Of a DNA stretch of 39,130 bases, positions 1-39,130 are shown in pieces. The stretch's first letter is position 1. Every line of letters begins with the position of its first letter. This DNA comes from Promethearchaeota archaeon. Its GTDB lineage: Archaea; Asgardarchaeota; Lokiarchaeia; Sigyniarchaeales; SOKP01. The DNA is taken from NCBI GenBank assembly GCA_008080735.1, contig SHMW01000031.1:1293-40422 (forward strand). Reading direction: 5' to 3'. Under the pieces are notes generated by a model. It had not been told where the DNA came from. It ran no database searches and was given only the letters and a program-made list of their open reading frames with translations. The position numbers and the translations under genes are program-made.

Positions 1-512
1 AAAAATGAATTAAACCTGGCAAAATTGTGCTCTAAATTAAAATGGTAATTATGAGTTGCTTCATAAAATATATTTGCGAGATCTTTTAGTAATGTAATTT
101 TTTCTCTTGTTTGTGTTGTTAGTCCCAAACCTTTAATATATGGAATCTTTCCCTCTTCTGCTAACATAATGAGGTATTTCAATTCTTGTTTTGTGAATAG
201 AACCTGCTTTCCTAGAACATCCTCATGGGGGACTGTGTACTTATCTTTCTGCTTATTATTCACTCCTTTTGTCTCATATTCGATTTCTCCATTATTTTCT
301 TTTATCCCGATAACTTGGTGAATTATCTTTAGTCCCGTTCCCTTTATTTCATAGGCGATGATATCACCAACTTCATAGAGCACCCCTTCCGGATTTTTCT
401 TAATCGCAAGAGTGGAGCCAGGGGCTATTTTTCCCTTCATTGACGCCCCAAGAGTTTTCATCACGGTGATATCTTCATAATTCCTTTTGGCATTTTCAAT
501 CTTAGTTTTCAT
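1..512 (-). CDS. S26 signal-peptidase-like domain protein, runs off window edge; possibly the remnant of a longer stop-interrupted gene
   Basis: Manual translation from ATG at 512: MKTKIENAKRNYEDITVMKTLGASMKGKIAPGSTL...GDIIAY...IIHQV...ETKGVNN; matches S26B boxes (GxSM, GD, HRV-like, TKGDNN-like). Not in the ORF track. Confidence 0.6.
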   Translation of the reverse strand, partial: MKTKIENAKRNYEDITVMKTLGASMKGKIAPGSTLAIKKNPEGVLYEVGDIIAYEIKGTGLKIIHQVIGIKENNGEIEYETKGVNNKQKDKYTVPHEDVLGKQVLFTKQELKYLIMLAEEGKIPYIKGLGLTTQTREKITLLKDLANIFYEATHNYHFNLEHNFARFNSF

Positions 513-1117
513 GGAATTTTCATTGGAATGAGACGGGAAATTTACCTTTTCGGCAGTTGTGCTTTGGAAGGTATGGGGGTGTTAACCAATCAGGTAAATA
601 GAATAATCCACAATTACGCGCTCTAATGGGGTTAATTTCTGGGTTAAATCTAGTTTCGCCTGTAGAACCTTCATCACCTCTGGATTGAACGTGCGAGCCT
701 CGAGATCCACAATGATGTCCATTCCCTTGTATTTCGTCTGAGTAAGCATCTCGATAGCGTATTTGATATTTTGGGAGGGATAAACCACTCGAGAATATTT
801 CTGATGCGAAGTCTGGAGCACTTCAAGATATTCATCAAATGCTTCGGCATGAATGATTTTGATTGTTTCCTTGTCAAATTGCGGAAAAAGCCCTTCTTAC
901 GGATCTCAGATTAGCATATCACTCAAGTGAGTGTTTAAAAGTGTTTCTGATCCCCATGGAGATCGTTCTATATTTTTCAAAGCAGCAGGCAAATCACTCG
1001 TGGATTCTCTTGAAGGTAAAATATCCTCAGGTTGATTTTTTAAATCCGTTAACTTTCCTAACATTGAGAACCAATTGCTCTTGCGATTCCCTATCTCTTT
1101 ACATTCTTGTCGTTTTT
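513..1117 (-). pseudogene. Upstream continuation of the same frame, interrupted by stops
   Basis: ORF 582..821 is in frame with the 1..512 ORF; the frame continues to ~1117 with only TAA 582-584, TAA 897-899 and TGA 906-908. Confidence 0.35.
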
Positions 1118-1451
1118 TTCACAGTAATCTTCGTTGGAATCGGACGCTGAATTGACCGTTCCATCCGAAATCTCATTCAATTCTCATGAAAAATATACAG
1201 ATTCTTATTCTACAAGGATTTAAGAAAGTATGAAAGAATATTAAAAGAAATTGAAAACATTAATTTAAGATACTATCATTTTAAAGAGGGGGAATGAATA
1301 TATATAATCAATATCAGTAATAAATAGCGTTTTTATTTCCTAATAATATGAGTAATTTGTTTTCATTTCAATTAAATTAGTAAAAAACTAATTTTCTTCT
1401 TTAAAAAAATATTTATAGTTAAATAACCTTCTAGAATTTAGGAAATATAGA

Positions 1452-1691
1452 ATGACTACAGTTGAAATTGATAGAAACTTATTAGAAGAACTCATTGATT
1501 TAAAAATGCGCTTTTTATTAGATGAAATTGATAAAATATTAAATACTTGGTCTTATAATTCTCCAGATAAGTTTTTGCAGGATGCAAAGGATGGGATAAT
1601 TGAAGAAGCTGAAGATGATGCGATTACTTTAAAGCAATTAATATTACAGAGAGAAGAATTACTCAATTTAAAAAAAAAATGGAATGATTAA
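1452..1691 (+). CDS. Small acidic helical protein, putative antitoxin partner of the downstream gene
   Basis: 79 aa, acidic, directly upstream of a DUF6516/TumE-like gene. Confidence 0.5.
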   Translation: MTTVEIDRNLLEELIDLKMRFLLDEIDKILNTWSYNSPDKFLQDAKDGIIEEAEDDAITLKQLILQREELLNLKKKWND

Positions 1692-1724
1692 AACTTCCAT
1701 CATATAATCTTCTATTCCTTTCTC

Positions 1725-2066
1725 ATGAAATCTCTTGAAAAATTAGGTAAATCCAAGTTTTTAAATGAAAAGGAATTATCTATAACATTACAAACACTAA
1801 ATTTTGAACCTAAATTAGCAAGAATCCGTGTATCGTTAAGAAATGGAACTCAAATTTACATTAGATATAATGATTATGGCGAATATAGTTACAGTATTAT
1901 AATCTCAAAAATGAGACTAGATAGATGTCGCTTTGATAACTATGATGACAATTGGAATGTACCTACGAGACCAAATCACTTTCATCCAAGATTTGTTGGA
2001 GAAGGTTTTAAAAGCCCAATGATTGGTAATCCTGATAAAGACATTCAACAAAATTTTCATTGCTGA
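1725..2066 (+). CDS. DUF6516/TumE-like putative toxin
   Basis: YSYS...RFDNYDDNWNVPTRPNHFHP resembles the R(Y/F)DN...T.PHH.H signature of DUF6516. Confidence 0.55.
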   Translation: MKSLEKLGKSKFLNEKELSITLQTLNFEPKLARIRVSLRNGTQIYIRYNDYGEYSYSIIISKMRLDRCRFDNYDDNWNVPTRPNHFHPRFVGEGFKSPMIGNPDKDIQQNFHC

Positions 2067-2552
2067 AATCAAATAAATTACTTTTAAAAGAATTTAGATT
2101 TAAATGATATCTAGTCTCCTTTTTTACAGCAGGGGTGCCAATTTTTCATTTATATATTGTGAAAAAGATCTTTCATCTTAGAAAGTACAGAGAATATTCG
2201 GTTTCCATCCTTTCCCTTGGATACCTTTAAATTTTGTCTCCACTCTCATTTCTCGTCAATTGGTCAAGTGGATCTGCTCAATTACTAGAAAGTAACTATC
2301 ATTAGATCAAAAACATACCTACTCCACTTAAACTTTTCATCAGATCATATAATTAAGTTCACTAGTAAAAAATTTTTTTCCTATCAATGAGTAAGTTTTT
2401 TGTCGAATAAAATGAATCAATGAAATGGCTCAGATCAACCAACACATTTATATATAAGAAATACTAATTTAATTATAAGATAGTGAATTTTATCTGATCT
2501 ATCCATAAAATAATTATAATATATAACAAAACTAGTGGAGGAATGAATTAAA

Positions 2553-2765
2553 ATGGGAGCTTTTGCATGGAGCCCACTTCGGGCTTTAATGAAAGATGCT
2601 GGTGCAGAAATCGTAAGTCGAGCGGCAGTTGACAAATTAATGGACTTCTTAGAAGGATACGCGAAAAATTTAACCGATTGCGCACTTGACATCGCTAAAC
2701 ATAGCGGCCGTAAAAAGGTAACCGCGGACGATATGAAAATCGCGATTGATTTAGTCAACGACTAA
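2553..2765 (+). CDS. Archaeal histone (HMf-like fold)
   Basis: SPLRALMKDAGAEIVSRAAV...AKHSGRKKVTADD; 70 aa; GGAGG SD-like upstream; T-rich tract downstream. Confidence 0.95.
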   Translation: MGAFAWSPLRALMKDAGAEIVSRAAVDKLMDFLEGYAKNLTDCALDIAKHSGRKKVTADDMKIAIDLVND

Positions 2766-3045
2766 ACTTTTCGACATACCAGCACAGTATTACTATAATA
2801 TTTTTTTTATTTTTTTCTTCTAATATTTTGCGCTATTAATCATATTTTAATTGATGTTTTGTACTATTTTTAATTACTTTATCAAAAGTCTGCCAATTTA
2901 GAAATTGAAAAAATGACACGAAATAAGATTAACCGTATAAACCGAATGAAGTTCATTGGGGTCTAAAATTTTTCATAAACTGTAGGAGGATAAATTTTTT
3001 ATTGTAATGCAAAAAGTTATATCTCTATAGTTCCATAGATTATAT

Positions 3046-3249
3046 ATGAATACGTCTATACAGATCAGTAAGAATACGTTAAAAAAATTAAAACAACTGA
3101 AAAAAGTCTATAATTCTCCAACTTATGATGATCTAATTAATGATCTCATAAAAAAAGCTGAGAATGTACCCGACAGTATGTTTGGCGTTGATAAAGGGAA
3201 ACTAAAAAAGTTTTCAAGAGAGGATAGAATTGCCTTCAGGGAATACTAA
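3046..3249 (+). CDS. vapB: VapB-type antitoxin (RHH-like)
   Basis: TSIQIS..TLKKLKQLK....TYDDLI..L, SMFG; overlaps the downstream PIN gene. Confidence 0.75.
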   Translation: MNTSIQISKNTLKKLKQLKKVYNSPTYDDLINDLIKKAENVPDSMFGVDKGKLKKFSREDRIAFREY

Positions 3250-3631
3250 ATTTTTATTGGATACATATGCTTGGATCGAATATTTTCGTGGTAGTAGCAA
3301 GGGAGAAATAGTAAATGACTTAATAGATTCAGAAATTATTTACACATCAATTATTTCCATTGCTGAGTTGTCGGATAAATATTATCGTGAAAATTTATCA
3401 GAAGAGTGGCAAGATCGATATCGATTTATTGTTTCAGAATCTTACATAATACAATTATCCATGGAGATTGCACAGAGATCGGGTACCAGAAAATGGAAAT
3501 TACGTGAGGAGAATGAAGATATTGGACTTGCGGATGCGATGATAATTGAAACTGCCATTCAAAAGAAATTAACGCTTGTATCTGGAGACCCACATTTTGA
3601 AAACCTAGATAACCTCCTATTTTTAAAATAA
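3230..3631 (+). CDS. vapC: VapC PIN-domain ribonuclease toxin
   Basis: LLDTYAWIEY, SIAEL, GLADAMI, LVSGDPHF carry the conserved PIN acidic residues. Confidence 0.9.
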   Translation: MPSGNTKFLLDTYAWIEYFRGSSKGEIVNDLIDSEIIYTSIISIAELSDKYYRENLSEEWQDRYRFIVSESYIIQLSMEIAQRSGTRKWKLREENEDIGLADAMIIETAIQKKLTLVSGDPHFENLDNLLFLK

Positions 3632-3716
3632 ATTTTTGGAGCCAAAAAGAGTATTTATCTGAATATTATTTAACTGAGTATTAATTTATTAATTATATTT
3701 AAAAGGAGATTCTCAA

Positions 3717-4166
3717 ATGGAAGAAAAGAGCGGGGAAAATTTACCTAATAATCCCTTAGAAGCACAAGGTATGCTTATTAAGGCTTTTTATGAAAGATTC
3801 GGGAAAGAAGCATTGCCTATTATTAAAAGAATTTGTGGAAAGCAAGGGAGAGCGCTTGGCCTTAAAATAAAGAAAAAACTCCCAAGTAATAACCTTTCGA
3901 CCGTCGCAGAGGCATTTTCAAAGACTTATGACCCGAAAGATGTGAAAATCGTGAAAATATCTGATAAAGAGTTTCGGATTCAAGGAACAAGATGTCCTTT
4001 TGGGTTAGAAAATACCTCCAGAGAGCTCTGTGAGGCAGTAATGGAAATTGATCATGAGTATTTCCGTACAGCTGTTAATGAAAAAATTTCATTAAAAATT
4101 AAAAGAACTGTCGCTGGGGGAGATTCCAACTGCGATACTATTTATGAATTGGAAACGGAAGAATAA
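3717..4166 (+). CDS. ATC-hydrolase/V4R-like ligand-binding domain protein
   Basis: ERFG.EA, RCPF, LCEAVMEID, RTVAGGDSNCD three-Cys pattern. Confidence 0.6.
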   Translation: MEEKSGENLPNNPLEAQGMLIKAFYERFGKEALPIIKRICGKQGRALGLKIKKKLPSNNLSTVAEAFSKTYDPKDVKIVKISDKEFRIQGTRCPFGLENTSRELCEAVMEIDHEYFRTAVNEKISLKIKRTVAGGDSNCDTIYELETEE

Positions 4167-4292
4167 TACATACTAATAATACTATGCTTCTATGTAATCC
4201 ATCCTTCTTTACGATTAAGAATATTTAGTGTGTGAATTCGTTTTTTAGTCAAGCTAATTTTTGAGAAATAATTATAAACATAGTTTTGAAAA

Positions 4293-5399
4293 ATGTCCGA
4301 ATTTGATATAGTGGTTGTTGGTGCGGGACCAGGTGGATCGATCGCCGCGAAAGTGGCAGCTGAAGAAGGTTATACAACTTGTATAATCGAGAAAGAGAAC
4401 CTGAGGGATGAGGGCCGATATAAAGCTTGCGGTGGTGCGATGGCATGGGAATTAGTAGAAGAGATTGATTATCCAGAAGAAAAAGTCGCCAGGGTAATTG
4501 AGTCGCTTGAGCTCCATCATGTCGATGGGGAGACTTATTCTAAAGAGGGGAAAGGAGCGGTCGTGTGGAGATCGGTCTTTGATAAATTTCTTACAGATAT
4601 GGCCCTTAATGAAGGTGCGAAGTTAAAAGATAAAGAGGCCTTATTGGATATAGAACAGAATGGAACAAATTACAAAATTACCACGACGCAAGGAGTCTAT
4701 GATGCTAATTATGTAGTTGCTGCGGATGGAGTTACCTCACGGACCCTAAAGAGGTTAGGATGGCCTGATTTTCATAGCGATGATCTAATTCTAACGATCA
4801 CTAAAGAGATGAAATTAAATAGCGTAGAGATTGATGAACGATTAGGCAAAGATAAAGTGCATCTCTATTTCGGCATCGAAAATCTCATCCCTGTGGGGTA
4901 TGCATGGTTATTTCCTAAAGCCGATCATATTACCGTGGGATGGGGAAACCAGATAAATCTCATTAAAAACTCTCGGGAAGAATTCCAAAAATTTGTAAGC
5001 TTATCCACGGTAGAAAAGTCTTTGAGAGGATCCGAAGAGGCCGTGTTCAAGCCGCATCTAATTCCCGTTGGATTACGACCTCAGTTATATAAGGAAAAAG
5101 TGATCGCGGTTGGAGATGCTGGGGGGATTGTAGATCCCATTAGCGGTAAAGGCATTCCGTATGCGATGATGTCAGGGCAAATTGCGGTCGAAACAATTAA
5201 AAAGTGTGAGAATAAAGATCGTATCAAGCGTATAGGAGAATATTATAAAAAAACGCTTGATAGAAAATTTTTAAAAATTCTGGAATTGAAACGACAAGCA
5301 AGAGACCGAATTTTTAATGATGAAAAATCTCTAAAGAATTTTCTTTCACTCTGGGAAACCCATAGATCCTCAGAAATAGTTATGAAAGGTTTAATTTAA
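4293..5399 (+). CDS. Geranylgeranyl reductase family FAD-dependent oxidoreductase
   Basis: VVGAGPGGS, KACGGA, AADG, GYAWLFP, GDAGGIVDPISGKGI. Confidence 0.88.
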   Translation: MSEFDIVVVGAGPGGSIAAKVAAEEGYTTCIIEKENLRDEGRYKACGGAMAWELVEEIDYPEEKVARVIESLELHHVDGETYSKEGKGAVVWRSVFDKFLTDMALNEGAKLKDKEALLDIEQNGTNYKITTTQGVYDANYVVAADGVTSRTLKRLGWPDFHSDDLILTITKEMKLNSVEIDERLGKDKVHLYFGIENLIPVGYAWLFPKADHITVGWGNQINLIKNSREEFQKFVSLSTVEKSLRGSEEAVFKPHLIPVGLRPQLYKEKVIAVGDAGGIVDPISGKGIPYAMMSGQIAVETIKKCENKDRIKRIGEYYKKTLDRKFLKILELKRQARDRIFNDEKSLKNFLSLWETHRSSEIVMKGLI

Positions 5400-5417
5400 A
5401 AACTGGCTTCATTCGAT

Positions 5418-5485
5418 TAAGACACCCTTTAGGTGCGGTGGTCAAGGAAGCAAGAATCACGCTCCTTTAGGAGTTGGTAGTTCAA
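5418..5485 (+). mobile_element. IS200/IS605 right-end-like remnant (non-autonomous)
   Basis: GC-richer island with two hairpins (CACC-cttta-GGTG; GCTCCT-tt-AGGAGT), GAAGCAAGAA before the last hairpin and terminal GGTAGTTCAA; no tnpA/tnpB nearby. Confidence 0.6.
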
Positions 5486-5507
5486 TTCAATAGAAATCCC
5501 AGATTAT

Positions 5508-5987
5508 CTATAGAATCAATGCGGTTCTTTTCGGGGCTTTTTCAGCATAAAAATATCTGCCGGAACCCATCACATCAACGTGGCGAAAAGTTATTCTATG
5601 AAACATTAATTTTCCGGATTTGAGACCATATTTTTGTTTCACTTTTCTATAAGTTTCTTCATCTAAAGGCTTTAATAGTTCGAGAATCCATTCTCCCAAT
5701 TCTGATACAATGAGTTCTTCGTCTGATGGATAGTATTGTTCTTTATTCGCCCCAAGTCCCGGATGACCTTCTCTATACAATCCAGAGTTGTTCAATGCTT
5801 TCTTTTGATAAGAAATAAACTTTAGAACTATTCTCCCTATATTTTCTAAGCTTTTTGGTCCGATTTTGTCAAGAATTTCGAAAACGCGATTTTCCCCTCG
5901 AATATAATCCTCTAAGGTATCGGGGGAACGTTTTGGCTCATACCCTGAAAAATCATCTATAGAATCTTGCTTTTTCTCGATATCCAT
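5508..5987 (-). CDS. Hypothetical protein
   Basis: 159-aa ORF, ATG start, protein-like composition; no family recognised. Confidence 0.7.
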   Translation of the reverse strand: MDIEKKQDSIDDFSGYEPKRSPDTLEDYIRGENRVFEILDKIGPKSLENIGRIVLKFISYQKKALNNSGLYREGHPGLGANKEQYYPSDEELIVSELGEWILELLKPLDEETYRKVKQKYGLKSGKLMFHRITFRHVDVMGSGRYFYAEKAPKRTALIL

Positions 5988-6138
5988 TTACAACTTTCCT
6001 TGAAGAATATCTTTTCTAATTATGTGGCAATAAATACCTTAGGTATTTAAGTTTTTTTCTGCTTTTGAATGAAACTTTATTTACTGTAAAAAGTAATTTA
6101 TTATTAGATTCATAAAACATTTCGAAAGGAAGATAAGA

Positions 6139-7218
6139 ATGGTAAATATTTATCATGAAAAGGATGGAAATATTTCTGAAATTAAGGAAAAAACTGTCGC
6201 TATCATAGGGTATGGGAATCAAGGAAGAGCGCAAGCATTAAACCTCCGAGATTCTGGAATAAATGTAATTGTGGGTAATCGCGAAGATGAATACAGACAA
6301 TTTGCTAAGGATGATGGGTTTTCTACTTATTCGATAGCGGATGCGGTTAACAAGGCTGATATTATTTTTATTTTAATACCAGATGAGATCTTGGATGAGG
6401 TATTTGAAGAGAGTATTCGACCATATTTAAGTGAGGGTAATGCGATCGTATTTGCAAGTGGGTATAATGTTGGATTTGAATTAATTGATTTACCGGATAA
6501 TATCGATGTCCTCTTACTAGCTCCCAGGATGATAGGTGTAGGAGTCAGAGAAAAATTTTTGGATGGCGAGGGTTTTTTCAGTTTTATTGCCATTGAACAA
6601 GATGCGACAGGTCACGCAAAAAATGTTTTACTGGCGTTGGCTAAAGGAATCGGAACCTTGAGAAAAGGCGCTGTAGAATTAACCTTTAAACAAGAAGCAG
6701 AATTAGATTTGTTCAATGAGCAAGGCTTCGGTCCTGCGTTTGGGAGAGTATTGTTGACTGCGATTTATACTCTCTTAGATGCTGGATATCCTCCAGAAGC
6801 GGTTTTGATTGAAATGTATATGTCTGGGGAAATGTCATATACATATCAAGCCATGGCAAAAGTAGGTTTGGTCAAACAAGTTAATTTTCATTCCCAAACC
6901 AGTCAATATGGCTCGATGAGTCGCGGAATTCGCTTTCGAAAATTGCCATTACGACCAAAAATGGAAGAGATATTGGAGGAGATTCAGAATGGAGAGTTTA
7001 CCAAAGAATGGGAGAAAACTCTAACAAAGCTAAAATTTAAGATCATTAAATTCTTTGCGACCAAACAAAAGATAAATCGCATCGAGAATGAAGTTCGGGA
7101 TAATTTGGGATTAAAAACTTATGATATATATGAACAAGAACCCCCAACAAACAGAGATATGGAGGAGCTAAAAGAGGTTTCAGAGGAGCTTAAAGAATTT
7201 GAAAAGTACTATCAGTAA
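6139..7218 (+). CDS. ilvC: Ketol-acid reductoisomerase
   Basis: IIGYGNQGRAQALNLRDSG, LIPDE, LAPRMIG, EAELDLFNEQ, SQTSQYG. Confidence 0.92.
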   Translation: MVNIYHEKDGNISEIKEKTVAIIGYGNQGRAQALNLRDSGINVIVGNREDEYRQFAKDDGFSTYSIADAVNKADIIFILIPDEILDEVFEESIRPYLSEGNAIVFASGYNVGFELIDLPDNIDVLLLAPRMIGVGVREKFLDGEGFFSFIAIEQDATGHAKNVLLALAKGIGTLRKGAVELTFKQEAELDLFNEQGFGPAFGRVLLTAIYTLLDAGYPPEAVLIEMYMSGEMSYTYQAMAKVGLVKQVNFHSQTSQYGSMSRGIRFRKLPLRPKMEEILEEIQNGEFTKEWEKTLTKLKFKIIKFFATKQKINRIENEVRDNLGLKTYDIYEQEPPTNRDMEELKEVSEELKEFEKYYQ

Positions 7219-7242
7219 TTTTACATTTTTTTGTTCTTTTTT

Positions 7243-7872
7243 TTAAAAGGAGTTTCTCATAGAGTTCTCAAGGATTTCTGATGGTTCTTCAAATTTAGTC
7301 ATACATTTATAGCAATATTTTGGTTTTGAATAATACTTTTCCCCACAATTAGGACATTTACTTATCGTCGATTTAGCTATTTCTCTCAAGTTTTCTAAGT
7401 GGGTTTCTTCTGTAGGTTCGGTCAATTTCCCTATACCATAAGATAAAGATATTGAAATCCCTATAATTATAATCCCCAAAATTAGAGTTTTCGTGAGTAA
7501 ATCCCACAACTGAGCATTAAAATAGATTGGAGTGTATCGTGAGCTGAAGACATAGAAAAAAAAGTTCAAAAAAAAGAATATCTTCAAGTTTGCTGTTGCA
7601 GCGGAGCGTGGTTCTTGATAAATTACGATTGGGATAAGTGAGATTCCAATCCAAACTCCTCCAATGAATAATAAACCAAAAATATCTATAAAATGAAGGT
7701 AATTTGCTAAAAATTGGATGATTTGTTGTCGCTCTGTCGTAATTCCACTGTCAAATTCTATCTGAAAATCATAGCGGAACCCAAAAATAAGTAAAGAAAG
7801 CAAACTAAACTGAATTATAAATATAATAATCTTACTTCCTACAAGTTTTTTAAATAATTTCTTAACCATCAA
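7243..7872 (-). CDS. Multi-pass membrane protein with C-terminal zinc ribbon
   Basis: About 4 hydrophobic segments then CPNCG...YCYKC. Confidence 0.75.
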   Translation of the reverse strand: MMVKKLFKKLVGSKIIIFIIQFSLLSLLIFGFRYDFQIEFDSGITTERQQIIQFLANYLHFIDIFGLLFIGGVWIGISLIPIVIYQEPRSAATANLKIFFFLNFFFYVFSSRYTPIYFNAQLWDLLTKTLILGIIIIGISISLSYGIGKLTEPTEETHLENLREIAKSTISKCPNCGEKYYSKPKYCYKCMTKFEEPSEILENSMRNSF

Positions 7873-8034
7873 TTAATTAAAAATTTCGAAATCCAATAAA
7901 GATGATGAAGGATTTTTTTACAATTATAATAAAATAAAAGTTAATCCATAAAATCTAAATTCTAATTTTCAATAAAAAAACGTTTGAGAGAATTTCAAAT
8001 TCCAGAAGCGTATTATAAAAATAGATTAAATTCT

Positions 8035-8346
8035 CTAATTCAATTTGGTTCCACATTTTTTACAATATTTCGCATCCTCATCATTTACAAAATTACATTT
8101 ACTACAAAGATATTTTCTAATCCGCCTAATCTCCCCTTTTATATTAATGATTGATATTCCAAAAAATATTCCTAAAATTGGAATAAATATAAGAAGAAAA
8201 AATAGTTCAAGAGAAAATATTACGTGAGTAATTAAAACAAATATAATGATGAATATAGATAATAATAAAAATAGTTTTAATGAAAGATTAATGCTATCTC
8301 TTAGGTCTTTTATTGTTTCATTTTGGTTCAAACTAGAATGTTTCAT
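8035..8346 (-). CDS. Small 2-TM protein with C-terminal zinc ribbon
   Basis: Two hydrophobic segments then CSKC...DAKYCKKCG. Confidence 0.75.
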   Translation of the reverse strand: MKHSSLNQNETIKDLRDSINLSLKLFLLLSIFIIIFVLITHVIFSLELFFLLIFIPILGIFFGISIINIKGEIRRIRKYLCSKCNFVNDEDAKYCKKCGTKLN

Positions 8347-8541
8347 TCTCTTTGTTTTAATTATTACTGAAAAATTACATTATTCTAATATAAACTTTAT
8401 CTCGAGATGATATTAACATATTTATATTTTAAATTTTATTTCCAATTTTCTTATAAACAAAAAAAGAACATTTAAAGACTAAATAGGCAACCAAATTCCT
8501 ATAATGATATGGCGGGAAATTCCGTTTTAGAAGGGTTTTAA

Positions 8542-8560
8542 CCGTAAAATTTTTTAATTT
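8542..8560 (+). promoter_or_regulatory. Candidate BRE/TATA promoter of the rpoA' operon
   Basis: CCGTAAAATTTTTTAA; similar CCGTAAAAAATTTAAA upstream of EF-1alpha (33792). Confidence 0.35.
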
Positions 8561-8652
8561 TGCTATATATAATCTCATACAGTGGAGAATTTATCAGCTG
8601 ATTTTTTTATGTATTATAAACTTGAAAATAAAAATGAGGACGTATTCTTCTT

Positions 8653-11600
8653 ATGAGTTATTCTTATTCACGTACAAAATTAATTGAAAAAATAAAATTC
8701 GGATTACTCAGTCCCGATGAGATCCGAAAAATGTCAGCAGCTAGAATTATCACGGCTGATACCTATGATGAGGATGGATTACCAATTCCTTCTGGATTAA
8801 TGGATCAAAGATTAGGCACGATTGAACCTGGTCAGAGATGCCAAACATGTGGAAACCTTGTTAGCAACTGTATGGGCCATTTCGGACATATTGAGCTTGC
8901 AAGGCCAGTTATCCATGTGGGCTACGCAAAGAAGGTGCTTAAGTGCTTGCGTTCCATCTGCCCTGAATGTTCCCGCTTAATGCTTTCTGACGAAGAGAGG
9001 GAAAAGCATCGTGAGGAGCAAATAAAACATCGTAAAATTTATCATGAGGGCGATGAGGACATCACCAAAATCGTATTCAAGAGTGCGCGAAAAAATAAAG
9101 TGTGTCCGTTCTGCGGTGCAAAAAAGAAAAAAATTATTCTTGAAAAACCTACTACTTTTTATGAAGAGGAAGAGGCGAAAGGTTCTCGACGATTAACTCC
9201 AATCGAAATTCGAGAGCGGTTAAAAAAAATGACTGATGCTGATCTCCGCATCTTGGGGATATCTCCTAAAAATGCGAGATTAGAATGGGTCATTTTTACT
9301 GTTTTACCGATTCCTCCCGTATGCGCACGGCCGTCCATTACGCTTGATAGCGGCATTCGATCGGAAGACGATCTTACCCATAAATTAGTAGATGTTATCA
9401 GAATTAATCAACGACTGCGTGAAAATATTGATGCTGGAGCACCTCATCTCATCGTTGAGGATCTATGGGAATTATTACAATATCATATCACTACTTATTT
9501 TGATAATCAAGTGTCCGGAATTCCACCGGCTCGGCATCGGTCAGGACGGGCACTTCGAACATTGACACAAAGATTAAAAGGGAAAGAAGGACGTTTCCGT
9601 AGCAATTTGAGTGGAAAACGTGTTGATTTTTCGGCGAGAAGTGTCATCTCTCCAAATCCACATATAAGCATTAATGAAGTGGGAGTTCCGAAGGATATCG
9701 CAAAAATCTTGACTATCCCTACAAACGTAAATGATTGGAATATTGAACAGATGAAACAATTGGTATTAAACGGACCAAATAGACATCCAGGTGCGAACTA
9801 TATCATTCGAAACGATAGACGTAGAATAGACCTACGATATGTTAAAAACAGGAAAATCATTGCTGACATGTTGGCACCAGGTTTCACAGTTGAGCGACAT
9901 CTTAATGATGGTGACTTGGTTCTTTTTAATCGTCAACCATCCCTCCATCGGATGTCTATTATGGCTCATGAAGTAAAAATTATGGACGGAAGAACCTTTA
10001 GGCTAAACCTTACTGTATGTTTAGAGGGTAATACTCCTATTATTACAGACGCAGGAAAAATTAAAATCAAACATTTAGTAAATAATTTTGAACAATTTAA
10101 ACTTCTATCTTCGACTTGGAAAAAGGAATTACCAAAAGATCCCACAAATATAAAGGTTATTCAGCAAGGGATTAAAGAAGCTCAGATAATTAATGCAGAA
10201 TTACATGAAGAGCCGATTAAAGGAAAGAGAATTATTACAGAGATGGGTCGTGTTTTAGAAACCACTTTGGATCATCCATTCTATACAGAGAAAGGAAAGA
10301 TTGCTGCAGGATTACTTTCTAAGGGAGATAGAGTCGCAGTTTATCCAATTGAAGTACCTGAAATAGAAGCAAATAAAGGAGAGATTATATTAACTCCAGA
10401 TGATATACTAAATCACGCGCCTCCAAACAGCTACACTTCATATTTGCTGAAAGAATTGAAAAACATAAAACTGCTTAACATTCCACAGACATCTAAAAAG
10501 CAAATTATACTAGCCTCATTAGTGGGACATCTAATGTCTGACGGGACATTATGGTGGGATGACGAAGGAGTTCATTTAACATTCCGGACTGGAGAAATTG
10601 AAGATATAGAACAAATTAAAGCTGCATTAGAATCAATCGGAATTAAGACTCCTAAGCCAAAATTAAAAAAATCTAGAGGAGACGAAATAACCACAGTTTC
10701 TGGAGATAAATTATATCCAAAAGGTAAAGGGTATATCATAGATATCAGAAAAAAACCAATCGCTATAGCCTTCCATGCTTTAGGAGTTCCTGTTGGTGAT
10801 AAGGTAACTCAAGAATTTCCAGTACCAAAATGGATTTTAAAGGGTTCAAAGATGGTTAAAAGAGCATTTCTTAGAGGTTATTTTGGGGGAGAATTATCCT
10901 CACCTCGATTACATACAAAATCTTCCAAAGTCATTAATCAACCCGTCTTTAAGATGTCAAAAATTGATGGATTATCTGCTCACGGATTTTTCGAAGATAT
11001 AAACACTCTCTTAAAAGAATTTGGAACAGAAGTCTCCTCCTATACAACTCAAGAAGGTAAAATTAGAAAAAAAGATGGTAAACGATCTACAACTTATGTA
11101 GCCAATATCATATCTAACGAGAAACAATTAATATCCTTTTATAAAAAGATTGGTTGTGAATTTTCAAACAATAAGGAAGTTTATTGTCGACTAATGGCCG
11201 AATATCTAACATTAAAACATTATACTCGAATGGACCAACAAGAAGTAAAAATGGAAGCAATAGATCTGAGAAAACAAGGACTAGCATTGGAACAGATTGT
11301 AAATAAATATAATGTTTCTCCGATCACGATTTCAAGGTGGGAAAGAGGAGTATATGATAAAGCTGGTTTACCTATAGATTTTCCTTCTTTTAATGAATGG
11401 CTCGATGAAAATACAAAAGGATTAAACGATGGATTGGTGTGGGATAAGATAAAATCAATTGAAAATATTACCCTCAATATAGCCTATGATGTTTCAATGG
11501 ACGGGAATTATGATAACTTCATTGCTAATCAATTTTTAACTGGAAATTGCCCTCCATACAATGCTGATTTTGACGGAGACGAGATGAATCTTCATGTCCC

Positions 11601-13128
11601 TCAGAGTGAGGAAGCCCGTACCGAAGCTGAATTATTACTAAAAGTTCAAGAACATATCTTATCCCCTCGTTTTGGTGGACCTATATTAGGAGGCATTCAA
11701 GATTTTATTTCCAGTGTGTTCCAATTTACTAGCAAAGAATCAATCTATAATCCAAAAGATACGTTAAAACTTCTTTATATGGGGAATGTATTTGATCAAA
11801 AACCTAATTTTGATATGAATGAGGTAGAACCAATACAAATCGATCCCGAACCAATGTATTCAGGAAAACAAATCTTTAGCACCCTACTTCCTGAAGATTT
11901 AAATATTCGAGTCCGTTCAAAATTTTGTAAGAAATGCTTTACAAAACCAGGACAAGAATGCAAAGAGGAAGATTGCGAATATGATGCCTATGTCCGAATA
12001 GTCAACGGAGAACTCCAGACAGGTACTATTGACGAAAATTCGTTTGGTGCGATGCAATCTAATAGTATATTACAAAGAATTATAAAAGATCACGGTAACG
12101 CGCGTGGAAGAGAATTTTTAGACAGCGCAACTCAGATGCTGCTATATGTCATCAGGCAAAATGGAATGACAATGGGGCTTGATGAGGTGTATGTAAAAGG
12201 GGAGGCTTTCGAAGAGATCCAAAAAGTCTTAAATGAATCAACGGAGGAATCTAAACGACTTATTAAAGCTTTTCGAGAAAATGACACAGATGTATTACAA
12301 AGAGCGCCTGGGCGTTCACTAAAAGAAACATTAGAATTACGTATCCGTCAAGTGCTTGCGGAAGCACGTAAGAAAGCAGAAGAGATCGCTGCCAATTATA
12401 TTGGGGATGAGGCCCATTCGGTTATCATGACCAAATCTGGTGCGCGTGGAAACATCTTAAACTTGGGTCAGATGTCTGCAGTTGTAGGGCAACAAGCAAT
12501 AAGAGGAGAAAGGATTAATCGAGGATATAGCTCTCGTACCTTACCACATTTTAAAGTTGATGACCTAACTCCTAGGGCACGAGGATTTGTTGAGCAATCA
12601 TATCGAAATGGATTGGATCCATCTGGATTCTTTTTCCATGCGATGGGAGGGCGAGAAGGTCTCGTAGATACTGCTGTACGTACATCTACATCAGGATATA
12701 TGCAACGTCGATTGGTTAATGCACTGCAAGATATGGTAATTGAAAATGACGGAACAGTACGCAATGCAGATAAAAATATTATTCAATTTGATTTCGGAGA
12801 TGATAATATTAATCCGCAGCACACGGATCATGGAGATGCGGTCAATCTTGACGTGCTTCTCTTGAAAGCCCAAACCTTGGATACAGAAGAAATTCAAGAA
12901 TCGTTAAAACAAGAAAAACAACGGAAGAAGGAAAAACCAAAATCCGTACCTTCTAAAGAAACACCAAAAATAGAATCGACTAAAGAAAAACAAAAGGAAG
13001 TAAAGGAAGCTCCTACTGAGGAGGAAATGCGCGCTGAATTCGAAAAAGAAACGGATAAAAATGCGGTTTGGCAAGGAAAGATCACCAAACAATATAAAGA
13101 ATGGCGTGAGGAAAAATATGGAATTTAA
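8653..13128 (+). CDS. rpoA1: RNA polymerase subunit A' (Rpo1N) precursor containing an intein
   Basis: CxGHFGHIELARP, GKRVDFSARSVI, NRQPSLHRMS, catalytic YNADFDGDEMN, GGREGLVDTAVRTS. Confidence 0.98.
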   Translation: MSYSYSRTKLIEKIKFGLLSPDEIRKMSAARIITADTYDEDGLPIPSGLMDQRLGTIEPGQRCQTCGNLVSNCMGHFGHIELARPVIHVGYAKKVLKCLRSICPECSRLMLSDEEREKHREEQIKHRKIYHEGDEDITKIVFKSARKNKVCPFCGAKKKKIILEKPTTFYEEEEAKGSRRLTPIEIRERLKKMTDADLRILGISPKNARLEWVIFTVLPIPPVCARPSITLDSGIRSEDDLTHKLVDVIRINQRLRENIDAGAPHLIVEDLWELLQYHITTYFDNQVSGIPPARHRSGRALRTLTQRLKGKEGRFRSNLSGKRVDFSARSVISPNPHISINEVGVPKDIAKILTIPTNVNDWNIEQMKQLVLNGPNRHPGANYIIRNDRRRIDLRYVKNRKIIADMLAPGFTVERHLNDGDLVLFNRQPSLHRMSIMAHEVKIMDGRTFRLNLTVCLEGNTPIITDAGKIKIKHLVNNFEQFKLLSSTWKKELPKDPTNIKVIQQGIKEAQIINAELHEEPIKGKRIITEMGRVLETTLDHPFYTEKGKIAAGLLSKGDRVAVYPIEVPEIEANKGEIILTPDDILNHAPPNSYTSYLLKELKNIKLLNIPQTSKKQIILASLVGHLMSDGTLWWDDEGVHLTFRTGEIEDIEQIKAALESIGIKTPKPKLKKSRGDEITTVSGDKLYPKGKGYIIDIRKKPIAIAFHALGVPVGDKVTQEFPVPKWILKGSKMVKRAFLRGYFGGELSSPRLHTKSSKVINQPVFKMSKIDGLSAHGFFEDINTLLKEFGTEVSSYTTQEGKIRKKDGKRSTTYVANIISNEKQLISFYKKIGCEFSNNKEVYCRLMAEYLTLKHYTRMDQQEVKMEAIDLRKQGLALEQIVNKYNVSPITISRWERGVYDKAGLPIDFPSFNEWLDENTKGLNDGLVWDKIKSIENITLNIAYDVSMDGNYDNFIANQFLTGNCPPYNADFDGDEMNLHVPQSEEARTEAELLLKVQEHILSPRFGGPILGGIQDFISSVFQFTSKESIYNPKDTLKLLYMGNVFDQKPNFDMNEVEPIQIDPEPMYSGKQIFSTLLPEDLNIRVRSKFCKKCFTKPGQECKEEDCEYDAYVRIVNGELQTGTIDENSFGAMQSNSILQRIIKDHGNARGREFLDSATQMLLYVIRQNGMTMGLDEVYVKGEAFEEIQKVLNESTEESKRLIKAFRENDTDVLQRAPGRSLKETLELRIRQVLAEARKKAEEIAANYIGDEAHSVIMTKSGARGNILNLGQMSAVVGQQAIRGERINRGYSSRTLPHFKVDDLTPRARGFVEQSYRNGLDPSGFFFHAMGGREGLVDTAVRTSTSGYMQRRLVNALQDMVIENDGTVRNADKNIIQFDFGDDNINPQHTDHGDAVNLDVLLLKAQTLDTEEIQESLKQEKQRKKEKPKSVPSKETPKIESTKEKQKEVKEAPTEEEMRAEFEKETDKNAVWQGKITKQYKEWREEKYGI
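10018..11547 (+). mobile_element. Intein (510 aa) with LAGLIDADG homing endonuclease in Rpo1N
   Basis: Junctions RLNLTV|CLEGNT...NFIANQFLTGN|CPPYNADFDGD; block B TLDHPF; LVGHLMSDG and FLRGYFGGE; HTH-like VSPITISRWE. Confidence 0.96.
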
Positions 13129-13146
13129 ACGGAGGTATCAAGAAAA

Positions 13147-14340
13147 ATGACAAAAGTAACTCCAGAATTGTTAGAAGAAAGTTTAGAGGAATTGCATGAA
13201 GATGGAATCCCAAAGGACTTAATTGATGATATTCGTGAACGATTAAGTGAAGTAGAGTTGGAAGAGGAGCAACTGGAATATTTACTCAATAAAGTGTATA
13301 TTAATTATAATAATGCAGTAGTAGAAGCATCAGAACCCGTTGGAACCATCGCTGCTCAATCAATTGGCGAGCCCGGAACACAGATGACTTTACGTACGTT
13401 CCACTACGCAGGAGTAGAGGAGTTTTCTGTAACTCAAGGATTACCACGACTTATCGAGATTGTGGATGCACGTCGATTTCCAAGTACTCCGAACATGACA
13501 ATCTATCTCACCGAAGAGTATCGGGAGGAGGAAAAAGAAGCAATTAAAGTTCATAACCGTATCGAACAAATCCGTATCGAACAAATTACGCATGACGTCG
13601 ATTTGGATTTCGTAGATTGGAATATTGTTATCAATTTAATCCCAGAAATCTGCGAGAGAAAAGGAATTGATATTGACGAAATTCCCGAAGTATTGAAACG
13701 CTATAAGAAAAAAGGCACTATTAAACGAGAAGGGAGTTCAATCATCATCGACCCAGGGATCGAAGATTTGCAAAAATTACAAAAATTACGAGAAAAGATT
13801 CTTAAAAAGGTTGTAAAAGGTGTACGAGGAATTAAGAGAGGATTATTAACCCCCTCAGAAGATAATAGTGAGTGGATCATCAAAACCGAAGGGACTAATC
13901 TATCAGGTGTTGTTCAGATTGAAGGTGTGGATGCCGCACGGACGGTGTCCAATCATCTACACGAGGTAGAAAAATTATTTGGTATTGAGGCTGCGAGAAA
14001 CTTAATTATTAATGAAGCCAAATCTGTGCTGGAACAACAAGGATTGGATGTTGATTTGCGTCATCTTCTGATTCTTGCTGACTTAATGTGTAGCACAGGG
14101 ACAATCCAATCTATCGGCCGACACGGGATCTCTGGTTCAAAAACCAGTGTATTCGCGAGAGCCGCGTTTGAAGTCACTGTCAATCAATTGCTTGATGCGG
14201 GAATATATGGAGAAGAAGAGCGACTGTTAGGAATCCCAGAAAATGTAATCGTGGGACAAGTATGCCCAATCGGAACGGGACGAGTTGAGATCCAGTTCGA
14301 TATTGACAAGAATTTAGAATTGATTAAAAATAGGCAATAA
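13147..14340 (+). CDS. rpoA2: RNA polymerase subunit A'' (Rpo1C)
   Basis: [56 protein letters not shown]. Confidence 0.98.
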
Positions 14341-14415
14341 CATAAAAAATTTTAATAACAAAACATTTTTTTTACTTACTTTAGTAATTCTAATAAACAT
14401 ACATGTGATTTAGTT

Positions 14416-14784
14416 ATGGCAAAGAGAAAGAAGTCGCAAGAACTTGATTTATCGCGGAAAAAGAAAAAAGTCTTCGATATTGATACAAATATAAAGGTTG
14501 CTCTTAAGACGGGAGAAGTTGTGAGGGGAAAGAATCTCGTTTTGAGAAATTTACGCACCAATCCGTTTAAAATGATTATTGTGGCAAATAATTGCCCATA
14601 TGAATTGATGAGTGAACTGAAACATTATAACTCGTTATCGGACAGCGAAATATATATCCATAAATATAAAGGCTCTAGTTGGGATCTCGGATTAGCATGC
14701 GGAGAGCCCTACATGATTTCTATACTAGGAATTTATAATTATGGCGACAGCGATCTTGAAAGTTTAAAAAACAAAGGTAATTAA
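14416..14784 (+). CDS. rpl30e: 50S ribosomal protein L30e
   Basis: KTGEVVRG, IIVANNCP, GSSWDLGLACGEPY; canonical position after rpoA''. Confidence 0.92.
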   Translation: MAKRKKSQELDLSRKKKKVFDIDTNIKVALKTGEVVRGKNLVLRNLRTNPFKMIIVANNCPYELMSELKHYNSLSDSEIYIHKYKGSSWDLGLACGEPYMISILGIYNYGDSDLESLKNKGN

Positions 14785-14816
14785 AATAAATCAGATATTT
14801 ATTAAATGAAATTATT

Positions 14817-15311
14817 ATGAAATCAGAACTAAACAAAAATATTAAGTTAGACAGACAATCCTTAGAACTCATCTCTCTTTTTAACAACATCTCCGGCGCT
14901 GTTATTAAGGACTGTATACTTTACAACACTCCCCAATATTCGGATGATGAAGTGATCATTTTTCTCGTAAAAAAGGATGACGTGGGAAAAGCAATTGGTA
15001 AGAATGGTGAGCATGTGAAAGATTTGACCTCAAAACTTAATAAGAAAATAGATGTAATACCATATTCTGACCATCTAGAGAGATTTATTAAATATATTTT
15101 AAACACGACGAAGAACTCAATTCGGGTCAAGAATATCGAGATCAAGGAAGGACGGAACGAAAAACGCACGGTAATCATTACGGTTAGACCGCAAGATCGT
15201 GGAAAAGCGATAGGAAAAGACGGGACGATGATAAAGAAGGTGAAAATGCTGGTAACACGCCATTTCGATGTAGACAATGTAATCATTGATACACGCCCAT
15301 TGAATAACTAA
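14817..15311 (+). CDS. nusA: Archaeal NusA (two KH domains)
   Basis: GKAIGKNG and GKAIGKDG KH loops; follows L30e. Confidence 0.93.
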   Translation: MKSELNKNIKLDRQSLELISLFNNISGAVIKDCILYNTPQYSDDEVIIFLVKKDDVGKAIGKNGEHVKDLTSKLNKKIDVIPYSDHLERFIKYILNTTKNSIRVKNIEIKEGRNEKRTVIITVRPQDRGKAIGKDGTMIKKVKMLVTRHFDVDNVIIDTRPLNN

Positions 15312-15564
15312 AATACTCCTTATTAAGACAAGCTTACTTTCTTTGCCTATCATAAAGATTGAATATGTCTGGGGTATTTTCAATATTATGCAGACCATAT
15401 CAACTGGATTCTTTTATCCTTATCTTCAATTTTATTGAAAAACCTATCAGCTCTATTGTTTTTTCATAAGAAACCCTTAATAAATCATATATTTCAATAG
15501 AAGAAGCTTGAAATTCGTATTTTATGAAAAAATTCAGTTTTTATTTTCACAAATTAGGCTCTAG

Positions 15565-16773
15565 TTATAATGCTAGACTTCCACTTGTAACTAATTCATG
15601 ATGTATTTTAAAAGTGAGAAAAAAAAACTCTCCTTTTTGATGTTTAGGAAAGCTTTCTAAATTATAATGGATTTCACTAAATCTTAATCTATTCCCATTT
15701 CGTAAAATAACAACTGAAACCACTTTAGAAGATGCTCTTCTAGTTTCATGATATAAGCGTCTCACATCCTTCCACGGAATATATGTGAATTCTTTTAATT
15801 TACGATAACAAAATCCCTTTGAATTGATGATAATAATATATCTGTAAAAAATAAACATAAAAGAAGGAAGCGTGAAGAAAAGGATGGAAAGAATAATATA
15901 CCAAATGATAATAAATCCAACATTTTTCATGCCCAAGCTCAGAAAGATGAGGAAGATCATCAAGGCACCTAAAAACCAAAAATTTAACATTAATATCGTA
16001 AGGCTGCGATGAGGTTTACCAGAAAAGATTAAAGATTCTCCTTTATAATATGAATCCTCTAAATCTTGAAAAAAATTATATGATTTACGATTGAAATCTC
16101 CTCTCTTGTAGTCTCTATAAACTTCTGCTAAGTCTTTTGGCATTTGTGGATGTTTCCATTTTTTTTGTGTTTCTTTCCTGAACGCCTTATAGTATGAATT
16201 AAAGCATTCTATTACTATGAATTTTAGTTTATCATCTTGAGATCGATCAAATTCGCCAAATTCTTTCAATTTAAAATTAAACGGGTCTATCTCAAAAAAG
16301 TTGCCATCATTAAAATTAATTTTAACGATATTACTGCGAAGTATACCTCCAAATCTTAAGTAATAAACTGAAGGGACTTCTGCTAATTTTAAATCTTCCC
16401 AAGTATATTCTTTTGGGGAATCCCCCCGATCTTTCAGAATAATCCCTTCAGCTCCATAAATTAGGAAAGCTTCTCGTCTTTCCCACATGGATAAAATAAA
16501 AAAGAGTAAACTAAATATTCCAAAGGTGATGATGGGGAGAAAAAATGCGATTAAATCCGACGCTCCTAATAAGAGTGCGATCAATATTCCCAGAAAAAGG
16601 AAAATCCCCGAGAGAATAAGGTAAATTGAACTCAGAGTAGTACTAAATGGCATAACGATGATCTTTTTATTTGTAATCGCATCATTTATATCATTTTTAT
16701 CTTTTATGCTATGAAAATTATAGTCTTGTTCTTTATAGTTATCATATGTTTCCAAATATCTTTCAGCAAACAT
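15565..16773 (-). CDS. Membrane protein with two repeated TM-hairpin + PH-like units
   Basis: IYGAEGIILK...YTWEDL and IINSKGFCYRK...IPWKDV each follow a TM pair; likely start ATG 16773 (track start 16869). Confidence 0.7.
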   Translation of the reverse strand: MFAERYLETYDNYKEQDYNFHSIKDKNDINDAITNKKIIVMPFSTTLSSIYLILSGIFLFLGILIALLLGASDLIAFFLPIITFGIFSLLFFILSMWERREAFLIYGAEGIILKDRGDSPKEYTWEDLKLAEVPSVYYLRFGGILRSNIVKINFNDGNFFEIDPFNFKLKEFGEFDRSQDDKLKFIVIECFNSYYKAFRKETQKKWKHPQMPKDLAEVYRDYKRGDFNRKSYNFFQDLEDSYYKGESLIFSGKPHRSLTILMLNFWFLGALMIFLIFLSLGMKNVGFIIIWYIILSILFFTLPSFMFIFYRYIIIINSKGFCYRKLKEFTYIPWKDVRRLYHETRRASSKVVSVVILRNGNRLRFSEIHYNLESFPKHQKGEFFFLTFKIHHELVTSGSLAL

Positions 16774-16996
16774 AAATTTTATGGAATATTTTATGGTGGA
16801 AAATATTTGATCGTAAAATAAAATTAGAAGTAATGCTTTATTTAAAAAAATTAAGTCTATTTGATTCACCTACTCTTACGATGCTATAACTAAGGTGGAT
16901 TGGATTAAACCTAAAATTTTAAGTTAGAAGAATAATTACATCTATTTGTTATAATTATCTATCTAAAATTATCATAGTATTTTTAATCGATGTAAA

Positions 16997-17425
16997 ATGC
17001 CGAAAGGATTATATGCAGCACGGAAACTGAAAGAGAATAGAAAGAAGTTCAGATGGAGTAAGACCAAATATAAGCGAAAAAAGCTTAAATTAAAGCAAAA
17101 AGTAGATCCATTGGAGGGTGCTCCGCAAGCAAGTGGAATTGTGCTCCAAAAGGTAGGACGTGAGAGCAAGCAACCTAACTCAGCTATTCGAAAATGTGTA
17201 CGTGTTCAACTTAGAAAAAATGGAAAAAGCATTACAGCTTTCTTGCCAGGAGATGGTGCGCTTAATTTCATTGACGAGCATGATAGGGTGTTGGTTGAAG
17301 GAATAGGGGGTGCTAAGGGGCGTGCTGTTGGCGATCTACCGGGCGTAAGATGGAAAGTAGTAAAGGTGAATGGTGTTTCATTAGACGCGCTTATTAAAGG
17401 AATTAAAGAAAAACCATTGAGGTGA
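16997..17425 (+). CDS. rps12: 30S ribosomal protein S12 (uS12)
   Basis: [35 protein letters not shown]. Confidence 0.98.
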
Positions 17426-18045
17426 GAAAAATAACCGAACGAGCTCATATTAAACTATTTAATCAATGGTCCTTTGAAGATGTGGAGGTACGAGATTGGA
17501 CCTTAGAGCGGTATATTAATCTTAAACCCATAATTATTCCGCACAGCTGTGGACGCCACAATAAGAAAACATTCTGGAAGACGAAAAAAGTAAATATTAT
17601 TGAGCGATTTATAAACCGTCTATTAGCCCCAGGATTTATGGACTCTAAAATTAAAGGACATAAGAGTTCCTATCAGTCTGGAAAGAAAAACCGAATACTT
17701 AAAGCGATGAAAGATGCGTTTAGGCTTATCAACCTAAAAACAGAAAAAAATCCCATCCAAATACTTATTGATGCGATTTGTAATACCGCTCCACGAGAGG
17801 AAACAACTAAAATCGCTATGGGAGGGATTTCATACGCGAGTGCGGTTGACATAGCCCCACAGCGACGTGTAGATTTAGCTATAAAATATCTTGTGCAAGC
17901 AATTGGAGCCCGCACCCACACGAACATAAAGAGTTTTGGAGAAAATATTGCGCAAGAATTAATGTTAGCAGCGCAAAATAGTCAAGATTCCCGTGCGGTA
18001 AAGAAGAAAGACGAAGTTGAGCGTATTGCAGTATCTGCTCGTTAA
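17422..18045 (+). CDS. rps7: 30S ribosomal protein S7 (uS7)
   Basis: [31 protein letters not shown]; GTGA overlap with rps12. Confidence 0.97.
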
Positions 18046-18279
18046 ATTTGTAGTTTGTATTTTTATCTCATTTTAATTATTAATTTTAGTATTGTTGTTA
18101 GATACCATTAGGTATCAGTCACGCAATATATAATTAGATTCAGATCGTCCTATATCACCGAGATATCATCAAAATATCGGGAGCTTAATGAACATACGAA
18201 ATTTATTCCTTAATTTTTAAATAAGTAGGAAACATATTATTCTATAAGCTATTATTAAAAATAGGGTTAATAAATAAGA

Positions 18280-20190
18280 ATGGGAACGGATTCCGACAAA
18301 AACATCTCTTTAATACTAGAAAAACAATTAAAGACGATTGGACAGAAAATAAGGTTAGATCTTTTGAAATCTTTACGCCTTTCCAAGATCCCTCTTTCAT
18401 TTTCTGATCTTCAAAAATCACTTCTGGGCTTCAATAATACCTCTGTAAATCTCTCGTTCCATTTAAAAACTCTAAAAGAGGCGAAATTAATACGTTGTAC
18501 GGATGAAGGTTATTGTATTACAGAGGTTGGAAAAGAAATATTTAAAAAAATTATTGACATTGAACATATTCTTAATAAGACAAACAAAAGTTTGGTTATT
18601 AGGACTTCAAAATACTCAACAGAGCCGTTCGATATAAAAAATGTAAAGGAATATCTAATCCGAGAAGCCGAAATGAACGCGTTCGTCGCCGAGGAAATCA
18701 CAAAACTTGCGGAGAAGAAATTATCAGAGACGAATATAGATTATTTAACCGCCCCATTAATGCGAGAATATATAAATGTGATTTTGTTAGAAGAGGGCTT
18801 AGAGGAGTATCGTCATAAATTGACAAGGCTAGGAATCCCTCCTTTCGATGCTGAGCAATTATTTTTAAATAAACAAATGGAACCAGAGGAATTCATTAAA
18901 AAAGTAGGTTCAGAGGCATCAGAGCAATTTTTATTATTAAACTTATTACCGAAAGAGTTGGCGGATCTCTATTTATCTAATAAGATTATACTATTGAATT
19001 TAGACATGTGGGCACTGAGACCATTAAGTCTTTTTGTTAACACAGAGCGAATCTTAGGTTTTTATGGAGTTGATATAGAGGATCAAAAACTCGCACTCCA
19101 CTTTAGCAATTATCTTCAGAAAATAATGCGTTTTTTTTCCAACAACATTTTACTCTATAACTTTGATCTCATTTCTGACCACTTTAATGATGAGGAGGAA
19201 ATATTCCAGTTTATTGATATTTTTCTATTCCTTATGGCAAATTTTAATAATTCAAACAATTGCAAATTGACACTTTCCTTTAGGAATATGAATAAAAACC
19301 CTAATAATAACTCAATTTTAGATTACTTATTGAGGAATTACCTGGATAGCTATTGTGAAGAATCAAATTCACAAAGTCTACCTCAGTTGCTTTTAAATTA
19401 TAATCCACACTTGCTAAAAGTTCTCGGCACAGAAAGATTATCGAAAGTGTGTTCTTCTTACAATCCAATTTTTTGTAAGGATTCGAACCATCTCATTAAT
19501 CATGACATAGTTAATTTTAATGGGGATATTAAATCACCCGGAAAAATTGTATTAGATAAAATCTTAATAAATTTATATTCAATTGCTCGAAATTCAAACC
19601 GAAATGATACCCAATTCTTTAATATACTAACCCAAAGATTGAACTCTGTATTTTCATTTTTCAATCAAAAACGTATCTATATGGAAAAGAAAATAGGAAA
19701 TTCGCCAAAATCGATCAATCACCTTTTTAACTTACTAGAGTGTGACCAAGATACTTGGATTCAAAGATCAATTAAATCGATCAGTTTTTACGGCTTAAAT
19801 GAAGCGGTTAAATATCATTGTGGAATCGGGTTAGAGAGATTAGATACAAGCACAAGATTTGCAATTAAGGCATTAAAATTGATGGAAAATCTAATTGACG
19901 AAAAAAATGATTTAGATAATGAAAATTTTTATTTGTCTCAACCCAATTTCACTCCTTCAAAATTAACTGAACTGATGGAATTCGAAAGAGAGAAAAAGAT
20001 ATCTGGCTTGATAGGAAACGATACCCAACTCTCTTTGGAACAAAAAATTGATCTTCACAATATAATTAGAGAGCATTTAAAGGGAGGTTCTCTTTTTATA
20101 CTTAAAAAAGATTCACCAGATTTTCCTGAGATATGGAAAAAATTAGAATTGCTCTCCTCATCAAAAATTCCCTCCTTCAAGTTTATATAG
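18280..20190 (+). CDS. ArsR-like wHTH + ATP-cone + degenerate NrdD-like fusion protein
   Basis: IRLDLL...FSDLQ...LSFHLKTL (wHTH); VIRTS...EPFD...LTAPLMREYIN...HKLTRLG (archaeal NrdD ATP cone); GLNEAVKYHCG; no C-terminal Zn ribbon or RxxGY motif. Confidence 0.8.
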   Translation: MGTDSDKNISLILEKQLKTIGQKIRLDLLKSLRLSKIPLSFSDLQKSLLGFNNTSVNLSFHLKTLKEAKLIRCTDEGYCITEVGKEIFKKIIDIEHILNKTNKSLVIRTSKYSTEPFDIKNVKEYLIREAEMNAFVAEEITKLAEKKLSETNIDYLTAPLMREYINVILLEEGLEEYRHKLTRLGIPPFDAEQLFLNKQMEPEEFIKKVGSEASEQFLLLNLLPKELADLYLSNKIILLNLDMWALRPLSLFVNTERILGFYGVDIEDQKLALHFSNYLQKIMRFFSNNILLYNFDLISDHFNDEEEIFQFIDIFLFLMANFNNSNNCKLTLSFRNMNKNPNNNSILDYLLRNYLDSYCEESNSQSLPQLLLNYNPHLLKVLGTERLSKVCSSYNPIFCKDSNHLINHDIVNFNGDIKSPGKIVLDKILINLYSIARNSNRNDTQFFNILTQRLNSVFSFFNQKRIYMEKKIGNSPKSINHLFNLLECDQDTWIQRSIKSISFYGLNEAVKYHCGIGLERLDTSTRFAIKALKLMENLIDEKNDLDNENFYLSQPNFTPSKLTELMEFEREKKISGLIGNDTQLSLEQKIDLHNIIREHLKGGSLFILKKDSPDFPEIWKKLELLSSSKIPSFKFI

Positions 20191-20221
20191 GAAAAATACA
20201 TCAAAAATTCAAAAAAAGAGA

Positions 20222-21157
20222 TCAATCCTCTAAAAGTTCTGCAAGGATCGCTTTACGCATATGCAACCCATAACCCGTTTGCTTAAAATATATTGATTTC
20301 TCAGAATTGTCAATCGAAGGAGTTATTTCATTTATTCTGGGTAATGGATGAAGGAGTTTGAAATTATCCTTAGTTTGTTTTAAATCTTTTCGACTAAACA
20401 CATAAAAATTTTTAACACGCTCGTATTCTTCCAAATCTGCAAACCGTTCCTTTTGGATTCTGGTCATATATAACACATCCAAAATATCAAGCACTTTCCT
20501 ATAATTGGTTAACTCTTTGAATTTTACTTTTCTCTGTTGATATAGATATTCTTTATACCTCCCACGCATTTTTAATTCCTCAGGGCTAATAAAGTAAATA
20601 TTAACATCAAAATTGGACAACAGCATAGCTAATGAATGAACAGTTCTTCCATATTTTAAATCACCCATTACCCCGATATTAATTCCGTCCAATTTCCCCA
20701 TTTCCTCATTAATTGTTAGTAGATCTAATAAAGCTTGTGTCGGATGCTCTTTGCTTCCAGAACCCGCGTTGATAATTGGTATATTGGCAAACCTAGCAGC
20801 CATTTTGGCTGAGCCCTCCATAGGATGTCGAATGACTATACAGTCACAATAATTCTCGACTGTTCTTATGGTATCTGCGAGACTTTCTCCTTTTTTGATT
20901 GAGGATACATCACCTGACTGGAAACCGATTACATTTCCTCCTAACCTATGCATAGCGGACTCAAAACTTAATCTTGTTCGAGTGGATGGTTCAAAGAATA
21001 ATGTGGCTAAAATTTTTCCTGAAAGTATATTGGAATTTTTAACCGATAACATCTCATGCCCTTTTTGTAATATATATTCAATATCTTCCCGATAAAAATC
21101 CCGAGCGCTGATAATACCTTCCCTAAATTTATCTTTGAACATATCTCTTTTATTCAT
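20222..21157 (-). CDS. pyrB: Aspartate carbamoyltransferase catalytic subunit
   Basis: FFEPSTRTRLSFE, HPTQALLD, GDLKYGRTVHSL, RIQKER, HPLPR. Confidence 0.98.
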   Translation of the reverse strand: MNKRDMFKDKFREGIISARDFYREDIEYILQKGHEMLSVKNSNILSGKILATLFFEPSTRTRLSFESAMHRLGGNVIGFQSGDVSSIKKGESLADTIRTVENYCDCIVIRHPMEGSAKMAARFANIPIINAGSGSKEHPTQALLDLLTINEEMGKLDGINIGVMGDLKYGRTVHSLAMLLSNFDVNIYFISPEELKMRGRYKEYLYQQRKVKFKELTNYRKVLDILDVLYMTRIQKERFADLEEYERVKNFYVFSRKDLKQTKDNFKLLHPLPRINEITPSIDNSEKSIYFKQTGYGLHMRKAILAELLED

Positions 21158-21365
21158 TTTTGATATTATATGTAGTATTCTTTTACTTTTTATAATATTT
21201 TTGATTATAAGGTTAATTCAATATTTTCAAAAGAAATTTTCGATTTTGATAATATGTTGATGAAATTTGATCATTCTACCAAACAAGTATTTATATAAGA
21301 TAAAATCAAATCACACTCTATCAAAAAATATTTCTTTATTGAATAGTAAAACAAAGTGGAACTTT

Positions 21366-22763
21366 ATGGAAAAAACAGAAGATCAAATCTTACACTCTAA
21401 ATTAGAAATTGGATCTTATGGATTTGCATCATTTTCAAGGGAATTTTTGCGAATAGCATTTTCAGCAAATGCGTTTTATTTTTTTGAAAGTGAAATAAGG
21501 TTAAATGTGTGGTTTGTGGGATTAGCATTTGTCTTATTTGCCATATATAATATGTTTAATGACCCATTGATCGGTTTTTTAACAAACCGTACATTTAAAT
21601 TTACAAGGAAGTGGGGAAGACGTTATCCATGGATATTATTAGGAGGATTACCTTGGGGACTTAGCTATGTATTGATATTCATACCTCCGACAACTGATGC
21701 GACAAATCAAGCATTATTTTTATTTTTATGGTTGCTATTTACTACATGCTTGTTTGATACTTTTCATTCCTTATTCTTTGTAAATTTCATCGCATTATTT
21801 CCAAACAAATTTAAATCAATGAAAGAACGTAGATTAGCAAGTGGAATGCAAATTATGATCGGTGTGATTGGAACTGCTCTTGGAGCGATAGTCCCTCCAC
21901 TTGTATTTAATTATAATGATATACCATCATTCTTTTGGCAAGGAGTTGTGTCTTTCTTAATAGTGACCTTAGGATTTCTATTGGCAATACCTGGAGTAAA
22001 AGAATCACCAGAACTTATTGAAGAATTTTTTGAATCATATGATGAGAAAACAGAAAAACTGGAAAAAAAGTCATTTTTTGAAAGTATGCGGATCGCAGTG
22101 AAACAAAAAGCGTTCATTATATTTATGGTAATTTATACTATGTATCAGTGTTTAGTTGAAACGATGCAAGCATCTATACCCTATGTAGTTAGATACAGTC
22201 TTGATAAATCATCTGAAGCTCAAACTTTAGTATTTGCAGGATTTCTTATCGGTGTTTTAATTTCCACTCCATTTTGGACTAAGATATCACATCGAATCAA
22301 TGATAATAGGAAATTAATGACTATTGCAGCTTTGATGCTTGGGTGCTTTACAATTCCTTTAATGTTTTGGCGCGATTATTATCTGATTATTATTAATATG
22401 GTATTTTGGGGTATTCCTCTTGGAGGATTTTGGGTAATGATATCACCAGTTTCGGCAGATGTGATAGATAATTCTGTCGTCCTTACGAAGAAACGTGAAG
22501 AGGGTGTATATACTGGGTTCCAAATGTTTTTTGGACGGTTAGGAATTGTTGCACAAGCTCTAACTTTTGCTATTGTTCATAGTTTGACTGGCTTTGATGT
22601 TGATCCTTATTCTCAATCAGCAATTTTTGGTATACATTTACACACCTCAATTATTCCTGCAATTTTCATTTTTATCGGAGCAATTGTCTTTTGGAAATAT
22701 TATGATCTCACACCTGATAAGATCGAACAAAACCGAGATCAGATTAGAGCCCTCAAATTATAA
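21366..22763 (+). CDS. MFS transporter, GPH/MelB family
   Basis: About 12 TM segments; NDPLIG, KWGRRYPW, DVID...RREEG-like motif; probable start ATG 21366 (track start 21267). Confidence 0.88.
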   Translation: MEKTEDQILHSKLEIGSYGFASFSREFLRIAFSANAFYFFESEIRLNVWFVGLAFVLFAIYNMFNDPLIGFLTNRTFKFTRKWGRRYPWILLGGLPWGLSYVLIFIPPTTDATNQALFLFLWLLFTTCLFDTFHSLFFVNFIALFPNKFKSMKERRLASGMQIMIGVIGTALGAIVPPLVFNYNDIPSFFWQGVVSFLIVTLGFLLAIPGVKESPELIEEFFESYDEKTEKLEKKSFFESMRIAVKQKAFIIFMVIYTMYQCLVETMQASIPYVVRYSLDKSSEAQTLVFAGFLIGVLISTPFWTKISHRINDNRKLMTIAALMLGCFTIPLMFWRDYYLIIINMVFWGIPLGGFWVMISPVSADVIDNSVVLTKKREEGVYTGFQMFFGRLGIVAQALTFAIVHSLTGFDVDPYSQSAIFGIHLHTSIIPAIFIFIGAIVFWKYYDLTPDKIEQNRDQIRALKL

Positions 22764-22886
22764 TCCAATTTTTTCTTTTTTCTATTTTTATAGCTCGGAT
22801 TAATTTAACAGCACTAAGAAAATTTAAAATCTATAAATTACTATAAATATTAAATTTAAACAAATAGTATTCAGTGATTACGGTCT

Positions 22887-23168
22887 ATGAAATTTCCTAA
22901 AGAAGTAAATCGTTACTGTCCTACATGTAGGAAGCATACTAAACACTCTGTAAGCAAATATAAAGCGAGTAAAGAGCGTGCGCTTAACCATGGACGTAGA
23001 CGAGTGAATAGAAAAAAGAAAGGATATGGTTCTTTCCCGAAAGAAATCTTCAAAAAGAACGCTAAAATTAATAAAAAGACTGTTCCAATTTTCGAATGTT
23101 CTGATTGCGGAAAGAAGCATTACGGAAAATCATATCGTGTTAAAAAATTTGAACTTCAGCAAGTATGA
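22887..23168 (+). CDS. rpl44e: 50S ribosomal protein L44e (eL42)
   Basis: YCPTCRKHTKH, GYGSFP, CSDCGK. Confidence 0.95.
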   Translation: MKFPKEVNRYCPTCRKHTKHSVSKYKASKERALNHGRRRVNRKKKGYGSFPKEIFKKNAKINKKTVPIFECSDCGKKHYGKSYRVKKFELQQV

Positions 23169-23219
23169 TTATTTAAAAGTCAGTTGAATTATTATAATAA
23201 AAAAAGGTAAATACGAAAA

Positions 23220-23426
23220 ATGCCTCAAAAGAAAAAGTTAAAAGAATTAATACCTCAACCAAAAAGTAGATTCTTACGGGTTAAGTGTCTAAATTGTGGG
23301 AACCAGCAAGTTATATTCGGATGTGCCGCAACAGATGTAGAATGTCTGGTATGTGGAAAAACTCTACTTCAATCTACAGGTGGAAAAGCTCGTATTCTCA
23401 CCAAAATTTTAGAAGTATTAAGCTAA
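23220..23426 (+). CDS. rps27e: 30S ribosomal protein S27e
   Basis: [18 protein letters not shown]...CLVCG..L..STGGKA. Confidence 0.96.
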
Positions 23427-23841
23427 TTTTTATAGTTTCATTTCTGCTTTGTTATGTTTTGAAAATAATTATTTCTTTAAAATTAAGATAGTTTAGCTAA
23501 TTATGGCTATCTTCGTGAAACGATTCTTTCACGTTCAAAAATACATATATAGGTATATACAGACATATTTTATAATCTAAATTATAGGGATTTTCTGCTA
23601 ATATTTTAGTGTAAATGAGATCTCAATCATTATAAATAATTTGACCCCAAGCTTTCTTAATATTATAAAAGATAATAAAAATCACAAGTGATCTCTATAA
23701 GAATATAGGAAACAACTTGTTCGAATCTTTAAAAATTCTCTAAAAACAAAAAGAGTTTCTCTGAATACTTCATATAAAAATAACCTTGATATTGCTATAA
23801 ACGCTCGGTATAAGTTAAAGGAGATACTCACTAAATTATAT

Positions 23842-24180
23842 TCAATATTCTCTCCAAGTCTTCTTACATTTCAAACAACGGAAGAACGTTGTACTGGGCT
23901 CATCAGCACTCCGCGTTTGTTCTTGCCAAGTTTCTGCCTCATTATGACCACATTTAGGACATATCCGCTCTACGGTCGGATGGACAGACACCTTATCATC
24001 CTCATTCACAATTATAAGATTTTTTTCAAGTTCCTTCTTTTTTTCTTCAATTTTCCTTTGTTTCTCCTCTTTATCAACTTCTAGCTTTTCTTGATATCCA
24101 CATTTACAGATAAGATATGCTATTCCTTCCATTTTTCTCTTTCTTAATAATGAACCGCATTCGGGACAAAACTGTACCAT
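23842..24180 (-). CDS. tfs: Transcription factor S
   Basis: FCPECGSLL and CPKCG...QTRSADEPSTTFFRCLKC with the acidic DE hairpin intact. Confidence 0.93.
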   Translation of the reverse strand: MVQFCPECGSLLRKRKMEGIAYLICKCGYQEKLEVDKEEKQRKIEEKKKELEKNLIIVNEDDKVSVHPTVERICPKCGHNEAETWQEQTRSADEPSTTFFRCLKCKKTWREY

Positions 24181-24182
24181 TT

Positions 24183-24506
24183 TTATTTTTCCAGTAATTC
24201 TTTCTTTAAGTCGTATAATTTACGATAATATTTGAAGTTCAGCGTATTCATATCTTGTATAATCTGGGCCATAATTACTTTTTCTCCAGAAGTTTTAATT
24301 TGCAATTCTCCGATTACATTTATCAGATCTTTCTCTCCGAACGGAATCTCAAGATCATTTAAGGCCACTTTGATTTGTCCAGACTTATCATCTAATATAA
24401 TATAATCGTTATTTTTTACTTCTTTCACATATCCAGTAACTTGGATTTTTAAATCCTCACTTTGGATATCATTAATAATTCTCTGTTTAGCAAATTGGTT
24501 TTCCAT
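24183..24506 (-). CDS. Single OB-fold protein, RPA14/RPA3-like
   Basis: IQVTGYV...ILDDKSGQI...INVIG and a C-terminal helix; 107 aa; in a replication cluster. Confidence 0.65.
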   Translation of the reverse strand: MENQFAKQRIINDIQSEDLKIQVTGYVKEVKNNDYIILDDKSGQIKVALNDLEIPFGEKDLINVIGELQIKTSGEKVIMAQIIQDMNTLNFKYYRKLYDLKKELLEK

Positions 24507-24762
24507 TTTTATTCATCTCTGTTATTACATTTAGTGTTTGTTAGATAAAAATTATTATCAAATAAAAGTACATTATAAAAATATAAATACAAAAAGCTTA
24601 TCGAAAGAATAACAATTAACAGAAAGAAACAAACCTATCCAATAACAGTTAGCTATATATACTTAAATTCGAATTGTTAAGAGAGTAACATCAAATTTAT
24701 TAATACTAAAAATCTTATTTCCAATTATTATTTGAATAAATATCGAATTATGTGGCAGAATA

Positions 24763-25566
24763 ATGACTTTTAAGTTAAAATTAGAAAATAGTCGGATTTT
24801 GAAAGGAATCGTAGAAACTTTATCATCAATCATCGATGAAACAGAATTCCGTGTTGATCCCGAAGAATTTACAATCACCGCGATGGATCCGAGTCGGATT
24901 TGTTTACTAAAACTTACAATCAAGAATGAGGATTTTGACGAATATGAATGCGACGAGGAGACAAAGGTGGGTCTTAATTTGGATGATTTAGATAAAATTT
25001 TAAATCGAAGCTCTGCAAATGATTCTATTGAAATAGATTTTAAAGAAAGCGATAATAAAATTAAAATCGTTATGCAACGAGAAGGTATGACCCGGAAGCG
25101 AACTTTCAGTTTAGCACTCTTGGATATCGACATTGAAGAGATTCCTATGGATAATCTTCTTGCAATTGAATATCCCTCATCGTGGGTTATTGAACCTAAT
25201 TTCTTAGTAGAGGCGATCAAAGATGCCGAGATTTATTCTGAGATCTTAAATATAAAATCCGAGGAAGGAAAGGGATTAACATTCTCCTCATCAGGACAAA
25301 TAGGAGAAATGGTTTATAGTCTGGGTATTGAGGATTTAATTGAAACAGATATAAATGATACTAGCACAGGAGCATATAGTTTAACTTTTTTGAAAGCTAT
25401 CTTAAAAATAGCATCTATCACCGAAAAACTTGAAATATCTTTGAAAACAGATCATCCATTAAAAATGATATTTAATATCCTTGAAGGTGGCGAATTGAAC
25501 TATTTCCTAGCCCCGAGAGTAGAAGAAGCAGATTTTGACGAAGATGAAGATATGGATGAATTCTGA
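24763..25566 (+). CDS. pcn: PCNA sliding clamp
   Basis: AMDPSRICL, FDEYEC, YFLAPRVEE; acidic tail. Confidence 0.96.
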   Translation: MTFKLKLENSRILKGIVETLSSIIDETEFRVDPEEFTITAMDPSRICLLKLTIKNEDFDEYECDEETKVGLNLDDLDKILNRSSANDSIEIDFKESDNKIKIVMQREGMTRKRTFSLALLDIDIEEIPMDNLLAIEYPSSWVIEPNFLVEAIKDAEIYSEILNIKSEEGKGLTFSSSGQIGEMVYSLGIEDLIETDINDTSTGAYSLTFLKAILKIASITEKLEISLKTDHPLKMIFNILEGGELNYFLAPRVEEADFDEDEDMDEF

Positions 25567-25691
25567 TTTTCACCCCCTACATCCAACCCATCGATTTTAC
25601 AATAAATTTTCTTACTCCCATTCTTTTAGATACAATATCTTTTTATTTATCCTTAAAAAATTATATACCCCAGAAGGAGGTCAATAAGGTT

Positions 25692-26867
25692 ATGATCGAA
25701 AATGAATCAATCTCTCCGGAATTAGTTCAGCGCTATCCGTGGCTCCCTTCTTTGAAAAGAATCTATTATGATATATCTAATCAAGATCCATTAGAATTTA
25801 CAAAGAATCTATTAAACCAAGAAAATCTTGAATTGGTAGATAGACTTTTAGATTTTTTTATGGCCACCTTTAATAATGTGGAGTATATTAAAAATTATAA
25901 ATTTGATGAGACAAATATAGACCTATATATATTGCTCAGGATTATTCTATTTGTACTTAATATCGATCCGATAACCAATAGGATTGCCAATCTCTATTCA
26001 AAAATTCAATATAATGAATTGATTAATGAAAATGACTTCAATCTATACAAAATTTTTCAAGATTTAGATTTAGATGTGAAATATTACCAAATTCCTATAC
26101 AATATCGCATAAAAAAGGTTAAAGATCAAACAGAGATATTAAAAACAAATTATCGTATTCACTATGTTGATTATTTAAAACTATCTTCCAAACTTCGTGA
26201 TGAATATAGAAAGCTTATTAATGTTCCAATTTCAGAGGGTTATGTTTTCATTTCAAAAAGAGGTTTAGTTCGTTTGCTTCAAGAATACATACGCGAAAAA
26301 TTTTTAGAGATAAAAGAAAGAGATAATGAGTCAGCTGAATCTTTAAAATCTCAATTAAAGACGGTAGATGAATTTAATAAAATTTATAATCGAATTAAAG
26401 ATGAATGGGATTTAATTAAGGAAGAATTCGATTATTCAATTAATTTAGACTTAATAAAAGGCGAGAATGTTTCAGATTTGTTCCCTCCATGTGTGAAAAA
26501 TATTCTCACAGAAGCTAGGGAAGGGCAAAATTTATCGCATAATGAGAGATTATTTTTAACATTTTTTCTTCATTCTTTAGAATATCCTGTTGAGAAAATT
26601 GTAAATATTTTTTCTACGCTTCCTGATTTTGATAGGGAAAAAACCACTTATCAAGTAGAATTCGCCAAGAAAAAAGGATATACTCCTCATTCTTGTCAAA
26701 CGCTTAAATCTTTGAATTTATGTAAAGCTGTGAAATATAAGGATGATTTATGTTTAAATGGATATTATTCTAAAAAGTTAGAAGAGGAAAAAAAAATAAG
26801 GCACCCGCTATTTTATGTCCAATTCCAACAATATAGAGTATCAAAACAAGATAATGAAGAATCTTAA
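25692..26867 (+). CDS. priL: DNA primase large subunit
   Basis: RYPWLP, FPPCV, NLSHNER, PDFDREKTTYQV, YTPHSCQTL...C Fe-S cysteines. Confidence 0.93.
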   Translation: MIENESISPELVQRYPWLPSLKRIYYDISNQDPLEFTKNLLNQENLELVDRLLDFFMATFNNVEYIKNYKFDETNIDLYILLRIILFVLNIDPITNRIANLYSKIQYNELINENDFNLYKIFQDLDLDVKYYQIPIQYRIKKVKDQTEILKTNYRIHYVDYLKLSSKLRDEYRKLINVPISEGYVFISKRGLVRLLQEYIREKFLEIKERDNESAESLKSQLKTVDEFNKIYNRIKDEWDLIKEEFDYSINLDLIKGENVSDLFPPCVKNILTEAREGQNLSHNERLFLTFFLHSLEYPVEKIVNIFSTLPDFDREKTTYQVEFAKKKGYTPHSCQTLKSLNLCKAVKYKDDLCLNGYYSKKLEEEKKIRHPLFYVQFQQYRVSKQDNEES

Positions 26868-28128
26868 CTTTTTACAGAGACTATTTCAAGCGTATTATAA
26901 GGAAAATCAGAATGAGATCCCAAGAATCAGTTCTTTTACAAAGCGTGAATTTGGGTTTATTCCATGGAAATCCAAACCCATGATGATAAGACATTTAGGT
27001 TTTAACGATATGAATTCACTAAACAATTATTTTGTTAAAAACGCACCCCGACATGTCTATTCGAGCGGTTCATTATACTTGATGCCTGAAAATTCAGATA
27101 TGGGGAATAAGAAATATATCGGCTGCGATTTAATAACAGATATAGACGTGGATCATTTTTATACCCCGTGCAAAGATGATCATGATATTTGGTTATGTAA
27201 AAAGTGTGAAGCTTCTGGGAAAGGAATGAGAGACAAATGCCCCCATTGTGGAAGCTTGAAATTGAAAACCTTGAATTGGATCTGTGATGAATGTTTAGAG
27301 ATTGCCAAAAATGAGATTAGAAAGTTAATCTTTGATTTTCTTATTCCTGATTTTGGGATAAATCCCGGAGAAATGCATATTGCCTTCTCAGGACATCGAG
27401 GGTACCATTTAAAGGTAGAAAATGAGAAAATTAGAACTTTGAATACCGAAGAAAGGAGAGAGATGGTTGATTATCTAACTGGACATAATATTTCATTTGA
27501 AATTTTAGGATTGGAAAAAATGGGTTCCAATATATACGGTTTTATACGAGAAAATCTGGATTGGTCTAATAAAATCGTAAGAAAACTAATTTTTATGCTT
27601 AAAACGTATTCGGATGATGAATGGAATTATTTTCTCAATAATATCGGACTTAATGCGAACGTTATTAGAAGTTTTATACACTCTCGAGAAGATTTTTTAT
27701 ATACTCTCACAAGCGAATCCCATAATTTATGGAGTATTGAGGGTTTTGGACTTACCAATTGGAAGACTTTTTTAAGAGGAGTTGTAGATCTAATTGGAGT
27801 TGAACTTGATGAACCCGTCACTATTGACATTCATCGATTAATCCGATATCCTGGAACTTTACATGGAAAAACTGGGTTTAAGGTTCAAGAACTTTCTATT
27901 GAAGAATTAGACAGCTTTAGTCCCCTTAACGAACCCAATGATCGATTAAACCCAATTGTATTCGAAAGTTTAAAAAATATGCATAAAATAAAAATAATAG
28001 AAAAGGAAGTTCCTCAAACAAGAATTAAGGGGGAGACTTATGGACCATATAAACAGGGAGAAGTATTTGAAGTTCCAAATCATATCGCAGTATTTCTATT
28101 ATGTAAAGAAGTTGCTGTATTACAATAA
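26854..28128 (+). CDS. priS: DNA primase small (catalytic) subunit
   Basis: KREFGF, DLITDIDVD, FSGHRGYH, DEPVTIDIHRLIRYPGTLHGKTG; probable start ATG 26854 overlapping priL. Confidence 0.93.
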   Translation: MKNLNFLQRLFQAYYKENQNEIPRISSFTKREFGFIPWKSKPMMIRHLGFNDMNSLNNYFVKNAPRHVYSSGSLYLMPENSDMGNKKYIGCDLITDIDVDHFYTPCKDDHDIWLCKKCEASGKGMRDKCPHCGSLKLKTLNWICDECLEIAKNEIRKLIFDFLIPDFGINPGEMHIAFSGHRGYHLKVENEKIRTLNTEERREMVDYLTGHNISFEILGLEKMGSNIYGFIRENLDWSNKIVRKLIFMLKTYSDDEWNYFLNNIGLNANVIRSFIHSREDFLYTLTSESHNLWSIEGFGLTNWKTFLRGVVDLIGVELDEPVTIDIHRLIRYPGTLHGKTGFKVQELSIEELDSFSPLNEPNDRLNPIVFESLKNMHKIKIIEKEVPQTRIKGETYGPYKQGEVFEVPNHIAVFLLCKEVAVLQ

Positions 28129-28188
28129 ATAATAATAAATTTTCCTATACACTCATTTATTGTATCAATAATAATAATTTTCGAGTCT

Positions 28189-28866
28189 ATGGATTTATTA
28201 AAAGAATATAAGTGTTTATATGAGCAATGGCGTGAAGAATTCAATAAAAAAAACCTAGCAGTCCTTCCACAAAATCAATTTCTAAAATATAAAAAGTTTT
28301 ATGAATTCATAGATAATTTCGAGGTTGAAGATGATGATCATCTAAAAAAACAGATTCTTGAAACATATAAAGATAATATTTGTTTTATGTTTAAAGATAT
28401 TCTGAAAATGCGGGAAGCTAAAATTATCAATTCTGCCTTGAATCTGCGAGAAATCGATATGGATAATATTTATGAGGCAGAAAAATTATTATTTCAAAAT
28501 ATGGTCGCATCTATCAAGGGTTACCAAAAAGTAAAATCACTTTCTATTTATGAAAATAATGAAAAACTATATTTTCCTGAAATTAAACCACAACCCAAAG
28601 AAATCGAAATGGAACGTCCAGAGAACCCCATTGAATCATTACAGACCCAAGAAAATATGAGGGAAGAAATTTCAGTTCAAGTTCAGATAGAACAAAAGGA
28701 GATTAATTATAGCATCGTGAGATTCATAAAAGACACGCCATCCTTGGTGGGTATTGACCTTCTGCATTATGGCCCATTTAAGAAAGAAGACATCGCAAAT
28801 ATACCTTTTAAAAACGCAGAAATACTTGTTAATGAAAAATTTGCGGAGTATATTGATCTTTCTTAG
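28189..28866 (+). CDS. gins15: GINS subunit Gins15/Gins51
   Basis: Helical A domain (R..KI, E..LF) and B domain VRFIKDTP.LVGID...YGPFKKEDIANIP..NA..L; follows priS. Confidence 0.85.
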   Translation: MDLLKEYKCLYEQWREEFNKKNLAVLPQNQFLKYKKFYEFIDNFEVEDDDHLKKQILETYKDNICFMFKDILKMREAKIINSALNLREIDMDNIYEAEKLLFQNMVASIKGYQKVKSLSIYENNEKLYFPEIKPQPKEIEMERPENPIESLQTQENMREEISVQVQIEQKEINYSIVRFIKDTPSLVGIDLLHYGPFKKEDIANIPFKNAEILVNEKFAEYIDLS

Positions 28867-29054
28867 ACTCTTTCTAATTTTTTATCAAACTCTTCTTTAA
28901 AATATTGAATTCTATATTCTTGATACTTATCCTGTGGCGAAAATTTTGGAGGCCATGGATTGACTAATTTTCCCCCACAGTATTTGCATTTCAAATCAGT
29001 ATTTTTCAATCCATATTTTCCACATTCTTCACATTTTTTCAAGTAACGAGTCAT
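28863..29054 (-). CDS. nop10: H/ACA RNP protein Nop10
   Basis: KKCEECGKY.L...CKYCGG...PPKFSPQDKYQEYR. Confidence 0.93.
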   Translation of the reverse strand: MTRYLKKCEECGKYGLKNTDLKCKYCGGKLVNPWPPKFSPQDKYQEYRIQYFKEEFDKKLERV

Positions 29055-29079
29055 ATTTCAGATCTGAGGTAAATTATAT

Positions 29080-29904
29080 TCATTCTCTAGAAAAATCATA
29101 GAGCGCATTATATTTTTCTGCTTTCTCCTCTACAACATCTAATGTATCCGAGAGAATATTTTCCGCATCTAAATAATCTTTTGAGATAATTTCTACTCGA
29201 TAAAAGGGGGCCGCTACGTAAGATATTTCTAATTTTCTAGTGGGTTTTGGATTTTCCAACACATGCCGCGCTTCTGTAAGCGTTTGTTTTATTAATTCTA
29301 CTCCATCTGGGTGATCAAATCGCAATTTAATTTTTCCCACAATATTAACTGTTGAAATCTCTACATTCTCATCGACTATACGTAGAAAGGTCTCTTTTTT
29401 TTCTTCAGGAATATCAGTAAGATTTTCTAAAATCTCCTCCCCGCCTTCTTTTAGTTCTTCAATTGTTTCTTGATAATTATCATTAAAATGTTCCAACACT
29501 GGAAAACCGATTTTTTCATAGGCTTCATCTAATGTTAAATCGTCAAATTCATCACATAAAAACTGCAACAAATTTTCAAGTTTTACCGCATACTTCCATT
29601 CTTTCATTTTATTCTTACGTTGGGCGGCATTTGTTCTTCTCAGGGAGAGATCAACATGACCTTTAGAGGGGTCAACTCTAGTAACTCTAAGAACCATCCT
29701 TTGACCTTCTCTTAAATAATTTCTGATGTTTTTTACCCAACGACTTGAGATCTCTGAAATATGAATCATCCCTTTTGCATGGTTCTCGGAGGGTAATCCA
29801 TCATAATCCAATAATTCAACATACACATATTGATTTTGAATATTTTCTACTCTCCCAACCACGAAGGCGCCTTCCGGAGGAAATGCATCCCTTGACCTTG
29901 GCAT
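29080..29904 (-). CDS. eif2a: Translation initiation factor 2 alpha
   Basis: S1 domain GMIHISEISSRWVKNIR, GHVDLSLRR, AAPFYR; followed by nop10. Confidence 0.95.
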   Translation of the reverse strand: MPRSRDAFPPEGAFVVGRVENIQNQYVYVELLDYDGLPSENHAKGMIHISEISSRWVKNIRNYLREGQRMVLRVTRVDPSKGHVDLSLRRTNAAQRKNKMKEWKYAVKLENLLQFLCDEFDDLTLDEAYEKIGFPVLEHFNDNYQETIEELKEGGEEILENLTDIPEEKKETFLRIVDENVEISTVNIVGKIKLRFDHPDGVELIKQTLTEARHVLENPKPTRKLEISYVAAPFYRVEIISKDYLDAENILSDTLDVVEEKAEKYNALYDFSRE

Positions 29905-30062
29905 TTTTTTTAATAAGTCCCTTATTATTTGATTTCTAATATTATGATCTTATATTACAAAACATTACATAATTATTTACTTTTATTCTTTAATCTATCT
30001 AGTTTTTTTTACGATAAGAATTTAATAATATTACAACAAAATACAATTTCAAGTGAACTCCC

Positions 30063-30494
30063 ATACCCAACTGGTTTATACATATAAAATGGGCAAAGAA
30101 GGCGGATATTCCCATCAGAATTGCGGAATTTGTAAATAGAAGTATCGATTACGGGTCTGATTGGGCTATAGAATTAGAAAATGAACGCGATTCTGTTGAT
30201 GACCATAAAAGCAATATTCATCGACAATTAGTATATTTTTACGACCGAGACACAGAGCATAAACATTTTGTGAAAGCGTGTTATCTCCATCATATCTTAG
30301 ATTATTTTAAGGAAACGCACGTTAATCTTTTTGATCTTGAGTTAGTATTTCAAAGATTTTTAGAAAATAAAGTAGTCTCTGAGATATCCTTCAATAATAG
30401 TAAATTGGTTAGTTTCAAAAAAGAAATCGTGGAAATATTTGAACTGATTCGAAAACACAGAAATGAATTATACACTGATCTTGAAATTGGATAA
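30063..30494 (+). CDS. Hypothetical His-motif protein with apparent ATA start (track shows only 30270..30494)
   Basis: Open frame from ATA 30063: (M)PNWFIHIKWAKKADIPIRIAEFVNRSIDYG...ACYLHHILDYF; in-frame TGA at 30054. Confidence 0.6.
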   Translation: MPNWFIHIKWAKKADIPIRIAEFVNRSIDYGSDWAIELENERDSVDDHKSNIHRQLVYFYDRDTEHKHFVKACYLHHILDYFKETHVNLFDLELVFQRFLENKVVSEISFNNSKLVSFKKEIVEIFELIRKHRNELYTDLEIG

Positions 30495-30514
30495 TTACAG
30501 GAAAATTTAGTAAA

Positions 30515-31429
30515 ATGAATACTTTAAATAAACGTATTGATATTATCGGAATGAGACATGATTTGGGTCAAACACGTAGAGGAGTGGATATGGGACCAAG
30601 TGCGATTAGGTTCGCTCAACTAAACCCAAAATTGAAAGATCTAGGATATCAAATTAAAGACCACGGTGATATTGAATGTTCTACTTATGAAACTGGTGAA
30701 ATGGGTAATCCAAAAGCGAGATTTCTACATGATGTTGTGAACCATTGCGAGGTTTTAAGAGATAAAATCATAACTCTTCTACAAGAAGACTCATTCCCAT
30801 TAGTCTTGGGAGGAGATCATTCCATTACAATCGGACTAATCGCTGGAATGGTTTCTAAATATCCTGATCTCGGACTTATCTATCTTGACGCACACGGTGA
30901 TTTTAATACTCCTGATACTACCCCGTCTGGAAATATCCACGGTATGAGTTTAGCCTCCATCACGGGACGTGGCTCTGCATCTTTGACTAATATGGCATCT
31001 CAAGTTCCAATGATAAAAGACGAGTTAGTTCATTTAATCGGTGTCAGGACATTAGACAAGTTAGAAAAACAAGCTATTAAAAAAAGTAGCATTTCGGCTA
31101 TTACGATAAAAAATATTGATGAGATTGGGATTTCAGAAGCCATTTCTCGTGCGATTGAATCTCTCTCGCAAAATTCTCCACAAGGGAAATTTCATTTCAG
31201 TTTAGATATGGATTTAATTGAACCTTCTATTGCTCCTGGAACCGGCACTCCCGTAAGAGGTGGACTTACCTACAGAGAGGCTCACCTTGCGTGCGAATTG
31301 GTTGCGGAGAGTGGAAATATGGTCTCTATGGATGTGGTTGAAGTAAATCCAATTTTAGACCATGAAAACCAGACTGGAAAATTAGCTGTGGAATTAATTT
31401 TGAGTGCGCTGGGAAAAACCATTATTTAA
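30515..31429 (+). CDS. rocF: Arginase
   Basis: GVDMGP, GGDHS, DAHGDFNTP.TTPSGNIHGM, SLDMD...P..APGTGTPV.GG, EVNP. Confidence 0.93.
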   Translation: MNTLNKRIDIIGMRHDLGQTRRGVDMGPSAIRFAQLNPKLKDLGYQIKDHGDIECSTYETGEMGNPKARFLHDVVNHCEVLRDKIITLLQEDSFPLVLGGDHSITIGLIAGMVSKYPDLGLIYLDAHGDFNTPDTTPSGNIHGMSLASITGRGSASLTNMASQVPMIKDELVHLIGVRTLDKLEKQAIKKSSISAITIKNIDEIGISEAISRAIESLSQNSPQGKFHFSLDMDLIEPSIAPGTGTPVRGGLTYREAHLACELVAESGNMVSMDVVEVNPILDHENQTGKLAVELILSALGKTII

Positions 31430-31557
31430 GCCAAAAGATTGAAACCCATCCTCTCTACACTGCAAAAATTTATTAAATTTTTATTAAATTTTTAGCCCTA
31501 TATAGATTATCTTTTTCCAAATACACTCAATTCTAGAATAAAAATTTTAGTTTTAAA

Positions 31558-31568
31558 ATTGGACTATA
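31558..31568 (+). promoter_or_regulatory. Upstream motif ATTGGACTATA, copy 1
   Basis: Begins 46 nt before ATG 31604; identical copy begins 45 nt before the paralog's ATG. Confidence 0.55.
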
Positions 31569-31603
31569 TAACTTTTTAATTAAATCTGGATTTTCTTTAC
31601 AAT

Positions 31604-32269
31604 ATGGAATTTCAAAAAAAGTCCGCATTTCATTCTCTCTTTAAGCCCAAACTAATTGGGATATTTTATCTAATAGTTTTTATCACATCAATTATTCTGG
31701 GCATACTTTATATCGAGCTCTTAGGAGTATTTATACTAGGAGCTATCCTTCTTGGTGTATTACTTTTGATATTTTTGGTCGTAATGTTAATACAGTTAAG
31801 CAAAATTGAGATTATATGGGATATCCAGACCATAAATCCAGAAGGTAATACAGGAAAGGTCTTTGTCGTGTTTCGCCCTGGAATAACTGATTTTCAAGAA
31901 CGAATGATTGATGCGTTTCTGCAAGGCCTCATTAAAAATGATTGGGCTGTGGATATCACATCAGCAAGCTCCAAGACCCCCTACAAAATCGATCAATATG
32001 ATTTGTTGGTCCTTGGGATGCCCACGTACGGTGGTTTGCCTCATCAAACTATATTAGATTTCTTAGATATATTGGGTGATTTAAACGGGAAACGAACGGC
32101 CCTCATCGTGACTGCAATGGGAAGCGATGAGGCTAGAAAAGCTCTGGAAAACAAGGTTCGAAATGCTAATGGAATCATCGCAGAGTCTCTTACTGTGTAT
32201 AATATGAAGGAGAATAAGGAAAATCCTCGAGATATCTGCTATAAAGCGGGAAGAAACATAAAAGCGTAA
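31604..32269 (+). CDS. Membrane-anchored flavodoxin-like protein (paralog 1)
   Basis: Two N-terminal TM helices; YDLLVLGMPTYGG.P, DLNGK...IVT. Confidence 0.75.
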   Translation: MEFQKKSAFHSLFKPKLIGIFYLIVFITSIILGILYIELLGVFILGAILLGVLLLIFLVVMLIQLSKIEIIWDIQTINPEGNTGKVFVVFRPGITDFQERMIDAFLQGLIKNDWAVDITSASSKTPYKIDQYDLLVLGMPTYGGLPHQTILDFLDILGDLNGKRTALIVTAMGSDEARKALENKVRNANGIIAESLTVYNMKENKENPRDICYKAGRNIKA

Positions 32270-32396
32270 TTTAACACATAAAAAAATAAGATCAGATAAA
32301 CAACAAGTCCAAAATATATTTTTTCTCTCTATTTTTTTTAGTAGAAGCTATGAAAACCTAAGATATAGAGTTTTCTTTCCTATCCTAAAACTAATT

Positions 32397-32407
32397 ATTG
32401 GACTATA
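32397..32407 (+). promoter_or_regulatory. Upstream motif ATTGGACTATA, copy 2
   Basis: Identical to 31558-31568 at an equivalent distance from the start. Confidence 0.55.
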
Positions 32408-32441
32408 ATAATCTTAAAATTATTTATACTCTACTAGTGGT

Positions 32442-33029
32442 ATGGAATCTACAGAAAAAACAAAATCTCGCTCGCAGTCTAAAACTAAAATAGTAGGGCT
32501 ATCATGCTTATTCGTTATTTTGACTTTAATTATCACGGGAGGGGTACTTACTGTGCTCACCCAAATGGAAATCATTCGAGATTTCGAGACTCTTAACCCG
32601 GATGGACTGGAAGGTGAGGCGCTCGTAGTATTTCGCCCAGGGATTAGTTTATTCCAAGAAGATATGACTAATGCGTTTGTTGAGGGTCTTGTTGAGAAAG
32701 ATTGGATTGTAAATATTACAACCTCAAGTTCTCAAACTCCGATTAACATTCATGATTATGATTTATTGGTGCTCGGTACACCCACCTATGGAGGAACGCC
32801 TCATCACTCAATTGTATCATATTTGAAAAATGTAGGTGATTTGAATGGAATTGATATTATACTCATTATTACTTCGGGTGGGAGTGATCAAGCCTTAGAT
32901 ATAATGACATCAAAAGTGCAAAACAACAATGGAACGATTATCGAATCATTATCACTATATACTATCAAGGATAACGGAGGAAATGCGCGAGATCTTAGCT
33001 ATAATTCCGGAAAGAATTTAAATTTGTAA
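32442..33029 (+). CDS. Membrane-anchored flavodoxin-like protein (paralog 2)
   Basis: One TM helix; VVFRPGI..FQE.M, YDLLVLGTPTYGG.PH shared with paralog 1. Confidence 0.75.
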   Translation: MESTEKTKSRSQSKTKIVGLSCLFVILTLIITGGVLTVLTQMEIIRDFETLNPDGLEGEALVVFRPGISLFQEDMTNAFVEGLVEKDWIVNITTSSSQTPINIHDYDLLVLGTPTYGGTPHHSIVSYLKNVGDLNGIDIILIITSGGSDQALDIMTSKVQNNNGTIIESLSLYTIKDNGGNARDLSYNSGKNLNL

Positions 33030-33059
33030 TCTCTATCAAATATTATAAAAGGTGAAAAT

Positions 33060-33704
33060 ATGAAGCATTTTCAAAAACATATTCCGAATCTATTGAGCAT
33101 ATTTAGAATCCTCATCTCTCCCTTACTTTTCTACTCAATTTTAATAGGTGATTTGATCATTGGGGTTGTAATATACCTCTATTGTATCTGTTCAGATTGG
33201 CTTGATGGATATCTCGCGCGAAAATATTCGGTCTCTTCTTCTCTTGGGGGATATTTGGATGTATTTGCTGACTTTTCATTCATCTTTCTCGCTCTTAGCT
33301 CTTTCGTGCTACAACAAGTCTATCCTCATTGGATTCTTATTCTGGTCTCGCTCATTTTTTTACAGTTTTTACTAACCTCTACTATACAACACCCCGTATA
33401 CGATCCTCTTGGAAAATATTATGGGAGTTTTTTAATGCTGGTGATTGGAATTGGGCTCATCGATTCTCAGGGTTACATCACACAGTTTATACCTATGTTT
33501 TTATTAGGATATTCATGTTTCGCATTCATAAGTCGTATGCTTTATCTTAAATCAGCAATTTTTATGCCCTCAAACCATAAGGAATCTATGTTAAAGATAA
33601 TAAATTTCCAAAATCACCTCTCCTCCCCTAACAAAACTGTAGAAAATCGATTCATAACCATTCAGAGTGAAGTCTCTAAGATTCAGAAAAGGAAAAAAAT
33701 CTAA
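33060..33704 (+). CDS. CDP-alcohol phosphatidyltransferase (PgsA-like)
   Basis: IPNLLSIFR, DWLDGYLARK...S.LGGYLDVFAD signature. Confidence 0.9.
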   Translation: MKHFQKHIPNLLSIFRILISPLLFYSILIGDLIIGVVIYLYCICSDWLDGYLARKYSVSSSLGGYLDVFADFSFIFLALSSFVLQQVYPHWILILVSLIFLQFLLTSTIQHPVYDPLGKYYGSFLMLVIGIGLIDSQGYITQFIPMFLLGYSCFAFISRMLYLKSAIFMPSNHKESMLKIINFQNHLSSPNKTVENRFITIQSEVSKIQKRKKI

Positions 33705-33947
33705 CTTTTAAGCTTAACTTCTAATTATTTTATACTTTTATTCTCATTTTGAATTTTTCTTCTCGGCAAATTCTTAAATTTTATACTTTATCCGTAAAAA
33801 ATTTAAATTCCACATCATTTAAATAGAATATCACATCTAAAGTGATAATCTAAATCTGATGAAACTGAAATTGTTTTATTAGATTGAAGATTAATAGAAT
33901 TAAATATTTAAATTTAATACAAATAAAACGAAGGAAATTGATTAAAA

Positions 33948-35249
33948 ATGGCCGATAAGAAGCCACATCTGAATTTAGTCATAATAGGGCACATAGATCA
34001 CGGTAAAAGTACTATGATGGGTGCCTTATTAATCAAAACTGGTGCTGTGACCGACAGAGAGGCGAGAGAATTAGAAAAAATCGCGAAAGAATTTGACAGA
34101 GATTCCTGGTCCTATGCGTATGTATTTGATAAATTGAAGGAAGAGCGACAGAGAGGAATCACCATTGATTTAGCCTTCAGAAAGTTCGAGACACCTAACA
34201 AATATTTCACGATTATTGACGCCCCAGGACATCGGGACTTCGTAAAAAACATGATCACTGGCGCAAGTCAAGCTGACGCGGCAATCTTAGTCGTCTCCGG
34301 AAAGAAAGGAGAAATGGAAGTTGGTATTGCCGCAAATGGTCAAACCCGAGAACACGCCTACTTAGCACAAACATTAGGCGTCAAACAACTGGTTGTGGCC
34401 ATTAATAAGGCAGATGTCTGGGATTATGATGAAGACCGATACAATGAGTGTATACAATCTGTATCTGCTCTCTTGAGAAACATCGGTTTTCCCGTGAAAA
34501 AGATTCCTTTTGTTCCTGTCAGTGGATTACTCGGAGAAAATCTCACTGAGAAGTGCGATAAGATGCCTTGGTATGACGGACCAACCTTAATTGACGCAAT
34601 TGATAAATTCGAATTACCTGAAAAACCCGTAGATAAGCCATTACGAGTACCAATTCAAGATGCATACAGAATTAAAGGTACGGGCGTTGTTCCAGTAGGA
34701 AGAGTCGAAACTGGTGTCTTAAAGAAAGGAGATCAAATCCTTATTCAACCGACTGGATATAAAGGTGAAATCCGAAGCATTGAAATGCACCATGAAGAGA
34801 TTCCTGAAGCTGAACCAGGAGATAATATCGGATTTAGCATTCGAGGGCTCACCATGGAAGATGTTCACCGAGGAGATGTCATGGGACGACCAGACAATCC
34901 GCCAACTGTAATTACCCCAAATGGTAATTTCACTGGACAAGTGATTGTTATCTGGCATCCTACTGCTGTTGCTCAAGGATATACTCCTGTTATTCATGCT
35001 CACACCGCCCAAGTTGCAGCTAAGTTTGTAGAATTGAAGAAAAAGTTAGATCAGAAAACTGGTGCGGTAATTGAGGACTCTCCTAAATTTATCAAGAAGA
35101 ACGAAGCCGCAATTGTGACTATGAGTCCGATTAAGAAGCTCTGCTTAGAGAAATATGAAGATATTCCAGAGATGGGTCGATTCGCAGTACGCGATATGGG
35201 GCGAACAGTTGCTGTGGGTATTGTCAAGGACATCCAGACTGGCGAGTAA
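33948..35249 (+). CDS. tuf: Elongation factor EF-1 alpha
   Basis: GHIDHGKST, ERQRGITID, DAPGHRDFVKNMITGASQAD, NKAD, GRFAVRDMG. Confidence 0.98.
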   Translation: MADKKPHLNLVIIGHIDHGKSTMMGALLIKTGAVTDREARELEKIAKEFDRDSWSYAYVFDKLKEERQRGITIDLAFRKFETPNKYFTIIDAPGHRDFVKNMITGASQADAAILVVSGKKGEMEVGIAANGQTREHAYLAQTLGVKQLVVAINKADVWDYDEDRYNECIQSVSALLRNIGFPVKKIPFVPVSGLLGENLTEKCDKMPWYDGPTLIDAIDKFELPEKPVDKPLRVPIQDAYRIKGTGVVPVGRVETGVLKKGDQILIQPTGYKGEIRSIEMHHEEIPEAEPGDNIGFSIRGLTMEDVHRGDVMGRPDNPPTVITPNGNFTGQVIVIWHPTAVAQGYTPVIHAHTAQVAAKFVELKKKLDQKTGAVIEDSPKFIKKNEAAIVTMSPIKKLCLEKYEDIPEMGRFAVRDMGRTVAVGIVKDIQTGE

Positions 35250-35507
35250 AGCACCACTCTAATTCACCCGTTCTTTTTTTACCACTAATAAAAATTTATT
35301 TTTTGCATTCTTTTTTTGTTATACTCTTAGAGTTGAATACCAAGTTTTAGAATCTAACCAGTATAAAGAAAACTCCATATTGCGTAAAAGATTCATAAAT
35401 TTCTATTTTATAAAAATACATTTTCTTTAGTATTTTTAATTTGATTAAACTCACTTTTTTATTGAATATTATATTACATGTGGTAATTTAGTTGAGCTGA
35501 TAAATCA

Positions 35508-36551
35508 ATGTGGTATGAGTTCCTCTTGAAAAATGGTTACATCCCGGAATTTCTCATACGTCTTTTCTTACGGATGTATTATGAACTCAGATTCCGTCGA
35601 TTGCCGGATGATGTGGAAGAAATCCAGGAGCACATGAACAGGATTATAACGAAAATGAAAAATTCTTCGATTGCGATAAGCATAGAGAAGGCAAACGAGC
35701 AGCATTATGAGATTCCGACTGCCTTTTTTACGTACATTTTAGGGAAAAATATGAAATATAGTTGCGGATATTGGAAAAACACACCGAAAATAAGCGAATT
35801 AGTGGACGGATTGAACCGTTCAGAGGAAGATATGCTAAAAATAACATGTCAAAGAGCTAGGATCAAAGACGGAGATAAAATCCTCGACCTAGGATGTGGA
35901 TGGGGTTCTCTTTCACTGTTTATTAAGGACCATTTTAAGAATACAAGAATTACCGCAGTGAGTAATTCATCCACCCAGAAAGAGTATATCGAATCCATTG
36001 CTCAATCGAGAGATTTGACAGATATACGAGTAATTACTGGGAATGTTGCGGAGTTGGAGTTGGAGGAAAAATTCGATGTGATAGTATCCATAGAAATGTT
36101 TGAACATATGCGGAACTGGCAAAAACTCATGGAAAAGTTAAACCGATTTCTCAAGGAGGATGGACGCTTATTTATTCATATTTTTACTGACAAATACCAT
36201 CCCTACTTTTTTGAAACGGATAATGAGAGAAATTGGATGGCACAATATTTTTTTCGGGGTGGGTTGATGCCCTCCACGGATCTGCTGTTATATTTCTCTG
36301 ACCATTTTTCCATTGAAAAAGTATGGAAAGTGAATGGAACGCATTACGCGCACACTCTCGATGCGTGGTTAAAAAAGATGAAATCAAATAAAGCGAACCT
36401 TTTGCCCCTTTTGGAAGCTACCTATGGAAAAGATGATGTAAGAAAATGGTGGAATTATTGGAAATTATTCTTTATTTCCTTATCAGAAGTTTTTGGATTC
36501 GATGATGGGAATCAACGATTTGTCACCCACTATTTATTCAGAAAGCGATAA
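35508..36551 (+). CDS. Class I SAM methyltransferase, CFA synthase / coclaurine N-methyltransferase-like
   Basis: ANEQHYE, KYSCGYW, LDLGCGWGS, VSIEMFEHMRN, HYAHTLDAW. Confidence 0.88.
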   Translation: MWYEFLLKNGYIPEFLIRLFLRMYYELRFRRLPDDVEEIQEHMNRIITKMKNSSIAISIEKANEQHYEIPTAFFTYILGKNMKYSCGYWKNTPKISELVDGLNRSEEDMLKITCQRARIKDGDKILDLGCGWGSLSLFIKDHFKNTRITAVSNSSTQKEYIESIAQSRDLTDIRVITGNVAELELEEKFDVIVSIEMFEHMRNWQKLMEKLNRFLKEDGRLFIHIFTDKYHPYFFETDNERNWMAQYFFRGGLMPSTDLLLYFSDHFSIEKVWKVNGTHYAHTLDAWLKKMKSNKANLLPLLEATYGKDDVRKWWNYWKLFFISLSEVFGFDDGNQRFVTHYLFRKR

Positions 36552-36666
36552 GCGTTCTCCTGTATCATCCCATTTTTGATCAATCTTCCTTCGAAATATT
36601 TCTTTTGATCAAAAATACCAAAAAAAAAGAATTGTTTTTCTTATTTTTATTTGGAATTAAGCTAAG

Positions 36667-37071
36667 TTAGATCGAAACAACTTTTTTCGCCTTTTCTATT
36701 TCAACTACTAATTCAGATAATTCTAATTTTTGTAATTCCTTTGGTATGGCAAATTTAGGTGGCTTTCCGCCCAATAATTTCATCCACGCTTGGCATGCAT
36801 ATAAGGGAATTCCCATATCCTTGGCTTCCTCAATCAATTTAAATGGGTCTGATGGAACACCCATCATTGCTGCGTTTTCCTTTATATCTGCGGAATATGA
36901 TTCCAATTCTGGAGAGAATCGAAATTCTTTATTCAAGAGAGCTGACAATCCTCCTTGCATAAATACTATTGCCACATCCCCTCCATTTTTCTTCGTGCTC
37001 ATTGCGATGACCAAGGAGCTTAAATAGGAATTTAATGTTCCATCTTTACATATTAATAAAGTTTTGACCAT
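36667..37071 (-). CDS. DsrE/DsrF-like protein
   Basis: DVAIVFMQGG, LIEEAKDMGIPLYACQAW. Confidence 0.75.
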   Translation of the reverse strand: MVKTLLICKDGTLNSYLSSLVIAMSTKKNGGDVAIVFMQGGLSALLNKEFRFSPELESYSADIKENAAMMGVPSDPFKLIEEAKDMGIPLYACQAWMKLLGGKPPKFAIPKELQKLELSELVVEIEKAKKVVSI

Positions 37072-37357
37072 ATCTATCCTCTCACCTTTTTCATAACTCG
37101 AAAGATTATAATTTCAAGAACATTCAAATAATCTCTACATTATAAATGAAGATGGTTTTAGTTTTAACGGATTTGTTTATTTTTCATAAATGGGGTTTAG
37201 ATTTAGGGATTATAACCAATAGTATTAATTCTTCTGGAATTCATTCGCGATGATTCAAATTTATTCCACAGTATATGATTCATATATTATTCGCTTTTTT
37301 GATTAGTGGCTTTTTTCTATTATTTAACATAAATATTTTCTAAGAAGGCTAATTAAA

Positions 37358-37831
37358 GTGGTTGATAGAAAGCAAAAGATCTGCTTTGTGGGAGAAGGGG
37401 GAGTTGGTAAAACTTCTCTTGTTTCTTTACTACAGGGAAAGGAAATAATCAGAGAAAGAAGTCCTACCGTAGGTTTAGAAATCGAGGATTCGGTTTTAAA
37501 TGGTAAAAAATGTTCAATCTGGGATTTAGGTGGGCAAGAACGCTTTAAATTTATGTGGAAAGATTTTCTGCGCAGTTCTGGATTAACCGTTCTTGTCTGT
37601 GATTCCACTGAAGACAATGTGAAAAAAACCAAGGAAATATTGGAACGCTATTCAAATCATATCGGATCAAAGATAATTGCGATTGCTAATAAACAAGATC
37701 TTGAAAATTCACTCCAACCTGAAAATGTAGAAAAAAAGCTGGGGATTAAGACTTACGGTATGAGCGCGATACGAGTAGATTTACGAGAAAGGATGAAAGA
37801 TATTTTAGAATATGAATTCTCTAACGATTAA
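37358..37831 (+). CDS. Ras-superfamily small GTPase (Arf/Rab-like)
   Basis: G1 GEGGVGKTS, G2 PTVG, G3 WDLGGQERF, G4 NKQD, G5 SA. Confidence 0.92.
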   Translation: MVDRKQKICFVGEGGVGKTSLVSLLQGKEIIRERSPTVGLEIEDSVLNGKKCSIWDLGGQERFKFMWKDFLRSSGLTVLVCDSTEDNVKKTKEILERYSNHIGSKIIAIANKQDLENSLQPENVEKKLGIKTYGMSAIRVDLRERMKDILEYEFSND

Positions 37832-37860
37832 TTTTTTTTATTCCTTATTATTTGAGGCTG

Positions 37861-38430
37861 TTAGTAGCTCCGAAACGCGCGTCCTATAAGATGAGCTATA
37901 CGGACAGGTTCGGGAAGCTTAGAATCAATTGAGGCCTTTTTTAAAAGCTCCTCCGCTTCAAGGAGGGAAATGCCGATTTTATGGAAAAAAATTTTAGATA
38001 CCCCGGCAGCTGTATCTATTTTGGATTCAAAGAGATTCCCCGCATGAAGAATATTTTCAAACTTGTGTTGATATCTATTGGGAAATTTTTTTATCAAGGC
38101 AGTTCTAACGGAATCTAGATCGACTTCTCGTTCGGTGACCGCGATTATAGGTTTGTTTGTTGTTCTAAATATCTTTTTCATATTAATCAGATTAAAGCCA
38201 CCGAAGGTTATGGTATGAGTTAATATATATTGAATATGCTTTCGATTTTTTTGGATTAAATCTATTAATTTAGCAGTAGCATCATTTCCATCAATGGTTA
38301 TCATGGTTTTCTGAACTTTTACGATTCGAACACCTTGACAGATTACCCCAATAAGATATGTTTGATTCCCCCCCTTTTTCAAGCTAAAGGTGGCATCATC
38401 ACAGCCCATTATAATCGGGTTATTTTTCAT
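37861..38430 (-). CDS. DUF99 family endonuclease V-like protein
   Basis: IMGCDD, IDGNDAT, ITFGGFN, KLPEPVRIAHLI. Confidence 0.85.
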   Translation of the reverse strand: MKNNPIIMGCDDATFSLKKGGNQTYLIGVICQGVRIVKVQKTMITIDGNDATAKLIDLIQKNRKHIQYILTHTITFGGFNLINMKKIFRTTNKPIIAVTEREVDLDSVRTALIKKFPNRYQHKFENILHAGNLFESKIDTAAGVSKIFFHKIGISLLEAEELLKKASIDSKLPEPVRIAHLIGRAFRSY

Positions 38431-38879
38431 AATTCTTTTTCGGGCAAAAATTTTTTTAGTGATAATAATAATTGAGTGAAAGCGTGAGCGGCATTATCAA
38501 TTTCTTTAATCCGATGGCTAATATTTCCCGATAAATTATTAATCAAAAGATCTATTATTTCCTTTATGGATATCAAATCTTTAAGCCAGACATAAGCGAC
38601 AATTGCTTCTACAGTATTAGCAAGATCATGGCTATCTGCCCGATTTTTTGCAAATGATTTCATATTCGCACTTTTAAGTGCTATTGATAGGATACTTTTA
38701 TTCACTTTCTCACCGGTTCGAATGATTCTCTTGCTGGAGTTGTTTTGAGACAAATATACTGATTTTGCTACAGAATATGAGAAATTCACAATTCCATCTC
38801 CTAATTTAGCAAGACCTTTATCTGTTCCTATTGCTTTTTGAGTATAAGGTAAGTTTTGGATTAAGAATTCAAATGCCAT
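38427..38879 (-). CDS. Archaeal RNase III-like domain protein
   Basis: DKGLAKLGD.IVNF.YS.A, ANTVEAIVAYVW resemble RNase III acidic motifs. Confidence 0.75.
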   Translation of the reverse strand: MAFEFLIQNLPYTQKAIGTDKGLAKLGDGIVNFSYSVAKSVYLSQNNSSKRIIRTGEKVNKSILSIALKSANMKSFAKNRADSHDLANTVEAIVAYVWLKDLISIKEIIDLLINNLSGNISHRIKEIDNAAHAFTQLLLSLKKFLPEKEL

Positions 38880-38933
38880 ACTATTCTATTGTAGAATTAT
38901 AACATATAAAAAATTTTCATAAAAAGAGAATAT

Positions 38934-39130
38934 CTATATTAATTTTTTAAACGTTTTTTGGGCAGAGAGTACCTCTTCTCGGAGAGATTCAAGCCCGTCT
39001 CTTAAGGTATTTTTAATTTTATGGCCATCTTTTAACTTAATAAATATCTTTGGAGCCTCTATGTCTGTTTTTTTATAGGCTGCCAGATCCACACCCTCTA
39101 AATTTAGTAAATGTTTAACTAATACGTTAA
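38934..39130 (-). CDS. rpoL: RNA polymerase subunit L (Rpo11), C-terminal part
   Basis: Manual translation NVLVKHLLNLEGVDLAAYKKTDIEAPKIFIKLKDG...FKKLI*; resembles Rpo11 (V..AAY..P.I.I, terminal helix). Start lies outside the window. Confidence 0.65.
   Translation of the reverse strand, partial: NVLVKHLLNLEGVDLAAYKKTDIEAPKIFIKLKDGHKIKNTLRDGLESLREEVLSAQKTFKKLI

Follow-up and report, generated by a model that had tools for sequence, protein, structure and literature searches.

The transcriptional control of bacterial ribonucleotide reductases (RNRs) by the repressor NrdR is well understood. In NrdR a small DNA-binding domain, a Zn ribbon, is followed by an ATP-cone. NrdR is reported to be rare in archaea (PMC9110341), and we found no description in the literature of an RNR-specific regulator of Asgard archaea, Bathyarchaeia or Nitrososphaeria.

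Two further protein families are relevant here. The archaeal type of NrdD, the class III RNR, carries an N-terminal ATP-cone ahead of a ten-stranded barrel. ArsR/SmtB proteins are stand-alone dimers of about 100 residues, which mostly sense metals or thiol stress via sites on helix a3 or a5.

In this work we analyse a gene from a 39,130-nucleotide stretch of Lokiarchaeal DNA (hereafter the window), the product of which, P0001, resembles all three. As in NrdR, a small DNA-binding domain precedes an ATP-cone and the cone folds match. However, the DNA-binding domain of P0001 is an ArsR-type winged helix rather than a Zn ribbon, a dead RNR barrel of 450 residues follows the cone, and the sequence of P0001 does not match the NrdR family (TIGR00244). 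P0001 shares the cone, the ten-stranded barrel and a predicted dimer interface with archaeal NrdD, but is without the glycyl-radical loop, Zn ribbon, thiyl cysteine, RPxC cysteine and HxHD motif, and has a winged helix added. Its N-terminal 100 residues have the full a1-a5 fold of the ArsR/SmtB repressors (CzrA, SmtB, CadC, HlyU and NolR), whereas the sensor, unlike theirs, would be the fused ATP-cone. We consider it likely, with some reserve, that P0001 is a non-catalytic descendant of class III NrdD that acts as a nucleotide-sensing DNA-binding regulator.

Domain architecture

The gene and its parts are located in the window as follows:

18280..20190, + strand: P0001 gene, winged helix, ATP-cone and pseudo-NrdD (636 aa, ATG start)
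18307..18579, + strand: ArsR/SmtB-type winged helix-turn-helix, Pfam DUF7347 (aa 10-100)
18589..18825, + strand: ATP-cone (aa 104-182)
18826..19044, + strand: linker TRLGxPP and first barrel helices and strand (aa 183-255)
19045..20187, + strand: rest of the NrdD-like alpha/beta barrel (aa 256-636)

Three Pfam models match parts of this layout. DUF7347 (PF24038) matches aa 17-91 with 34.5 bits against a gathering cut-off of 27.6, and NRDD (PF13597) matches aa 425-554 (profile positions 279-412) with 50.7 bits against 26.2. The ATP-cone model (PF03477) matches aa 106-177 with E 0.009 and 17-19 bits, under its cut-off of 25.8. The latter match begins at position 18595, exactly where the original prediction, made from the sequence before this analysis, had placed the start of the cone. 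The motifs which that prediction had quoted are likewise all present in the translation: GLNEAVKYHCG (aa 505-515), SQPNF (aa 553-557) and KGGS (aa 601-604).

The winged helix had been described as ArsR-like, and both the DUF7347 match and the predicted fold agree. Two models give the topology a1-a2-a3-a4-b-b-a5, and a VIA-align comparison of the N-terminal model with CzrA (6cda) aligns 90 of 95 residues (model 5-101) with Z 12.7 and an rmsd of 2.1 Å. The next structural matches are SmtB, HlyU, CadC and the NolR-DNA complex. HTH_5 (PF01022) is not listed among the Pfam matches of P0001 itself and the ArsR model cut-offs are not reached, e.g. NF033788 gives 22.6 bits against 55. HTH_5 and HTH_20 are matched in most relatives of P0001; among 25 diverse relatives, DUF7347 is matched in all 25 and HTH_5 in 18 (E <= 0.01).

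The ATP-cone of the same model superposes on that of Streptomyces coelicolor NrdR (7p37_A) over 82 residues, with Z 11.3 and an rmsd of 2.1 Å. PF03477 is matched at E <= 0.01 in 24/25 superfamily members, and the cone and first helices of P0001 are 29% identical to those of the genome's own NrdD (E 2e-16). Eight cone residues are invariant across the superfamily (R108, E115, F117, L126, E129, T157, R162 and E163). The second basic residue of the K-R hairpin pair is a Thr in P0001; the working NrdD of this genome has a Ser there. A Foldseek search with the three-domain N-terminal model gave no match at E <= 0.001, whereas VIA-align on the same candidates gave the clear domain matches described above.

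An NrdD fold without NrdD chemistry

The original prediction had seen a diverged NrdD-like body behind the cone, and the predicted structure bears this out with Z-scores of about 29. In the full AlphaFold model (pLDDT 76.6) the best Foldseek matches, down to rank 36, are all NrdD (E 8.6e-17), and the model has the ten-stranded alpha/beta barrel of RNRs and glycyl-radical enzymes. VIA-align superposes the barrel of the AF2 model on Prevotella copri NrdD (8p27_A) over 417 residues, with Z 29.1 and an rmsd of 3.2 Å. The barrel stops ahead of the Zn ribbon and glycyl-radical domain, again as predicted. Model residues 206-636 align with chain 33-537 of T4 NrdD (1h78; Z 28.7, rmsd 2.9 Å, 413 residues), the first Zn ligand of which is Cys543.

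The NCBIfam equivalog model for NrdD, TIGR02487, gives P0001 only 42.1 bits against a cut-off of 326.35. At the level of profile scores, a match above the Pfam NRDD cut-off and far below that of TIGR02487 indicates a homologue of NrdD that is not an equivalog. Profile searches against PDB sequences, with our alignment A1 and with the N-terminus of the genome's own NrdD, returned only weak matches (E 0.006 and 5e-4), therefore residues were mapped to the solved NrdDs via the genome's own NrdD. This intact enzyme, the separate RNR that the original prediction had proposed to look for, is encoded elsewhere in the genome (G000:C1) and has CCR, QPAE, YYTNS, CPQC..CPKC and SRITGYY. The genome holds two further RNR large-subunit genes of class I/II type. 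The NrdG activase model TIGR02495 finds only radical-SAM matches under its cut-off, and TIGR00244 matches nothing in the whole genome (93% complete), the P0001 gene included.

The roles of the class III catalytic and triphosphate residues, and the Thermotoga maritima (tm) NrdD motifs with which we compared P0001, have been described (PMC4493059). The second active-site cysteine lies in the RPxC motif (T4 Cys79, tm Cys125) and HxHD is the triphosphate motif (PMC4493059). In P0001 the RPFC of the genome's own NrdD has become RPLS and the IHIHM at the HxHD position has become IILLN. Both degenerate positions (RPLS and IILLNL) fall within aa 183-255, the region of the predicted dimer interface. 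The thiyl-radical cysteine belongs to a finger-loop motif, MGCR in T4 and SCCR in tm (roles per PMC4493059). The corresponding loop of P0001, at about aa 397-421, is read as cysteine-less: in the alignment FCKDSNH takes the place of the SQCCRKF found in the genome's own NrdD, its Cys398 is offset from the thiyl position and unconserved, and the family consensus, IFYxxxxSxLLNS, has no Cys. QPAE is replaced by QPN or QPH in the P0001 family.

The C-terminal motifs have gone as well. CxxC...CxxC is absent from P0001 and from all aligned core-family representatives, and neither P0001 nor the core family has an RxxG[YFW] at the radical-loop position, the two RxxG[FY] strings seen among representatives lying outside it. 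In a MAFFT alignment of 122 sequences, the genome's own NrdD included, every relative that bears the winged helix is without the RPxC and finger-loop cysteines, and RITGY, TPAE and YYTNS are found only in sequences that do not bear it. Close orthologs retaining RxxGY and the catalytic Cys would have spoken against the original prediction; there are none among the aligned relatives with a winged helix, and the other outcomes named against the prediction that computation can check did not come about either. P0001 is a non-catalytic descendant of NrdD with a complete barrel, and all catalytic marks are lost.

Could P0001 still act on nucleotides as an enzyme, by a chemistry independent of both the glycyl radical and the cysteines? 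The barrel is complete, and GLNEA, SQPH and GGS are conserved in the core family. On the other hand, every known class III catalytic or triphosphate residue is replaced (PMC4493059), the conserved body motifs are not superfamily-wide with the exception of those that define the fold, and the middle of the barrel evolves fastest, with the highest dN/dS of the gene (0.29). We regard residual catalysis as very improbable. The segment that, judged by position, is expected to hold the effector-reading Gln helix (tmNrdD Gln161) is variable with no conserved Gln in the family, so it is doubtful that the dimer interface holds a second sensing site.

A large archaeal family

The P0001 gene is found in 113/121 genomes of its class, mostly as a single copy, and in all 40 of the high-quality ones. 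More than 1400 homologues of 630-670 aa have an architecture identical to that of P0001. Of the Nitrososphaeria, at least 541 species genomes carry a member of the wider family, as do nearly all of the Lokiarchaeia that were searched. We found no description of, paper on or experiment with any family member in the literature, where our coverage of subscription journals is thin. This is a very large archaeal family, undescribed as far as we found, that databases label as an active enzyme.

These numbers bear on the simplest alternative, that the gene is a truncated and decaying nrdD pseudogene or an assembly artefact. The NrdD C-terminal domain is indeed missing. However, an intact frame of 630-670 aa in more than 1400 proteins, the presence of the gene in 40/40 high-quality genomes of the class, a conserved promoter and an overall dN/dS of 0.20 refute this reading, which we consider hardly credible.

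When three true NrdDs serve as the root, the tree places all of the proteins bearing a winged helix in one clade with a local support of 100. The Zn ribbon is still present in the basal branches of this clade, and the Lokiarchaeal core arises from deep within it. To judge from the tree, P0001 is a C-terminally shortened Lokiarchaeal branch of a clade that spans Asgard archaea, Bathyarchaeia and Nitrososphaeria. This core family is more distant from NrdD than the remaining branches are and has lost both Zn ribbon and HxHD.

The Zn-ribbon members of the clade, from Jord-, Atabey-, Baldr- and Thorarchaeia, Bathyarchaeia and Nitrososphaeria, share with P0001 the three-part architecture, the loss of the same catalytic cysteines and the pyrB neighbourhood described below. 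Unlike P0001, they have a length of 690-800 aa and still carry CxxC...CxxC; in some, a degenerate R..G.Y tail or a GDIHI strand survives as well. Many directly precede an RNR gene, whereas the P0001 branch does not. Their annotation varies between 'ArsR family transcriptional regulator' and 'anaerobic ribonucleoside-triphosphate reductase'.

Selection and predicted dimerization

Purifying selection, which the original prediction had suggested checking, is clear, with a dN/dS of 0.20 over the whole gene. The most conserved segment is aa 183-255 (dN/dS 0.066, the lowest), followed by the ATP-cone (0.086). The winged helix, which is present in every family member, has a value of 0.16. Residues R183, L184, G185, P187 and D229 of the linker and barrel start are invariant across the superfamily.

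The predicted contacts of a P0001 homodimer, at aa 183-222 and 242-247, lie in the conserved segment. The homodimer prediction has an ipSAE of 0.69 against 0.00 for the best control (partner pLDDT 77 or higher, with the runs agreeing on at least 90% of their contacts), a pass that may only mirror the likeness to NrdD because NrdD dimers are solved. The ipSAE mark used is reached by 20/30 solved same-chain pairs and by 1/23 solved single chains.

An interface region this conserved, a predicted pairing (subject to the same likeness to solved NrdD dimers) and a working NrdD in the genome are what one would see if P0001 worked chiefly on other proteins, as a pseudo-subunit that pairs via the retained interface with working NrdD or another RNR and modulates or sequesters it, with the winged helix being secondary. 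Yet the RNRs encoded next to the homologue in the Nitrososphaeria loci are class I/II enzymes, which present a different partner surface, and the protein is kept there all the same. The winged helix, moreover, is under purifying selection in a family where no member is without it. We therefore find a role as a pseudo-subunit improbable.

Gene neighbourhood

The neighbours of the gene in the window are:

16997..18045, + strand: genes for the ribosomal proteins S12 and S7, which lie upstream of the P0001 gene on its own strand, a conserved neighbourhood
20222..21157, - strand: pyrB, aspartate carbamoyltransferase catalytic chain (Pfam OTCace_N and OTCace)

The tail-to-tail arrangement with pyrB had been noted originally. 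The two genes are 31 nt apart, and the arrangement recurs across phyla. A tblastn search matched the pyrB of the window in 33/34 Lokiarchaeal loci, each locus extending no more than about 1.5 kb past the gene. A convergent pyrB, with or without an intervening RNR gene, is also found in Atabeyarchaeia, Baldrarchaeia, Bathyarchaeota, Nitrososphaerales and locus L015, and in these five further lineages it is usually accompanied by pyrI. The adjacency to pyrB is conserved across phyla and is not a coincidence. On the upstream side, the order rpoA1-rpoA2-L7Ae/L30e-NusA-S12-S7-[gene]-<pyrB is seen at loci L006 and L008, and L005 has the same order with three inserted genes.

Outside the Lokiarchaeia many of the homologues adjoin RNR genes. 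An RNR large-subunit gene directly follows the homologue on the same strand in 70/70 evaluable Nitrososphaeria loci, with regulator identity down to 43%, a count that, like the word enrichment reported below, overstates the number of independent observations because related genomes are not independent. The gap between the two genes is 109-604 nt, with one at 1305 nt, and the adjacent RNR is of class I/II type (Ribonuc_red_lgN/lgC, with TSCPD in some). At L015, the protein of which groups with Bathyarchaeota sequences in the tree, a true NrdD directly follows the homologue, and at the Bathyarchaeota locus L076 an NRDD-domain gene does so. In Lokiarchaeia, both in this genome and in the class, the RNR genes are not adjacent to the P0001 gene.

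Since in ammonia-oxidising archaea the family gene lies directly ahead of a working RNR gene, the protein family is probably the archaeal counterpart of the bacterial repressor NrdR. The original prediction of a dead RNR paralog as archaeal NrdR analogue thus gains support from gene context, with nucleotide and DNA binding as its inferred parts.

Promoter elements and candidate operators

Two conserved elements lie upstream of the P0001 gene:

18151..18171, + strand: conserved box TATATCACCGAGATATCATCA, about 126 nt before the start codon
18205..18225, + strand: BRE/TATA-like element ATTCCTTAATTTTTAAATAAG, about 42 nt downstream of the box

Across the protein family the box has the consensus TATCACC[CT]ACATA[TA]TATC, and it is kept in 34/34 aligned orthologous upstream regions. 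In the same 34 regions, ATTCCTTAATTTTTAAATAAG corresponds to the aligned block ATTCCTAAATTTTTATATA; from the archaeal TATA consensus, this element would be the promoter. The promoter of the gene itself is the one place where five near-complete genomes of genus g2 have the exact box, and extra sites with one mismatch are as frequent as in the control.

Searching this genome with the patterns ATATC-N5-GATAT and TATCAC-N3-[CG]ATA[TA] and a PWM yielded 19 sites of at least 12 bits. None of them places a TATCACC box in front of nrdD, the C5 RNR gene or the gene for the stand-alone ATP-cone; a contig end cuts the promoter of the C121 RNR gene. The extra intergenic sites adjoin genes for an acyl-CoA dehydrogenase, a FeMo-cofactor-like protein, an S9 peptidase and uncharacterised proteins, with strong sites at C1:130592 (acyl-CoA dehydrogenase) and C15:42775 (FeMo-cofactor-like protein).

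We also considered the box as an operator of pyrB. Only the pyrB of the window scores (12 bits at -110) and 0/28 other orthologous pyrB promoters reach that score, therefore it is not a conserved operator there.

In Nitrososphaeria a different word stands out. The density of GTCAA/TTGAC is 9.7 per kb in the stretch from regulator to RNR and 8.9 per kb upstream of the regulator, compared with 1.9 per kb in shuffled sequence and 2.2 per kb in other non-ORF stretches of the same loci. Both promoters, that of the regulator and that of the RNR, are thus 4-5-fold enriched in GTCAA, with the caveat on related genomes given above. Candidate boxes are GTTAAATACxxTTGAC at the regulator promoter, and TTGTCAA with a distal GTCAAAAA at the RNR promoter.

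In these respects the wider family resembles NrdR: homologous genes adjoin RNR genes, and there are candidate operators at their own and at the RNR promoters. The Lokiarchaeal branch differs from NrdR in that its gene is not next to RNR genes and its box is not shared by the RNR promoters. This raises the possibility that P0001 binds DNA but no longer controls RNR genes in Lokiarchaeia, having instead another regulon or DNA-linked role. For example, it may couple nucleotide status to information-processing genes, or serve in chromatin or replication. With S12-S7 on one side and pyrB on the other, the gene has a fixed place in a block that also has L44e, S27e, TFS, PCNA and primase; we found no box at the RNR promoters of this genome, strong sites preceding unrelated genes instead; and the core family is the most diverged from NrdD, with Zn ribbon and HxHD lost. 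However, the extra box sites are unconserved, the exact box being confined to the gene's own promoter in five other genomes, RNR and pyrBI genes accompany the sister branches, and the ATP-cone is the second most constrained segment of the protein. A regulon without RNR genes is, in our judgement, unlikely.

Proposed function

Our preferred reading remains a nucleotide-sensing regulator derived from NrdD. In such a regulator, two chains would pair via the NrdD-type helical interface (aa 183-325), and DNA would be bound by the two ArsR/SmtB-type winged helices that this pairing brings side by side. Placed between winged helix and barrel, the ATP-cone would bind ATP or dATP, and nucleotide binding may alter how the chains oligomerise or where the DNA-binding domains lie, as in NrdR and the RNRs that carry ATP-cones. 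Genes for the supply of DNA precursors, and probably the gene itself, would then be transcribed according to the balance of dATP and ATP. We infer the binding of ATP/dATP and of DNA, dimerization in the cell, repression versus activation, and the Lokiarchaeal targets.

A broader proposal is quite possible, and we put it forward tentatively. The clade of proteins with winged helix, ATP-cone and pseudo-NrdD could be the main regulator of RNR and dNTP supply in Asgard and TACK archaea, an independently built analogue of NrdR. It would have arisen when nrdD was duplicated in front of itself, the copy gaining a winged helix and losing catalysis. In Lokiarchaeia it would have become uncoupled from the RNR genes and fixed by the ribosomal and RNA-polymerase block, and it may there couple the dATP/ATP ratio to wider growth genes.

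The P0001 family provides a concrete, testable candidate for an RNR regulator in archaea. If the proposal is true, this is a clear case of a whole radical enzyme recycled into a ligand-sensing DNA-binding protein, with evolutionary intermediates still extant, in which the Zn ribbon was first kept and later lost. For the curators of genome annotation, the pipeline label 'anaerobic ribonucleoside-triphosphate reductase' falsely implies anaerobic dNTP synthesis, e.g. in aerobic ammonia oxidisers, and the mislabelling of pseudo-NrdDs that carry a winged helix distorts metabolic reconstructions. For the Lokiarchaeia, among the closest prokaryotic relatives of eukaryotes, the proposal would, if true, mean that the balance of dATP and ATP may be coupled to growth genes.

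Domain architecture and fold

The protein under study, P0001, is encoded as follows.

18280-20190, + strand: P0001 gene, a single intact ORF of 636 aa

Its N-terminal DUF7347 domain (34.5 bits against a cut-off of 27.6, aa 17-91) and its NRDD domain (50.7 bits against 26.2, aa 425-554) are both recognized by Pfam, while the ATP-cone at aa 106-177 falls under the cut-off (E 0.009). The NCBIfam NrdD equivalog model scores just 42 bits where 326 are required, therefore P0001 is a homologue of NrdD and not an NrdD. The Pfam label of the N-terminal domain is a DUF, and the names used by NCBI for the family range over reductases, ArsR regulators and hypothetical proteins.

An AlphaFold2 model built from 32 family members (pLDDT 76.6, pTM 0.68) has the fold of a class III ribonucleotide reductase (RNR). 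Every top Foldseek match in the PDB is such an enzyme through rank 36 (best E 8.6e-17), and VIA-align superimposes the model on P. copri NrdD (Z 29.1, rmsd 3.2 Å, 417 residues) and on T4 NrdD (Z 28.7, model 206-636 on chain 33-537). P0001 thus has the whole barrel, and its C-terminus is the point where NrdD goes on into the Zn-ribbon and glycyl-radical domain, as anticipated. An additional model of aa 1-262 (pLDDT 81) resolves two domains. One is an ArsR/SmtB winged helix (wHTH) that matches CzrA (Z 12.7, rmsd 2.1 Å, 90 of 95 residues), the other an ATP-cone, beta-hairpin included, that matches S. coelicolor NrdR (Z 11.3, rmsd 2.1 Å, 82 residues). Pfam and structural comparison thus confirm all three parts of the original prediction: a wHTH, an ATP-cone and an NrdD-like body.

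Homodimer formation is predicted for aa 183-636, with an ipSAE of 0.69 (best control 0.00). Of the proteins solved as one-chain pairs 20 of 30 attain this mark, as against 1 of 23 whose solved form is a single chain. The partner pLDDT is at least 77, and at least 90% of contacts are common to the runs. These contacts (aa 183-222, 242-247, 270-285 and 313-324) fall on the invariant TRLGxPP linker and on the helices from which the NrdD dimer is built. This result may only mirror the likeness to NrdD, because NrdD dimers are among the solved structures.

Loss of catalytic residues

A genuine, intact NrdD is encoded on another contig of this genome, C1 (1217 aa, including a 507-aa intein), with a full motif set: IHIHM...RPFC, SQCCRKF, QPAES, YYTNSSH, GGGVISH, CPQC...CPKC and SRITGYY. 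BLASTP aligns aa 117-259 of P0001 with its ATP-cone and first helices (29% identity, E 2e-16), and a second segment spans the finger loop. For the function of these residues in class III RNRs we follow the work on T. maritima NrdD (Cys125, equivalent to T4 Cys79; SCCR/MGCR; HYHD; PMC4493059). In P0001 and its family the HxHD triphosphate motif is replaced by IILLN, RPxC by RPLS and QPAE by QPN or QPH, the finger loop is without its conserved cysteine, and the chain has nothing beyond the GGS strand. The description of P0001 as a dead class III RNR is thus upheld at every catalytic position aligned.

The intein of the C1 NrdD (L004:3384-7034, - strand) lies between GIIQGEF and SGGQGYD. No nrdG-like gene adjoins this NrdD, and TIGR02495 has no match above cut-off across the whole genome. 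On contig C2 there is also a stand-alone 146-aa ATP-cone protein (L066:957-1397, - strand) with neither a DNA-binding nor a barrel domain, which has the KTSK..E.F hairpin and TRLGLPFYD linker common to the regulator and NrdD. This could be a third nucleotide-sensing player.

Conservation, distribution and origin

The architecture of P0001 recurs, at 40-53% identity, in more than 1400 proteins with lengths of 630-670 aa. The family is matched in 113 of 121 genomes of the same class, including all 40 of high quality, mostly as a single copy. Selection is purifying, with an overall dN/dS of 0.20 (Nei-Gojobori, 45 orthologue pairs). By segment, the values are 0.16 for the wHTH, 0.086 for the ATP-cone, 0.066 for aa 183-255, 0.29 for the mid-barrel and 0.32 for the tail; constraint is therefore highest in the ATP-cone sensor and the stretch that follows, and lowest in the former active-site region. 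Four orthologues of genus g2 (genomes G001, G041, G056 and G087) have one in-frame TAA within the profile match, which may come from a later start codon, a sequencing error or read-through.

Searching 1.84 billion cluster representatives with a profile gave 1056 matching clusters, and nearly all of the top 150 combine a wHTH, an ATP-cone and the body. The 630-670-aa core is accompanied by longer forms of 690-890 aa; many have CxxC...CxxC and a degenerate R..G.Y tail, and none of those examined retains the catalytic cysteines. Judging by source names, they come from Jord-, Atabey-, Baldr-, Thor- and Odinarchaeia among the Asgard archaea, and also from Bathyarchaeota. Nitrososphaerales/Thaumarchaeota contribute about 5000 proteins at E < 1e-10 and at least 541 species genomes. 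Across an Asgard phylum sample of 201 genomes, full-length matches occur in 68, concentrated in Lokiarchaeia and five other families, and many other families have no match at E <= 1e-30.

In a FastTree tree rooted on three true NrdDs, all wHTH-bearing proteins form one clade (local support 100), with the Zn-ribbon forms basal and the Lokiarchaeal core nested deep within. This suggests a single fusion and inactivation event, after which the C-terminal domain would have been lost. The tree is a working picture only, because it is quick, with long branches and uneven composition. A small clade of NrdD-like proteins (representative clusters P0248, P0261 and P0266; about 690 aa) lies beside the true NrdDs, outside the wHTH clade. 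These have an ATP-cone and lack the wHTH, Zn ribbon and RxxGY, and may be a second, independent dead-NrdD lineage.

Gene neighbourhood

In the window, a spacer of 234 nt separates the P0001 gene from the preceding same-strand S12 and S7 genes, and the stop codon of the convergent pyrB is 31 nt from its end. This tail-to-tail arrangement, pointed out in the original prediction, recurs in Lokiarchaeal loci and in other lineages. The Lokiarchaeia order rpoA1-rpoA2-L7Ae/L30e-NusA-S12-S7-[gene]-<pyrB is kept even where the regulators are only about 42% identical, and the pyrB of the window matches 33 of 34 Lokiarchaeal loci (tblastn).

Elsewhere an RNR gene may stand between the two. The order is regulator > true NrdD > thioredoxin-like gene, then <pyrB in a locus of unassigned taxon (L015), regulator > NRDD-domain gene, then <pyrB pyrI> in Bathyarchaeota and regulator > class I/II-type RNR, then <pyrB pyrI> in Nitrososphaerales. 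In Atabey- and Baldrarchaeia <pyrB pyrI> follows the regulator, with no RNR gene, and two further contexts examined have neither RNR nor pyrB. Downstream sequence is long enough in 70 of 80 Nitrososphaeria species loci, and in every one of these a same-strand RNR large-subunit gene lies downstream of the regulator, at a gap of 109-604 nt (one of 1305 nt). Related genomes do not count as independent, yet the pattern takes in regulators down to 43% identity and RNRs of two classes. The simplest reading is an ancestral regulator-RNR-pyrBI block that arose from a tandem nrdD duplication, with the RNR gene later lost from the Lokiarchaeial block. Across the clade the connection with RNR and pyrimidine genes is strong; for the Lokiarchaeal branch itself it is indirect.

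Other features of these loci deserve mention. The rpoA1 gene (RNA polymerase subunit A'; 8653-13128, + strand, 1491 aa) carries an intein between Rpb1 domains 2 and 3 (Pfam Intein_splicing, aa 470-963). A 434-aa multi-pass membrane protein with a weak DUF6585 match (15565-16869, - strand) lies between NusA and S12, breaking an order that is contiguous in the Lokiarchaeal loci L006 and L008. A tRNA-like sequence is found directly upstream of the regulator gene in two Thaumarchaeota (L010:6545-7000 and L011:6757-7000), and also of another RNR gene of the source genome, on contig C5.

Candidate cis-regulatory elements

A box, TATCACC[CT]ACATA[TA]TATC, precedes the regulator gene in each of the 34 Lokiarchaeal upstream regions. 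In the window the promoter elements are:

18151-18171: regulator promoter box, TATATCACCGAGATATCATCA, common to the 34 Lokiarchaeal upstream regions
18205-18225: conserved BRE/TATA-like block, about 42 nt downstream of the box

Within five near-complete genomes the exact box occurs at the promoter of the regulator and nowhere else, a placement that would fit autoregulation. It was not found at the RNR promoters of the source genome and is not conserved at pyrB promoters. Two intergenic sites of that genome match as well as or better than the regulator's own box: C1:130592 (28.8 bits), near an acyl-CoA dehydrogenase gene, and C15:42775 (26.4 bits), near a gene for a small FeMo-cofactor-like protein. 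Upstream of the box, 55 nt past the S7 stop codon, is a perfect inverted repeat, GATACC-ATTA-GGTATC (18101-18116), that the aligned orthologous regions do not share.

In Nitrososphaeria the density of GTCAA/TTGAC is 9.7 per kb between regulator and RNR and 8.9 per kb over the 130 nt that precede the regulator. Shuffled sequence has 1.9 per kb, and other non-ORF parts of those loci have 2.2 per kb. Among the 512 five-letter words it comes third to fourth, with only TATA-like words higher. Its positions are fixed: directly behind the regulator's TATA box, and about 20 nt ahead of the RNR TATA box with a further, distal copy. Of the cis evidence, this putative element argues best for a shared regulon, in a sister branch and not in that of the window.

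Interpretation

Our searches found neither an experiment nor a publication on the family that combines a wHTH, an ATP-cone and a pseudo-NrdD. P0001 is a pseudo-enzyme derived from NrdD, and the best explanation is the one originally proposed, an RNR paralog turned nucleotide-responsive DNA-binding regulator. Most likely it senses adenine nucleotides via its ATP-cone and binds DNA via its ArsR-type winged helix.
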